Assembly: GCA_026129095.1 (NCBI GenBank)
Contig: JAHCIT010000009.1
Coordinates: forward strand, 1-64,000
From: Deltaproteobacteria bacterium
Lineage (GTDB): Bacteria > JAGRBM01 > JAHCIT01
Length of the DNA stretch: 64,000 bases
Reading direction: 5' to 3'
The position numbers and the translations under genes are program-made. The notes under the pieces are model-generated. The model had not been told where the DNA came from and made no database searches. It saw nothing but the letters and a program-made list of their open reading frames with translations. Below are positions 1 to 64,000 of the stretch, one piece after another. Within the stretch, counting starts at the first letter, position 1. Every line of letters begins with the position of its first letter.

Positions 1-76
1 GCTCGACGGCGCAACCCTGCGCGGTGACTATAGAAAACCGTTCTCGTTCTGGGCGGAAAACGGCGATCGTCTCTTT

Positions 77-166
77 TGGCGGAGGGTGTGAGATTCGAAC
101 TCACGAGGGCCTTGCGACCCTGGCGGTTTTCAAGACCGCTGCCTTAAACCACTCGGCCAACCCTCC
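77..166 (-). tRNA. tRNA-Ser (anticodon TGA), CCA encoded
   Basis: Reverse complement reads GGAGGGTTGGCCGAGTGGTTTAAGGCAGCGGTCTTGAAAACCGCC-long variable arm-GTGAGTTCGAATCTCACACCCTCCGCCA. It has an acceptor stem, D-loop GG, a CT-TGA-AA anticodon loop, GTTCGAAT T-loop and 3' CCA. Confidence 0.96.
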
Positions 167-230
167 AGAGTCCCAGAACTTCGTCCGGGACGGTCGCAGT
201 ATGCGCCAAGACGAATACCGACTCAAACTG

Positions 231-848
231 CTATTTTTTCCTGGCGCGCTCAACCCTGCCCTCTTCCACATCAGCCTCCCACGCTTCGTTCAGCAAACGC
301 TGTTCTTCGGCGCGTATCCCCTCCGCCTTACGCCCAGTCATCCGGGTCAGGCTGTGATCCAGCCTTTTACCGGGAAAATACCCGGAACGGATCATGTGGC
401 GCTCCCCCTGGGGATCAAAGAAGACAAAGTGGGGAACCTTGTCTTTCCACCTGGGATCAATCGAATTGAAGATCAGTTCCCGGTCGGTTTCGCTGGCCGG
501 CATAAAGGTTTCCCACTTGACACCCGCACGCTTGAATAACGCCTCTGCCTGCGCCTTCGTTGAATCCCCATCCATTACGATTGTCCAGAGTTCCACCGGT
601 TCCTTGGCCCAACGCGCTTTCCAGACTTCGCCAATTGAGCGGAAATCCTCCTCACAGGTGGTACACCAGGAGCCCCAGATAATGATGACCCGCCATTTGC
701 CAGTGCCCTTCTGGAACTTGGTCTGAAAAGCCTTGCTGTCCATTTTAGGAAACGCATTTGCGGCCAGCGGCATGACCATACCCATGAGAATGGCCGCCAT
801 AATCCCGAAGGCCATACGCCGGACGGTTGCAGAATGACGTGAGATCAT
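231..848 (-). CDS. Exported TlpA/ResA-like thioredoxin-fold protein
   Basis: WGSWCTTC motif, later VPHFVFFDPQG (cis-Pro strand), and a signal peptide ending PLAANA. Start trimmed to ATG 848. Confidence 0.75.
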   Translation of the reverse strand: MISRHSATVRRMAFGIMAAILMGMVMPLAANAFPKMDSKAFQTKFQKGTGKWRVIIIWGSWCTTCEEDFRSIGEVWKARWAKEPVELWTIVMDGDSTKAQAEALFKRAGVKWETFMPASETDRELIFNSIDPRWKDKVPHFVFFDPQGERHMIRSGYFPGKRLDHSLTRMTGRKAEGIRAEEQRLLNEAWEADVEEGRVERARKK

Positions 849-1008
849 AGGCCTGAGCGTAGCCCTACACTGCCATTTCCGCAACGAACCCGACGCTTTG
901 GGCCATATGGCCAGCCAGTTTCTTCTTGACCACCGGAACCATCCACGGGTAAACGGCGTCGGACGGGGAACGGGGACAACGGCCTCCACAACAGACCGCA
1001 CAATGCCC

Positions 1009-1992
1009 ATGAGCGAAACCAACGACATCTTTGACGTGACCATCCTGGGTGCAGGACCGGTCGGGATGTACGGCGCCTATTATGCCGGTTTCCGGCGGCT
1101 CAAGATGAAGCTGATCGATTCGCTCACGGAAGTGGGCGGCCAGATCACGGCACTGTATCCGGAAAAAGACATCTATGACGTGGCAGGCTTCCCTCGCATC
1201 CGTGGCAAGGATCTGGTCCGGGCCCTTGCCGACCAGATGAACCAGTACGAACCGACCCTGGCGCTGGGTGAGAAGGCGATGGGCCTTACCCGCCGTGAAG
1301 ACGGGCTCCTTGAGATCCGCACTGACAAGCAGGTCCATCTGACACGGGTGCTGCTGATCGCCGGCGGTATCGGCCTGTTCACTCCGAGAAGGTACGCTGA
1401 CGAGAGTATCAACAAGTATGAATGGAAAGGTCTCTACTACGTGATGACCGATCCGCATATCTACCAGGACAAGCGGGTACTCGTCTCGGGTGGCGGCGAT
1501 TCCGCCGTGGACTGGGCGCTCCATCTTCACCGGATTGCCCGTGACGTGGCCATTATTCACCGCCGGGACGAATTCCGGGCGCATGAGGATTCAGTCCACA
1601 AGATGCGTCAGGCGGTCAAGGTGCTCACCCCCTATGTGCTGAAAACTCTCGAAGGCGACAACAAGGTTGAGCGGGCCATTATCACCAACACCAAGACCAA
1701 ACAGGACGAAGTGTTCGAATGCGACATGGTGCTCGGGTGCCTGGGTTTCATTGCCAATGCAGGTCCTATCAGGGAATGGGGGCTTGAGCTGATCAACGAC
1801 GGTGTGAAGGTCAATATCCGGATGGAAACCTCAATTCCCGGCGTCTATGCCGCAGGTGATATTTCCCAGTACGAGGGCAAGCCCAAGATCATCAGTGTCG
1901 GCTTTGGGGAGGCGGCTGTCGCCATCAATAACGCTTCGGTTTACATCGATCCGCAAAAGCGCATTTTCCCCGGCCACTCTTCGGGGCATTGA
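1009..1992 (+). CDS. Ferredoxin-NADP(+) reductase, TrxB-like (YumC type)
   Basis: GAGPVG FAD motif, GGQITALYPEKDIYDVAGFP, GGGDSAVDWA, HRRDEFRAH and C-terminal PGHSS. It lacks the TrxB CxxC. Start is ATG 1003 or 1009. Confidence 0.88.
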   Translation: MSETNDIFDVTILGAGPVGMYGAYYAGFRRLKMKLIDSLTEVGGQITALYPEKDIYDVAGFPRIRGKDLVRALADQMNQYEPTLALGEKAMGLTRREDGLLEIRTDKQVHLTRVLLIAGGIGLFTPRRYADESINKYEWKGLYYVMTDPHIYQDKRVLVSGGGDSAVDWALHLHRIARDVAIIHRRDEFRAHEDSVHKMRQAVKVLTPYVLKTLEGDNKVERAIITNTKTKQDEVFECDMVLGCLGFIANAGPIREWGLELINDGVKVNIRMETSIPGVYAAGDISQYEGKPKIISVGFGEAAVAINNASVYIDPQKRIFPGHSSGH

Positions 1993-2064
1993 GATTTTTC
2001 CCGCGGCTGGGTGATGCCGGTACCTCTATCCATTTCAGGCAGTTCCCGCTAGACTCACTCCGCG

Positions 2065-3528
2065 ATGCCGACCTATGGCCTTTCACCGGTACATCCGGTC
2101 ACCCGTAACGAGATTCTGTCTTTCATCCGCTGGGAAACTGCACTTGCCCGCGATCGGGCTCTAAGACCTCATCGCCTCACTTCTTCACAGTTCAACCAGG
2201 TCCGCTATGTCATCAATTTCGCCCGGCTGACGCGCTTCCGGCCCGGCACCGCCGGCAAGGCCACGCGTCCGGAGGGGATATCCCGCTTCGAGATCGACCT
2301 GACACAGGAGCTGACGGTCTTTCGAACCCGGGTTCATCGTGTTCTGGGCGAGGCATTCTCCGGTGGGCGCATCCGCTACACCCAGCTCCTCAACGCCACC
2401 TGGCGGCTATGGGACGACATGCTGGCGCTTCGCCGCCAGATTATCCTCCGTCATGCCGACGAAATGTCCGAAAATGAACTGGATGCCGAGGTCTGCCGCA
2501 AGACGTGGGTCAGCGTTGCGGGCGGCGGTGGTGGCGCAGGATATGTCTATATCGGTGCCTACAAGGTGATGCATGAGCACGGATATGTACCCGGATATAT
2601 CGTGGGGTCATCCATTGGCTCGATTATGGGCCTGTTCCGCGCCCGTGACCGGGAGCCGGATTTCGACGGCATGATGCAGCTCGCCTATGACATGCGCTGG
2701 GACAACTTGTTCAGGGCAATCAGCGTGAAACGCAGGTACGGGCTGCCTGGGCTGCTCCGGCTGTTTCTGCGCGCCGGGATCAGTTCCTACTTCAACCTGC
2801 CTGACGGGCGGCCCATGCGGCTGCCGGATCTCGGGATACCTTATGAGGCCGTCGTCGCAGGACTTCCCAAAGGCGCACTGGGAGAAACGATGGAGGAGTT
2901 CGAGCACCATCTGCACCCGTTCACCCGCCAGATACCCCCATGGCAGTTCCGTGCCCAGATCGCCCGGCAGCTCGTCAAGCTCGTCGCCTACATGAATCCG
3001 CTGCTATGCAAGGAGCTGCTGATCGGCGGCGATGAGCTCACGCGGGATTTCGATGCCGTGGATGCGGCCGGATTTTCGTCAGCCGTGCCAGGCATTCTCC
3101 ATTACGACGTTACCCGCGATGATCCCGTCATGCACGGAATCCTTGCCGAACTGATGCGTCGAGAAGGGCTGGCTGCACTTGTTGATGGAGGTGTGGCTAA
3201 CAACGTCGCATGCCGGACCGCATTCCACAGGGTCATGGATGGCAATATAGGCACCCGGAATGTATTCATTCTGGGATTCGACTGCTTCGCCCCCAAGTGG
3301 ACACAGGAACTGTACCTGCAGGGCATTCAGCGGGTGATCCAGCTCCAGGTTGCCCTGAACAGGCCTTACGCAGCCGATATAGTCGAATTTCCCCGAACAC
3401 TCTCTCCGCTCAATCTGGTCCCTTCGCGTGCCCAGGTCGACTGGGCGGTCGCGGAGGGATCCCGTATCATGCGAAAAGAGATGGACTGGATCCGCATTCT
3501 GATGGAGCCAGTCGAGTTCCGGGCCTGA
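2065..3528 (+). CDS. Patatin-like phospholipase
   Basis: Gly-rich GGGGGAG oxyanion loop, GSSIG nucleophile motif and DGG motif. Confidence 0.85.
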   Translation: MPTYGLSPVHPVTRNEILSFIRWETALARDRALRPHRLTSSQFNQVRYVINFARLTRFRPGTAGKATRPEGISRFEIDLTQELTVFRTRVHRVLGEAFSGGRIRYTQLLNATWRLWDDMLALRRQIILRHADEMSENELDAEVCRKTWVSVAGGGGGAGYVYIGAYKVMHEHGYVPGYIVGSSIGSIMGLFRARDREPDFDGMMQLAYDMRWDNLFRAISVKRRYGLPGLLRLFLRAGISSYFNLPDGRPMRLPDLGIPYEAVVAGLPKGALGETMEEFEHHLHPFTRQIPPWQFRAQIARQLVKLVAYMNPLLCKELLIGGDELTRDFDAVDAAGFSSAVPGILHYDVTRDDPVMHGILAELMRREGLAALVDGGVANNVACRTAFHRVMDGNIGTRNVFILGFDCFAPKWTQELYLQGIQRVIQLQVALNRPYAADIVEFPRTLSPLNLVPSRAQVDWAVAEGSRIMRKEMDWIRILMEPVEFRA

Positions 3529-3530
3529 AA

Positions 3531-4292
3531 TCAGTGCGTGTGGTGATGCAACGACGCCTTGATTGATTCCAGCATCGCAATTGCCATTTCCCCGGTGGTC
3601 ATTCCATCAAAATCCACGCCGTCCAGCCAGGTATCATAGGCCGCACCTGCCAAAACATGGGTACGGCCCGGTTCGTCCAACTGCAAGGGGCTGGAATTAC
3701 CACTTTCGTCTTTCAGTTCGATAGTACCGGTGAACGAACTGGCAGATGTGATCAGAAACGGTTCTTCATCATCATATTCACCTTCCAGGTAAATGCTCAG
3801 TCCGACCATATCCGGATCATCCGGGAGCCCTTCGGCGTCATCATCAGCCGGACCGATCTGGATGCGTATGGCGCAGTATTCTCCGACAGGTGGTGCCAGT
3901 TCCGCAACGGGATATTCCTCGCCAATAATCTCGCTCACGTCAGCCACCACCGGTATACCGCTCTTCAGCGGCGTCGACGGTACATGGACCGGTCCAATAG
4001 CTTCCGCATCCAGATTGCCACAGGGAACCAGTTCCACCGACGTCACTACAATGAATGCCCGGTCCAGCGTGATCAGATATCCTTCATCGTTCTCGAACGG
4101 ATCAACGTGGAGATGGCCTTCGTGCAGGGGCGACAGGCCGGCAGAGAGTGTCATCGTTGTTTCCGCAGCGGAATGCACCCAGAGACCCACTTGCACCTCA
4201 ATTCCCTCATGGGAATGGCTGCAGGCGGTCATTGCACATGACAGCAGGAGTGCCGTGAACAACTTACGGGGTCTTTGTGGTTGAAAAGTCAT
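3531..4292 (-). CDS. His-rich, acidic hypothetical lipoprotein
   Basis: Lipobox-like MTAC followed by SHSHE, then HEGHLH and C-terminal HHHTH. Overlaps the end of the upstream gene. Confidence 0.65.
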   Translation of the reverse strand: MTFQPQRPRKLFTALLLSCAMTACSHSHEGIEVQVGLWVHSAAETTMTLSAGLSPLHEGHLHVDPFENDEGYLITLDRAFIVVTSVELVPCGNLDAEAIGPVHVPSTPLKSGIPVVADVSEIIGEEYPVAELAPPVGEYCAIRIQIGPADDDAEGLPDDPDMVGLSIYLEGEYDDEEPFLITSASSFTGTIELKDESGNSSPLQLDEPGRTHVLAGAAYDTWLDGVDFDGMTTGEMAIAMLESIKASLHHHTH

Positions 4293-5181
4293 ATATCATA
4301 CCTCCCTGTATATAGACACCTTCCTGATGACTCCCATTCAGGCCGTTCGCGGCAGGAATACGGGCAATCACATGAACCAGAAAATCCTCAATGGGACTCC
4401 AGATCACACCGGGTGAAACAAAAAGTATTGCACCACCGGAGTTGGGCTGAATAACCCCGCCTTCCCGGTCCCTGCGGGACCAGCGGGTATCAAGCCCCGC
4501 CTGGACAGCAACCTGCCTGACAATCTGGTACTGGAGAGTTCCCGATGCGAGAAACGCCTTTCCAGCTTCGTACTGAAGACGCCCCTCAGATGGAAGATGT
4601 GCGTAGACAGTCAGATGCATCGACCACGGGTTCCGGTAGTAGCCATACCATCCGCCGATGTTCCCGGCCCATGCACCCGTACCGGGCTGGGCCTCGATCG
4701 CAAGCGGAGCACCTGTACCGTCTTGTTCCGTCCTGCTGGTGGGAAAGCGGAGCCCAGCCAGGATACCGAAAAGATGGCGCCGGTATCCCGCATCCGAACC
4801 GGGCCAGAAAAACAGTTTGGCGGTCAGTTCGATATCGCCAAGGCCAAACGCTCCCTGCTCTGCGAGGTTAGGCTCGGTCATCTCCTTGCGGACAAGCGGA
4901 ACCTGAATACCCGCCATCAAACTTTCTACCGGAGCCCATGCCGCTCCGAGTGTAAAGCGGTCCTCTGTAGACCTGATTCGGCCTGCCTGCATGGCACCCG
5001 TGCTTTCCGAGCGGCGCCGGTACTCAAGCGATGCCCGGAACCGGTTTTCGAAGGGTTTTTCCTGACCGAAAAGGGTCAGTGTCGGATCGCCGCACGCACA
5101 GGAAGCACAGGCAAGAACTGGAGATGGGGAAAGTCCGGTAACCGGCAGCACTGCCAACAGTAACAACATCAACCAGCGCAC
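4264..5181 (-). CDS. Outer-membrane beta-barrel (SphA/MetA-pathway 'transporter'-like) with N-terminal CxxCxC
   Basis: Signal peptide, then CASCACGDP. Contains FGLGDIEL, GLRFPT, QPGTGA, amphipathic strands and YDF near the C terminus. Confidence 0.65.
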   Translation of the reverse strand: MRWLMLLLLAVLPVTGLSPSPVLACASCACGDPTLTLFGQEKPFENRFRASLEYRRRSESTGAMQAGRIRSTEDRFTLGAAWAPVESLMAGIQVPLVRKEMTEPNLAEQGAFGLGDIELTAKLFFWPGSDAGYRRHLFGILAGLRFPTSRTEQDGTGAPLAIEAQPGTGAWAGNIGGWYGYYRNPWSMHLTVYAHLPSEGRLQYEAGKAFLASGTLQYQIVRQVAVQAGLDTRWSRRDREGGVIQPNSGGAILFVSPGVIWSPIEDFLVHVIARIPAANGLNGSHQEGVYIQGGMIYDFSTTKTP

Positions 5182-5266
5182 GCCTGCCGTTATCCTGCCC
5201 TTTCGCTTCTGGCATCAGCTACCAGTGCGCAGGTTGCCCTAACAGGCCGCGCCGGATGCGGCAACC

Positions 5267-6508
5267 TCAGGATATCTTTTCCGGCTCGCGAACAACGGCC
5301 GACAGTTCGAGCACGGAAATCTCCGGAGGGCAGTTGAACCGCCAGCGGGGCCCCGCATAGCCAACGCCACGGCTTACGAACAGCCATCCCTGCTCGTTCA
5401 GCCGCCGGTCCGGCGGGAACCAGCCGCGGTCATAAAACGGGCGAAGCAACCGGAACTCCGGCAAAAATGGGATATTCGGCGAGATCATCCCGCCATGCGT
5501 ATGGCCTGCCAGCGTCAGATCAAACGCCCGCTGCACCATCCCGCCCCGCACGACCCACGGACGGTGAGCGAGCAGGATCCGGTATCTGGTCCGGTCGCCC
5601 CACAACCATTGATCATCCTTCATCCCGCCGGCGCTGGCTGGGAGTTTGGGATTCTGGCTTACCGGATCATCTATACCGACAATCTCGATCCCGTGTTTCT
5701 GCAGGAACTGCTCGTCTGCCGAATTCCGCAGAAACCGCACGGCCGTCCGTTCCTCGACAGCCCTCTGGAGCCGGTCTGCACCCCAATAATGATCGTGATT
5801 GCCCGTTATGGCGATAGCCGGAATCTCGTACGGCAGTTCTGAAAGCGGGGCGATGAACGGCTCCAGCCATCGGTCGTTCACCCGGTCGATAAAGTCTCCC
5901 GTCAGCGCAATAAGGTCCGGCCGTTCCTTCACTGCCATCTGGAGCGTGTGTCTCCATGCAACGCTGTCGAACATGGGGCCGACGTGCGGATCGGTCACCT
6001 GCACGATACGAAAGCCGCTCGCGGCAGCCAGATGCAGCGGTACAGGAACCTTCCACCGTTCAATGATGATCTCGTCAGGCCGGACACGCGAGGACGCCAG
6101 AGTCCCAATCCCGGCCAGAACGAAACCGCCACCGGCGGCATTCTTCAGCAGATCTCTGCGGCCAATCGTTACGGCGTTTGCCCGATCGGGTAACGCAGCT
6201 TGCGACCGGCCAAACGACAGGCGCCATATCCATCGTCCCCCGAACAGCACCGTAACCAGCAGCGCCGTTATACCGAACAGATAGTGGCCGGTGACAACTC
6301 CGTTGTAGAAAGCCCGGTAGATGAAATCTTCTTCGCCAGGCAGCACCCACCTGCCGGGAACCTGGCGCTTGATTCCATGGGCCGCGAGGTTCATTCCCGC
6401 AAGCAGTGCCCACAGTGTCCACATGACTCCCTTGCGATGACCTGCAAGGCGCCGTATCCAGTAGACCTCCAGAGCTAGGAAAATGATGAGTCGGAAAAGT
6501 GCTGACAC
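5267..6508 (-). CDS. Membrane-anchored metallophosphoesterase (YkuE/YaeI-like)
   Basis: Calcineurin-like motifs DPH, GDFID, GNHD, LAHRP and GHTHGG; C-terminal R-x-N-CPPEI; N-terminal TM segments. Confidence 0.88.
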   Translation of the reverse strand: MSALFRLIIFLALEVYWIRRLAGHRKGVMWTLWALLAGMNLAAHGIKRQVPGRWVLPGEEDFIYRAFYNGVVTGHYLFGITALLVTVLFGGRWIWRLSFGRSQAALPDRANAVTIGRRDLLKNAAGGGFVLAGIGTLASSRVRPDEIIIERWKVPVPLHLAAASGFRIVQVTDPHVGPMFDSVAWRHTLQMAVKERPDLIALTGDFIDRVNDRWLEPFIAPLSELPYEIPAIAITGNHDHYWGADRLQRAVEERTAVRFLRNSADEQFLQKHGIEIVGIDDPVSQNPKLPASAGGMKDDQWLWGDRTRYRILLAHRPWVVRGGMVQRAFDLTLAGHTHGGMISPNIPFLPEFRLLRPFYDRGWFPPDRRLNEQGWLFVSRGVGYAGPRWRFNCPPEISVLELSAVVREPEKIS

Positions 6509-6540
6509 GCTGGCTAACAGCCTCCTGCCCCGTTTTTACA

Positions 6541-6570
6541 TTGACACGGCTGCCGCAACAGGGTTAGTGA
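6541..6570 (+). promoter_or_regulatory. Possible sigma70 promoter
   Basis: Perfect TTGACA at 6541-6546 in the divergent intergenic gap. The -10 (TTAGTG/TAGTGA) is weak. Confidence 0.3.
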
Positions 6571-6578
6571 CCTGCGTC

Positions 6579-8177
6579 ATGTCCGCAAGCCGCCTGTCCC
6601 TCATCCGGCGATCCTTAGTTTTACTGGTTTTCATCTGTTCTGTTGCAGTTCCAGCCTTCCAGGCTGCTGCCGAAAGTGCAGATGAAACGATTGCCGACAC
6701 GCCGCCAGCCTCTTCTCCATTATCGCCAGAATCGTCTGTTATCTCCGGAGAGGCTGCCGGCAGTTTCAGGCTCTGGGGAGAGGAACGTCGCCCCTCACAG
6801 AGCGAACTCCGCTCCGGGCACAGATTTGACCGTGGCTGGTTTCTGCTGGGTTCACTGGCGGGCGGCTTCTGGCGTGGACACTATCTCACCCCCGGCTCTG
6901 TCGGCGGATATCTGACGCCAGATGGTTTCCGGGGAGAACAGCCTCCTGAAGTGGACATCGTATACAGCGCCAATGTGGCAGGCGGACGTTTCATCACGCC
7001 CTACTGGTCTCTGGAAATCAATTTTGCCGCCGCGGTCGGTCTGAAACGTCAGAAAGGGCGCGTTGCATTCGGTATCTCGGATCCACCGGGCAGCGGCGAC
7101 CGTGTATCATCCATTTCCGCCTATCACCTCAGAAACCGGTTTTATCTCTACGACTTCGACGCCGAACGCCGGTTTTTTGCGATCTTCGGAGCGGGATGGA
7201 CCCAGTTCAACGACTCGTATTATCTGCCCCATACATCAACCACCGAGGCGAAATCGACGATATTTGCACCTTCAATTTCGTCCGGCGCCGGGCTGACCCT
7301 GTTACATACCGAAAATTCCCTCGTTTATGTTGAGGGGAACCACTATCACACCTTCAGCACCAAGAATCTCGATTCCAGCCAGGTCTACACATTTGGCATC
7401 GGCCTGTCTTTCCCGCTGGACTCCAAGGTATATACGGAAGCAGACATAAGCGAGGTGGCATTCTCCAGGCCGGGGCAGCCCGCTCAGGCCGCATGGCTGG
7501 ATGCCGGTCCGCTCTCTCCGGTTCTGCCGGGAATGCACCGGCAACGCATTCTCAGCACCGGAGACCTGCGCCTCATTGCCTATCAGAATGCGACAGGCCC
7601 CGGCATTCCCAGGGACGCACTGATGCCCCCTGTACGCAGCGGCCTGGATTTCACCGTTGATACAATTGTCATTAGCGGCGTCATCATGGGATTCAAGCGG
7701 GCGCTGAATGTCACGTCGGCCAGAGGCCTGCTGCGGGGAGGCTACGAACGGTGGCCGGATAATGTCAGTCAGGTTCCACCCTGGAATGATGGCAACCAGT
7801 TCTACACGAACTGGATTCTCCACCCCTATGCAGGGGCCGTTTACTATATGTATTACCGGGACCGCGGCTACTCACGGCTGGCCAGCAGCCTTGGGTCTTT
7901 CCTTGTTTCCGCAGTGCACGAGTATCTGATCGAATCGATCTATGAGCCTCCCTCTGGAATAGATATCATTCTGACGCCGGGACTCGGTGTGCCTCTCGGA
8001 ATCATCATGGATGATACCTCGGTCCAGTGGGCACGCTCCGATTCCGGTCTTAAGCGCACAGCCGCCTATTTTCTGAACCCAATGCTCGGAATGCCATTCG
8101 CCCGGTTCCGGCGTGGGCCATACTATGATCCGTCAGCAGACAATCCCTGGACGTTAAACTGGAACTGGAACTGGTAA
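6579..8177 (+). CDS. Exported protein: OMP-like beta-strand region plus C-terminal DUF3943-like domain
   Basis: Signal peptide; amphipathic strands ending FGIGLSF; C-terminal NWILHPYAGAVYY...HEYLIE...EPPSGID. Start ATG 6579 preferred. Confidence 0.6.
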   Translation: MSASRLSLIRRSLVLLVFICSVAVPAFQAAAESADETIADTPPASSPLSPESSVISGEAAGSFRLWGEERRPSQSELRSGHRFDRGWFLLGSLAGGFWRGHYLTPGSVGGYLTPDGFRGEQPPEVDIVYSANVAGGRFITPYWSLEINFAAAVGLKRQKGRVAFGISDPPGSGDRVSSISAYHLRNRFYLYDFDAERRFFAIFGAGWTQFNDSYYLPHTSTTEAKSTIFAPSISSGAGLTLLHTENSLVYVEGNHYHTFSTKNLDSSQVYTFGIGLSFPLDSKVYTEADISEVAFSRPGQPAQAAWLDAGPLSPVLPGMHRQRILSTGDLRLIAYQNATGPGIPRDALMPPVRSGLDFTVDTIVISGVIMGFKRALNVTSARGLLRGGYERWPDNVSQVPPWNDGNQFYTNWILHPYAGAVYYMYYRDRGYSRLASSLGSFLVSAVHEYLIESIYEPPSGIDIILTPGLGVPLGIIMDDTSVQWARSDSGLKRTAAYFLNPMLGMPFARFRRGPYYDPSADNPWTLNWNWNW

Positions 8178-8262
8178 GGGTTGGTCTCCCTCACCGAACC
8201 GTCTAGAGTTAAAGGCACAGGCTGAGGGCATATTGCGGCTTCCTGCTGCGTGGATGCCATTC

Positions 8263-8661
8263 ATGCCAAACCGTTCAATCTATTGGGGTCTACTTGCCGC
8301 GATGTTTCTCGCCGGTTGTGGCGATTTTATGGGCGGCACCGGTGGTCCTCCCGGCGACGGTGCTGACGAAAGCATCCATATCATTGCCGTAAAAAACAAT
8401 CAGCCTGTTCCAGTCACGGTGGGTTTCGACGCCAGCGCAGGTGTTACGGGCGGGCAGGTCACGAGCGGACAGCGCCGTGAATTCTGCTGCTTCGCCCCCG
8501 GAACCGCACTCCCAAAAGTAACCAGTTCCCTCGGCCCCTGGTATGAAGAGCCGGGTCCAGTGGTAAATTTCACTGATGCCGATACCAAGACAGCAGAATA
8601 TGCTGTTGGCTGGAACTCGATATCGCTGTCAGGATCAATTACCTGTTCGAACTGCCCCTGA
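8263..8661 (+). CDS. Small hypothetical lipoprotein
   Basis: LAGC lipobox, Gly-rich tether, then CC and C-terminal CSNCP. Confidence 0.55.
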   Translation: MPNRSIYWGLLAAMFLAGCGDFMGGTGGPPGDGADESIHIIAVKNNQPVPVTVGFDASAGVTGGQVTSGQRREFCCFAPGTALPKVTSSLGPWYEEPGPVVNFTDADTKTAEYAVGWNSISLSGSITCSNCP

Positions 8662-8671
8662 AACTCCGGGG

Positions 8672-9202
8672 TTAGTCGTCTGCCACACTAATAAACGGCA
8701 GGTTTCTGTACTGTTCATTGTCATCCATGCCGTAACCCACCACAAACGGGTTCCCTTCCAGCTCAAATCCCACGAAGTCTATCAGCTTGCGGAGTTCGCC
8801 GGAATCCGGAGCCGTCGCCTTGAACAGCAGGGCGACCGTCCAGAGAGATTCCGGGGATTTCCCCATGAGGTGGCTCCGGATGTATTTAAGCGACATCCCG
8901 CTATCAACAATATCCTCAACGATCAGCACCCGCCGTCCGGAAATATTCAGGCTGATATCGGTGAGCAACCGGATTTCACCCGATGATGTACGCGCAGCGC
9001 CGTAACTGGCCACTCTCAGGAAGTCGATCCGGCAGGGGCGCTCGATCTGCCGCACCAGATCGGACAGAAAGACAAATGACCCCTTCAGGATTCCAATGAC
9101 GTCCAGTTCCCCAGGAGGCAGCGTGCGGTTGATCTCACCGGCAACCGCAGTGACCCGATCGCGCAACTGCATGTCCGTATAAAGAGTACGTATCCCGTTC
9201 AC
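8672..9202 (-). CDS. hpt: Hypoxanthine phosphoribosyltransferase
   Basis: ILKGSFVF, PRPP motif VLIVEDIVDSG, FVVGYGMD and YRNLP. Confidence 0.95.
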   Translation of the reverse strand: MNGIRTLYTDMQLRDRVTAVAGEINRTLPPGELDVIGILKGSFVFLSDLVRQIERPCRIDFLRVASYGAARTSSGEIRLLTDISLNISGRRVLIVEDIVDSGMSLKYIRSHLMGKSPESLWTVALLFKATAPDSGELRKLIDFVGFELEGNPFVVGYGMDDNEQYRNLPFISVADD

Positions 9203-9211
9203 CGGCCTAAC

Positions 9212-9625
9212 CTATCCCAATCTGAATGCGCCGGGTAGAAGCTTCCTGAGTCTTGCCCGCTGAACCGGACCTGCTCCGCGGTCAAGCACGATCTCCAGAT
9301 CAGGAAAAAACTCGCTCAAGACCTGCAAACACGCCCCGCAAGGCCGGGGGTATCCTGCCCCTTTGGCTGACACCGCGAGCCGCTTTATCCTGGATGGTTC
9401 GATGCCGTCGGAGACCATTCGGGAAATAACACTTCTTTCGGCACAGATAGAAAGACCATAAGAGGCATTCTCGATATTGCAGCCGCTGATATACGCCGAC
9501 GTCTCTCCGGCGACACGCAGTTCCATCGCTGCGCCCACATTATAGCGGCTATATGGCGCATATGCCTTTCCCGCGGCATTACGCGCGTTTTCGATCAGCG
9601 GGTCGCGGTGAAAGCGTTTCGACAC
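9212..9625 (-). CDS. cdd: Cytidine deaminase (homotetrameric type)
   Basis: AYAPYS, NIENASYGLSICAE and PCGAC zinc motifs. Confidence 0.95.
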   Translation of the reverse strand: MSKRFHRDPLIENARNAAGKAYAPYSRYNVGAAMELRVAGETSAYISGCNIENASYGLSICAERSVISRMVSDGIEPSRIKRLAVSAKGAGYPRPCGACLQVLSEFFPDLEIVLDRGAGPVQRARLRKLLPGAFRLG

Positions 9626-10436
9626 GGAGCGTTTCCTCTATCAGCCGGGCCAGAACTGGCTGCATTTCCTTTGACCTGGCGACCACATCGTCATGGGACA
9701 ATTTCCCGCCAAAACCCCCGGCAAGATTCGTTACCACCGACAACCCCAGCACCCGCATTCCCAGATGCCGAGCAGCGATAGCTTCGATTGCAGTGGACAT
9801 ACCTACGACATCACCGCCGAGCCGGGCAAACGCCTTCACCTCTGCCGGGGTTTCATATGATGGCCCGCGCACCTGGACATAGATGCCGTGCTTCATCCGG
9901 ACAGCTAGCCGGCGCGCTGCTCTCCGGGCAGCCTTCCTGAGTTTGAGATCATAAACCCAGTTCATGTCCGGAAACCTTGTACCCCAGCCTGCCACATGCT
10001 TTCCCTCCAGCGGATTGGCACCGGACAGGTTGATATGGTCATCAAGTATAACGATCTGGCCGGGCTTGTATTCACGGCGAAGCGACCCGGATGCGTTGGT
10101 CAGGACCAGATTCTTCACGCCCCATCGTGCCAGTGCCCGCACCAGCCGCACGCATGTTTCGGCCGAATGGCCTTCGTATAGATGAAGCCTTCCGCAGACC
10201 AGCAAGAAGTCCTTTTCGCCCGGACGGATCAGTTCCCCCCGATGCCCCTCAACAGACGGCCCAGGTATCCCCGGAAGATCAGAAGATGGTACCTTCACGG
10301 CGGGACTGCCCCCCGCAAGCATCTCCGCAACTTCACTTTGCCCTGACCCCAGAACTATCGCGGTGCCCGGAGGAGCACCAAACCGGCCTTCGAGTGCTGC
10401 GCGAAGGGCTTCGACGGCCGAGGTCCACGAATTCAT
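9579..10436 (-). CDS. punA: Purine nucleoside phosphorylase (trimeric type)
   Basis: VLGSG, GRLHLYEG, LTNASG, GPSYETPAE, VGMST and VTNLA. Confidence 0.93.
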   Translation of the reverse strand: MNSWTSAVEALRAALEGRFGAPPGTAIVLGSGQSEVAEMLAGGSPAVKVPSSDLPGIPGPSVEGHRGELIRPGEKDFLLVCGRLHLYEGHSAETCVRLVRALARWGVKNLVLTNASGSLRREYKPGQIVILDDHINLSGANPLEGKHVAGWGTRFPDMNWVYDLKLRKAARRAARRLAVRMKHGIYVQVRGPSYETPAEVKAFARLGGDVVGMSTAIEAIAARHLGMRVLGLSVVTNLAGGFGGKLSHDDVVARSKEMQPVLARLIEETLRVETLSPRPADRKRA

Positions 10437-10441
10437 TCCGT

Positions 10442-11758
10442 CTATCCTATCCGTTTCATTACCAGTGGCTTCGCACGAACGGGTGAAGCGGCCACTGCAA
10501 CGGCTCCCTTCAGGCTCTGAAGCGCATCATCCAACCTGGACCGGTGAGCGTAGTGCAATTCGAGAATTATATCACCGCGGGATACTTTCTGGCCGCTGCC
10601 TGCGTGGACAATGGCACCGGCAGCAGGGACAATTTTGTCTGAACGCCGGGCACGGCCAGCGCCCAGTAACCGCAGGGCTTCGCCGAACCGCCAGGTTTCC
10701 CGCCACTCCACCCATCCATCCCGTGATGCCGGCAGTACGAATGTCCTGTGGCGGGGAACTATCGACCACGGCCGGTTCATCCATTTTGTCTGTCCCCCTT
10801 GCGCCCTGACCATCCGGGCGAATGCCTCAAAGGCGGCTCCCGACGAAAGCACCGTAAAAAGCCTGCGCCGAGCGCTGTCATCGGTTTTTTCCACCTTGGC
10901 CATTCGCAGGAGCTCAGACCCGAGCCGCAGCGCCAGTTCCACGACCCGCGCCGAGCGCGGCGATACGTCTCCCCGGAGAATCTCGACGGCCTCTGCCACT
11001 TCAACTGCATTGCCGGCCGCCAAACCAAGCGGCTCATGCATATCAGTCACGAGCGCCCGGGCATCCAAACCAAGATCACGCGACACGCTCACCAGTGACC
11101 GGGCAAGATGGGCCGCACTCACACTGTCACGCATGAATGCGCCAGAGCCCGCCTTCACGTCATAAACAATATGAGCGACCCCCTCGGCGACCTTCTTGGA
11201 TACGATGCTTGCGGTAATCAGGGGGGTCGATTCGACCGTCGCCGTGGCATCACGGAGAGCATACAGGATGCGATCGGCTGGGGCGATGGAGGCCGACTGG
11301 CCCACGATTGCCCCTCCAGCGTATCTGATCACGGACTGGAATGACCGCAGTTCCAGCGCCGTCCGGAATCCGGGAATGGCTTCCATCTTGTCGATGGTAC
11401 CCCCGGTAAACCCAAGCGCCCTGCCCGCAATTGTCGGAACCCTGAGCCCGCAGGCAACAAGCATTGGTACCAGCAGAAGCGTTATCTTGTCGCCTTCTCC
11501 GCCGGTCGAATGCTTGTCCACCGTCGGAGGCGCGCCTCGCATCTTCCAGTTCAACTGGCGGCCAGAGGCCGCCATCGCACGCGTCAGCTCGACCGTTTCG
11601 TCCGGATCAAGCCCGCTCAGCCTCACCGCCATCAGCCAGGCAGACACCTGGTAATCAGGTACCGTATCGCGTACCAGTTCGCTCACAAATCTGGCAATGG
11701 CACCCGGTGGATGAGAACGGCTTTCTGCCTTGGTGCGGATAAAATCAACCACATTCAT
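10442..11758 (-). CDS. pdp: Pyrimidine-nucleoside/thymidine phosphorylase
   Basis: DYQVSAWLMA, DKHSTGGxGDK, GGTIDKME, LYALRDATATV, SIVSKK and DVKAGSGAFM. Confidence 0.93.
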   Translation of the reverse strand: MNVVDFIRTKAESRSHPPGAIARFVSELVRDTVPDYQVSAWLMAVRLSGLDPDETVELTRAMAASGRQLNWKMRGAPPTVDKHSTGGEGDKITLLLVPMLVACGLRVPTIAGRALGFTGGTIDKMEAIPGFRTALELRSFQSVIRYAGGAIVGQSASIAPADRILYALRDATATVESTPLITASIVSKKVAEGVAHIVYDVKAGSGAFMRDSVSAAHLARSLVSVSRDLGLDARALVTDMHEPLGLAAGNAVEVAEAVEILRGDVSPRSARVVELALRLGSELLRMAKVEKTDDSARRRLFTVLSSGAAFEAFARMVRAQGGQTKWMNRPWSIVPRHRTFVLPASRDGWVEWRETWRFGEALRLLGAGRARRSDKIVPAAGAIVHAGSGQKVSRGDIILELHYAHRSRLDDALQSLKGAVAVAASPVRAKPLVMKRIG

Positions 11759-12453
11759 GCGGGAATATCCCCAGACTTGCCGGCCACCGTGGCTTCATCC
11801 GGAATTACAATGCCCAGTTCCCGCTCCAGCCGGTTTAGTGCTGCCTCCGGGCCGAGCCGTTCACACAGATGCGATGAATAGAACGCCATGCGTAAGACCC
11901 GATTCTGGTCCGCATAGAAGAATGCAGGAACGACAGGGACACTGCTGCTTTCGGCAGCAATGGGGACGCATCCAAACTGTTCCGCGATCTTCCGGTCCGG
12001 ATCGGCGTGAATAACAACCGGCGCATCTCCGAGCGACAGCTTGAGCTTCTCTTCCATGTCATTCGCCACCAGATGGAGGCTGATGCCGCCCAGGAGCAGC
12101 TCTTCAGCCAGTGGACCCAGACCGTTGAGTTCCAGCCGGGAAAACGGCTCGTTTGTACCGGCATTCAGAACGATGACTGCTGGCCAGTTGGCACCCGGCA
12201 GGACTGCCGGCACCGGCATTCCGGCCGAAAGCCGTTTTTGCGGCCCAGCAAGCGGGGGATCTGGGAAACGCAAATAGATGAGGTAGAGGAATGACGGGAG
12301 TGCGAATCCAACGACCAGCGGGTTCCCGCCGTACATGACAACAAGGATGGCATTCAGAATGGCTGCGAGTGAAAGTCCGACAGGAAGAGGCGGATACCGT
12401 GAAAAGTCCCATGCGCGCCAGCAGGCCCACCAATGGGACACTGGCGCTGACAC
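11755..12453 (-). CDS. Membrane-anchored AhpC/TSA-like thioredoxin-fold protein lacking CxxC
   Basis: Two TM helices, then PAVIVL...EPFSRLEL, HADPDRKIAEQFG and PAFFYAD. 4-bp overlap with pdp. Confidence 0.5.
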   Translation of the reverse strand: MSAPVSHWWACWRAWDFSRYPPLPVGLSLAAILNAILVVMYGGNPLVVGFALPSFLYLIYLRFPDPPLAGPQKRLSAGMPVPAVLPGANWPAVIVLNAGTNEPFSRLELNGLGPLAEELLLGGISLHLVANDMEEKLKLSLGDAPVVIHADPDRKIAEQFGCVPIAAESSSVPVVPAFFYADQNRVLRMAFYSSHLCERLGPEAALNRLERELGIVIPDEATVAGKSGDIPA

Positions 12454-12513
12454 CGAAAAGGCGAGCGTAAGCAGGAGGGCGTGATTTAGCTGGATTGCAG
12501 ACAGAGGTTTTTC

Positions 12514-13356
12514 CTATCGGTTCAAGGACCAGTCGTACCGTCTGAACTCAAATCTTGCACTATGCGCATGCTCCCTTAGCCATTCGGCGGTTTTGGCATT
12601 ATCCAGCCATGACGCCAAAAACCGGGACAGGCCCGAAGGCATGCCCCCAAAATCATCCGCATAGTATTTGAAAATGGACGAGGTCGTCACCAGCTTTGTT
12701 CCACTATCAACCACCGTTTCGGCATTGATAAAGGCCCGGGTTGCCATACTGAGCTGGGTGTCGAGCCCCGTTTCTTCATAGAAGCCAATAGGCGGGCACC
12801 TTTTGGAGCCGCACACCAGCGCAAAATGAATACGGGGATCCAATCGCCCGAGGGCAAGGACGAGCTGAGACGAACCGGGTGCGAAGTACGGTCCAGATAA
12901 AGGATATGGCGGACGGGCGTTTGCCCGGAGAATCCCGTGCTCAATCATGTCAGCAGTCAGAATATGCCCGCCCACATCGTATGCCACACGGGAAAAAACG
13001 AGCGGAACCTCCCATACTGTGCTGCGTATGCCCAGTTCTGTAATCGCATCAATAATCATGGCATTATAAAGGTTGATCCAGAACGCCTTGGCTGCATCAT
13101 CCCTCTTCAGATTCAATGGATTGAACTGGCGCAGGTTCGCGGTGAGGGAGCGAATACCCTGCCATTCGGAACTCTCCCGAAGCCTCTGGTAGTCCACCCG
13201 GCCGGTTGCCGGATCGTAGAAGTCCCCTTTAAGCGATATCAGCCTCGACTGGAGTTCAGCCGCAAGAGTGGCTTCTGACGGTCCGGCCCTGGACGCTTCA
13301 GCCCGGTTCAGGATGATTTTCCAGCTCAACCCTTTCGGGAATGGCCTCAGTCTCAC
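12514..13356 (-). CDS. DUF547 family protein
   Basis: VDY, AFWINLYNA, IEHGILR, DPRIHFALVCGSxxCP and YDWSLN. Confidence 0.85.
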   Translation of the reverse strand: MRLRPFPKGLSWKIILNRAEASRAGPSEATLAAELQSRLISLKGDFYDPATGRVDYQRLRESSEWQGIRSLTANLRQFNPLNLKRDDAAKAFWINLYNAMIIDAITELGIRSTVWEVPLVFSRVAYDVGGHILTADMIEHGILRANARPPYPLSGPYFAPGSSQLVLALGRLDPRIHFALVCGSKRCPPIGFYEETGLDTQLSMATRAFINAETVVDSGTKLVTTSSIFKYYADDFGGMPSGLSRFLASWLDNAKTAEWLREHAHSARFEFRRYDWSLNR

Positions 13357-13501
13357 TGCTTGGACGCTCCCTCGCTGGTTCCATAAGCATTAACGGGACT
13401 TGGCCAGCCCGTCGGAATCCTTTATAACTCCCAATGACTGTCCCGTGAAACACCCTGTCAGCCATATGGTTGGCGGCCCTATTTTCAGAGGTTCTGGGTC
13501 C

Positions 13502-13954
13502 ATGTTCAACAACAAGAAAGATTCCACCTCCACCGGGAGCAAGGTCGCGGGACTGATTGGCGGTACGCCCAAGCATACATTGACGGCACTCCTCGATGCC
13601 GGAACGGCATTTGAAGGACGACTGACCTTTTCGGGGACTATCCATATCAATGGCAAGTTCACTGGAGAAATATCCGGTAATGACCACCTTGTTGTTCTGG
13701 ATAAGGGAACCGTCAACGGCGAAATCGAGGTAGGCACCCTGGAAATCGCCGGTGAAGTCACCGGCCAGGTCCGGGTTCGCGAGAAGATAATCATTACCTC
13801 TACTGGCCGCTTCCGTGGAGAACTGGAAGCCCCTGCGGGCAGCCTCGAAATCCACAACGGCGCGAACTTCGAGGGCACCTGCCGGATGGGTGCGACTACT
13901 TCGGGTACCTCCCGGCTTACCCTTGCCGCCGCAGAACCCAGTCGTGGGAAATAG
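13502..13954 (+). CDS. Bactofilin (polymer-forming cytoskeletal protein)
   Basis: LLDAGTAFEGRLTFSGTIHINGKFTGEI...GANFEGTCRM beta-helix pattern. Start ATG 13502 preferred. Confidence 0.88.
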   Translation: MFNNKKDSTSTGSKVAGLIGGTPKHTLTALLDAGTAFEGRLTFSGTIHINGKFTGEISGNDHLVVLDKGTVNGEIEVGTLEIAGEVTGQVRVREKIIITSTGRFRGELEAPAGSLEIHNGANFEGTCRMGATTSGTSRLTLAAAEPSRGK

Positions 13955-14024
13955 CGGGATTTCGCCAGCCTGGAATGGCTGGAATGGGTATTCCGGTCAG
14001 CGTTCACCAATCGTTCAAACAGTC

Positions 14025-14053
14025 TTGACTTGAAGCAGTCCGGCGGATATTCG
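14025..14053 (+). promoter_or_regulatory. Possible promoter of atp operon
   Basis: TTGACT-17 bp-TATTCG about 110 bp upstream of atpF'. The -10 is imperfect. Confidence 0.25.
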
Positions 14054-14162
14054 CTAGGCCGCTTGGAACGGAACAACGCGCAGTTCCGCCAACTGCCGGA
14101 TGCTTCTGACGCCCTGTTTCCGGCCCAAAATCACGTTCTTTGCACACTCAAAGGGGAGATGA

Positions 14163-14633
14163 GTGGACTCTCTGATCGAAACGCTCAGCCATCCGCTTCC
14201 CGGCTTTGAAGGCCAGATACCACTTTCCTTCTTTTTCATGCTCCCGATCTTCTGGATCGCGGTTGTCGCCCTGAACAAACTGATGTTCGAGCCGGTGCTT
14301 GCGACGGTTGAACGCCGCAAAGCCGCCTCCACGGGTGCCAGTCAAGGTGCAGCTACCCTTCAGGTGGAGGCCGACACACTCGCCCGTGACTATGCGGCCC
14401 GCGTGAAAAACGCGACCGACGAAGCCATGACCATGCGGGAAAAACTCATCGGGCAAGCCCGCTCCGAGTGTGAGCAGAAACTCCTTCAGGCCCGCACCGA
14501 AGCGGAGCGGAATCTCGACAATTCGCGCAATACCATCCGCAACGAGGCCGAGACCACCCGGGTTGAGCTTCGCAATGAAATCGAGCGCATCGCGACCGAA
14601 ATGGCCCGCAAGGTAATCGGAGGGGCTGCATGA
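14163..14633 (+). CDS. atpF: ATP synthase F0 subunit b'
   Basis: N-terminal TM (LNKLMFEPV), coiled-coil body, first gene of the atp cluster. Confidence 0.85.
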   Translation: MDSLIETLSHPLPGFEGQIPLSFFFMLPIFWIAVVALNKLMFEPVLATVERRKAASTGASQGAATLQVEADTLARDYAARVKNATDEAMTMREKLIGQARSECEQKLLQARTEAERNLDNSRNTIRNEAETTRVELRNEIERIATEMARKVIGGAA

Positions 14634-15193
14634 TCTGCCGTCCGGTTACCCTCGGGTTAACATTCGCACTCCTTCCGGTATCAGCGGCTTATGCAGCCGG
14701 AAACGGGGAGCACTCCTTCGGCCATACGGTCATTGTTGGAGTGGTAAACTCGGGCATACTTTTCACGGCCCTGATCTTCGCACTCCGCAAGCCGCTAAGA
14801 GAGTATTTTTCCACACGTGCCCGCGACTTGAAGGAAGCCATCGAAGCAGCCGGCAAGGCCAGGGTCGAAGCAGAGCGCCTGCTCGCTGAGGCCAAAGACA
14901 AAATTGCCAAGGCCGATGCCGATGTAGCAACCCTCCGCCAGCGGTTTGAGACGGAAGCAAAGGCCGAGAGTGAACATCTCCGCCGGGAAGCCGAAAAGAC
15001 TGCCACCCGGATAGTTGAGGATGCCAGGGCCATGGCCGAAGGCGAGCGCGAGCGCGCACTGATCGCCCTGCGGGCCGAGGCCAACCGGCTGGCAACCGAA
15101 CTGGCCGAGCAGAAAGCCCGGTCCACCATTACTGCCAACGACCAGACACGGCTCGCCGGGGAGTTCGTGACCCGTCTTGGAGGCGTGCAATGA
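14630..15193 (+). CDS. atpF: ATP synthase F0 subunit b
   Basis: TM segment then RKPLREYFSTR, charged coiled coil, position before atpH. Confidence 0.88.
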   Translation: MICRPVTLGLTFALLPVSAAYAAGNGEHSFGHTVIVGVVNSGILFTALIFALRKPLREYFSTRARDLKEAIEAAGKARVEAERLLAEAKDKIAKADADVATLRQRFETEAKAESEHLRREAEKTATRIVEDARAMAEGERERALIALRAEANRLATELAEQKARSTITANDQTRLAGEFVTRLGGVQ

Positions 15194-15729
15194 TCAACCG
15201 CGCCGTTGCCAAACGCTATGCCCGTGCGCTGATTGAAGAAACCGGCGCCGCGGCACCGGCGGCACTAGCCGCCTTGACAGATCTGGATGCCGAGATTCGG
15301 GGGCACGCACATCTCGAAAAACTGCTCTATGGGGGGCTATTCAGTACGGCCCAGCGGCTGGCCGTATTTGAGGACATTGCGGGCAAGCTTGGGATGCCCA
15401 AGGCTGCCGTCAACCTGGTCAAAATACTGATCGTGCACAATCGTACACGGGTACTCCCGGTTATTATTGATGAATTCCAGCGTCTTGCCGACGAAAAAGC
15501 CGGCATCGCCAGGGCCCAGATCGCAAGTGCCTCAGAACTGTCCGGTGAAATCCGTAGCAAGCTGCAAGTCCAGCTGGAACGGATTGCAAGACGCAAGGTC
15601 GAGTGCAGTTACGCGCTCGATCCGGATCTGATCGGCGGGGTTCGGGCACGTATCGGTGACACCGTGCTGGACGGGACCGTCCGGACGCAACTCCAGAAGC
15701 TGTCACGGCGCATTGAGCAGGGAACCTGA
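15190..15729 (+). CDS. atpH: ATP synthase F1 delta
   Basis: VAKRYARAL and DPDLIGGVRARIGDTVLDGTVRTQL. Confidence 0.95.
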   Translation: MINRAVAKRYARALIEETGAAAPAALAALTDLDAEIRGHAHLEKLLYGGLFSTAQRLAVFEDIAGKLGMPKAAVNLVKILIVHNRTRVLPVIIDEFQRLADEKAGIARAQIASASELSGEIRSKLQVQLERIARRKVECSYALDPDLIGGVRARIGDTVLDGTVRTQLQKLSRRIEQGT

Positions 15730-15738
15730 GCAGGTTCC
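15721..15738 (+). other. Hairpin at atpH/atpA junction
   Basis: Inverted repeat GGAACCTG-AG-CAGGTTCC over the atpH stop codon; no U-tract. Confidence 0.5.
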
Positions 15739-15812
15739 GGAACAGGATTTAACGCCGTGTGGCGTCCCAATACGGGCTCTGCATGGACAAACTGACGCAA
15801 GCGGGACTGTAA

Positions 15813-17363
<1,551 letters not shown>

Positions 17364-17413
17364 TCCCAGCAACCGGAGCAGCCACCTAACCCATCACACG
17401 GAGCCTTGTCCCG

Positions 17414-18283
17414 ATGCCGAGCCTGAAAACCTACCGCACGCGCATCAAGTCTGTGAAGAACACGCAGAAGATCACGCGTGCGATGAAGCTCGTTTCGGCC
17501 GCCAAGCTCCGCCGCGCCCAGATGGCCGCTCTCAATCACCGGGAATATGCCAACGGTCTGCGCCGGATCATTACTGAGATGGCCCGGCGCGCTGAACATC
17601 GTGGCCACCCCCTGCTCCAGCAACCGGAAAATGGAGCTGACCTGATTGTTCTGGTAACCTCAGACAGGGGCCTGTGCGGCGGCTTCAACGGGAATCTCAG
17701 TCGGCGCCTTCGCGGGCAGATCATGCCTGACGACCAGTTACCCTCCCCTGAGAATATCCAGATCCGTTTTGTGGGCCGCAAGGGGCAGGAGTTTTTCAAG
17801 GCCTGGGGCTGGAAATCTGATTCCAGCGTCCCGTCCACATCCCCGACATCGCCCAAAGCCGCCCAGGAACTGGAACGGTTCGTGGTAGAAGGATTTACGG
17901 GTGGGAAATACCGGTCGGTCACTATCGCCTACAACAAGTTTAAGTCGGCAATTGCCCAGGAAATCACTTTCGAGAAGCTCCTGCCCATCAGTGTTGAAAA
18001 CGATCCGGCAGTTCCGGCACCACCAGACTACATCTATGAGCCTGCCCGTGAGGAGATACTCTCCACGCTGCTGCCACGATATGTGGCAAGCTGCATACAG
18101 CAGGCAATTCTGGAATCGGTGGCGTCTGAACATGCCGCCCGGATGACGGCGATGGAGAGCGCGACAAAGAACTGTTCGGAAGCGATTGGCTCGCTAACGC
18201 TCCAGATGAACCGTGCCCGCCAGGCACTGATCACCAAGGAGTTGATGGAGATCATCGGCGGCGCCGAGTCGCTCAAGGGTTGA
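17414..18283 (+). CDS. atpG: ATP synthase F1 gamma
   Basis: KITRAMKLVSAAK, TSDRGLCGGFN and RQALITKELMEIIGGA. Confidence 0.98.
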   Translation: MPSLKTYRTRIKSVKNTQKITRAMKLVSAAKLRRAQMAALNHREYANGLRRIITEMARRAEHRGHPLLQQPENGADLIVLVTSDRGLCGGFNGNLSRRLRGQIMPDDQLPSPENIQIRFVGRKGQEFFKAWGWKSDSSVPSTSPTSPKAAQELERFVVEGFTGGKYRSVTIAYNKFKSAIAQEITFEKLLPISVENDPAVPAPPDYIYEPAREEILSTLLPRYVASCIQQAILESVASEHAARMTAMESATKNCSEAIGSLTLQMNRARQALITKELMEIIGGAESLKG

Positions 18284-18298
18284 AATTTCTAGCGAAAC

Positions 18299-19837
<1,539 letters not shown>

Positions 19838-19870
19838 GTGGCCCGGCGCTAGCGAGGGAGTCAACCAGAA

Positions 19871-20293
19871 ATGGCCGTAGCTGGACCGTTCCACTGTGAG
19901 GTGATTACCCCTTTCCGGAAGGCGGCATCACTTGATGTCATAGAGGTGATTGCTCCGGCGGCCAGCGGGGAAGTCGGTATACTTCCTGGCCACACGCCTT
20001 TCCTGGCAATGCTGGGCAGCGGCCCCCTTCGCCTGCGTGAACCGGGCGGCAAGGAGCACATCTTCGCCTGCCACGGTGGCTTCCTGCAGGTAAGTGAAAA
20101 GGGGGTTGTCGTGCTTGCCGACAAGGCCGAATCCCTCGACGAACTCGATCCTGTGGAGATCGAAAAACAGCGTAACGAGCTTGAGCACGTGCTGAAATCC
20201 ATCTCGTTCACGAGCGAGGATTACGCCCGGACGGTTTCCAATATCGAGGAAAACCGGACCCGTGCCCACGTTGCACGCCAAAAGACGCACTAA
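19871..20293 (+). CDS. atpC: ATP synthase F1 epsilon
   Basis: GEVGILPGHTPF, GGFLQV and VVLADKAE; follows atpD. Confidence 0.95.
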   Translation: MAVAGPFHCEVITPFRKAASLDVIEVIAPAASGEVGILPGHTPFLAMLGSGPLRLREPGGKEHIFACHGGFLQVSEKGVVVLADKAESLDELDPVEIEKQRNELEHVLKSISFTSEDYARTVSNIEENRTRAHVARQKTH

Positions 20294-20295
20294 CT

Positions 20296-22770
20296 CTATT
20301 TGTATTTCCATCGGTCCCCGGCGGGACCATAGTTAGTCGTGTGGAGATAGCCAGGGTCCATATCGGTATACCCAGCAGCACGTACCGTTTCGATCAGACG
20401 GACACGTGAAACACGGTTTGGATCGAACCTGACGTTCAGTATCTGTTTCCTGCGATCCATCCGGGCCTCCAGAAACCCATTCAGTTCTGCCAGATGGCTT
20501 CTCAGCTTTCGTTCGTCTTCATCACTCTGGACATTGCAGGTCAGCACTCTGGCTTCATTCTCCGGCAGAGCCTCCTCGATACTAGGCACCCACTCCGTAG
20601 CCGCGGATGGTGTTTCCGTACCCCCCGGCTGGAACCGGGTGAGCCGGAGGGCATTTGTTACTACCAGCACCGACGAAAGCGACATGGCGAGCGCCCCATA
20701 CATGGGGGGAAGGAGGCCTGCCGCAGCTACGGGAATCGCAACGGCATTGAACAGGAATGCCCAGACAAGATTCTGCCGTATATTGGACGCGCACTCCCTG
20801 GCCCCTTCCAGTGCGTCAGCGAGCAGATTCATATCATTTCGCAGAAGGACGATATCCGCTGCAGCCTGGGCGGCGCTGGTGCCCGTCCCCATCCCGATGG
20901 ACAGATCGGCTGCCTGCAGGGCCGCCGTGTCATTGATCCCGTCACCAACCATGGCTACCGGGCCCAGTTCCGAGCGTATCTTCTGGATACGGTCGAGCTT
21001 GGCCGCTGGTAACTCATTCGCATGAAACCGGGAGATCCCAAGCGTCTTTGCCACCAGCCCCGCGGCCTGTTCGTTGTCGCCAGTGGAAAGCACCGGCTCT
21101 ATTCCAGAAGCCCGGAGCCGCGAAACAGCGTTTTCCGCTCCACTACGTATCGGGTCATTCAGGTAGAATATGCCGCCAAGTTTGCCATCTATTGCGACAT
21201 AGCTACGTGTGGCGTGCGGATGCAGTCCGATCATCCGGAGCAGGTGCGACCGGTCAATCTGATGCCGGGTGACGACATATTCCCGGGAACCCACTGCCAC
21301 GGCCTTCCCGTTCCACTGGGCGGAGATTCCTTCGCCGGGAAAGTTCATTATCTCCGTAAGTGTTATATCCGCGAGATTTCGGGGCGAGAGATACCGCTCA
21401 ATGGCCCGGGCAAGGGGATGCTCGCTTCGCCGCTCCAATGCCAGTGCAACAGCCAGCACCTCATCCTGCGGGATAATCCGTGACTGGTGGACATATTCAA
21501 CCACCTCCGGAAGACCTTGCGTAAGCGTCCCCGTCTTATCCAGAACAATTGCCCTGAGCTGCGGCGATTGCTCAATGGCTTTGCCGCTCCGGATCAGGAT
21601 CCCCCGCCTGGCCGCCCAACCCGCCAGTGCGGAAACCGCCGCAGGCGTGGCCAGTCCCAAAGCGCAAGGGCAGGCAATCACCAGCACCGTGACCGCCGGG
21701 ACAAGAGCTTCTGCCAAGTCTCCGGTGAGATACCACCAGATACCAAATGTTAGCCCCGCAATCGCGGCAGTCACCGGAACGAACCAGGCCGAAACCCGGT
21801 CGGCCAGCTTCTGGATGCCAGGGCGGATATTCTGGCCTTCACGGGCCAGCCGGATGAGATTCCCGTGGAAACTCGATTCTCCGGTAGCTGTCACCCGGAT
21901 CGTCAGCGGGGCGTCATTATTGACAGATCCGGCGATAATTCTCGACCCAGACTCCTTCAGAACCGGCAGTGGCTCTCCGGTCAGAAGTGCGGTACTGACT
22001 GACGAACGTCCGCCGGTTACCTCCCCATCTGCCGGGACCGCCTCCCCCGGGCGGACAATGATGAGATCGCCGGGAACAAGTGCCGTGGCAGGCACATCAT
22101 CAGGTTCACTGCCGGCGCCAAGCCGGTGAGCCCACTGGGGAATTGCCTTTTCCAGCTCCTCAAGTGATTCCCCCGTCCGCCGGGAAACCTTTTCCTCCAG
22201 ATATTTCCCCATCGTGACAAATGAGAGAATGAGGCCCGCTGCCGGGAAATCCACCAGCCGGTGATCGTCCAGCGCTATTCCAGCCCAGCCGGCCATGAAG
22301 GCTGTTCCGCTACCCATGGCGACCAGAGAGTCCATGTTCAGGGTCCCCCGCACCGCTGCCCGGAAAGCCCGGCTGTAAATGGCACGGCCAGGCCCCACAA
22401 CGATAGCGGTAGCCAACGCACCGGATACCAGCATCACGGCAGCCCCGTGACCGGCAAAATGAAGGGCCAGAAGCGGAACTGAGAGAATCAGGGCGATAAT
22501 TGCATTCTGGCGAGCTGCGTTCACCCGGATGGCAGAGCCGGATTCATCGGTATTGCTTGAGCCCATCGGGCGAAGTTCATAGCCAAGGGACCGAACCGCC
22601 GTCTCCATAGCTTTGATATCAGCCTCACCACTTACCTGCGCCTGCTTGGCAGCAAAGTTGACGGCGCAGGATTCCACGCCGGGGATGCTTCTCAAGGCAT
22701 CCTCGACACGCACTGCACACGATGCACAGTGCATCCCTTCAACCTGATAGTGGTGAACACTGCCCATGAT
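20296..22770 (-). CDS. copA: Heavy-metal P1B-type ATPase (CopA-like)
   Basis: GMHCASC HMA domain, TGEP, CPCALGLA, DKTGT, SEHP, GDGIND and MSLSS. Confidence 0.88.
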   Translation of the reverse strand: MMGSVHHYQVEGMHCASCAVRVEDALRSIPGVESCAVNFAAKQAQVSGEADIKAMETAVRSLGYELRPMGSSNTDESGSAIRVNAARQNAIIALILSVPLLALHFAGHGAAVMLVSGALATAIVVGPGRAIYSRAFRAAVRGTLNMDSLVAMGSGTAFMAGWAGIALDDHRLVDFPAAGLILSFVTMGKYLEEKVSRRTGESLEELEKAIPQWAHRLGAGSEPDDVPATALVPGDLIIVRPGEAVPADGEVTGGRSSVSTALLTGEPLPVLKESGSRIIAGSVNNDAPLTIRVTATGESSFHGNLIRLAREGQNIRPGIQKLADRVSAWFVPVTAAIAGLTFGIWWYLTGDLAEALVPAVTVLVIACPCALGLATPAAVSALAGWAARRGILIRSGKAIEQSPQLRAIVLDKTGTLTQGLPEVVEYVHQSRIIPQDEVLAVALALERRSEHPLARAIERYLSPRNLADITLTEIMNFPGEGISAQWNGKAVAVGSREYVVTRHQIDRSHLLRMIGLHPHATRSYVAIDGKLGGIFYLNDPIRSGAENAVSRLRASGIEPVLSTGDNEQAAGLVAKTLGISRFHANELPAAKLDRIQKIRSELGPVAMVGDGINDTAALQAADLSIGMGTGTSAAQAAADIVLLRNDMNLLADALEGARECASNIRQNLVWAFLFNAVAIPVAAAGLLPPMYGALAMSLSSVLVVTNALRLTRFQPGGTETPSAATEWVPSIEEALPENEARVLTCNVQSDEDERKLRSHLAELNGFLEARMDRRKQILNVRFDPNRVSRVRLIETVRAAGYTDMDPGYLHTTNYGPAGDRWKYK

Positions 22771-22810
22771 TGCCACTATCTTAACACGGCAAAAACCGGC
22801 GGGGGTAGGT

Positions 22811-24718
22811 TTATTGCCCGTCGGCCTGTTTCAAAAAGATCGCACCCAGGGGAGGAAGCGTCAGTCGCGCTGACCACTGGTGCCCATGCGCAGGAATCTG
22901 CTCGGTATCGATACCGCCAAGATTTCCCTGCCCGCTGCCACCATAGTAACGGGAATCGGTATTCAGCAGTTCGGCCCACCGCCCGCCCATCGGCAGTCCG
23001 ATCCGGTACCCATGCCGGGGCACAGGAGTCAGGTTGAATACCACAGCTACCAGTCGGTCCGGCTTCGTACCCCGCCGAAGGAAACTGACGACGCTTTGCT
23101 GGCTGTCGTGACAGTCAATCCACTGAAATCCATCAGGAGCCGCATCAAGCTCGTGCAAGGCCGGCTCACCACGATAGAGACGGTTCAGGTCACCCATCAG
23201 GCGCTGCATTCCCGCATGCAGCCCCGTGTCGGCCAGATGCCAGTCAAGGCTCTGGTCGTGATCCCATTCCCGGCGTTGACCGAATTCGGAACCCATGAAT
23301 AGCAGCTTTTTTCCCGGCTGGGCGAATTGCGCGGCGAACAGGAGCCGCAGGTTGGCAAACTGCTGCCACTCATCCCCTGGCATCTTTCCCAGCAAGGAGC
23401 CTTTTCCGTGAACTACCTCGTCATGCGAAAGCGGCAAAACAAAATTTTCAGTAAATGCATAAAGCATCCGGAACGTGATCTGGTTGTGATGAAACTGGCG
23501 GAATACCGAATCAAGGGAAAAGTATTCCAGCATGTCGTGCATCCAGCCCATGTCCCACTTGAGCCCGAACCCCAGCCCCCCGACATAAACAGGCTTGGAC
23601 ACCATAGGCCAGGCCGTCGATTCTTCGGCGACTGTCTGCACGTCCGGGTACTGGGCATAGATGGTCTCATTCAGCCATCTCAGGAATGAAATGGCCTCCA
23701 GGTTTTCCTTGCCCCCATACCGGTTCGGGATCCATTCGCCTTCCTTGCGCGAATAGTCGAGGTAAAGCATAGATGCGACGGCATCCACCCGAAGGCCATC
23801 GGCATGATATTTATCCAGCCAGAAAACTGCGCTGCTCGCCAGGAATGATCTCACCTCATGGCGGCCATAGTTGAAGATATAACTGCGCCAGTCCGGATGA
23901 TAACCGAGCCTCGGGTCCGCATGCTCATAAAGATGCGTGCCATCAAAGTAGGCAAGCCCATGTTCATCGGAAGGAAAGTGTGACGGCACCCAGTCGAGAA
24001 TAACGCCGATCCCCTCCTGATGCAGGTGATCGATCAGGTACATGAAATCCTGCGGATTGCCGTACCGGCTGGAAGGGGCGAAATACCCTGTCGTCTGATA
24101 GCCCCACGACGCATAAAACGGATGTTCCATGACCGGCAGCAGTTCGACATGGGTAAAGCCCATACGGCGGACATAAGCCGCCAGGCGGGGAGCAACCTCC
24201 CGGCACGACAGGATTCGGTCCGGTTCGGAAGGATCCCGTATCCACGAACCCAGGTGAACTTCGTAAATGGAAACCGGCGCCTGCAGTGAGTGATAGTCCC
24301 GCCGGGAAGCCATCCAGGCCCGATCATTCCACTCATAATCAAGGTTCCAGATTACTGATGCCGTTTGTGGCGGTATCTCTGCAAAATTTGCGAATGGATC
24401 GGTCTTGTCCACCGAATAGCTGCCGATACGCGATTCAATGAAATACTTGTAGCGTTGCCCGGCTGCAGCCCCAGGTACGAATAGTTCCCATACACCGGAA
24501 CTGCCCCTCGGCTCCATCGCATGGCGGCTCTTGTCCCACCCGTTAAACTCGCCGATTACCGCGATCCGGCCGGCGTTCGGTGCCCATACCGCAAACTGGA
24601 CGCCCGCAATACCATCCTGAACTACCGGATGGGCGCCAAATTTTTCGTACAAGCGGAAATGCGTCCCCTCGTTGAAGAGGTACAGGTCGTGATCCGTCAG
24701 CTTCGCTGGATGGGTCAC
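22811..24718 (-). CDS. glgB: 1,4-alpha-glucan branching enzyme
   Basis: [39 protein letters not shown] and LSHDEVVH. Confidence 0.97.
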
Positions 24719-24724
24719 AGCGTG

Positions 24725-26881
24725 TCAGCCTCCAGAACTGCCAGTAGAACCGTTCCGTATACGATTTACGAGCGCCAGCAGTTCCATAACCGCCTTGTCG
24801 CCAGCCATCGCCCCTATATCGAGGCGGGAGCGACGGCTCCAGTTGGGACATTCGTGCTGGGTACCGGGGGTGTTCTGGGGGTGTTCCTCCCCCCACAGGT
24901 CTTCCAGATTGATCAGCATAAGCCACGCGGGGCTCGCAGCCAGCCACTGAAGGCAGGCCCGCAAGACCCCTTGAGGACTTTCATCGCTTTCTGCCATCAA
25001 TCCCTGTCGCCGCAGGTAGGCAACCACCGACTGCCGGAGCCGGGCCCTCTGCTCCCGTTCATTGCCTGCCATACTCTCGTCAATATGACCCATTACGAGC
25101 CGGCGCTCGATATCGCTGCCGCTCCAGAAGGCGGCAAATGGCGGCAGATCGTGTGTATTGAAACTGGCCGCCATTGAAGGCAACGGTGGCTCGATTGCGG
25201 CTTCTGCGTTTTCACGGCAGGCGAACTGCATGACATAGAGCCGCTGGAATGAACGGCGCTCCATGCCGGAACGAACTTCATCAGGAACGGTCCCCAGATC
25301 CTCTCCGATAACTACCGCGCCCTGTTTTTTGGCCTCTAGTGCCGTTATCGCCTGGAACTCGTCAGCTTCATACCGGACATAGACACCCTCGGTGGCCGGA
25401 GCACCCTGGGGAATCCAGTAAAGCCGGTGCATGGCCATCACATGATCTATCCGGAGCAGTTTTGCGTGGCGGAAATGGTGCTGAAGGACTGCCCGCCAGT
25501 ATGCGTATCCTGCTTCCCTGAGCTGTTCAGGGTGCATGGGGGAAAACCCCCAGTTCTGGCCGCCCATAAAAAACGGATCGGGCGGCGCCCCCGTTGCAAT
25601 TCCGGTAGCGAACAGGTTTCGGTACTTCCACGCATCATAGCCGTCCGGATGGACGCCGACAGGAAGATCCAGATAGAGCCGGACACCGGCCTTTCGGCAA
25701 CTTTCTGATGCTGAACCAAGCTGTCGCTCCGAGATCCACTGGGCGTAAATGTAGTAGTCCTGTACCGCAGGGTCGTAGTCCGCATGCAATAGCTGGCCAT
25801 TACGCGCAGATTCCGGCCAGTTCCACCATGCCGTGTCGTGTTTTTCCATCGCGGCCCGGAAGGCCGCGTAGTCTGCCACGTCAGGCCGGCTTTTACGCCA
25901 TTCTTCAAATATGTCCCGGCGCTGACCGGTCCGGTCCATCAGGATCCGTGAAAGAGGCTCCAGCAGTTCGCGCTGAAGACGGTATGCCTCCCGCCAGTCG
26001 ACCAACTCGCCTTCACTAAAGGTTCGCAGCCGGTCCATGCGGCCGGCCATTGAAGCCAGCAGCCCTGAATGCTTTGCCACAGAGTATTCGTGCGTGGCCT
26101 CGGCATCTATGTATATTTCATTCCAGAACAGGCGGCTGACCGGTGCATAAGGGCTTGGATCGAACGGCTTGTCCATGAATGTGGGAAGCAGTGGAAGCGT
26201 GGCGACTGCAGCCCCGCCCTGCCTGCCGATCCATTCACCCAAACGCCCCAGCCCGGTGTAGGTTGCCGAGCCACTACCCAGCGAATAAAGCGGCAGGAAA
26301 CCGCCCCACGCCCGTCCAATACCGGTTTCTGCCGGAGACGGCGCCCTTGACGGGGCCTTCACCAGCAGGCTTTGTGCGCCCAGATGTCCGTCAGTAAGTT
26401 CCAGCCGGTAGTAATCAGGAACCAGCGAGTCTGGCAGCTCCATTCTTTTGGGAATGGTCCCCGCCTCTTCAAACCGCTCGACATTCGCATCGGGAAGTTG
26501 CTCCGGGTAAAAATCAGACGAATAAACTGGAGATCCATCTTCGGTCAGGATATTCAGTTTCCAGGCGCGCGAAAGGCCCTCCACCGGCAAACGGAAGGCA
26601 ACCGCCCCCGGTTCACCATCCCAGTGGACGACAACCGGGGGGAGTAGGTTCCCGCCTAAGGTTCTCCGTCGCCTGATAGTCGCATCAGAGCAGCTGGCCA
26701 GACCTTCAAGCCCGGCACCAAGCGAATTCAGGATCTGGCGGAGTCCCTCTTCGCTGGCATGACGCTCAACGCCCCCGATATCAAAATATGACGTCTGAAC
26801 GCCATAAAGCCGGGCAAGCTCCCAAATCGTGTTATCTGCGGCCACTTCCCGCTCCCTATCACGAGAAATGGTGTTTCCCAA
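24725..26881 (-). CDS. malQ: 4-alpha-glucanotransferase (GH77)
   Basis: SPYAPVSR, YLDLPVG, GAPPD, QNWG, RIDHVM, GEDLG and THD. Confidence 0.95.
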   Translation of the reverse strand: MGNTISRDREREVAADNTIWELARLYGVQTSYFDIGGVERHASEEGLRQILNSLGAGLEGLASCSDATIRRRRTLGGNLLPPVVVHWDGEPGAVAFRLPVEGLSRAWKLNILTEDGSPVYSSDFYPEQLPDANVERFEEAGTIPKRMELPDSLVPDYYRLELTDGHLGAQSLLVKAPSRAPSPAETGIGRAWGGFLPLYSLGSGSATYTGLGRLGEWIGRQGGAAVATLPLLPTFMDKPFDPSPYAPVSRLFWNEIYIDAEATHEYSVAKHSGLLASMAGRMDRLRTFSEGELVDWREAYRLQRELLEPLSRILMDRTGQRRDIFEEWRKSRPDVADYAAFRAAMEKHDTAWWNWPESARNGQLLHADYDPAVQDYYIYAQWISERQLGSASESCRKAGVRLYLDLPVGVHPDGYDAWKYRNLFATGIATGAPPDPFFMGGQNWGFSPMHPEQLREAGYAYWRAVLQHHFRHAKLLRIDHVMAMHRLYWIPQGAPATEGVYVRYEADEFQAITALEAKKQGAVVIGEDLGTVPDEVRSGMERRSFQRLYVMQFACRENAEAAIEPPLPSMAASFNTHDLPPFAAFWSGSDIERRLVMGHIDESMAGNEREQRARLRQSVVAYLRRQGLMAESDESPQGVLRACLQWLAASPAWLMLINLEDLWGEEHPQNTPGTQHECPNWSRRSRLDIGAMAGDKAVMELLALVNRIRNGSTGSSGG

Positions 26882-26934
26882 TCCGTCAGCTGGCGATGAC
26901 GATTGTCAGGAACACCGCAGGGAAGGCGGGTGTT

Positions 26935-28170
26935 TCAGGCTCGCTGGGCGCGGGGTTTCTTTCGCGTAGAATCCCGCCGGGACTGCCGGGACTGAAGATA
27001 TCTGGTTACCAGGATAAATACTGGCGACGCCACGAATATCGACGAATAGGTTCCAAAGATGACACCCCAGAGCATGATAAAGGCAAAATCGTGAATCACG
27101 CCACCGCCAAAGATCAGCAGTGCCGCTGCTGAAACCGCCGTCGTTCCGCCCGTAATGATCGTGCGGGACAGTGTATCACTGGCACATTGGTCGAAAAGAT
27201 CCCATAGATCAGCGGTGCGATGGCGGCTGAGCCGCTCACGAATCCGGTCAAATACAACAATCGTGTCATTCACCGAGTAGCCAACCACGGTCAGGAATGC
27301 CGCCAGGACCGGAAGTGAAAATTCGTACCCGAAAAGCACAAACATGGCCATCACCATAACGACGTCATGGAATGTGGCGAAAACTGCGCCAGTTCCGAAA
27401 CCAACCGCCGATGCAAAATCCAGCTGGGAAAACCGGATCAGGATGTAGATGAACAGGAACAGCATGGCATAAACGACAGATTCAATGGCTTTCCGCGACA
27501 GATCCTTCACGGCCGCGGGGCCTGCACCCTCCTGGCGGAGGATTTCATATCCGCGCTCACCGAAACCCTTGGTCAATGCCGCCCGGACCGCGGCCGCCCG
27601 TTCTGAAATATCCTCACCTTCCATCTTCACCTTGATCAGGTATTCGGGGCCGGTGAGATTCAGGGGCTCGTCCGCTGCTTCCGGCAAAACCGCCGTCGCC
27701 TTGCCTGCCTCTTCGGAAATTTCCGTGCCGTCTTTAGCCGGTTCGGCTGCCGCTGTTGCAGCGGCTTTTCCGACCGGAGGCTCAGCCTCACTGCCAGACG
27801 CTGTTTCTTCTCCTGCCGCTGTTTCTGCTTGCTTCTCCGCAGTAGCAATGGAACCGGCAGAAACAACTTCTCCCGTTTTCTGGCCCTCCGCCGTCAGCCC
27901 CTGGATCAGAACATCGGTCAATCCGGCTTCAGAAAGCTTCTTGCGGACTGCTGCCGTGTTCACACCAGGCTCAAACCGGACCTGAAGATCCAATCCGCCG
28001 GCGAAGTCGATCCCGTAGCGGAACTGGCCCGAAAAATACTGCCAGCCGGCAAACACGAACAGGAGCATGGAAAACGCACCGCAAATCTTTGCTGCCCTGG
28101 AAAAACGAATCAGGGTGCCCGGTTTGACAAAGGATGTGAACGGGAACTCGGGGAGCTTCTTGCCAGACAT
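26935..28170 (-). CDS. secF: Protein translocase subunit SecF
   Basis: YGIDFAGG, GYSVNDTIVVFDRIRE and GTYSSIFVASP. Confidence 0.96.
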   Translation of the reverse strand: MSGKKLPEFPFTSFVKPGTLIRFSRAAKICGAFSMLLFVFAGWQYFSGQFRYGIDFAGGLDLQVRFEPGVNTAAVRKKLSEAGLTDVLIQGLTAEGQKTGEVVSAGSIATAEKQAETAAGEETASGSEAEPPVGKAAATAAAEPAKDGTEISEEAGKATAVLPEAADEPLNLTGPEYLIKVKMEGEDISERAAAVRAALTKGFGERGYEILRQEGAGPAAVKDLSRKAIESVVYAMLFLFIYILIRFSQLDFASAVGFGTGAVFATFHDVVMVMAMFVLFGYEFSLPVLAAFLTVVGYSVNDTIVVFDRIRERLSRHRTADLWDLFDQCASDTLSRTIITGGTTAVSAAALLIFGGGVIHDFAFIMLWGVIFGTYSSIFVASPVFILVTRYLQSRQSRRDSTRKKPRAQRA

Positions 28171-28188
28171 GTATGTTCGTCCTCCGCC

Positions 28189-29793
28189 CTACAGGCTCAG
28201 TTGCTTGGGCCGCGCCGACTGGACGAGGCCGTCATAGAAAATCCGCGTGCACCAGTAGGCGGTAAACAGGTTTGCCACCAGCCCGATGACCAGAACCACG
28301 GCAAAGCCCTTGATTGGCCCGGTTCCGAAAATAAACAGCACGAACCCTGTAATCAGCGTCGTAAGGTTTGAATCGAAAATCGTCGTGAATGCCCGGTCAT
28401 AGCCGGCTTCCACCGCGCCCCGGATCGTCTTGCCCGAATAAATCTCCTCACGGATCCGCTCAAAGATCAGCACGTTCGCATCCACGCCCATGCCGACAGA
28501 AAGAGCGAGGCCCGCAATACCCGGGAGCGTAAAAACGGCGTTAAATGCCATCATAACGCCCAGAACGATCAGGACGTTCATCATGACAGCCATATTGGCC
28601 ACCAGGCCGCCGACCCGGTAGTAGACCGCCATGAAGGCCAGGACAGCGAAGGCACCAATCAGCATGGCCCTGACGCCTTGACGGATCGAATCCCGTCCAA
28701 GCGTGGGGCCCACCGTGCGCTCTTCGACAATCGTGATCTTCACCGGCAGTGGACCGGACCGAAGCACGACGGCCAAGTCCTGCGCCGATTGCTGGGTGAA
28801 ATTGCCCGAAATGATTCCATCGCGTGTAATCCGTGCCCGGATGACCGGCGCCGATTTGATCACATCGTCGAGAACAATCGCCAGCTGCTTCCCACGATGA
28901 GCCCCGGTCATCTCGCCAAACTGTTGCGCCCCTTCGGCACCAAACCGGAACCCCGTTGCAGGAGCACCGTCCTGGTCAGCCGTCAGGAATGCGTTTTCCA
29001 GGAGCGATCCGTCAACAAAGGGAGTCGTCTTGACCAGGTACCATGACGCTTCCTTCCCCGTTGTATCATCGACTTCGGGATAGACCTCAAAGCCCGCCGG
29101 TACTTCGCCGCCGTGCGGCTCCAGCAGTTGCCGCCGCGTCGGGGCTTCGGACTCCACCAGCATGAACTTCAGCACCGCTGTCCGCTGGATCACACCCTTC
29201 CACCGGGCCGATGAGGCCTGGCCAGCGAGCTGGACGACAATCTTGTGCATCCCCTGCGGATGGATGATCGGTTCAGTGACACCCATTTCGTTAATCCGGC
29301 GGTCCACCGTATCGATCGTCTGGGCGATCGTCCGGGCGCGGACATCACGCAGATATATCGACTCAATTGTTACATCCGCCTGGGTGCCGCTAATGCTCAG
29401 GCTGGCAATGTTACCAAGGTAATCCTTGATGATGGAGCGGGCGGTCTTTGCCTTCTCTTCGTCAGGGAAACGGATGGCCAACCGGTCAGGGTGCCTCTCG
29501 AATACTGCCCCTTCAATACCCTTTTCTTTTAACTGGCTATCCAGCCCGGATTCGATCACCCGGTGCTCATGGTCCAAAAGATCCTGATCATCCAGACGAA
29601 GAACCAGATGCACTCCACCCTGCAAGTCGAGGCCCAGTACCGGCGGCCATTTGAACAGGAACAGGAGGGCGATGAGGCTCATTACAATAGCCACGCCAGT
29701 CGCCCGGAACCGCACCGCGGCCGGCGCAAGAAATACGGCGCCAATGAGGGCTACGGCCACAACCCCCACCACGATCTTGATTACTAACTCCAC
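28189..29793 (-). CDS. secD: Protein translocase subunit SecD
   Basis: LGLDLQGG, LAIVLD, TVGPTLG and DANVLIFERIREE. Confidence 0.97.
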   Translation of the reverse strand: MELVIKIVVGVVAVALIGAVFLAPAAVRFRATGVAIVMSLIALLFLFKWPPVLGLDLQGGVHLVLRLDDQDLLDHEHRVIESGLDSQLKEKGIEGAVFERHPDRLAIRFPDEEKAKTARSIIKDYLGNIASLSISGTQADVTIESIYLRDVRARTIAQTIDTVDRRINEMGVTEPIIHPQGMHKIVVQLAGQASSARWKGVIQRTAVLKFMLVESEAPTRRQLLEPHGGEVPAGFEVYPEVDDTTGKEASWYLVKTTPFVDGSLLENAFLTADQDGAPATGFRFGAEGAQQFGEMTGAHRGKQLAIVLDDVIKSAPVIRARITRDGIISGNFTQQSAQDLAVVLRSGPLPVKITIVEERTVGPTLGRDSIRQGVRAMLIGAFAVLAFMAVYYRVGGLVANMAVMMNVLIVLGVMMAFNAVFTLPGIAGLALSVGMGVDANVLIFERIREEIYSGKTIRGAVEAGYDRAFTTIFDSNLTTLITGFVLFIFGTGPIKGFAVVLVIGLVANLFTAYWCTRIFYDGLVQSARPKQLSL

Positions 29794-29911
29794 TGGATTT
29801 CCTTTCCTTCCCGAAGCGGCTCCGCCGGTTGGCCAGACCAGAAAAAGTCATGGCTCATCTGACCGCACACTCACGGCCCTGGAGCCGTGTGGGCAATCAC
29901 CGTATTTTCCC

Positions 29912-30274
29912 TTAAGACTTGCCGGATTCGGCTTCCTTCTCTTTGTCTTTCTTGTTGCGAACCGAGGCAACAGCCGAACGTTCAAAATCAACACGCACAT
30001 TCTGGGCGATCTCGATCGTAAAGATTCCATTCTCAATCCGGGTGACCTTGCCATGAATGCCGCTGCTGGTCACCACGCGATCACCAACCTTGATCGCTTC
30101 CAGCATCGTCTTGACCTCTTTTTCCCGTTTTACCTGTGGGCGGATCATCAGGAAATAGAACAGCAGGATCAGAATCGGGAACCAGCCGAGCATGGCCCAC
30201 ACACTCGGCTGCTCCCCCTCTGCCGGGGGTGCTGCCATGGTCAAAGTTCCAATGATTTCAATCAGGTGAGTCAC
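29912..30274 (-). CDS. yajC: Preprotein translocase subunit YajC
   Basis: FYFLMIRPQ and GDRVVTSSGIHG. Confidence 0.95.
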   Translation of the reverse strand: MTHLIEIIGTLTMAAPPAEGEQPSVWAMLGWFPILILLFYFLMIRPQVKREKEVKTMLEAIKVGDRVVTSSGIHGKVTRIENGIFTIEIAQNVRVDFERSAVASVRNKKDKEKEAESGKS

Positions 30275-31418
30275 TTGTCATCCTCGCAAGGCGCGAACCC
30301 TTATATTCCACAAACCGCCCATCATCAATAGCGTCCCGGGCCTCCTTTAGCAGGGTTTGATAGAAGTGGAGGTTATGTAAGGCGAGCAGTCTTGGAGCCA
30401 GCATTTCGTCGGCCAGATAGAGATGCCGCAGGTAGGCCCGCGAGAAGTTCCGGCAAGCCTGACAGTCACATGTTTCATCAAGCGGACGGGGGTCGTTCCT
30501 GTACTGAAGGTTCTTGATCTTGACGACGCCCCCGCTGGTAAAGGCCTGCCCGTTACGGCCATTGCGGGTCGGGATCACGCAATCGAACATATCCACGCCC
30601 CGTTCGATGGAATTCAGGATATCTTCTGGACGGCCAATCCCCATCAAATACCGTGGCCGGGCCGGGTCCATTGCTTGTGCGGTCGCCTCCACAGTGTCCA
30701 GAAACTGCGTTGCCCCTTCACCGAGCCCAAGACCCCCGATGGCGAGACCATCAAACCGGCGGCCATCCAGTTCCATCCTGCCCAGAAGCTCCGCATGGGC
30801 CACCCGGCGTCTCGGATCAGCAGCGCCCTGCACTATCCCGAACAGGGCCAGATGCGGCTTTCGCCATGCTCTCAGTGAACGCTCCGCCCAGCGCGAAGTG
30901 CGAGCGATGGCCTGATCAAGCAGCTTTTCCGGAGCATCGTGAGGAGGACATTCGTCCAGGACCATCATGATGTCGGACCCCAGACGCTCTTGGATATCAA
31001 TGACACGTTCAGGGGTCAGTTGTCCGGTACTGCCATCCAGATGGGACTTGAACTCTACACCTGTGTCGTCGAGTTTTCTCAGACTTTCCAGCGAATAAAC
31101 CTGATACCCGCCAGAATCGGTCAGTATGGGCTTGCCCCATCCCATAAACCGGTGCAGGCCACCCAGTTCCTCAATCAGCTCCACACCCGGACGTAGAAAC
31201 AGGTGATATGTGTTTGACAGGATGATCTGCGCGCCCATGCCCGTGAGTTCATCGGGGGTGATTCCCTTGACAGTCCCTGCCGTCCCCACGGGCATGAATA
31301 CCGGAGTCTCCACTTCACCATGAAAAAGCCGCAAACGGCCGCGCCTGGCCAGGCCGACGGTCTTCGTCAGCTCGAAACCGGGCCGGAAGTTGTCAGGCGA
31401 TGAAACAGGCGTCGCCAT
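30258..31418 (-). CDS. tgt: tRNA-guanine transglycosylase
   Basis: TPVFMPVGT, TDSGGYQV, FDCVIPTRNGR, and CxCxxC...H zinc site. Confidence 0.97.
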   Translation of the reverse strand: MATPVSSPDNFRPGFELTKTVGLARRGRLRLFHGEVETPVFMPVGTAGTVKGITPDELTGMGAQIILSNTYHLFLRPGVELIEELGGLHRFMGWGKPILTDSGGYQVYSLESLRKLDDTGVEFKSHLDGSTGQLTPERVIDIQERLGSDIMMVLDECPPHDAPEKLLDQAIARTSRWAERSLRAWRKPHLALFGIVQGAADPRRRVAHAELLGRMELDGRRFDGLAIGGLGLGEGATQFLDTVEATAQAMDPARPRYLMGIGRPEDILNSIERGVDMFDCVIPTRNGRNGQAFTSGGVVKIKNLQYRNDPRPLDETCDCQACRNFSRAYLRHLYLADEMLAPRLLALHNLHFYQTLLKEARDAIDDGRFVEYKGSRLARMTSDSPD

Positions 31419-32427
31419 AGCTGTAAAACCTGTAACCCATTCCAACCGCCTCACGGTAGGCCTTGAGGATATTTTCCCGGCCCGCGAACGCCGCCACGAG
31501 CATCAGCAGACTGGATTGGGGCAGGTGGAAATTGGTAATGAGCCCGTCAATACAGCGAAACGTATAAGGTTCATGAATAAACAGCCGGGTGGACCCCGTG
31601 AGGGCTGGCGGTGTCACGCGCCATGCCGACTCCAGTGCCCGAGTCGTTGTGGTCCCAACGGCAATCACCCGTCTGTTTTCTGATCTCGCCTGCACAATCG
31701 CCCTAGCTGTTTCAGCAGGGATTTCATAGGTTTCCGACTCCAGCACACCCTGCTCAAGCACTTCATTGCGGACCGGCTGGAAGGTGCCCCAGCCCACGGC
31801 CAGATCAAGAAACCGTATAACGACATTCTCCCTGCGAATCCGGTCCAGAAGCTCTGGAGTAAAGTGAAGCCCCGCGGTGGGCGCGGCCACAGACCTGGCC
31901 TGCCCTGCGTAGACTGTTTGATACCGTTCCCGATCCATCGGCTCCGCCTTACGTTTAAAATACGGCGGGATCGGCATCTCCCCCACGCGGGAAAACCACT
32001 CGTCAGCAGTCAGTCCGGTGTCCGGAGTCAGCTTTACCAGCAGATGTTCTCCCAAACGTTCCCCAACCGACACGGTTGCCTGCGGCAGAATGAGGGGTTC
32101 GCCCGGTTTCAGCTTTGTCGTTGGCTTGGCCCGGACCTTCCATATGCCCGGCGCATGTTCTTCCAGAAACAGCAACTCGACGCCGCCGCCCGTGGCCCGC
32201 TTTCCCCGGACCCGTGCCTGGCGAACTTTCGTACGATTCAGGACCAGCACATCGCCCGGCCTGAGAAGGGCCGGCAGATCCCGGAATACCCGGTGCTGCA
32301 GCGCGCCAGTCTGCCTGTCGATTACCAGCAGGCGCGATTCGTCCCGCTGGGCCGCCGGATACCGGGCGATCTGGCCCTCCGGCAGGTCAAAATCGAAATC
32401 CTCAAGTTTCGGGACAGATTCAGTCAC
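31393..32427 (-). CDS. queA: SAM:tRNA ribosyltransferase-isomerase
   Basis: FDFDLP, YQTVYA, AAPTAGLHF, TNFHLP and YRFYSYGDA. Start GTG about 32427. Confidence 0.97.
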   Translation of the reverse strand: MTESVPKLEDFDFDLPEGQIARYPAAQRDESRLLVIDRQTGALQHRVFRDLPALLRPGDVLVLNRTKVRQARVRGKRATGGGVELLFLEEHAPGIWKVRAKPTTKLKPGEPLILPQATVSVGERLGEHLLVKLTPDTGLTADEWFSRVGEMPIPPYFKRKAEPMDRERYQTVYAGQARSVAAPTAGLHFTPELLDRIRRENVVIRFLDLAVGWGTFQPVRNEVLEQGVLESETYEIPAETARAIVQARSENRRVIAVGTTTTRALESAWRVTPPALTGSTRLFIHEPYTFRCIDGLITNFHLPQSSLLMLVAAFAGRENILKAYREAVGMGYRFYSYGDACFIA

Positions 32428-33541
32428 GCTCGATCCGCACGCCAAGGTAGTAAAAGCCGAGAATGGCAGGGTAATCCCGTCCCTCTAGAGCCATCCCCTG
32501 TGCCCCCCACTGGCAGAGGCCCACTCCATGCCCGTAGCCGGACCCGATAAAATCCACTTTTCCGCCGATCATATCTGCACGGCAGCGCAGGCTCCGAAGC
32601 ACTGTAGTCCCGGCGGCCGAACGAAACTTTGGCGCATCCACTTTCTCCGTCCCGGCATCCGTCGTAAGGACAAACTCGCGGGCCCGCTTCGATGAAGTTT
32701 TCGCGCCCACCTTGATTGCCATCAATTGGCTGCCCTTCGCTCCTGCCTGCGCAGCGGCGGCCATGACCGTTTCTGTCTCTACCTTCGCAGACCACAAATA
32801 CTCCGGAGCTTCCCGGCAGAATTCACATTCCACGCTCCGTAAATAAGGTGTATCGCGCCCCCACAAGGCAGAACCGGATTCGGTCATTCCACCACAACAG
32901 GAGTGAAAAACCGTTTCCGCTATTTTCCCGTCATGGGAGAGCCACTGGCCACTGGTTTCAGCAACCGCCCTGGTGATATTTGCATGATCGCAAACGCCAC
33001 CGTACGCCTTGTCCTGCGGGCCTGCGACAAAATCATAGTCCGCGTTCCGGCTCCGCCGCCCGCGGCGCAGCCGCTCCATTGCATAAGAACGTGCACACAC
33101 TGCCTGAGCCTGATGAGCCGCACTCTCCCACGAGGCATAGGTCTCGGCCATCACCACGCCCGGCAGATAATCTTCCATCTGGAGCGTCTCCAGCAGCCGA
33201 ATCAGGTCGCCCTCAGCCTTCAGTACCAGTTCGCCAGCATACCGGCTTCCGCCGATCAGGATTTCAGGATTTACAGAGGCGGAACTCCCCAGTTTCTTGC
33301 CGTCGGCAACGATGGCTCCGCCCGATGCGGATACTGTTACCGGGCCGGTGCCAAACTCCCGTCGCCCAATCCGGAGAGGGAACCCGCGCAAGGTGACCGG
33401 CCCCCTGCCTTCGTGGATAAGTATTGTCACACGGGGCCCGCTGGACGCTGTTGCCCTGCGACGCCAGGCAAACGCGGCCGTGGCAGTAACCGCAACCGCG
33501 CTTCGGACAAAGACCCTGCGAAAGATATTCCGGCTGCCCAT
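32420..33541 (-). CDS. SpoIID/LytB-domain lytic transglycosylase-like protein
   Basis: EDYLPGVV.AE, AQAVCARSY, FHSCCGG.TE and GYGHGVGLCQWGA. Start trimmed to ATG 33541. Confidence 0.88.
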   Translation of the reverse strand: MGSRNIFRRVFVRSAVAVTATAAFAWRRRATASSGPRVTILIHEGRGPVTLRGFPLRIGRREFGTGPVTVSASGGAIVADGKKLGSSASVNPEILIGGSRYAGELVLKAEGDLIRLLETLQMEDYLPGVVMAETYASWESAAHQAQAVCARSYAMERLRRGRRSRNADYDFVAGPQDKAYGGVCDHANITRAVAETSGQWLSHDGKIAETVFHSCCGGMTESGSALWGRDTPYLRSVECEFCREAPEYLWSAKVETETVMAAAAQAGAKGSQLMAIKVGAKTSSKRAREFVLTTDAGTEKVDAPKFRSAAGTTVLRSLRCRADMIGGKVDFIGSGYGHGVGLCQWGAQGMALEGRDYPAILGFYYLGVRIERD

Positions 33542-33545
33542 CGGC

Positions 33546-34733
33546 CTAGATTGCGCCTTCACCGCGTAGCCGGTCCACGTCGGTCTTGCCATAACCAAGT
33601 CCGGTCAGCACCGCGACGGTGTGCTCACCAAGCCCTGGTGCCGGGCGCTGATGCGTTGCCGGGGTTTCCGAAAGCTGGAACCCAAGTGCCGGATGCCGGA
33701 GCGGCTCACCCGCCGAATTAGGTGCTGTATAAACCATTCTGCTCGCAGCGATCTGGGGGTCTTCACCCGACTCCTTCACTGACTGGACCGGTCCAAAGCA
33801 GATATCTTCATCCTCCAGGAGTCCGAGCCAGTGCGCGGACGGCTTCGAAAGGAAAAGCTCGGTCACTTCCTTCTTCAGTTTTTCATTGACGGGCAGCTCT
33901 TCGGAAAGGTGGACAGCAATCCACTCTGGATGCCCTACGCGATTGCAGAAGTTTTCCCAGAACTTCGCTTCCAACGCGCCCAGCGTCACATACCGGCCGT
34001 CACCGCAACGGTACACACCATAGCAGGCATAGCGGCCCGTCAGGTTTGTATCCCCACGGTGAATCTCCTGGCCGGGACGATCCATCTGCTCGGCCCAATG
34101 AAGCAGATTGAGGGAAAACGATGCCTGCATCATCCCGACGTCAACGAACTGGCCCTTGCCGGTCCGGTCACGGGCCCGGAGGGCTGCCAGTATCCCCACG
34201 ACCCCTTGCAGAGCGCCTCCTGCCAGATCGGCGACCTGTGTGCCAATAAGGGATGGCGTCCCGTCCTTCGGGCCGGTCATGTCGATAATCCCCGCATAGC
34301 CCAGATAGTTGAGGTCATGTCCAGGGCGGTTGCGATAGGGGCCTTCCTGGCCATAACCGGTAATGGCGCAATAGATGATCTTCGGATTCAGGGCCCGAAG
34401 CGTTTCATATCCCACGCCCAGGCGATCCATGACGCCGGGGCGAAAACTTTCCAGAACGACATCGGCGTCTGCACAAAGCTTCTTCAGTATCTCCCGGCCG
34501 GCTGACGTCTTCAGGTTGAGCGTCATTGACCGCTTGTTGCGATTAAGGATTTCAAACGAGGTGCGTAACTTTCCACCCTTCTTGAACCCCTGGTAGCGGG
34601 AATAGTCTCCCGTACCCGGTTCTTCGATCTTGATGACATCAGCCCCCAGATCAGCAAGCACCATCGAACAGTACGGTCCTGGCAGAAGCCGGGACAAATC
34701 AATGACTTTCAGTCCTTCAAGCGCGTTGGACAT
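33546..34733 (-). CDS. CaiB/BaiF family (class III) CoA transferase
   Basis: LEGLKVIDLSRLLPGP, LADLGADVIKIE, NRNKRS, GHDLNY and APGLGEHT. Confidence 0.93.
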   Translation of the reverse strand: MSNALEGLKVIDLSRLLPGPYCSMVLADLGADVIKIEEPGTGDYSRYQGFKKGGKLRTSFEILNRNKRSMTLNLKTSAGREILKKLCADADVVLESFRPGVMDRLGVGYETLRALNPKIIYCAITGYGQEGPYRNRPGHDLNYLGYAGIIDMTGPKDGTPSLIGTQVADLAGGALQGVVGILAALRARDRTGKGQFVDVGMMQASFSLNLLHWAEQMDRPGQEIHRGDTNLTGRYACYGVYRCGDGRYVTLGALEAKFWENFCNRVGHPEWIAVHLSEELPVNEKLKKEVTELFLSKPSAHWLGLLEDEDICFGPVQSVKESGEDPQIAASRMVYTAPNSAGEPLRHPALGFQLSETPATHQRPAPGLGEHTVAVLTGLGYGKTDVDRLRGEGAI

Positions 34734-34737
34734 CCCC

Positions 34738-36498
34738 TTATTTCTCCCTAAAGAGCCCCCGGGGATCGAACAGCCTGAGCAGCGCGATCTCCTCCGTAGT
34801 GGCCGGTTCCAGCTCCCTCAGTTCGGGATGCCGTTTCAGTGTCCAGCCGAAGGACGGCTCGATATCGGCGGCAATATCAGCGCCCCTGGCTACACCCCAG
34901 AGCGCCAGTTCTCCATCCAGTTTCTTCAGCACGGCCTTATCGGTTGCCACATATTCCACGCGGCGGCCGGGGCTCGTGACGTACGGAAGTTCCTTCACAA
35001 ACCGGTTTTTGGCCAGCACTGTCACGACTACGGTAGCTTCCGCGCCGCTTGCAACGTCGTTTGCGCCGCCTGAACCGGTCAGCACGGCACCGTCAGCAAG
35101 CCGCGTCGAGTTCAGGTTACCGGCAGGATCAATCTGGGCAGCGGCCAGTGCACCAAGGCATTTCGATCCGCGTCCGGAGACCATCGTCCCGAGAATGTCC
35201 AGTATTCCACCTGTCAACGTGCAGGTGGGTGCATTACGGAAGTTGAACAGGAACGGGTCGGCCGGTCTCGGTGTGAAGCCGAAATATCCGAGTTCGGCCA
35301 TCAGGCTGACAGCGCCGCCATCCTGCCGGATAAAATACTCGGCAAGCCATGCGGCCAGGTTTGACGGCCCTACCCCGGCGAGAATGCTCTGATACCCTTC
35401 CGTGCGGATCAGGTCGCGCATAATCCGGGCACCGAACACGATGCCCTTTTCGGCTGGAGTAATCCCCTCTGATGGCGCCTTAAGCTCCGGGAGCCGGGCG
35501 TCGATCTCCGGTTTCCAGCTATCGGGCCGGGTATTTGTATAAATATAGTCGATCCGCTCACGCCCCAGCTTTTCCTGATAATCAGCGGGAGACTTGATTC
35601 CGTAAACCCACTTTTCGATCCATTCGTCGTAAACATCACGCCCCTTGCGGGCGGCAAGACGTGTTTCTTCCAGAAAAGGGTAATCGTCAGCGTACCCTCG
35701 TCCACCCGGATATCCGTGGCTCGGCATGCCTTTCGGATGGCAGCCCAGCGGGAAATCGACCACCGCCAGCACCTTGTGGGCTGGAATAAATACGTGGTCG
35801 CTGTAACGCCGGATTTCTTCGGTCGGGACGATCTTTTCCGCCCCCACGATGACGCCCTTGCTGGCTGCCTGTGCCCCCCACGGTCCTTCGCCCAGGGGAA
35901 AAGAAAGAATGACATTCCCGGCTGCATCGGCGGCAATGGCCTGAACGAAGGATATTTCCGGTACCAGCGCCGGGATCAGGGTGATTTTCTCGCCGGGACG
36001 ATCCGGGTCTTCAATCACCCGGACACCGGTATTTTTCTCCATCGAACTTCCGGCGATCGACCGGGTAACGGTATGCGAGAGCCCTTGCGCTCCCGCCCAT
36101 AGGCGCTGGCTGTAGCTCAGCAGGGACCAGTGTTCGATTTCGATACTGTGTTTTTTTATGGCTTCACGGGCGATGGGGTTTGGGCCCGGAACAGGATAGG
36201 TATCCCCTACGAATGTCGTAACCAGCTTCCGGTACAACCCCGCATCGAGCGAGGCGATCGCCGTGTCGCTGACCGATGCCTGCAGCATCGTAAAATCCGG
36301 TTTCCGGCCCCGGAACACCCGGGCGACCGCGTTCATGAGCTGAAAGCCCCGGCCGTGGCCAGCCATGAAGTGCAGTGACGCTCCCGGCTCGACGAAGCGC
36401 TGAACGGCTTCCTCTGCGGTCATCAGCTTGCTGGCTCCCGCTTGCGCCGGAATAGTGAACCGTGACGCCAGCAGCGACTTGTATTCCATGAAATTCAT
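34738..36498 (-). CDS. Fused alpha/beta class I CoA transferase (GctA/GctB-like)
   Basis: N-half: AVQRFVEPG...ADAAGN...HP. C-half: MAELG, AQIDPAGNLNST, GSGGANDVAS and YVTSPG. Confidence 0.8.
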   Translation of the reverse strand: MNFMEYKSLLASRFTIPAQAGASKLMTAEEAVQRFVEPGASLHFMAGHGRGFQLMNAVARVFRGRKPDFTMLQASVSDTAIASLDAGLYRKLVTTFVGDTYPVPGPNPIAREAIKKHSIEIEHWSLLSYSQRLWAGAQGLSHTVTRSIAGSSMEKNTGVRVIEDPDRPGEKITLIPALVPEISFVQAIAADAAGNVILSFPLGEGPWGAQAASKGVIVGAEKIVPTEEIRRYSDHVFIPAHKVLAVVDFPLGCHPKGMPSHGYPGGRGYADDYPFLEETRLAARKGRDVYDEWIEKWVYGIKSPADYQEKLGRERIDYIYTNTRPDSWKPEIDARLPELKAPSEGITPAEKGIVFGARIMRDLIRTEGYQSILAGVGPSNLAAWLAEYFIRQDGGAVSLMAELGYFGFTPRPADPFLFNFRNAPTCTLTGGILDILGTMVSGRGSKCLGALAAAQIDPAGNLNSTRLADGAVLTGSGGANDVASGAEATVVVTVLAKNRFVKELPYVTSPGRRVEYVATDKAVLKKLDGELALWGVARGADIAADIEPSFGWTLKRHPELRELEPATTEEIALLRLFDPRGLFREK

Positions 36499-36607
36499 TA
36501 ACTCCGGGGCCGGTGCCTATAGCCGTTTACCCCATGCCTTTCGCGGGGTATAGTTGCGCGAACCGGATTTGACAGGCAAGGCAGGAACCAGAGCACTTGG
36601 CTCCATT

Positions 36608-37327
36608 ATGGGCATTTCCCGAATAAAAGAACGACTGTTCCCGCTCGCGGCAGGCATCGCGGTCGTGCTGGTGCTTGGCGCCTGCGGCGCCAAGACGCTC
36701 CCAAAAGACCTTTCGGATACCAACCGGTACGCGCAGCTTCGCCAGTCTCTCGCCAAGGGAGAAAAATACATCGTCCTGACCGAGGTGGAAGGGACCAATG
36801 TCAAGCATGGGAAGATCATTGGAGTTGTCGATGCGCCCATAGACCTCGTGTGGGCGGTAACAACCGATTACCGGAACCTCTCGAAGATCATGCCGGTGCT
36901 GGAGGACGTCCAGCTCACCGAAGCCAAAGGCCGGACGGTAGTGTACCAGATGAGGTTTGGCCTTACCGGCGTGCCGCTCAAATACAACGTCACGTCATCG
37001 TTCGTGCACTTTCCGGAAGCCTACCGCGTCGAGTGGACCTACATACGCGGAGATATCCGGAACACCTATGGAAGTTACTCGATGCGGCCGTTCGGGACCG
37101 ACCGGACGGAAGTCACCTTATCGATGCTGATGGACCTGTCCGGAACCGCAGTTGGGCCGTTTGCACAGACTGGCGCCGGCGTCGTGCTCCCGATGATGGC
37201 CGATCGCTTGCGGGAACTGGTAAAGTCAGATGTATACAAGCAGGGACCTCCGCCCCTGCCTGAATATGCCCGGAGGTCGAGCGCACCTCCGACCCCGATC
37301 GACATGCGATTCGCTGAATTTGACTGA
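36608..37327 (+). CDS. SRPBCC/START-fold lipoprotein
   Basis: LGAC lipobox; VDAPIDLVWAVTTDYRNLSKIMP cyclase/START pattern. Confidence 0.7.
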   Translation: MGISRIKERLFPLAAGIAVVLVLGACGAKTLPKDLSDTNRYAQLRQSLAKGEKYIVLTEVEGTNVKHGKIIGVVDAPIDLVWAVTTDYRNLSKIMPVLEDVQLTEAKGRTVVYQMRFGLTGVPLKYNVTSSFVHFPEAYRVEWTYIRGDIRNTYGSYSMRPFGTDRTEVTLSMLMDLSGTAVGPFAQTGAGVVLPMMADRLRELVKSDVYKQGPPPLPEYARRSSAPPTPIDMRFAEFD

Positions 37328-37359
37328 AATTTACCCGGAGCCCCGACGAGGAAACAAGC

Positions 37360-38136
37360 TTGCCAGCCGTAAGAAAAAAACTGGGTGAAATACTTATTAG
37401 CATGCAGGCCCTCACGGCCGACAAACTGGCCAAGGCGCTGGAAATGCAAAAGATCGGTCGGCAACCGATCGGCACGATCCTGATCCGGCGCGGCTTCTGC
37501 AAAAAAGCCGATGTGCTGACCGCCGTCGGCATGCAGATGGGATTGGAACCCGTAGACCTCGAGAATTTCATCCCGCCGCATAACGTTGCCGCATTCATTG
37601 ATTCACGGACCTGTGAGACCAATGGATGCATGATCGCGGAAATCGACGAAACAACCCGTCCCAAGAAAACCATCACATTCGCAGTTACCCACCTGACCGA
37701 TATGGCCATGGTGGATACGCTGGCCCGCAAACTGAATGCCGTGATCCGGCAGAAGGCTGCCCTTCATCACCAGATCGAGGAAGCGATCAAGAAGGTCTAC
37801 TACGCCCAGGATTTCGGTTACGACCTGTCATTTCATGAGAATTCCGGCGGTTTCCGGCATGTAAAAACAGCAGAAAAGGCACATGCCGGGCCGCCAGTGA
37901 TGGCGGCCTCACCGGCGCCTGATCCCAACGCCATGTCCCACCCTTTTGACGACGAACAGGCCCTTTCGTTCCGGCGGCCACGGGCTGCGGATACCGACAA
38001 GGAAATCGATGCCCTGCGCGAGCAGGTCAATACCCTTCAGATGCACCTCAACACCGTGATCCGTATTCTTGCCAAAAAGGGCCAGATTACACGCGAGGAA
38101 TTCGCGGCCGAGCTGGCCAAACTCTCCGGGCGATAA
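37360..38136 (+). CDS. MshEN (T2SSE_N) domain protein without ATPase
   Basis: KKLGEIL...LAKALEMQ...PIGTILIRRG tandem motifs; no Walker A. Confidence 0.75.
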   Translation: MPAVRKKLGEILISMQALTADKLAKALEMQKIGRQPIGTILIRRGFCKKADVLTAVGMQMGLEPVDLENFIPPHNVAAFIDSRTCETNGCMIAEIDETTRPKKTITFAVTHLTDMAMVDTLARKLNAVIRQKAALHHQIEEAIKKVYYAQDFGYDLSFHENSGGFRHVKTAEKAHAGPPVMAASPAPDPNAMSHPFDDEQALSFRRPRAADTDKEIDALREQVNTLQMHLNTVIRILAKKGQITREEFAAELAKLSGR

Positions 38137-38241
38137 TCACCGGCTTCCCCTTGCCTTGCGCCCGACAGGCCGCACCTTTAGACTCGCCACGCCCTGACTG
38201 GCAGGGCCAAACTGGAGCCTGCAGGTACACGCAGCTAGCAC

Positions 38242-39384
38242 ATGTCCCGCATACTGATCGCCATGTCCGGAGGCGTTGATTCCTCCGTAGCCGCCGCGCT
38301 GTTAAAGCGTGCGGGGCACGATGTCGTGGGTGTCACCATGCGCCTCACGGACACCAGCCCCACCCTGGTTCGGGGCGCCCATAGTTGCTGTGCTCCGGAA
38401 GATATCGAGGACGCCCGCCGGGTGGCCGATGCCATTGGAATCCCTTTTTTTGTGGTGAACTACCGTGAACGGTTCCGCGAGCAGGTCATCGACTATTTCG
38501 TCGATTCCTACGCCCGGGGGGAAACGCCCAATCCGTGCGCCAAGTGCAATGAGTACGTGAAGTTCGATGCATTGTGGGATCATGCCATGAAGCTCGGCTG
38601 CGAGATGCTTGCAACCGGACATTATGCCCGGATTACGCCGGATGGGCGGCTTGCCCGCGGCCATGATGCAGACAAGGACCAGAGCTACTTTCTTTTCACC
38701 CTGACCGCGGAGCAGATCGCCCGGACCCTGTTCCCGGTGGGTACACTGGCCAAGACCGAAGTCCGCCGGCTGGCTGCCGAGATGAATCTTCCCGTGGCGG
38801 TAAAGCCAGACTCCCAGGAAGTCTGTTTTGTTCCAGCCAACGATACACGTGGCTTTGTGTCGGATGAGCTACGGAAGAAGGCATCCTTGCTCGGGAAAGG
38901 CACCATCGAAACTGCCGATGGCCGCGTGATAGGTCATCATGACGGCATTCACCAGTTCACTGTCGGACAGCGCCGGGGGCTCGGAGTTTCCGGCACGGGC
39001 GATCCGGTGTTCGTGATCCGGATCGACCCGGAACTGAACCGCATCATCGTTGGAGATGACAGGGAAACCTACTCCCCGGACGCCTTGGTCCGGCTGTCGC
39101 GTCCGGATTTTTTCGAGCCCGGCTCGGAGTTCACCGCAAGTGTCCAGATTCGTCACCGCCACCACCCTGCAACTGCCCGTATCCAGGTTCATATGGATGC
39201 TAGCCATGCAACCGTATGGTTCGATGAGCCCCAGCGTGCCGTGACGCCGGGGCAGGCGGCGGTATTTTATGATGGCGACACTGTCATTGGCGGTGGCTGG
39301 ATCCAGAGGGCTCGTGCGATGGGTGCCCCTATTGGGCGCACGGAGCTCCGGCCGGCCGCTCTCCCACGGGACATTCATTCCTGA
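38242..39384 (+). CDS. mnmA: tRNA 2-thiouridylase MnmA
   Basis: AMSGGVDSS, TPNPC, ATGHYA, KDQSYFL, DSQEVCF and TPGQAAVFY. Confidence 0.97.
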   Translation: MSRILIAMSGGVDSSVAAALLKRAGHDVVGVTMRLTDTSPTLVRGAHSCCAPEDIEDARRVADAIGIPFFVVNYRERFREQVIDYFVDSYARGETPNPCAKCNEYVKFDALWDHAMKLGCEMLATGHYARITPDGRLARGHDADKDQSYFLFTLTAEQIARTLFPVGTLAKTEVRRLAAEMNLPVAVKPDSQEVCFVPANDTRGFVSDELRKKASLLGKGTIETADGRVIGHHDGIHQFTVGQRRGLGVSGTGDPVFVIRIDPELNRIIVGDDRETYSPDALVRLSRPDFFEPGSEFTASVQIRHRHHPATARIQVHMDASHATVWFDEPQRAVTPGQAAVFYDGDTVIGGGWIQRARAMGAPIGRTELRPAALPRDIHS

Positions 39385-40109
39385 TGAGCGATCTGCCTTC
39401 CGATACACTAAACGCCATTGAAACGGTGCTTGGACACAGGTTCCGGGATCCAGCTCACCTGGCTACCGCTCTCTCCCACACCTCCTGGGTACATGAAAGC
39501 CAGGCTGGCGATCCAGCACTTGCCTCCAACCAGCGGTATGAATTTCTTGGTGACGCCGTGCTCGGGCTCGTTGTTTCCGGAATCCTTCTGGAAAAATACC
39601 CCGAGGCCCGCGAAGGTGATCTATCGAAACTCCGCGCCCAGCTCGTCTGCATGCCTGCCCTCGCACGGCTTGCCCTTCACTGGAGCCTAGATACGCATAT
39701 ACGGCTTTCCGCTGGTGAAATACTCCAGGGCGGACGCAAGAAACCCTCTGTGCTTGCCGATGCCGCTGAAGCCCTCATTGCCGCAGTCTATCTGGATGGA
39801 GGGATTGGCGCCGTCACATCCGTCATCGAGCGGTCATGGCAGATTCTGTCAGGTCCGGCCGGCTCGATGGATCTTACGGACTGGAAAAGCCGGCTGCAGG
39901 AGTATGCCCAGAAGGGAGGGGGCACGCTTCCCGAATACCAGATTCTGTCCGCCGAAGGCCCCGACCACGCCAAGATTTTTACCATCAAATGCAGCGTCTC
40001 CGGACGGGACGCGACCGGTACCGGGCCGAGCAAGAAAGCCGCCGAACAGGACGCTGCACGTAAAGTCCTGCTGTCCCTGACCGACCAATCGAAGGACTGG
40101 GAGCTCTGA
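39384..40109 (+). CDS. rnc: Ribonuclease III
   Basis: NQRYEFLGDAVL, ADAAEALIAA and a dsRBD (DWKSRLQE...SKKAAEQDAA). Confidence 0.97.
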   Translation: MSDLPSDTLNAIETVLGHRFRDPAHLATALSHTSWVHESQAGDPALASNQRYEFLGDAVLGLVVSGILLEKYPEAREGDLSKLRAQLVCMPALARLALHWSLDTHIRLSAGEILQGGRKKPSVLADAAEALIAAVYLDGGIGAVTSVIERSWQILSGPAGSMDLTDWKSRLQEYAQKGGGTLPEYQILSAEGPDHAKIFTIKCSVSGRDATGTGPSKKAAEQDAARKVLLSLTDQSKDWEL

Positions 40110-40145
40110 ACCGATGCGGGCATTGACGGACCATGGAGGACACTC

Positions 40146-41069
40146 GTGAACGAAAAACCCTTCCACTCGGGTTACGTTGCCATCGCGGGTCGTCCCAATG
40201 CCGGGAAATCGACCTTGCTCAACCGGCTGCTTGAGCAACCACTCTCCCTTGTCACGGCAAAACCCCAGACGACCCGCCAACGGATACTGGGCATCTGTAA
40301 CGTTGAGCCATCGGAAGAACTCCCCGGCGGCGCACAGATTCTCTTCATTGATACTCCGGGACTGCACAAGCCCACGCAACCGCTCAACCGGTTTCTGGTC
40401 CGTGAAGCCCTGAGCGGGATCGAGGATTCCGATCTGATCCTTTACCTGCTGGATGGCCCCCGCGGGGTTACAGAAGACGACCGGTTCGCCTTTGGCGAAC
40501 TCAAGAAACGCAAACAGCCCAAATACCTGGTGATTAACAAGGTCGATCTGATCAAGCCCAAGGACCGGCTCCTTCCCTTTATTGAAGAGTTGTCTGCCCT
40601 TGGGTTGTTCGATGAGATCATCCCCATATCGGCCCGGAAGGATGCCGGCTTCACAAGGCTGAAAACCCTCGTCGCCCGGCAGATGCCGCCTGGCGAACCC
40701 TATTACCCCGCCGATCAGGTTACGGACCGCGATACGCGTTTTGTCACATCAGAATCTATTCGAGGTGCACTTTTCCGGCGTTTAGGCAAGGAACTTCCTT
40801 ATTCTGTTGCCGTTGAGGTAACGGACTACCACGAAAGCAGGAAACTGGACCGGATCCGGGCGGTCATTTACGTGGAGCGCGATTCCCAGAAGCGGATTGT
40901 GATCGGTGAAAAGGGTTCCATGGTCAAGGAAGTCGGCACCGAAGCCCGTAAATATCTGGAAAAACTGCTCGGGAAGAAAGTGTTTCTTGAGCTGGAAGTA
41001 AAGGTGCTGAAGGACTGGACTTCAGATCCACGGGCGCTCAAGCGCCTTGGCTATCATCAAGGTGGATAG
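40146..41069 (+). CDS. era: GTPase Era
   Basis: GRPNAGKST, QTTR, DTPG, NKVD and a KH domain (ELPYS). Confidence 0.97.
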   Translation: MNEKPFHSGYVAIAGRPNAGKSTLLNRLLEQPLSLVTAKPQTTRQRILGICNVEPSEELPGGAQILFIDTPGLHKPTQPLNRFLVREALSGIEDSDLILYLLDGPRGVTEDDRFAFGELKKRKQPKYLVINKVDLIKPKDRLLPFIEELSALGLFDEIIPISARKDAGFTRLKTLVARQMPPGEPYYPADQVTDRDTRFVTSESIRGALFRRLGKELPYSVAVEVTDYHESRKLDRIRAVIYVERDSQKRIVIGEKGSMVKEVGTEARKYLEKLLGKKVFLELEVKVLKDWTSDPRALKRLGYHQGG

Positions 41070-41090
41070 TTCTTTGAAGTAATCCTCATC

Positions 41091-42494
41091 ATGCCGAGAA
41101 AGAAAACCACAGCCTCTTCGCCGCCCACCCGCTGGCTGCCTTCGGCAGCCCGGCCAGTTGTTGCCATCGTGGGGCGCCCGAACGTCGGCAAATCGACTCT
41201 TTTCAACCGGCTGACACGGACACGACGGGCTCTCGTCCACGACCGGCCTGGTGTCACACGGGATCGCAACTACGGGATACTGCGTGAAGCCACCCGCGAA
41301 GCCGTACTCGTGGATACGGGAGGTTTTGAGGCAGATCCATCAAAAGACCGCCTTGTCTCCCGGGTTCGGGAGCAGGCACGGCTCGCCATTGAAGAGGCCA
41401 ATCTGGTCCTGTTTGTCATCGACGTTCAGGGCGGAGTTTCACCTGGCGACCGGGAAATCTTCCAGATGCTGCGGCAGAGCCACAAGCCCGTCTTCGTCGT
41501 GGTGAACAAGACCGATATCCGGTCGGTTACGCCCGAAGATGCCTATGAACTCGGTTGCGACGAGATCATTCCGGTCTCGGCCGAGCATGGCCGTGGCACG
41601 GGGGAACTCCTGGAAAAGATATGGGAAGCGATTCCCGACTGGTCCCCTCCCGAAATCCCCGATGGCACAGAGCGCCCGCTCGCCGTTGCCATCGTTGGAC
41701 GGCCGAATGTGGGCAAATCGACCCTTATCAACCGGATACTCGGCGAAGAGCGGCTCGTCGCATCCGATGTGGCTGGCACAACACGCGATACGATTGATAC
41801 CATCGTTGAACGTAACGGCAAGACCTATGTTTTCATTGATACCGCCGGTATTCGCCGCAAGGGACGAATCGGCGACCGGCTGGAGAAGTACAGTGTCATC
41901 AAGGCACTGGAATCCGTCTCCCGGTGTGATGTGGCCTGCGTGCTGATCGACTGCGGTGAAGGATTGACCGAGCAGGACATGAATGTGGCGGGACTCGTCG
42001 AGGAAGAATCTCGCGGCTGCGTGCTCGTTGCAAGCAAGTGGGATTTGCGCCCCAAGGGCGACAAGGAACGCAAGCAGTTTGAAAAGGATGTCCGGTATTT
42101 CCTGAAAGGTCTCCACTACGCCCCGCTTGTCGTCACGTCCAGCGTGACCGGGATGGGCTTTCCGGAACTGATGTCTGCAATTGATCGCGTAGGCGCGGCC
42201 TGCCGGAAACGTATTTCCACTGCCCAGCTCAACAAACTCCTTGAGGACATCAAGGCCGAGCGGTCGCTGTCGTCCCATAAGGGCCCACGCGTCAAGCTGA
42301 ACTACATCAGCCAGGTCCGTTCTTCACCGCCCACCTTTGTCATTTTCACCAACAATCCCGAGGGCATTCATTTTTCCGACAAGCGGTGGATAGCCAACCG
42401 GCTGCGCGACACGTTCGGGTTTGAAGGAGTGCCACTCAGGATTATCTACCGGCAGAAAGTGCGGAAGGACTATTCCCAGGGGCGTGGGGCATGA
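41091..42494 (+). CDS. der: Ribosome biogenesis GTPase Der (EngA)
   Basis: Two GRPNVGKST domains, GVTRDR, GTTRD, DTAGIRRK and a C-terminal KH-like domain. Confidence 0.97.
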   Translation: MPRKKTTASSPPTRWLPSAARPVVAIVGRPNVGKSTLFNRLTRTRRALVHDRPGVTRDRNYGILREATREAVLVDTGGFEADPSKDRLVSRVREQARLAIEEANLVLFVIDVQGGVSPGDREIFQMLRQSHKPVFVVVNKTDIRSVTPEDAYELGCDEIIPVSAEHGRGTGELLEKIWEAIPDWSPPEIPDGTERPLAVAIVGRPNVGKSTLINRILGEERLVASDVAGTTRDTIDTIVERNGKTYVFIDTAGIRRKGRIGDRLEKYSVIKALESVSRCDVACVLIDCGEGLTEQDMNVAGLVEEESRGCVLVASKWDLRPKGDKERKQFEKDVRYFLKGLHYAPLVVTSSVTGMGFPELMSAIDRVGAACRKRISTAQLNKLLEDIKAERSLSSHKGPRVKLNYISQVRSSPPTFVIFTNNPEGIHFSDKRWIANRLRDTFGFEGVPLRIIYRQKVRKDYSQGRGA

Positions 42495-43604
42495 CTACGC
42501 CCCACTGAGCTCCGGATCGAGGCGGGAGAGCACTTCCCAGGCCGGCGCATAGTCGGAATGCGAGACAAGATTTCGCTTCAAAAATCCCTGCAGCCTCGGA
42601 ATGAACGGCAGGTAAGCGGGGTTTTTCTTCACCCGATCAATATAAACGAACCGTCCCAGGGCCTTCATGTTTCGCTGAATCGCCTGGTCAACGAAAAGGC
42701 GGGAAAATTTCCGGTGATCCAACCTGTAGTGCCTGTCTGCTGTCGCCCGGGCTTCCGCATAAACGTCCACGAGCCGTGCCACCACATTCTCCGGCACTGT
42801 AACGTAGGCATCCCGAAGCAGTGAGGCGAGATCGTAGACGTCAGGCCCCATCAGCGAATCCTGAAAATCGATCACACCGATCCCACCTCCCTCCAAAACC
42901 ATCAGGTTCTTCGAATGATAGTCACGGTGGGTTAGGACCTGGGGTTCGGCAAAAAGCCGTGTCACGATTGGTTCAAATACATCCGCCAGAGCTTTCCGGT
43001 CAGCAGCGGACAGCTTTATCCCGAGACGGACCTCGATACCGTATTCGAGATAGTGGTCGAACTCCCACAAAAAAAGTTTTGGCGAAAACTGCTGATGGAA
43101 GCCGGTGCAATCTCCTATGGACCGGTCCGATCCCTTCGTGTGGTACCGGGCCATTTCGCGCACAGCTGTTTCATACGCCGCCAGCACATCAGGTGTAAAC
43201 CCCTTTGCTGTGGCTGCATAAAGACTGGTATCACCAAAATCCTCAATCAGCAGGTAACCCACTTCATCTGCCCGGAAATAGATAACCGGCACACGTACCC
43301 CGGCCACGAGAAGATGGCGGTCCATGGAACAGAATGGGTCTTCTCCAGGGCCATTGCCCTCGGTTGCCTCCTCTGACCCAAGGGGCCTGCCAACATTGTT
43401 CATCTGCATCAGAACGACTGTGCGAGGCACGTCGTCGTGCGGTTCCAGATGGATCCGGTAATACTTCCTGACGCTTGCATCCCCTTCGATGGGTGAAATC
43501 GCCCAAACACGCCAGCCGGGTGCAACATTTCCGGCCAGAAGATTCGCCACATCAGCAATGGGGGTTTCGGGCGTTATTCTTGCGACGGGATCCGGGAGTG
43601 GCAT
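42495..43604 (-). CDS. APH-family phosphotransferase, AmgK-like anomeric amino-sugar kinase
   Basis: GDASVRKYYR, EDFGD, HRDYHSKNLM, IDFQD, YDLASLLRD and QRNMKALGRF. Confidence 0.85.
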   Translation of the reverse strand: MPLPDPVARITPETPIADVANLLAGNVAPGWRVWAISPIEGDASVRKYYRIHLEPHDDVPRTVVLMQMNNVGRPLGSEEATEGNGPGEDPFCSMDRHLLVAGVRVPVIYFRADEVGYLLIEDFGDTSLYAATAKGFTPDVLAAYETAVREMARYHTKGSDRSIGDCTGFHQQFSPKLFLWEFDHYLEYGIEVRLGIKLSAADRKALADVFEPIVTRLFAEPQVLTHRDYHSKNLMVLEGGGIGVIDFQDSLMGPDVYDLASLLRDAYVTVPENVVARLVDVYAEARATADRHYRLDHRKFSRLFVDQAIQRNMKALGRFVYIDRVKKNPAYLPFIPRLQGFLKRNLVSHSDYAPAWEVLSRLDPELSGA

Positions 43605-43648
43605 AGAGCGGCAGTTAAAACCACCGGACGATGCACGGCAAGCCCTTA

Positions 43649-45466
43649 TCAGGCCACCCGGCTCGTTCTAGCCGATTTTTCAACCTGCCAGTTGTCGAGG
43701 GTTCCCATGATCGGATCGCTGGCAGAGGCGAGATGCGGCGCAGCCCAGTAGGCAGATGAATAGTCCGTATTTCCCACTGGATCGGTGCGAAGTTCGATCC
43801 GGACTGTTTTCCCGCCAAAAGCTGAAAGATCCAGGTCGAAATGGTGCCAGGCACGATGCGACGGGTCGGTCTTCGGCGCCAGCGACCGGTCGAACAGGAG
43901 TGTTCGTAAAAACCGGCCACCCGCGTATACACGGAACCGGACACCATCAGTTCGGCTCCAGACTTCAGGGACAATACCGATACCAAACCTCAGGCGCGAG
44001 TCCGGTTTTACCCCCACCCGATAGATCAGCCGCGTCGGTGGATGGGCGCACAGGGCACTGCGTTCCTCATAGTTGAGCTTTGGCGCAGCGATATAGACGT
44101 AGCTGGGGTCTGGTGTCACCACCGTGGCCGTATCACGATGCTGGAGCAGGTCGTAATAGCCGCGACGGGCCTTTTCCTCGGCGATCTCGATACCCGAACG
44201 AGCAAACTCCCGGTAAAGCTCCAGCAGCCTTTCACGGCTGATAGTAGGGAGGTCCAGAAAGCTGTTCTCGTCGAAATAGCTCGGGTCTGTATCCTGCCGG
44301 AGGATCCCCTGTTCTTTCGCCTCGCGGTACAACGACGTACCAGGAAACGGCGTGAATATTGTTACTATGGTCCGGTTGGGGCGTATTTCCCGGTTGAGGT
44401 CGATAGAATCCCGGACCGTCTGTTCGGTTTCGCCCGGTATCCCGATGATGTTGTAGGTGGCCGTCTCGATCCCAAGCCTGTCGGCCTCACGGAAACACTT
44501 GCGGATATCGTCATTTGATATCCTTTTGATGAGCACTTTCCTTCGTAACTCCTCGTTACCGGTTTCTACCCCTGCCACGACCGAATACAGTCCCACATCG
44601 CGCAGGAGTTCCAGGCGTTCGGCATCAATTGTTTTTACCTGTAGCTGGATACGGAAAGGCATCCGCACACGGTCTCCGTAGATACGGGCAAATGCTTTCG
44701 TCCACTCCCGGTTCAAGGTAAAAATGTCGTCAATGAAATAGAACGTCCGGTTTCCATAGGTATCGCGGACATATTCACATTCGCGAACGACATCTTCAGG
44801 TGTCCGCCAGCGCAAGTTCGAGCCCAGCTCCCGGTTCTGGTCTATCTTCACTTCATTCGAACAATATGAGCACCGGTATGGACATCCCCGGCCCGCCATG
44901 ACGTTCGCCTCGCCATTCATCATCTCAATGACGCGGCTGAAGTCGAACAGTTCGTGATCCGGCCATCCGAGGCGGTCCAGATCCTCTACCAGCGGCCCCA
45001 TTGGATTCTGTTCCCATGCGCCAGCAGCAGTTTTCAGCCAGAAGTTGGCCAGGCCTGTTGGCCGACGGTTCCCAGCGCCCAGTTCCTGAACGTACTGGAC
45101 GAACTGGTCTTCACCTTCCCCGATGCAGATGGCGTCCAGTTCCGGCGCCTGTATGAGCGTCTCGTGGGGAGCCAGCGTCGGGTGGATACCCCCTGCAATT
45201 ACCTGCAAGCCAAAATGGGCTTTTGCCCAGCGAATCATGGGCACAACGAACCGCCACTGCCCGGAGGTTGTCGAGATGGCGAGAAGGTCCGGTTTCTCTT
45301 GCTGAATACGCTGGCAGAACTTTTCTTCAGAAGGCATCTCGGCCAGATGATACAGTGAACGGTCCGCTCCAGCCCGCTTCAATGCACCCGATAGCATCCC
45401 GATCCCCATCTGGTAATAGTGGGGCGTCCTGGACGCGATATCAGGATAGAGGAACAGCACTTTCAT
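43649..45466 (-). CDS. B12-binding radical SAM protein (copy 4) with C-terminal beta-rich domain
   Basis: GIGML, GGIHPT, GEGE; RGCPYRCSYC; DDIF, GVETG, GIPGET, TPFPGT. Confidence 0.93.
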   Translation of the reverse strand: MKVLFLYPDIASRTPHYYQMGIGMLSGALKRAGADRSLYHLAEMPSEEKFCQRIQQEKPDLLAISTTSGQWRFVVPMIRWAKAHFGLQVIAGGIHPTLAPHETLIQAPELDAICIGEGEDQFVQYVQELGAGNRRPTGLANFWLKTAAGAWEQNPMGPLVEDLDRLGWPDHELFDFSRVIEMMNGEANVMAGRGCPYRCSYCSNEVKIDQNRELGSNLRWRTPEDVVRECEYVRDTYGNRTFYFIDDIFTLNREWTKAFARIYGDRVRMPFRIQLQVKTIDAERLELLRDVGLYSVVAGVETGNEELRRKVLIKRISNDDIRKCFREADRLGIETATYNIIGIPGETEQTVRDSIDLNREIRPNRTIVTIFTPFPGTSLYREAKEQGILRQDTDPSYFDENSFLDLPTISRERLLELYREFARSGIEIAEEKARRGYYDLLQHRDTATVVTPDPSYVYIAAPKLNYEERSALCAHPPTRLIYRVGVKPDSRLRFGIGIVPEVWSRTDGVRFRVYAGGRFLRTLLFDRSLAPKTDPSHRAWHHFDLDLSAFGGKTVRIELRTDPVGNTDYSSAYWAAPHLASASDPIMGTLDNWQVEKSARTSRVA

Positions 45467-47364
45467 GCGGCCGCGCTCCTGCTGGATGACTCGGCCCGGC
45501 TGGCATCAAGCTCCGGTCCCGCCGCAAATGTGACATGTGGACGGGTTTCAGCCGCATTCCTGTATTCGATCCACGGGTGCCCCCACCCCGCCCATGCCCA
45601 GGTGCCATGCCCCTCGGCAGCGGTTGTCTGGAAGATGAATTCGACCTCGCCGGGGGTCTCTCCGGAAAGGTCAATCTCCACGGGAAGCCAGCTACGGTCG
45701 GCGGGATTCCGGCGCGGGAAAACAGTCTGGTCCAGCAGTTTCTTTTTCATCCGCCACGGGCGCTTCAGGTACAACCGGAACCGGATTCCGTCTGCATCTG
45801 GCTTGTCCCAGACCATCGGATTGACCGCAAGCGCGCACTTGAATACCGATGCGGAATTAAGCCTGACGCGGAATGCCGCTTCTGCCGGGGGATGCTCGAA
45901 CAGCACGAAACGGCGGTCATTGTTCACGTCAAATGACTGGATGGAGATGTGCTTCTGTTCGGTTTCGGCAATTCGCGCCTCGATGATTTCTGCAAGAAAA
46001 TCAAAATAACCCCGCCGCTGCTTGCGGAAGAAACTCGTCGTGATGGTTTTTTCAAACTTCTGCCCCAGTTCCATCAGCTTTTCAGGCGGCATGCCGGGCA
46101 GATCAAGCACCGACCTGAACCGGTGCAGTTCTGCCTCAAAAAAGTTCGAGAACGTCCGCTCGGAAAGACGCTCGCCCACGACTTCGGGATTTTTCAGATA
46201 CCCTTCGGCGACAGACCGGCGGTAAAGTTCCGTACCCGGATAGGGATAGAACACGCAGACATTGGAAAAATCCGGCGCCAGCTTCCGGTGGAAACCGATG
46301 GTCGCCTCGATATCCTCCGGCTTCTCTCCGGGAAACCCGATCTGGTAGAAGGCCCACGTCTTTATCCCGGCATCACGGCAAACGCGAAATGCCTCCCACA
46401 TCCGCTCATCCGACATACGGCGATTGAGAATCTCCTGCCGCACCCGCTGGGAACCTGACTCGATGCCTGCGTGAATCAGCGTGCAACCGGCATCAGCAAG
46501 CAGCCCGATAAGATCTGGCTTGGCCTGCTCGACCCGCATCAGGAACGAAAATTCCATGCCGACTTCCCGTTTCCATGTGTCGGCGAACTCTTCCATCCAG
46601 CCCCGCTTCGAGATGAATACCTCATCAAAAAACTGGATATGCTTCACGTTCCAGCGGCTGATCAGGTACTTGGCTTCCTCGATCACACTTCGGACGCTGC
46701 GCTTGCGATAGATTTCATTCCCCTGCCCGTAGTTCTCCAGGTAGAACTTGTTGCAGCAGTAATGGCAATCGTACGGACACCCGCGGCCCGACAGCATGAG
46801 AGCCGCAGACTGCCCGTGCCCGTAAGCCAGATGGTAAAAATCGAAAATGTCCCGGTCCGGATAAGGCAAGTCGTCGAGCTGCCGGTTGAGTTCCTGCTTG
46901 GCGTTCCGGACAAATCCGCCATCTGCCGTGCGGGCCCACAGGTTCGGTATATCCGTCGCGGACACGCCCCGGGCATGCCGGTCAACCAGCTCCAGCAGGG
47001 CTTCCTCGCCTTCGCCCACGCAAACGTAATCAATATGCGGAGTCTCGATGAAGCAGCTTTCGGGGGCCATCATCGCATGGAAACCGCCAACAACAACCGG
47101 AAGGCCCGTATCCTCCTTGACCCACTTCACATAACGCTTGGCCTCGCTCCACATGTTTGTAACAAGCGAGAAGCCCACCATATCGGCTCCGAAATCGGAG
47201 ATCCGGCGGGCCAGGTCCTCCCGGCTGATTTCACGAACCAGGTGTATCAGCGCCGTTTCGTGTCCGGCGGCCTTCAGCGTCGCTGAGAGGTATCCGACCC
47301 CGAAATTGTAAGTCGGATTATCATAATTGCCCGGATAGTCCGGATAGATGAACATGAATTTCAT
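45463..47364 (-). CDS. B12-binding radical SAM protein (copy 3) with C-terminal beta-rich domain
   Basis: GVGYL, GGFHA, GEGE; RGCPYDCHYC; DEVF, GIESG, GFPGE, YPYPGT. Confidence 0.93.
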   Translation of the reverse strand: MKFMFIYPDYPGNYDNPTYNFGVGYLSATLKAAGHETALIHLVREISREDLARRISDFGADMVGFSLVTNMWSEAKRYVKWVKEDTGLPVVVGGFHAMMAPESCFIETPHIDYVCVGEGEEALLELVDRHARGVSATDIPNLWARTADGGFVRNAKQELNRQLDDLPYPDRDIFDFYHLAYGHGQSAALMLSGRGCPYDCHYCCNKFYLENYGQGNEIYRKRSVRSVIEEAKYLISRWNVKHIQFFDEVFISKRGWMEEFADTWKREVGMEFSFLMRVEQAKPDLIGLLADAGCTLIHAGIESGSQRVRQEILNRRMSDERMWEAFRVCRDAGIKTWAFYQIGFPGEKPEDIEATIGFHRKLAPDFSNVCVFYPYPGTELYRRSVAEGYLKNPEVVGERLSERTFSNFFEAELHRFRSVLDLPGMPPEKLMELGQKFEKTITTSFFRKQRRGYFDFLAEIIEARIAETEQKHISIQSFDVNNDRRFVLFEHPPAEAAFRVRLNSASVFKCALAVNPMVWDKPDADGIRFRLYLKRPWRMKKKLLDQTVFPRRNPADRSWLPVEIDLSGETPGEVEFIFQTTAAEGHGTWAWAGWGHPWIEYRNAAETRPHVTFAAGPELDASRAESSSRSAAA

Positions 47365-47375
47365 GCGTCCGGCCC

Positions 47376-49250
47376 CTACCTCTGGGCAGCTCCCGCAAAG
47401 TCCACCCGTGGCCGCATGTTGATCGGCTCCGTGGTAAGCGAGACCGCGTTAAAAACCCGCCACTGGCGCGTCTTGAGATCGACATGCGGACGGCCCCAGT
47501 AGACCGTCGCATATTCAGCAGATGGAGCATCGACACTGGTCTTGAACACCAGTGTCACACGCTTCCCCGCCCACGGCGAAAGATCCACCTCGAAAGGCAC
47601 CCACGTACGGTGGCTTTCGATCCTGCGTGGCGACAACGTCCCCTTCCACAGGGATTTCTGCCAGAACGTCCTCTGGATGCCGATTTCAAACCGGATCTCA
47701 TCCGGCACATGACGCTCCCAGCAGTTCGCATCCATGCCAATTTCAAACCGGAGGGCAGAACCCGCCGGAACGTCTATCGTCCAGCGATAAATGGCAGGAG
47801 GGTGTGCCTGCAGGCACACCCTCGCACCGGCCGCCAGCGTCACGATACCGAGCCCCGTATGGCCATCAGGAGCCTGGACCCGGACGCTTCCATTACGGCT
47901 GGGGCCGCCAAACTCGTCTGTCATGTCCCGCAGGCTGCCTTCACGGGCGGCAGCAACGGCCGAATTGAGTAGCACTTCGTAAAACTCAAGCTGTTTGGCT
48001 GCAATCCGCTCCGGGGCGATCGTAACCCCGTTGTAGGAACCGATACGCTTGATATCGATCCAGTGAAGCGGCTTGGCGAAGTTGCTCTCTTCGTATTTCT
48101 GGAACAGCGCCGTCCCCGGCATCGGGTTGTAGATCGTCGCCTGAAGGACGTCCGGCATCGCTTCGCGAAGGAAGTCCAGCGTCTTGTCAATACTGGCCTC
48201 GGTTTCGCCAGGTACGGCGTACATGTTGTTCAGCTTGACCCGGATACCCCGGCGCTTGCACCCGCGAATAACTTCAAGTGCCTCCTCGTTGGTAAAATAT
48301 TTCCGGAGAACCTCTTTCCGGAACTGCGGATCCCCACTCTCCATGCCGAATTCGATGCCGACGCACCCGGCCTTCTGGAGCAGATCCAGTATCTCCTCAT
48401 TGATGCCCTTGAAATGGGCGCTGATCATGAACGGGATGCCACATTCCCTGGCCCAGGTATTACAGAATGCAGCTGTCCACGGCTTGAACATCGTGAACAT
48501 CTCGTCATCGAACAGTATGGACCGGATATCGTGCTGCTGGCGCATCGCGTTCACTTCAAGGCATATCGATTCCGGAGAACGCACCCGAAGCAGCTTCTTG
48601 CCGCCATACATGTCGAGCAATGCTGCGTTCGAGCAATAAGTGCAGTGGTACGGACAGCCGCGTTGCACTTTCATCTGGAACATCCCGCCGTTGCGGCGCA
48701 GGATGTCCTTCATGTCAAAAATGCTCCGGTCTGCCCACGGAAGATCATCGAGTTTTTCGACCGCCTGACCATGGCCGCCGTCAATTGCCACTCCCGTGTG
48801 CTCGTCAGGAAGCCATACGCCTGGGATTTCGGGCCGTTGGTCGCCTGAAGCGAGCGCCGTCAGATACTGTGGAAATGAGACATCCGCCTCGCCCACGAAC
48901 ACCGCGCCCCAGAGGGGGTCGGCCGCCTCGCCCTCGGCAAAGCCTTGCTGCGGCAGAAAAGTTGTATGGATACCGCCCACGATCCGGGGGCCAAGTCCGG
49001 CCTCACGTGCCCAGCAGGCCATTTGCCGGATCAACGGCCACTGAATCGAAGTGGAACTGAAGGCGAACAGGTCAGCACCGGATGCGGCCAGGGACTGGAT
49101 AAACTCGTCCCTGGCCGGCATCAAATGATAGTTCGAGAGGCCGGTTTCCCATCCCAGTCGCCTGGCAAGTGCCGAGAGCTGCCCGACCCCGTTGTGATAA
49201 TGCGGGTCGTTGCAGGTCCCAACGTTTGTGTAGATAAAATGGACCCGCAC
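47376..49250 (-). CDS. B12-binding radical SAM protein (copy 2) with C-terminal beta-rich domain
   Basis: GVGQL, GGIHTT, GEAD; RGCPYHCTYC; DEMF, GMESG, VPGET, PMPGT. Confidence 0.92.
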   Translation of the reverse strand: MRVHFIYTNVGTCNDPHYHNGVGQLSALARRLGWETGLSNYHLMPARDEFIQSLAASGADLFAFSSTSIQWPLIRQMACWAREAGLGPRIVGGIHTTFLPQQGFAEGEAADPLWGAVFVGEADVSFPQYLTALASGDQRPEIPGVWLPDEHTGVAIDGGHGQAVEKLDDLPWADRSIFDMKDILRRNGGMFQMKVQRGCPYHCTYCSNAALLDMYGGKKLLRVRSPESICLEVNAMRQQHDIRSILFDDEMFTMFKPWTAAFCNTWARECGIPFMISAHFKGINEEILDLLQKAGCVGIEFGMESGDPQFRKEVLRKYFTNEEALEVIRGCKRRGIRVKLNNMYAVPGETEASIDKTLDFLREAMPDVLQATIYNPMPGTALFQKYEESNFAKPLHWIDIKRIGSYNGVTIAPERIAAKQLEFYEVLLNSAVAAAREGSLRDMTDEFGGPSRNGSVRVQAPDGHTGLGIVTLAAGARVCLQAHPPAIYRWTIDVPAGSALRFEIGMDANCWERHVPDEIRFEIGIQRTFWQKSLWKGTLSPRRIESHRTWVPFEVDLSPWAGKRVTLVFKTSVDAPSAEYATVYWGRPHVDLKTRQWRVFNAVSLTTEPINMRPRVDFAGAAQR

Positions 49251-49265
49251 GAAGCCTCTCCGGCG

Positions 49266-51035
49266 TCAGTTTGCCGCACGTGACACGATAATCGGTTCGC
49301 CCCAATACGACGAGCAATACTCAGGCGATCCGGGGGCCTTCGTGATGAAGGCCAGATCGACTGTTTTCCCGGCCAGGGACGAAAGATCTATTTCAGCATC
49401 ATGCCAGCATCGGTCGTCCTTGTTGTTCTTGGGATCAATCTGCTTTTCGAACAGGGTCCGCTTGCGGAACATCGACCGGGCCTCCACCCGAAACTTCACC
49501 GGGCCGCCCTTGTCAGGTGACCAGACGGTCGGCGCCATCGTCACCCCGAATCGCAGTACCGAATTGGGCTTCAGTGTGACCCGGTAGCGAATCTCGCTGT
49601 CCGGATGGCAAAGGAGCGATGGCCGTTCGTCGGTATCCACGCGGACCAGTTCAACGTTGATATAACGCGGATCTGAGGTACGCAGCTGGGCACGGGGGAG
49701 TTCCTCAAAGAAGTCGTAATACGAACCCATTTTCTGCCTGCGTTTCATCGCGCTGAGCTGGTTTCCCAGCCGGTAAAATTCGTAATAGAGCTCTGTGAGC
49801 TTCTGCTTGGAAATTGTCGGCAGGTCCATGAACCCGACATGGGAGAAATAATTGTCGTGTTCGTATTCCTTGAGGTAGCCCTCCGACACACACACTTCAT
49901 GAAGCTTGGTCCCGGGGAACGGGGTGAATTTGAAAACCAGCGTGTGATCGGGGTTAGCCTGCCGAAGGATATCCATGGACTTCTGAATTGACTGTTCGGT
50001 TTCCCCGGGCACACCGACAATGTTGTAACTGCAGGTTTCGATTCCGACTTCGTCGCAGAACCGGAACGTATTGATGATCTGCTCATCGGTCAGGTTCCGG
50101 TTCATGACCTCGCGCCGGATGTAGTCATCGCCCGATTCGATGGCGATAATTGCCTGGTAACAACCTGCCTCTGCCAGCCGTCGGGCTGTTTCGCGGCCGA
50201 AGGTCTGCATCTGCACCTGCATGTTGAATGGCAGGTCAAATCTCTTTTTGTACTCGTCGAGAAACGCATACAGCCACTTCTTGTTCTCGGTGATGATATC
50301 GTCCGAGAACGTTATGTAACGGGCCTCTTCCGGATAGCGGTCAACAATACCCTGTATCTCGTCAATGACGCTTTCCACCGACCTCTGGCGAATGAAACGG
50401 CCATTACCGGAATAAAGCCGCATCTGGGCTTCGTTTGAACAGTAGGTGCAGCGGTACGGGCAGCCACGGGAAGTCATGATCTGCACGTTTCCATACTGAA
50501 GCCGGAGCGCCTTCGCATAATCGAGGCACTCGCGGTACGGCGGCGGCAGGCTGTCGAGGGGGTCCACCAGCTCGCGCATCTCGTTGACAATCACACGGCC
50601 ATCGGAAGCACGGGTCCAGATATTGGGTATGCGGTCAGTCGGCTTGCCCTGGGAAACAGCCTCCACAAGATCGAGCAACGCATGCTCGCCCTCGCCACGA
50701 CAAATGAAATCCATGTTGGGTTCGGCAATGCATTCATCCGGTGACAGTGTCGGGTGAACTCCACCGGCCACCGTAGGCACCGGATGCTCTTCCTTGATCC
50801 AGGCAGCCATCTGCCGGACGTATCGCCACTGGACGTACACCGACGAGAAACCGATCAGTTGAGGATCAAACTCCTTGATTGCCGCCATGAGCTTCTGGCG
50901 GTTTAGCTGAGGTACCCGCTCGAAACGGGGCTCATGACCGGCAGCCTTCAGCGTGGCAGCCAGGGAGCCCACACCAAGCTGATAGTATATTGGCGTAAGG
51001 GTATCGATATCCGGGTACAACAGCATTACGCGCAT
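49266..51035 (-). CDS. B12-binding radical SAM protein (copy 1) with C-terminal beta-rich domain
   Basis: LGVGSL, GGVHPT, GEGE; SRGCPYRCTYC; DDII, IESG, GVPGET, TPFPGT. GAGGA RBS upstream. Confidence 0.93.
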   Translation of the reverse strand: MRVMLLYPDIDTLTPIYYQLGVGSLAATLKAAGHEPRFERVPQLNRQKLMAAIKEFDPQLIGFSSVYVQWRYVRQMAAWIKEEHPVPTVAGGVHPTLSPDECIAEPNMDFICRGEGEHALLDLVEAVSQGKPTDRIPNIWTRASDGRVIVNEMRELVDPLDSLPPPYRECLDYAKALRLQYGNVQIMTSRGCPYRCTYCSNEAQMRLYSGNGRFIRQRSVESVIDEIQGIVDRYPEEARYITFSDDIITENKKWLYAFLDEYKKRFDLPFNMQVQMQTFGRETARRLAEAGCYQAIIAIESGDDYIRREVMNRNLTDEQIINTFRFCDEVGIETCSYNIVGVPGETEQSIQKSMDILRQANPDHTLVFKFTPFPGTKLHEVCVSEGYLKEYEHDNYFSHVGFMDLPTISKQKLTELYYEFYRLGNQLSAMKRRQKMGSYYDFFEELPRAQLRTSDPRYINVELVRVDTDERPSLLCHPDSEIRYRVTLKPNSVLRFGVTMAPTVWSPDKGGPVKFRVEARSMFRKRTLFEKQIDPKNNKDDRCWHDAEIDLSSLAGKTVDLAFITKAPGSPEYCSSYWGEPIIVSRAAN

Positions 51036-51055
51036 GGTTTTACCGTCCTCAATTC

Positions 51056-51149
51056 ACGCCGCATCGGCGGTCTTTCTTCAGTTGCCGGGTCCAGCCCTGC
51101 GGGAGCTGGGTGCCCTCGCCTCCGCATCCCCTAAAAAGACCGGCGGCGT
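51056..51149 (-). promoter_or_regulatory. Base-paired 5' leader of the radical SAM operon (candidate cis-regulatory RNA)
   Basis: Nested inverted repeats ACGCCGC/GCGGCGT and CGGTCTTT/AAAGACCG enclose a CCAGC/GCTGG hairpin. The structure ends about 5 nt before the RBS. Confidence 0.4.
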
Positions 51150-51170
51150 CCTGAACTGGCTATATTCCCC

Positions 51171-51200
51171 AAGTTAAGCATGTGCCGGGCCCTCCATCAA
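51171..51200 (-). promoter_or_regulatory. Possible sigma70 promoter for radical SAM operon
   Basis: Minus strand TTGATG-18 bp-TAACTT just upstream of the structured leader. Confidence 0.3.
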
Positions 51201-51453
51201 CCGGAAAACCTGAAAACCCCAGTGATCCGAACCACTTGAAATATTCTCTAAGGGGCAACCGGGCCAATCCATATCACTTTGCCAGATCCGGAAGACCCGT
51301 ATTTGACATTCCATGCAAAAACCGGTCTTTATGCGGCTCCGGTGGACCGGAGTACGCTTCAACAGGCGGTGACTTCAGGCCTTACGGCTCCCCCCACTGG
51401 AACTGAAAAACAACTCCCGTCTGGAAGACGGGGAGAGGCAGCCACAAACAGTC

Positions 51454-51603
51454 ATGAAACGTACGTATCAGCCTCATAATCGCCGTCGTGCCCGCAACCA
51501 CGGTTACCGGGCCCGTGCAGCGACAGCTAGCGGCCGCAAGATCCTGAAAAATCGCCGGACCAAGGGCCGCAAGCGGCTCGCCGTGCGTATTGCCAGCAAA
51601 TAG
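51454..51603 (+). CDS. rpmH: 50S ribosomal protein L34 (not in ORF track, 49 aa)
   Basis: Manual translation: [49 protein letters not shown]. Confidence 0.97.
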
Positions 51604-51755
51604 GTGGAAGCCCCTTCCCTGACGGGGAACCCACATCTGGCCTCAATCAAATCCTGCCATCTGAAATAGTGCCGGCAGGTATAAAAGCGGGAAGCAAGGG
51701 GTTCAGGGATACACAGTTCCGGTGAAGTCCCGGTTTTCGTGATCGCCCATCCGCC

Positions 51756-52082
51756 ATGATTTCGCACCGGTTTCCCAAAGCGGCCCGGATATCACGCTCA
51801 GGCGAGTTCGAGGCCATCTGGAAAGCAGGCAAACGGCAGCGGATAGGTTCACTGGAAGCCCGTTACGAACCAGGCCAGCGGCCACAACTGGGAATCGCCG
51901 TTGACCGCCGGACCGGTAACGCGGCAGTCAGAAACCGCCTCAAACGATGGATACGAGAGCACTTCAGAACACATCCCGACCTGTTCAGCCAGCCCTGGCG
52001 GCTGGTTCTGGTAGTCCGCAGGGACATGCCGAGGGCATCGCTCACAAGAGATTTCGACCGGTTATGGGCGCGGTGCAAATAG
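51756..52082 (+). CDS. rnpA: Ribonuclease P protein component
   Basis: RFPKAARI and LGIAV...GNAAVRNRLKRWIRE (RNR motif); follows rpmH. Confidence 0.93.
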   Translation: MISHRFPKAARISRSGEFEAIWKAGKRQRIGSLEARYEPGQRPQLGIAVDRRTGNAAVRNRLKRWIREHFRTHPDLFSQPWRLVLVVRRDMPRASLTRDFDRLWARCK

Positions 52083-52333
52083 CCGGAAAGCTGCTGGCGC
52101 TACCGCTCATCCTGATCGTCCAGGCTTACCAATGGACGATCAGGCCGCTGCTGGGAAACCGCTGCCGCTTCTATCCGTCATGCTCTGACTATTCACTTGG
52201 AGCGTTCAAACGCCACGGAGCAGTATTCGGAACGGTCCTGACGGTCCGGCGGCTGGCCTGCTGCCATCCGTTTCATCCGGGCGGTGTCGATCCCGTTCCC
52301 GACCGGCTCACGCTCTTCACAAGGAACTCATAA
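52064..52333 (+). CDS. yidD: Membrane protein insertion efficiency factor YidD
   Basis: YQWTIRP...CRFYPSCSDY...CHPFHPGGVDPVP. Start ATG 52064. Confidence 0.93.
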   Translation: MGAVQIAGKLLALPLILIVQAYQWTIRPLLGNRCRFYPSCSDYSLGAFKRHGAVFGTVLTVRRLACCHPFHPGGVDPVPDRLTLFTRNS

Positions 52334-54091
52334 GTGAAAGACGAAACCCGCCACCGCCTGTTCATCATCCTGTCGATGGCTGTTATTATTGGCTGGTATG
52401 CCTTGGTGGTACCACCGAGAAAGCCGGCACAGAGTCCCGTCAAGGACGACAAGACTGCCCCGACCACCCAAATTACCGATGCTCAACCGGTGCCTGCTGC
52501 CGGGGCACCCGATGATAGTTCAAGTTCCCCGGAGTCGCTTCAGCCGGTCACAGCTCTGGAGCGCGAAATACTTGTTGATACACAACTCTATACGGCCGTT
52601 GTTACCACCCAAGGCGGGATTCTCCGGCGGTTTGAACTCAAGTCGTATCAGTCGAATGACCGCTCAGGACTCAAGGATATTATCGACCAGTCGGTTGTTC
52701 ACCCTCCCCTGTTTGCCCGCATCCGAGGGCTCAAGGCGGCTGAACAGGGTGACCATTTACCTTACGTGTACGATGGCCCTTCCGAAATCATGCTGGCCGG
52801 AAAGACCGAAGAAGTCCGCCTGCCACTTCGTTACCGGGATTCAGCTGGCGTAGAAGTCCATAAGGATATCTTTTTCAGCCCGACGACTTACAGCGTCAGA
52901 GCAGAGTACCGGGTTATTGCACCTGCCGTCACTACCGCCAGAAAGTTCCAGCCCGTTTACGTCCTCGCACTCGATCATTCCAAGGCACCCAAAACATCGA
53001 CGGCACGCATGGGAACCCATGCAATCGTCGGTGCATCCGGCACTGATCGCCATGAGTTTGGCGCCCTCGCCGACAAGAGCATAAAAATCACCGATGATCC
53101 CCGCTTCGCCGGTTTCGAGGATCACTACTTCCTGACGGCAATTCTGCCGGAAAATCCCAAGCATTCGGCGCTGATCGCATCACGCACATCCCCTAGCCAG
53201 TGGGAGACCGCTGTGGAAGGTCCGGAATTGCTGGCTGGAACCGATGCCGCTACGGCCGAGGTCTCGGCGGTCCGGTACTATCTCGGACCTAAAACCGACG
53301 CGGCCCTGCTTGCTGTAGATCAAAAGCTGGAAGCAGCCATCAACTACGGATTTGGCCAGACTCTGATCAAGCCCATAGCGAAATTCCTGCTTCTGCTTCT
53401 CCGGATATTTCATGGCGTCGCAGGTGACTGGGGACTGGCCATCCTGATGCTCACAGTCATCGTCCGCGTTGCATTGTTCCCGCTCGCCATCAAGCAGTTT
53501 CACTCGATGCAGGCAATGGCGACACTCAAGCCGAAAATGGATGCACTCAAGGAGAAGTACAAAGACGACAAGGTGGCATTGAACCAGGCCACCATGGACC
53601 TGTTCCGGGAGCATAAGGTCAATCCGCTATCCGGCTGTCTTCCGATTCTTCCGCAGATACCGATATTCCTGGGGTTGTATGTCAGTCTGGATACCTCACT
53701 GGAACTCCGGCACGCCGCATTCCTGGGCACCTGGATCCAGGATCTGGCGATTCACGACCCATACTATGTTCTGCCGCTGATTACCTGCGCGACCATGGCG
53801 ATCTCCATGAAACTGACGCCTTCTCAAATGGACCCAATCCAGCAGAAAGTCATGATGATCATGCCCATCGTGATGTTTTTCCTGTTTATGAATATTGCTG
53901 CCGGACTGGTGCTCTACTGGAGCGCATCCAACGTGTTCTCGATTGGTCAGCAGCTTTATTTTAACGCCAGGAACAAGCGGCTCTCTGCCGCACGGGAGCA
54001 GGATCCATCAGCCCAGGTGGTGCCGACGACAGCCAAAGAGGTCTCCGGAGAACCGGCAGGCCCACGAAACCGCAAGAAACCGCGCCGCTGA
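52334..54091 (+). CDS. yidC: Membrane protein insertase YidC
   Basis: WGLAILMLT, NPLSGCLP, ELRHAAF, DPYYVLP and GLVLYW. Confidence 0.97.
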   Translation: MKDETRHRLFIILSMAVIIGWYALVVPPRKPAQSPVKDDKTAPTTQITDAQPVPAAGAPDDSSSSPESLQPVTALEREILVDTQLYTAVVTTQGGILRRFELKSYQSNDRSGLKDIIDQSVVHPPLFARIRGLKAAEQGDHLPYVYDGPSEIMLAGKTEEVRLPLRYRDSAGVEVHKDIFFSPTTYSVRAEYRVIAPAVTTARKFQPVYVLALDHSKAPKTSTARMGTHAIVGASGTDRHEFGALADKSIKITDDPRFAGFEDHYFLTAILPENPKHSALIASRTSPSQWETAVEGPELLAGTDAATAEVSAVRYYLGPKTDAALLAVDQKLEAAINYGFGQTLIKPIAKFLLLLLRIFHGVAGDWGLAILMLTVIVRVALFPLAIKQFHSMQAMATLKPKMDALKEKYKDDKVALNQATMDLFREHKVNPLSGCLPILPQIPIFLGLYVSLDTSLELRHAAFLGTWIQDLAIHDPYYVLPLITCATMAISMKLTPSQMDPIQQKVMMIMPIVMFFLFMNIAAGLVLYWSASNVFSIGQQLYFNARNKRLSAAREQDPSAQVVPTTAKEVSGEPAGPRNRKKPRR

Positions 54092-54170
54092 CCGTACGAG
54101 ACATCAGCGAATACAGAACTCAAAGGAAAGGGACGGCAAGCAGCCGTCAGGGAGCAAAGGAACAAAGAAA

Positions 54171-55205
54171 ATGAGCAACGAATACCAGGAATTCCGGGGC
54201 AAGAATCTGAATGAAATTCTCGAACGTATCGGGAATCTCTGGAACTGTACGCTGAATGGAATTGACTACGAACTTGTACGTGAAGGATCCCGGGGCGTCA
54301 TGGGACTCGGCGCCCGCGACGTAGTGATCCGCGCCCGCCGGATCGAACCGCTGGATGACGATGCCTCGCAGGAAGAACGTGCCAGCGGCGCCCCCACGCC
54401 AAGCGAACCAAAGGATTTTTCACCGCAACCGGACGGGAATACACGGCGTCAGGACCGTGGACGCGGACGCGGCCGGGAACGGGGCAACGAGCGCGGAAAT
54501 GACTGGGGCAATGAGCGCCCTCCCCGCCGTGATGCACAGAATATCCGCAACGACCGTCCTCCCCGTGATGAGCGCGACGAAGAGCGGCCCCAGCAGCCGG
54601 AGCGGAAATACGTGCGTCCGGAGGTCACTCCTCTTCCTGCCGAAGCCCTTGAAAAGGCGAAGCAGGTGGCCGAGCGGCTCGCCCGTTATCTCGCTCCGGA
54701 AACAACCATTGAAATCCGGCCGGGCAATGTCCTTGAGCTGATCAGCGAAAACGGCGCACTCCTTATCGGCCGGCACGGCCAGACCCTCGACGCCATCCAG
54801 TATCTCGTGAACAAGATATCCTCACGCGGCGTCGAGCTGCCGGCAGACACCTACATCATCGTGGATACCGAAGGGTACCGTGAACGCCGCGAACAGGCCT
54901 TGTTCAGACTGGCCATCCGGCTCGCCCAGAAGGCCCGCCAGTCAGGCCGGCTCCAGTCCGTTGAGCCCATGCCGGCCCATGAGCGCCGGATCATCCATGT
55001 GACGCTTCAGGACGAACCTGAAGTCCGGACGGAGAGCCTTGGGGACGGTGACCTGAAACGGGTTGTCGTGGTTCCCGCTCGCCGGGCGGGCGGTAGCGAC
55101 CGGGGACCGGGTCCGCAGGGACCTGGCCGCAATCGGGGCAACCGCCGCCGGCGCGGACGTGGCCGGGGCCCGCGTCCATCAGGTGGAAGTCCCAGCGGCG
55201 AATAG
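54171..55205 (+). CDS. jag: Jag/EloR RNA-binding protein (Jag_N, KH, R3H)
   Basis: LIGRHGQTLDAIQYL (KH) and ERRIIH (R3H). Start ATG 54171. Confidence 0.93.
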   Translation: MSNEYQEFRGKNLNEILERIGNLWNCTLNGIDYELVREGSRGVMGLGARDVVIRARRIEPLDDDASQEERASGAPTPSEPKDFSPQPDGNTRRQDRGRGRGRERGNERGNDWGNERPPRRDAQNIRNDRPPRDERDEERPQQPERKYVRPEVTPLPAEALEKAKQVAERLARYLAPETTIEIRPGNVLELISENGALLIGRHGQTLDAIQYLVNKISSRGVELPADTYIIVDTEGYRERREQALFRLAIRLAQKARQSGRLQSVEPMPAHERRIIHVTLQDEPEVRTESLGDGDLKRVVVVPARRAGGSDRGPGPQGPGRNRGNRRRRGRGRGPRPSGGSPSGE

Positions 55206-55232
55206 TCCACGCCCCATTTACCTCTCAACTAT

Positions 55233-55278
55233 GGCACCGCTTTCACAGCGGTGCCCGGCTCCGCTTTCCTGCGAGCGG
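55233..55278 (+). terminator. Tandem hairpins after jag (possible terminator/processing site)
   Basis: GGCACCGCT-TTCAC-AGCGGTGCC (9-bp stem), then CCGCT-N8-AGCGG. No clear U-tract. Confidence 0.35.
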
Positions 55279-55384
55279 TACAGATATATTACCGGCCGGT
55301 TTTACACCGGCATTCGGATGCGTGTAATATTTCACAATGCTGGCATGCGCAGGGTGAGTACCATTGGCTCTGGCGCACTCTGGA

Positions 55385-56320
55385 ATGATTGCTCCGGAAA
55401 CCGGAGCAGATTCCATTGTCAGCGGCCGGGGGCGGTCCTGGATAGTGCCGACAGTAATTTCCAGTAAGCAGACCTACATCACGCGGAGTCCGGATGGTCT
55501 CATGATCGGTCCGGTCAGCCGCCGGGTGGTGGTCGAGCTGATTCGCGATCGCAAGGTCTCCGTAGGGCATACGTTTTCTGTCGACGGAGGGCCACAGGTT
55601 CCCATTTACGAAGACGACGAATTCCGGCAATACCTCTCCAAGTTCGGTCCCGTTCCCGCAAAAGGCGGTGCCGCGGCTGCCGATAAGCCGGTGGCTCCGG
55701 CCGGACCCCGTCCTTCGGCAGCTGCTGCACCCGCGGTTTCGGTCCCACCCGTTGTCTCTGAGCAAACCCAGCATGATCTGGAAATGCTTGACGACGAGGA
55801 TGATGACGATGACGACAGCGATTTCACCCTGAGTTTTCACGAAGTAAAGGACGTCGTACTCAGCCTGAGCCGGCAGCGCCAGAAGCTGGAAGACGACGAA
55901 GGAGTGCTCGAAACCCTTGATGACGTGCCCCTGGCCGAGATCGTCTCCGCAGATGACGAGGATGTCGTCGCCATAGGTGACGAGATGGAGCTCCCGCCTG
56001 ACGAAGTGTTTGAGGAAGTCGAAGTGCTGGAACTGGAAGCCGCTGAGACTGGACCGGTCCGGCAGGCCGCCAAAGTACCGACCTCGGGCCGCGCCCGGCT
56101 CAAGGCGGAGCTGACCAACCCCAGTAATCGCTACAAGATCCAGAACCCCGATGGCCTGATGCTGGGACCGGTCCGGATCCCTACAGTCCGGGATCTTGTG
56201 GAAGCCGGTGCCATTGATCGCCGGGCAAAAATCTCAAAAAACGACGGGCCCTATGTGGATGCCTGGAGCCTGCCAGAGGTACGCTTCCTGATCGTCCGGC
56301 TCAGCCAGAAAAAAGGCTAG
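55385..56320 (+). CDS. Hypothetical protein: two GYF_2-like domains joined by an acidic linker
   Basis: Repeated Y...PDGLM.GPV motif at both ends, with a D/E-rich middle. Start uncertain. Confidence 0.6.
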   Translation: MIAPETGADSIVSGRGRSWIVPTVISSKQTYITRSPDGLMIGPVSRRVVVELIRDRKVSVGHTFSVDGGPQVPIYEDDEFRQYLSKFGPVPAKGGAAAADKPVAPAGPRPSAAAAPAVSVPPVVSEQTQHDLEMLDDEDDDDDDSDFTLSFHEVKDVVLSLSRQRQKLEDDEGVLETLDDVPLAEIVSADDEDVVAIGDEMELPPDEVFEEVEVLELEAAETGPVRQAAKVPTSGRARLKAELTNPSNRYKIQNPDGLMLGPVRIPTVRDLVEAGAIDRRAKISKNDGPYVDAWSLPEVRFLIVRLSQKKG

Positions 56321-56347
56321 GTCTTTCCCGCGACGCTTGCGCCGGTT

Positions 56348-56851
56348 TTACTTCTCTATCTTGACCTTGCTGATCGTCACCGGTGTGACCGGCCGGTCAC
56401 CGGGACCAGTTGGCGTCTTGGATATCTTCATCACGACATCCAGGCCATCCGTCACCTCGCCGAATATCGCATGCTTGCCATCCAGCCAGGCGGTCGGTGC
56501 AACCGTAATGAAGAACTGGGATCCATTTGTATTCGGCCCCGCGTTCGCCATGGACAACATTCCCGGTTTGGAGTGCTTGAGCGACGGGTGGAACTCGTCC
56601 GCAAACCGGTAGCCCGGACCGCCCCGTCCGCTGCCTTCCGGGCAACCGCCCTGGAGCATGAACCCGTCAATCACGCGATGAAAGACGAGGCCATCATAAA
56701 AGGGCTTGTTCTTCTGGACCTGGCCCTTGGGATCGGTCCACTCCTTGCTGCCCGTGGCCAAGCCAACGAAATTCGCAACGGTATTGGGCGCCTTGTCGTC
56801 AAAAAGCCTGATGGTGAAATCGCCCATCGATGTCTCAAATACTGCGTTCAT
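56348..56851 (-). CDS. ppiA: Cyclophilin-type peptidyl-prolyl isomerase
   Basis: APNTVANF, FHRVIDGFMLQGG, SMANAGPNTNGSQFFIT and WLDGKH. Confidence 0.95.
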   Translation of the reverse strand: MNAVFETSMGDFTIRLFDDKAPNTVANFVGLATGSKEWTDPKGQVQKNKPFYDGLVFHRVIDGFMLQGGCPEGSGRGGPGYRFADEFHPSLKHSKPGMLSMANAGPNTNGSQFFITVAPTAWLDGKHAIFGEVTDGLDVVMKISKTPTGPGDRPVTPVTISKVKIEK

Positions 56852-57017
56852 GCATAATCCCTTCTGGCACGGAAACCTTGAGACAGGAAGCTACCACACC
56901 CGGCCGGGCTGGCAACAAGTTACGCCCCGATTTTGCGTTTGATATCGACAGGAAGCCTCCGGCGGATAATAATAGCCGCGCCATCTGGCCATATATTTCC
57001 GGAACTGGAGTACTCCT

Positions 57018-57581
57018 ATGGGACTCATGGTCACCGTCCTGATTATTGCCTTTCCACTCATCATTGGAATCGTCATTTTCAATTCGCTGGTTGCCCTCCG
57101 GGCACAGGCACGTAACGGATGGGCCCAGATCGACGTCCAGCTGAAGCGCCGGGCAGATCTCGTTCCCAATCTCGTGGAAAGCGTCAAAGGCGCCATGAGC
57201 CATGAACGGGAGACGCTGGAGAATGTGGTCCGGCTCCGGAATCAGGCGGTCGCTCTCCAGAAAGACGGTGACACTCCCGAACGGATACAGGCCGAAGGTG
57301 CCCTCTCGACAGCGCTTGGACGATTGTTCGCGCTCATGGAAAACTATCCCGACATCAAGGCAACCCAGAATATCGCCGCCCTTCAGGAAGAGCTCACCAG
57401 CACCGAAAACCGGATCGGCTTCGCACGCCAGCACTATAACGACGTCGCCACCAGCTTTAACGCCCGGATAGAGCAGATACCGGCCAATATTGTGGCCTCA
57501 ATAGCCGGCATGACAGGTTTTCCACTCTGGGCGATTGAAGACGCGGCCGACCGCGCCGCGCCCAGGGTTGCGCTCAGGTGA
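57018..57581 (+). CDS. lemA: LemA family protein
   Basis: WAQIDVQLKRRADLVPNLV, ENYPDIKA and ENRIGFARQHYN. Confidence 0.95.
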   Translation: MGLMVTVLIIAFPLIIGIVIFNSLVALRAQARNGWAQIDVQLKRRADLVPNLVESVKGAMSHERETLENVVRLRNQAVALQKDGDTPERIQAEGALSTALGRLFALMENYPDIKATQNIAALQEELTSTENRIGFARQHYNDVATSFNARIEQIPANIVASIAGMTGFPLWAIEDAADRAAPRVALR

Positions 57582-58708
57582 ACTTTCACGCAGCCCAGAC
57601 ACTGAACCGCAAGCGTACGATCTGGCTGGTCATCATTCTGACCGGGCTGCTTGTGGCCACAGCCTGGGTCTTGAATGCCTGGATACTGGGTGATTTCTTA
57701 GCTTTCTTTGGTGGCTTTGGTTCGGGATGTGGTGGCACTGGCGGTTTCAGTTCGCTCGATCACATGCCGCCGGAACTGGCACGTCAACTCGGTGAAGGAC
57801 AGGGGGCTTCATGCCAGCCCTCCAGCCTGCCGTTCATCCTGACGCCTGCAGGGACGGCGATGGCCGCCCTCCTTTTTGCCGTGGGCACTGCCAGCTTCAG
57901 TTACTACTGGGGGGACCGGGCCGTCCTGTATGTTTCCAGTGCACGGCCAGCAAACCCCGCAGAACTCAAGGAAAAGCAGTTCATCAACGTCGCCGAGGAA
58001 ATGTCCATTGCCGCCGGCCTCCCCCTGCCTACCCTATGGATCTTGCCGGATACCGATCTCAATGCATTTGCAACCGGACGTGATCCCGCACGGTCCGCTA
58101 TCGCCGTGACCGAGGGGCTTCTAGACCAGCTGAGCCGTGACGAACTGCAGGCCGTGGTCGCCCACGAAATGGGCCATATACGGAACCGTGACACCCTGCT
58201 GCTTCTGTTCGTTACCTGCATGCTGGGAGTCATTCTTCTCCTGACCGAACTCATGGTACGTGGAGCCCGCCACCGGGTGGCGGTTTCGGGCGGACGGGGA
58301 GGCAAGGCGGCCATCTGGGTGGCGGTGGCCACCATCACCATCTGGTTTGTGGGGAGATTCTTTGCGCGGATCGCTGCCATGGCAGTCTCCCGGGAACGCG
58401 AGTACCTGGCAGATGCCACTTCTGCCGAACTGACACGCAATCCGCAGGCCCTTTCCAGCGCTTTGCAGAAAATCCATGCCTCAGTTGAACCCACCCGGCT
58501 GTCGCATCCGGCCACCGCGCCGATGTTTATTGACGATCCCCGTGGATCAAAACTGAATGAAAAGGAGTCGCGCTGGGCCGCCCTCATGTCAACCCATCCG
58601 CCTATCGCCAGCAGGGTCCGGCGTCTCGATGCAATGGCATTCGCACGGGTCAAGCGTGAACGGATGGATGCGGGGCTTGATCCCTTGACGGGAAAGTCCG
58701 AAACCTGA
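57578..58708 (+). CDS. htpX: M48 zinc metalloprotease (HtpX-like)
   Basis: NAFATG, AHEMGH, SREREYLAD and STHPP; 4-bp overlap with lemA. Confidence 0.88.
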   Translation: MNFHAAQTLNRKRTIWLVIILTGLLVATAWVLNAWILGDFLAFFGGFGSGCGGTGGFSSLDHMPPELARQLGEGQGASCQPSSLPFILTPAGTAMAALLFAVGTASFSYYWGDRAVLYVSSARPANPAELKEKQFINVAEEMSIAAGLPLPTLWILPDTDLNAFATGRDPARSAIAVTEGLLDQLSRDELQAVVAHEMGHIRNRDTLLLLFVTCMLGVILLLTELMVRGARHRVAVSGGRGGKAAIWVAVATITIWFVGRFFARIAAMAVSREREYLADATSAELTRNPQALSSALQKIHASVEPTRLSHPATAPMFIDDPRGSKLNEKESRWAALMSTHPPIASRVRRLDAMAFARVKRERMDAGLDPLTGKSET

Positions 58709-58711
58709 AGC

Positions 58712-60007
58712 CTATCGTCCCGCCCGGCTGACACGAATAACGTATAGCGTGCCCTTGTTGTCCACCACCGCCAGCAACCCCCGCTCCAGATCGGAGCCAA
58801 GGTACCCCCACAGGGCCCCACGCGCTTCGCGCGTCGAGACAAGCTGCCCTGTTTCAGGGTCATAGAACCGGATATCGCCGTTGCTGCGGGGAACGGCGAT
58901 GAGTCCTTCAATCACAACCGGCTGTCCGAAAATACCATCGGGACGCTGGTTGCAGTCCAGACTCCAGATGAAAAACATCTTGAAGTAGTCCCATTTACCG
59001 CATGGCCGGAACCGGAAAGGCTCGGCGAGCCATCTTTCTGTCCCATCAAGACTCCATGCCTTCAACTCACCGTTCTGGTTTCCCGCGGCGACAATGCCGG
59101 CAGCCGGATCAACCGCCGCGCCGCTGGTCGCCTTGAAATCCTTCTGCCAGAGCACGATCCCGTCGTCATCGCGAATCCGGCCGATCAACCGGGAGGCGGT
59201 CGTGAAGTAACTGGATCCCAGATAGTTCCCCATATGGAAGTCGGTGTCATAAAGATCTATGCCTCGTCCGGCAATTCCGCGTTTTGCCAGTTCCCGTGAC
59301 CAGAGGACTTTTCCGGTAGATGCCTGCACGGCAACTACCCGCGCATCCCAGCGGCCATAAACGAGCTGGTCGAAGCCGGTAAGTGTCACTCCCGCCGCCC
59401 CACGAACGGTGGGACGTCCGTCAAGCAACGCCTCGCCGGGAAGCGTCCAGAGAACATCTCCCTGCTCAATATCGACGGCATACAGGGAGCCATCAACCAC
59501 CGGCACGAATGCACGATTTTCATGAACGACGATCCTGCCGTTCACCGGAGCATTGACCTGGAATTTCCACCGGGTTTCACCCGACTTGCGATCGAGCCCC
59601 GCGACCCAGCCGGCCAGTGAACCTGTCACGACCGTCTCGCCGGCTACGCCAGCCCGGCCCGCCAGCGGACCAATGCCAGGATCCACCGACCATCTCCGCT
59701 TCCCCGTCTCTGCTTCATATGCGCGGAACACACCACTGGATGTCCCAACCAGAAGATCCTCACCGGCAAAAAGTGGTTCTGACGCTTCTCCAGCCGGGAA
59801 CCAGTGGTACTGAAGGTCGGACGGAACGACTCCAAGCCACATTTCCCTGACCTTCAGGCCCTGTTCGACCGGCAGTTGTGCGGTCCAGAGAATGTCAATA
59901 CTGTACCGAGACCGGTACGCCCGCTCGACTTCGATCCCGCTCAGGCCATCAACAAAGGCGCAGCCACCCGCAGCAATTACAGCAACGAAAACCAGAATTG
60001 CGCGCAC
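58712..60007 (-). CDS. PQQ-like beta-propeller lipoprotein (BamB-like)
   Basis: AGGC lipobox and repeated A-x-D/E-x-x-T/S-G-x-x-x-W blades; follows the YfgM-like gene. Confidence 0.75.
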   Translation of the reverse strand: MRAILVFVAVIAAGGCAFVDGLSGIEVERAYRSRYSIDILWTAQLPVEQGLKVREMWLGVVPSDLQYHWFPAGEASEPLFAGEDLLVGTSSGVFRAYEAETGKRRWSVDPGIGPLAGRAGVAGETVVTGSLAGWVAGLDRKSGETRWKFQVNAPVNGRIVVHENRAFVPVVDGSLYAVDIEQGDVLWTLPGEALLDGRPTVRGAAGVTLTGFDQLVYGRWDARVVAVQASTGKVLWSRELAKRGIAGRGIDLYDTDFHMGNYLGSSYFTTASRLIGRIRDDDGIVLWQKDFKATSGAAVDPAAGIVAAGNQNGELKAWSLDGTERWLAEPFRFRPCGKWDYFKMFFIWSLDCNQRPDGIFGQPVVIEGLIAVPRSNGDIRFYDPETGQLVSTREARGALWGYLGSDLERGLLAVVDNKGTLYVIRVSRAGR

Positions 60008-60020
60008 AAGGTCCGCTCTG

Positions 60021-60821
60021 TTACCGGTTACCGGCCGCTGACTGACTGGAGTTCAACTCGTCCAGAAGAAAACCGACGCCATGCTCTTCCGCATATTGCG
60101 GCTCGGTATTGCGAAGTTCTTCCAGAATTGAACGTGCATCCGAGGCCATGCCCGCAGCCCTGAAATTAAGGGCAGCCTGATACAGGGCCTGCGACTTGAG
60201 CACCGCATCTCCGCCACTCTTGGCCACAGCCCGGAATGCCGCCCCTGCCTCGGCGTATTTCCCGGCCTCCGACAATGCGGCGGCACGGGTGTATCCGGCC
60301 AGCGCGCCGACCGGCTCCCACGCAGGCCTCGCCTGCTCAATCTTCGCAAAAGCGGCTGCTGCCTCGTCGGGCTGGTTCACCTCCAGCTTCGTTACCGCAG
60401 AGTAGAAGGCACCCATGAGTTCCGGGCCCCGTGGCTTCACATTGGCCACGGCATCGGCACCGAGCTGTTCCTGTACTGCCCGCGCCCGCGCTTCACGGTT
60501 TTCATAGCGCTTGGCATTGGTTCCACCCTTGGCCGCCGCCTGAAGTTCCTCCAGCGAAGCAAAGCCGGTTTCCACGCCGATCGGCCGCCGGTAGACCGCA
60601 ATAGCCCGGTCCACCTGCTCAAACGAGTTACGGGCGGCGGAGTCCGCCATCCGGTCGTAGAAAATCCATCCAAGTACCACGATGATGATGCCACCGAGCA
60701 CGGCTGCCGTGAGAATGACATTCTGTTCAAGCCACAGAAGCATTTTGTCCCCCAGACTATCAGGGGTGATCGTTGTGCGAACCTGTACGGTGCCGGATGG
60801 CTGGGTCTGCTGATTGGCCAC
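60021..60821 (-). CDS. Membrane-anchored TPR protein (YfgM-like)
   Basis: WLEQN plus a single TM helix, then Ala-rich TPR-like helices. Confidence 0.7.
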   Translation of the reverse strand: MANQQTQPSGTVQVRTTITPDSLGDKMLLWLEQNVILTAAVLGGIIIVVLGWIFYDRMADSAARNSFEQVDRAIAVYRRPIGVETGFASLEELQAAAKGGTNAKRYENREARARAVQEQLGADAVANVKPRGPELMGAFYSAVTKLEVNQPDEAAAAFAKIEQARPAWEPVGALAGYTRAAALSEAGKYAEAGAAFRAVAKSGGDAVLKSQALYQAALNFRAAGMASDARSILEELRNTEPQYAEEHGVGFLLDELNSSQSAAGNR

Positions 60822-60920
60822 GGTAAACTGGTCTCCTTGGAAAATCCCCGCCTCTTAAATAGGGCAGGCGCGGTTATTAGGCCACAACCTGTGGCAAGTT
60901 CAATATGGGGTTCCCGGACC

Positions 60921-63900
60921 CTAAAATGTCGAGCCGATAATTACCCGGAATGCCGTTTCCCCGCCAGAATCGAGGCCTTTGGCAATCGAGAGCCTGACAC
61001 GCATGGGCAGATAGTACAACACCCGGCCGTCCATCCAGACTTCACCACCCGTCCCCTTGGAAAACCGGGAGGTGTCGAACTGCCCGCGATCCCATGCCTG
61101 TCCGGCATCAAAGAACCCGATCAGGCGGATACTGTCCAGATGTAATGGCAAGGTACGGATTCCCCGGTGTACCCGCCAGAGTGTCCAGCGGTATTCAGCG
61201 TTGAATGCCAGGAAACGATCCCCGGCAAAGCTGGCATCAGGATATCCGCGAAGGAGCGGTATCCGGCCGCTCGTCAGCACAGCGGGCCCCTCCCCTATCG
61301 GTCCGCCCAGTACGAATGGCCGGACCATGATTCTGGGCTTGAAACTCGTGCCTGCCGCGCTTCGAAGGGCAATCGACTGCCGGGAAACGAACGGCACTGG
61401 CAGATATACCCGGCCATCAACCGATACATTCGCACCAGTCCGGTCGGAACCGGCCTCCTTCAGCACGCCTTCAGCCGCCGCGCTCAGATTGATTCCCTTG
61501 CGCGGCCCGGGGCTTTGTGGCGAATACTGGAGGGACGAATAGTCGGCAACGATCCGCGTCCCGACGAGATCAAGCGCACGGAACAGTTCCGGGTTCACAC
61601 CCGGACGCGAGGCTGCCAAGGCCGTCAGTGCACCATCGAAATCACGGCGGCGTTCATAGAAAGCCGTCGCCGAGACAGAGAGCCCCTGACGGGCATCCTC
61701 CAGAAAAGGCACTTGTGCCACAGATAGTGCCGCACTTGTGGTAAACCCGCCACTAACCCGAACCCGGTCGTTCCAGAGATCGCGCTCCTCTTCAATCGTG
61801 CTGCCTCCGCTGCCGATGCGTGGAACCCGCGCCCGCCCAAAAGAAACAAGATCGCGGGAAAACTGCACGTATGGCAGGGGGCGTCCAGGGACCGGCAACC
61901 GGTGCCCACCCGCCGTGAAAAAGGCCCGTGGAGCTTCACTGTTCAGCCCCCAGTATACGGTTCCGGACCAAAACCCCCGGCGAAGGATATCCTGTCCGCC
62001 GGTAAACCCGCCCACCAGAAAGTCATTTGGGGTCTGCGCCCAGAGCGGAAGCCAGAAACGGGGCAGGAACATCGGCCACGGCGAGTAAGGCCGGGGTTCG
62101 ACGTTCGCCACGGGGACAACAGGAGGCAGGGGTAACGGCGCCCCGGTCCGGTAATGATGACCGGGAACCGGCATCGCATCCTCCACCCTGACTACCGAAA
62201 CCCCCTCGCCACGGCCCAGATACTCCCGGTAAGCGACCCGGCTACCGTCTGGAGAAACCGCTGGGTCGAGTGCACCACCCACGGCATCTGTCAGCTGGCC
62301 GGTTTCTCCGGATTGCGGATCAACCACATAGACGTTGAATACCCCGCTCACGTCACTGGAAAAAACGATCCAGCCGTTAGGCAGGAATACCGGCTGGATA
62401 TTGCGGGCACCGGTAAAACCGAGAACTGCCTGTTCCTCGAAGGCTGTCGCCTCCATCAGAACCAGCTGAACCACGCCTGCTCGCCGGCGGGCGGCTATGA
62501 GATGTTTGCCATCTGGTGAAAACGATGGTGAGGACCAGACTACTCCGGACTCGGCAGCGCGAACGACCACCGGCTCACTGGTGCCATCACCGACCAGAAG
62601 TTCCGTGACTGGCGGACGGTTCCGAACGAACGCCCACCGGTTTCCGCCGGGATGAACGGCCGCTTCGAATCCTCGCAGGCCGCCTTCAAATGGCTCCAGT
62701 TTCTCCCCCGTCCACCGGAACAGGGAACTCAGGTGAACGCCGGGACGTGGATGCACCACCCGCTCGATCAGCCAGGCGCCGCCCGCTTCAGGCGGTTGCA
62801 CAACGCTCCGGAACCGGCCTGGATACCGCATCTCCATGCTGTCCGAATCGATTTCACTGCCCGTATCCGGATCCAGATACCAGGTACGCAATCCCCGGTC
62901 AGGATCCAGCCCGCGCACCATGATCCCCTGCCGGAGCCAGCGAAGACCTGTCAGATGACCTTCCAGATTCATTATTGGCAGAGGCGTAGACGGCGGACGC
63001 TTGCTCGCAGCAGCACTGGCCGCCTCGGCACGAAGTTCACGATGCCACGCATCCCATAGTTCCCGGAATCCCCGCCCGCAGACCTGCGAAATGGACTGCT
63101 CAATGAGAAACGGCACCAGTTTACGGGAATGACGGACGACCATCTCTTCCACGGCCCCCTCAGGGCAGGTCCTGTCAAGGTAATCAATGAATGCCGCGCC
63201 ATAGAGATAGGGCCCCAGTCCGCCGGGATATGGCACGCCCAGTACGGAAACCTCATCCGGCTGGGGTAGGGCATTTCTCAGTGCGGCCGCCCGTATCAGG
63301 CCACGCGCCAGCGGGTCCACCACCCGACCTATCCGGCCCGCATTGGCGTTGTCAGGTTTTGATTCCTGCCATACAGCCAGTCCTTCAATGACGAACACCG
63401 GTACGGAAGCCCCGGGAGAACCGAGTCCCGGGGCATTGCCAAAAAGGAACCGGGGGATGCTTGCCCAACCTTCCGTCCGGTCGAGATGGTGAATATGGGT
63501 CAGTTCGTGCCGGACAAGCAGGTCGATCCAGTCGTCATATCCAGACAGATACTCCCCTTCCCGGGGAGCGGACAGGAATATCTGCACCTGAGGATAGGGA
63601 AACGGAACGGCAAACCCATTGGGATCGTCGCTAATATCGTTGACTACAAGCCGGACCGGTGCCGAAGGAATCCAGTTGAAACGTTCGGCCACAAGGCGGG
63701 CCGAGCGTTCCGCACGGGCCAGCACTTCACGGCCCTGGGCCTCATCGCGCTCAGGCACATAAACCCAGACCCGCTCCCCCCGAAGCTCGATCCACGGAAC
63801 GGATGTATCGGGAGGCTCAAAAAGCTCGACTTCCTGCGCCACTGCACGACTGCACGACAGGATCACAACAGCCAAGGGTATCGCCAGAAACGGGACGGCC

Positions 63901-63923
63901 AGGCGGAAGCAGGTATTGGACAC
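60921..63923 (-). CDS. Omp85-family protein with N-terminal gluzincin-like domain and TolB/PD40 propeller
   Basis: HELTH...EGLA; PSFSPDG and PAVSPDG repeats; LRGYP, AEYR, FFDAG and C-terminal F. Confidence 0.8.
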   Translation of the reverse strand: MSNTCFRLAVPFLAIPLAVVILSCSRAVAQEVELFEPPDTSVPWIELRGERVWVYVPERDEAQGREVLARAERSARLVAERFNWIPSAPVRLVVNDISDDPNGFAVPFPYPQVQIFLSAPREGEYLSGYDDWIDLLVRHELTHIHHLDRTEGWASIPRFLFGNAPGLGSPGASVPVFVIEGLAVWQESKPDNANAGRIGRVVDPLARGLIRAAALRNALPQPDEVSVLGVPYPGGLGPYLYGAAFIDYLDRTCPEGAVEEMVVRHSRKLVPFLIEQSISQVCGRGFRELWDAWHRELRAEAASAAASKRPPSTPLPIMNLEGHLTGLRWLRQGIMVRGLDPDRGLRTWYLDPDTGSEIDSDSMEMRYPGRFRSVVQPPEAGGAWLIERVVHPRPGVHLSSLFRWTGEKLEPFEGGLRGFEAAVHPGGNRWAFVRNRPPVTELLVGDGTSEPVVVRAAESGVVWSSPSFSPDGKHLIAARRRAGVVQLVLMEATAFEEQAVLGFTGARNIQPVFLPNGWIVFSSDVSGVFNVYVVDPQSGETGQLTDAVGGALDPAVSPDGSRVAYREYLGRGEGVSVVRVEDAMPVPGHHYRTGAPLPLPPVVPVANVEPRPYSPWPMFLPRFWLPLWAQTPNDFLVGGFTGGQDILRRGFWSGTVYWGLNSEAPRAFFTAGGHRLPVPGRPLPYVQFSRDLVSFGRARVPRIGSGGSTIEEERDLWNDRVRVSGGFTTSAALSVAQVPFLEDARQGLSVSATAFYERRRDFDGALTALAASRPGVNPELFRALDLVGTRIVADYSSLQYSPQSPGPRKGINLSAAAEGVLKEAGSDRTGANVSVDGRVYLPVPFVSRQSIALRSAAGTSFKPRIMVRPFVLGGPIGEGPAVLTSGRIPLLRGYPDASFAGDRFLAFNAEYRWTLWRVHRGIRTLPLHLDSIRLIGFFDAGQAWDRGQFDTSRFSKGTGGEVWMDGRVLYYLPMRVRLSIAKGLDSGGETAFRVIIGSTF

Positions 63924-64000
63924 GCGGGAACTATAAAGCTGGCTTTCCAGTGGTCAAACGAACCCCTATTCGTTCCGGGACACAAGTTATGGAAGTGCCG

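Follow-up and report, generated by a model that had tools for sequence, protein, structure and literature searches.

A cassette of four adjacent genes for B12-binding radical SAM (B12-rSAM) enzymes in a Deltaproteobacteria bacterium is probably a detached radical-tailoring module for an ABC-exported, lipid-linked surface glycan. The cassette lies in the 64,000-nucleotide stretch of DNA that we analyzed, hereafter the window. A surface glycan is our favored substrate because each enzyme ends in a domain with a CBM51-like fold, and because relatives of the cassette, mostly in a second phylum, lie in operons for surface glycans. A sequence-only reading of this DNA had left open whether the enzymes modify a lipid, a glycan or a protein, and these two lines of evidence narrow that choice.

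A conserved cassette of four B12-binding radical SAM genes

All four genes are on the minus strand. Gene 1 (P0001, 49266-51035), the first of the cassette, encodes a 589 aa B12-binding radical SAM enzyme with a C-terminal CBM51/NPCBM-like beta-sandwich, as assigned by Pfam and fold comparison. The same architecture is found in gene 2 (P0002, 47376-49250, 624 aa, GTG start), the most divergent copy, in gene 3 (P0003, 45463-47364, 633 aa), the most conserved copy, and in gene 4 (P0004, 43649-45466, 605 aa). The ORF coordinates bear out the sequence-only reading of four intact genes of 589-633 aa with spacings of 15, 11 and -4 bp, and the genes look like one operon. The further claim of a single transcript is left with a weak hint: four RNA libraries have contigs over parts of the cassette, those of X3 and X2 bridging the gene 1/2 junction and those of X2 also gene 2/3 and gene 4/amgK, where the X2 coverage is flat and may be DNA, RNA contigs give neither strand nor level, and uncovered parts prove nothing. 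Scans for promoter-like sites (2 versus 4.4 expected) and terminator-like sites (13 versus 8.6 expected) were uninformative. No membrane or signal segments were predicted in the four proteins (maximum hydropathy 0.8-1.3).

Upstream of the cassette lies a divergent run of rpmH, rnpA, yidD and yidC, which we take to be these genes from their sequence and the familiar gene order, followed by jag, assigned from Pfam. Downstream, at a distance of 44 bp and on the same minus strand, is an AmgK-like anomeric sugar kinase (42495-43604; 115 bits to NCBIfam AmgK, below the cut-off of 550). This kinase is probably only a neighbor: another gene intervenes in genome G002, and in neither G004 nor G005 does the kinase adjoin the cassette. 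In agreement with the earlier statement that glycosyltransferase, NRPS/PKS and transporter genes are lacking next to the cassette, sugar glycosyltransferases numbered 0 of 37 among the other window proteins scanned. Likewise, no precursor peptide or protease was found near the cassette when frames of at least 16 aa at the locus were considered, and the gap upstream contains no more than five short frames.

Pfam Radical_SAM is above its cut-off in all four proteins. A B12-binding domain had been ascribed to each of them; it passes the cut-off in all but gene 2, where it falls short at 26.4 versus 32.1 bits (E 7e-6). All four contain RGCPYxCxYC, as had been read from the sequence, together with GG[VIF]H and GE[GA][ED] motifs, and motif comparison showed the divergence between GEAD and GEGE among the paralogs to be real. 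With an N-terminal Rossmann B12 domain (PF02310), the GG and GE motifs and no His ligand motif, the proteins have the class B architecture of B12-binding radical SAM enzymes as these motifs are defined in the accessible part of PMC9204698. The top fold matches are TsrM, MgmA, AprD4, OxsB, CysS and TokK; by sequence, AprD4 (PDB 6fd2, E 3e-33) is the best match among solved structures, over the radical SAM part alone (profile positions 155-416). The Trp signature of TokK, ThnK and CysS, that is, a Trp six residues past the start of the downstream Cbl motif plus the Trp in CxxxCxxC-x-W, is absent from the four proteins, which have G-x-S-x-x-x-x-[QM]-W (aromatic at +8) and CxxxCxxC-[SC]-N at the equivalent sites. 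According to the accessible part of PMC13331322, whether the lower ligand predicts the reaction is still an open question.

None of the four proteins reaches any curated family cut-off, in keeping with the earlier proposal of a candidate undescribed system. HpnJ (TIGR03471), the top NCBIfam match of genes 1 and 3, scores 151, 106, 120 and 128 bits for genes 1-4 against a cut-off of 577.6, and ApyD, the top match of gene 2, scores 113 bits against 750. The cut-offs of BchE, HpnR, PhpK, BzaD, MgmA, ApyD, AprD4, TIGR04072 and TIGR04295 were not reached; the closest of these nine were TIGR04072 (121 of 360) and the oligosaccharide rSAM TIGR04295 (109 of 400). The genome's own HpnR served as a positive control for the scan (871 versus a cut-off of 650).

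The cassette is kept in all six genomes of the order, as four or three copies, and its genes are retained like core genes and are more conserved than yidC. Within the window's family, orthologs are 78-81% identical for gene 1, 69-73% for gene 2, 83-86% for gene 3 and 79-80% for gene 4; in the other family, identities are 58-60% for gene 1, 61-63% for gene 3 and 49-50% for gene 4. Gene 2 is present only in the window's family and forms the longest branch on the trees. The ortholog groups are fully supported across genera (100/100), and each has its own conserved active-site signature of group-specific residues around the cofactor sites. Because the genes are under purifying selection (dN/dS 0.06-0.14 across the four, 0.07-0.08 for gene 3) and carry paralog-specific active-site motifs, we conclude that they are not redundant, as had been suggested. 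It is thus highly improbable that they are redundant or decaying copies with one activity, even though gene 2 is missing from both other-family genomes and has the weakest B12-domain score. Pairwise identities of 28-38% among the four proteins, together with dN/dS and the paralog signatures, rule out an assembly duplicate or decay.

The genes had also been described as tandem paralogs, and they are indeed adjacent and diverged, but the tree and AU test indicate something other than one simple tandem expansion. Genes 1, 2 and 4 group together, and gene 3 falls outside them on the full-length tree. A single clade of all four is weakly rejected on that tree (AU test, p 0.03, under one model, LG+G4; p 0.19 for the core alone), and gene 3 probably has an origin separate from that of the other three.

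A C-terminal domain with a CBM51-like fold

The extra C-terminal domain attributed to all four proteins was confirmed by profile and spans about 150 residues. In gene 1 it covers residues ~436-586 and is encoded at 49278-49727 on the minus strand, with equivalents in genes 2, 3 and 4 at 47475-47939, 45553-46014 and 43721-44164 on the same strand. The domain profile matches the four cassette proteins and no other among the genome's 27,782 ORFs. Judged by the gene 1 model (pLDDT 95), its fold matches and the Atlas, the domain is a jelly roll that folds like CBM51/NPCBM carbohydrate-binding modules. The top six matches in the VIA listing are all CBM51 or CBM51-like (Z 14.1-15.2, rmsd 2.2-2.6), including PDB 2vmi and 7js4 (Z 15.2, rmsd 2.2-2.3 over 131-132 residues), and the first non-CBM51 row follows at Z 11.6. 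Identity to the CBM51 structures is 6-14%, Pfam NPCBM (PF08305) gave no match in the four proteins at E 0.01, and the Atlas provided a feature-level lead only, to a cluster with 22% NPCBM members. The domain may bind sugars, which a common fold does not in itself show.

We scanned 62 of the best 150 carriers of the domain with Pfam and found that glycosyltransferases and sulfatase-fold proteins also bear it: 6 were of GT-C type, 9 sulfatase/phosphodiesterase (one also GT4), 1 GT2 and 8 radical SAM, and the remainder comprised 7 with TPR only, 1 Ig-like and 30 with no Pfam match. In a metagenome scan that was saturated by generic B12-rSAM family members, 1 of 80 loci bore the domain; it was not found in the Omnitrophota-labelled or other metagenome loci L036-L113.

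Relatives in a second phylum lie mostly in surface-glycan operons

A survey of genome neighborhoods, which had been proposed as a check, placed relatives in surface-glycan operons and found no such genes beside the cassette in this order. In a second phylum, 13/13 genomes carry the CBM51-like domain, and genes with the cassette's architecture are mostly within a wzm-wzt / SPASM / GT2 / acetyltransferase / methyltransferase / GT4 operon (Pfam assignments checked for G043 and G023). These operons contain an ABC2 permease, an ATPase with a Wzt_C domain, GT2, GT4, and methyl- and acetyltransferases. There, 22 of the 24 B12-rSAM genes with the domain (11/13 genomes) are in one gene run with a GT4 or with a GT2 that itself bears the domain, and a Wzt-type ATPase heads the GT2 run in 8/13 genomes; in G041 and G042, the single copy adjoins a gene of metallo-beta-lactamase fold. 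Independent glycan loci were L117 (Wzt_C, methyltransferases, two GT4 and an epimerase) and G253 (GT2 adjacent, with WbsX-GT4, MBOAT and AlgX nearby), and in G181 and G333 the related GT4 carries the domain as an insertion and has a methyltransferase and a Wzt-type ATPase next to it. Around domainless relatives of the catalytic core, GT2/GT4 made up 13 of 104 same-strand neighbors, hand-picked from 37 of 78 loci, and a glycan-assembly gene occurred in 16 of the 37 loci; as a base for comparison, this 3.67 Mb genome has 31 GT2/GT4 matches (an estimated ~1% of genes).

A third phylum has the family in 8/17 genomes, as tandem pairs. No glycosyltransferase was present by these pairs in the eight neighborhoods read, and in one family they come after a GH43-like gene and an M32 peptidase. 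Trees showed no clear ortholog of any second-phylum subfamily among the four cassette genes. The glycan link in this order is by homology, because the five genomes with a readable flank (G003 being fragmented) have no glycan gene next to the cassette.

The system probably extends beyond the four genes, with likely partners elsewhere in the genome. The genome's GT4 at C1:162556 has the operon GT4 as its best match in four of five genomes tested; its best match in the remaining one is a GT4 that lies two genes away from the F4-family SPASM gene. For the SPASM enzyme at C12:503525, the F4 family is the best match in 5/5 genomes, and reverse profiles return the same two genes as reciprocal best matches. 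Five of five relatives have matches to both genes, as well as Wzt_C. No clean best match was obtained for a GT2 partner in this genome, and SPASM families F3 and F7 and methyltransferase F9 had no strong match in it. A cobalamin riboswitch occurs in all six genomes of the order, so we conclude that the order uses B12, and since CobS is absent from the six genomes searched, B12 is probably imported. An Rfam scan over the window found only a tRNA and no riboswitch at the cassette.

Proposed mechanism and alternative substrates

We propose that cytoplasmic GT2 and GT4 enzymes would assemble the glycan on a lipid carrier, and that each cassette enzyme would dock via its CBM51-like domain on the glycan, or on a nucleotide-sugar or repeat-unit precursor. 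The [4Fe-4S] cluster would cleave SAM to yield a 5'-deoxyadenosyl radical that takes a hydrogen from one sugar carbon, with a different position or residue for each paralog, perhaps in series on one scaffold as had been suggested. On our analysis, methylation of the substrate radical by methylcobalamin, as in GenK, GenD1 and MoeK5, would be slightly likelier than a rearrangement or deoxygenation proceeding with no methyl transfer, as in HpnJ, Cds and AprD4. SPASM enzymes and O-methyl- and acetyltransferases may make further changes, and Wzm/Wzt would export the product. More tentatively, a previously undescribed family of B12-rSAM enzymes, directed to its target by a fused CBM51-like module that the partner glycosyltransferases also have, might rewrite the carbon skeleton of an envelope polysaccharide by multiple C-methylations, ring contraction or sugar-sugar C-C links; this could be a core trait of several uncultured phyla, the pathway having been dispersed in this order and the four radical steps kept together.

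Among the observations that weigh against a surface glycan are the third-phylum pairs that have no glycosyltransferase nearby and the hopanoids that this order makes. Even so, the cassette is unlikely to modify a membrane lipid at its sugar or polyol head group (a hopanoid side chain or other glycolipid) in the manner of HpnJ or calditol synthase. HpnJ tops the matches of genes 1 and 3, a full-length squalene-hopene cyclase is present in 6/6 genomes of the order with an F4-type SPASM gene within a few genes of it in three of the six, and a sugar-binding fold would fit a glycolipid as well. However, the HpnJ scores are far under the cut-off, the genome has a separate HpnR above its own cut-off, and Wzt with a Wzt_C domain suggests a polymer. 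Moreover, the second phylum has the family, with a full-length cyclase domain in 0/13 genomes (partial matches of ~100 residues in five), which disfavors a hopanoid as the substrate of the whole family.

A protein, peptide, small metabolite or natural product as the substrate, with the C-terminal domain a mere scaffold or lid, is quite unlikely. The parts of a RiPP maturase cluster (a precursor peptide of at least 16 aa at the locus, an RRE, a protease and an exporter) were not found near the cassette, and the domain has a jelly-roll rather than an RRE-type fold. The core-like retention of the genes also argues against this reading, and the match of gene 2 to the RiPP enzyme ApyD is far below the cut-off. 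In its favor are the third-phylum pairs that, in one family, come after an M32 carboxypeptidase and the statement, in the accessible part of PMC9204698, that most characterized B12-radical SAM enzymes are in natural-product pathways. We regard ladderane-like rings, GDGT-like cyclization or methylation on lipid hydrocarbon chains as very unlikely. Although tandem B12-rSAM paralogs are known in lipid pathways (accessible part of PMC13459092) and TIGR04072, from the ladderane cluster, matches at 76-121 bits, these scores stay under its cut-off of 360. Neither the surroundings of the cassette nor the second-phylum operon contained a recognizable ACP, FabF, FabZ or desaturase gene, and it is not evident what a CBM-like domain that GT2 and GT4 also carry would do on an acyl chain.

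Targeted searches, which otherwise returned general reviews and papers that looked unrelated by title and opening of the abstract, found no paper on a B12-rSAM family with a CBM51-like domain. Named B12-radical SAM enzymes act on antibiotics, peptides, pigments and lipids, according to the accessible parts of PMC12931638 and PMC9204698; the words 'glycan' and 'polysaccharide' are absent from that of the former, a 2026 review, and 'polysaccharide' from that of the latter. The chemistry of the cassette on a cell-surface glycan is probably uncharacterized so far. If our reading of a surface-glycan module is true, it would extend B12-radical chemistry to the cell envelope through a conserved family aimed at an exported glycan and offer a first clue to the function of the B12-rSAM genes near glycosyltransferases, a very large group that is unannotated. 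The more tentative reading, in which a carbon skeleton is rewritten, would if true reveal a new class of bacterial surface polymer chemistry and supply an enzyme set for site-selective C-H functionalization of carbohydrates. Concrete targets are the complete single-locus version (G043, L223) and the small, well modelled domain.

Comparison with known systems

The class B rSAM C-methylases GenK, GenD1, Fms7 and MoeK5, whose methylated carbons are on sugars, likewise combine an N-terminal B12-binding domain with a radical SAM barrel. According to the accessible part of PMC9204698, which mentions no CBM51-like domain in these enzymes, their methylation sites are carbons of gentamicin, fortimicin and moenomycin. 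By their descriptions, they are set apart from the cassette by their antibiotic clusters and small-molecule substrates. HpnJ and the calditol synthase Cds are radical SAM enzymes for which contraction of a lipid-borne sugar ring has been proposed (accessible parts of PMC13459092 and PMC9204698), and HpnJ acts after a glycosyltransferase step (HpnI). The cassette differs from HpnJ in its scores (106-151 bits versus 578), its extra C-terminal domain and the persistence of the family where a full-length squalene-hopene cyclase is lacking. AprD4, a radical SAM diol dehydratase on paromamine, acts on an amino sugar, but its sequence match is confined to the radical SAM part, its profile NF033070 gives 64-80 against a cut-off of 500, and a figure legend in the accessible part of PMC12931638 lists it as unrelated to B12-dependent enzymes. 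CBM51/NPCBM modules have the same fold as the C-terminal domain of the cassette; CBM51s of known structure are parts of hydrolases and proteases, but the cassette domain is carried by enzymes in which no membrane or signal segment is predicted. Our literature search found no radical SAM tailoring of Wzm/Wzt glycans. To our knowledge, the known Wzm/Wzt pathways have none. In this order the rSAM genes stand apart from the export genes, whereas relatives of the cassette lie in export operons like those of the Wzm/Wzt pathways for O-antigen, capsule and S-layer glycans.

Four divergent paralogs share a CBM51-like domain

Genes 1 to 4 of the cassette (minus strand; 49266-51035, 47376-49250, 45463-47364 and 43649-45466) are open reading frames of 589, 624, 633 and 605 aa separated by 15, 11 and -4 bp, just as the sequence-only reading had described them. 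We found B12-binding and radical SAM domains in all four, the B12-binding domain of gene 2 falling below the Pfam cut-off. All four proteins retain intact cobalamin GG and GE motifs, CxxxCxxC and SAM-binding motifs (motif definitions from PMC9204698). Pairwise identity is 28-38%, in keeping with the earlier description of clearly diverged paralogs. That reading had also allowed for an already characterised family, but no NCBIfam model reached its cut-off with the four proteins (best scores/cut-offs: HpnJ 151/578, BchE 132/481, ApyD 123/750, TIGR04072 121/360); with this library HpnR, MiaB and DnaA of the genome, run as controls, exceed their cut-offs. By architecture the proteins belong to the B12-radical SAM superfamily, and to no curated subfamily.

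The last 150 residues of the four proteins have no Pfam match. We built a model of this domain from 21 sequences (pLDDT 95) and aligned it against 48,161 solved chains; the six top rows were all CBM51 or CBM51-like modules (Z 14.1-15.2, rmsd 2.2-2.6; next row 11.6). Foldseek matches were mostly carbohydrate-binding modules as well, and in the Atlas the same fold occurs on YfhO, sulfatase, GT2 and PMT proteins. A profile of the domain gave 4,748 matches among 1.84 billion representatives. The 62 carriers scanned from the best 150 comprised 6 of GT-C type, 9 sulfatases/phosphodiesterases (one also GT4), 1 GT2, 8 radical SAM, 7 with TPR only, 1 Ig-like and 30 unnamed proteins. The predicted fold and the proteins sharing it suggest that the domain may bind sugar. 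Within this genome it is limited to the four cassette genes. Other fusions include P0260 and P0273 (B12-radical SAM, the domain and a class I methyltransferase) and P0247, a 1504-aa radical SAM protein with the domain and a FliW domain.

The cassette is conserved and non-redundant

The domain is present in 6/6 genomes of the order, with four copies in the window's family (4/4 genomes) and three in the other (2/2). In G001, G002, G004 and G005, the relatives in which the yidC flank was read, the cassette is found at this gene or close to it; G003 is fragmented. A three-gene cassette also occurs at locus L034, in a record labelled Bdellovibrionota by its depositor. Ortholog identity is 69-86% inside the window's family and 49-63% between families. 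Rough dN/dS values against two relatives, with dS near saturation, were 0.06-0.14 for the four genes; yidC gave 0.17-0.18, and amgK, der and mnmA 0.08-0.16. Paralog-specific conserved residues occur at the His-loop, GGE, beta-3, beta-5 and beta-6 positions, which argues for four specificities and against the possibility, raised in the earlier reading, of redundant genes with one shared activity.

Trees were built omitting two loci that duplicate others in the set, and each ortholog group was fully supported (66 rows). That reading had asked whether the paralogs form one clade, and the answer is divided. In the tree of 42 full-length proteins, one clade unites genes 1, 2 and 4 (97/94), and gene 3 is joined weakly (89/97) to a protein of glycan locus L117; a single clade of four was rejected by the AU test on full length (p 0.03) but not on the core alone (p 0.19). 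Overall, this is a real cassette, conserved and without redundancy, whose genes belong to an undescribed subfamily of B12-radical SAM enzymes carrying a domain of carbohydrate-binding type.

In the window, the cassette is divergent from rpmH-rnpA-yidD-yidC-jag, with an intergenic stretch at 51036-51453. An amgK-like kinase (42495-43604) then follows, convergent with der and with no adjoining nucleotidyltransferase (murU). dnaA often adjoins rpmH; here it lies on a separate contig (C12:525904, above cut-off), and a search of window 50000-53000 found no DnaA box. The window also carries a minus-strand tRNA gene (80-166) and, at 55364-56320, a 318-aa protein, also conserved in G001, that has no Pfam match and combines an acidic linker with two similar short end segments.

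Related genes lie in glycan operons of another phylum

As first noted from the sequence, no glycosyltransferase adjoins the cassette: scanning the 37 other proteins of the window turned up no sugar glycosyltransferase. We found the domain in 28 of 401 sampled genomes, including 13/13 of a second phylum. There the conserved gene order is ABC2 permease, ATPase with Wzt_C, SPASM radical SAM, GT2 with the same C-terminal domain, B12-radical SAM with the domain, three further SPASM-type radical SAMs, one or two further B12-radical SAMs with the domain, hexapeptide acetyltransferase, methyltransferase and GT4 (genes called by Pfam in G043 and G023, elsewhere by BLAST families or profiles). The operon is a single run in G043, G051 and G049; in G048 and G050 contig ends interrupt it, and elsewhere it is split or reduced. 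The complete version in G043 (L223:1888-18202) holds wzm, wzt, four SPASM-type and three B12-radical SAM genes, a GT2 with the domain, an acetyltransferase, a methyltransferase and a GT4. Across this phylum, 22 of 24 B12-radical SAM genes with the domain share a run with the GT2 or GT4; the other two, in G041 and G042, adjoin a metallo-beta-lactamase-fold gene. A Wzt-type ATPase heads the GT2 run in 8/13 genomes.

Two independent cases, L117 and genome G253, agree. In G333 (L325:8476-14287) and G181 (L326:5031-10760) the domain sits between the two halves of a related GT4, beside a 900-aa methyltransferase and a Wzt-type ATPase; both genomes have a second GT4 of this inserted type (L327, L328). 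Another conserved second-phylum run (L287:4650-9239 in G023, L288:6913-11405 in G047) comprises a methyltransferase, GT2, GT4 and a B12-radical SAM without the domain, and its GT2-GT4 pair recurs in G041 (L289). From 37 of 78 loci of core relatives without the domain, we picked 104 same-strand neighbours by hand: 13 of these are GT2/GT4, and a glycan-assembly gene is present at 16 of those 37 loci; for comparison, this whole genome has 15 GT2 and 16 GT4 matches.

In a third phylum the domain occurs in 8/17 genomes, on tandem pairs of B12-radical SAMs. The neighbourhoods read contained no glycosyltransferase; detached cassettes like the window's therefore recur, and these contexts count against the glycan-operon pattern. 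Neighbours include a SPASM enzyme with an epimerase (G413) or a methyltransferase (G121) and, in one family, a GH43-like gene and an M32 peptidase.

When profiles of the second phylum's operon genes were run on this genome, they matched a GT4 (C1:162556, 291 bits) adjoining a GT2, two SPASM-type enzymes at C12:503525 and C21:67172, and one wzm/wzt-like pair each on C2 and C8. The GT4 and the C12 enzyme are reciprocal best matches with operon families, and matches to the GT4, the first SPASM enzyme and Wzt_C occur in 5/5 relatives. The GT2 correspondence is ambiguous, and two SPASM families (F3, F7) and the methyltransferase (F9) matched only weakly, so this genome has a pathway related to that of the second phylum but not the same. 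A cobalamin riboswitch is found in 6/6 genomes of the order, here preceding a gene that by eye resembles a TonB receptor, and each genome has 14-17 B12-binding matches.

Elsewhere in this genome, a second tandem B12-radical SAM pair without the domain (L243:7487-15290; C8:19486-27289), neither member at a curated cut-off, faces an unnamed 624-aa gene and a wzm/wzt pair with Wzt_C in convergent orientation, a layout also seen in G003 and apparently G001. L246:3860-12559 (C12) holds two MsbA-like ABC transporters, an EamA gene and the F4-type SPASM enzyme; a short-chain dehydrogenase and a squalene-hopene cyclase are encoded convergently to them. Very long open frames of ~9,950 and ~6,000 codons (C20:41686-71547, C12:43194-61253) appeared as BLAST subjects.

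Proposed function

We propose that the enzymes probably act on a surface glycan, tailoring its sugars while it is lipid-linked in the cytoplasm, ahead of export by Wzm/Wzt. During the reaction the glycan would be held by the CBM51-like domain, and each paralog would determine where the 5'-deoxyadenosyl radical removes a hydrogen. The main rival, a glycolipid or hopanoid head group as substrate, draws on the squalene-hopene cyclase found in 6/6 genomes of the order, but a full-length cyclase occurs in 0/13 second-phylum genomes and this genome has a separate hopanoid C-3 methylase, HpnR (L348:873-2378, C18, above cut-off); we consider it unlikely. HpnR and the cyclase make this uncultured order a candidate source of 3-methylhopanoids.

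According to PMC9204698, the commonest outcome in this class is methyl transfer from methylcobalamin. We give methylation by the cassette only slightly better than an even chance, because the four proteins lack TokK-type tryptophan signatures and their closest matches among profiles and structures (HpnJ, BchE, AprD4) are enzymes that do not methylate. The literature searched, in which subscription papers are little covered, contained no description of such a system. In mode of action the cassette may resemble either the GenK, GenD1 and MoeK5 methylases or HpnJ and Cds, but its proposed target differs from those of both groups in being an envelope polymer.
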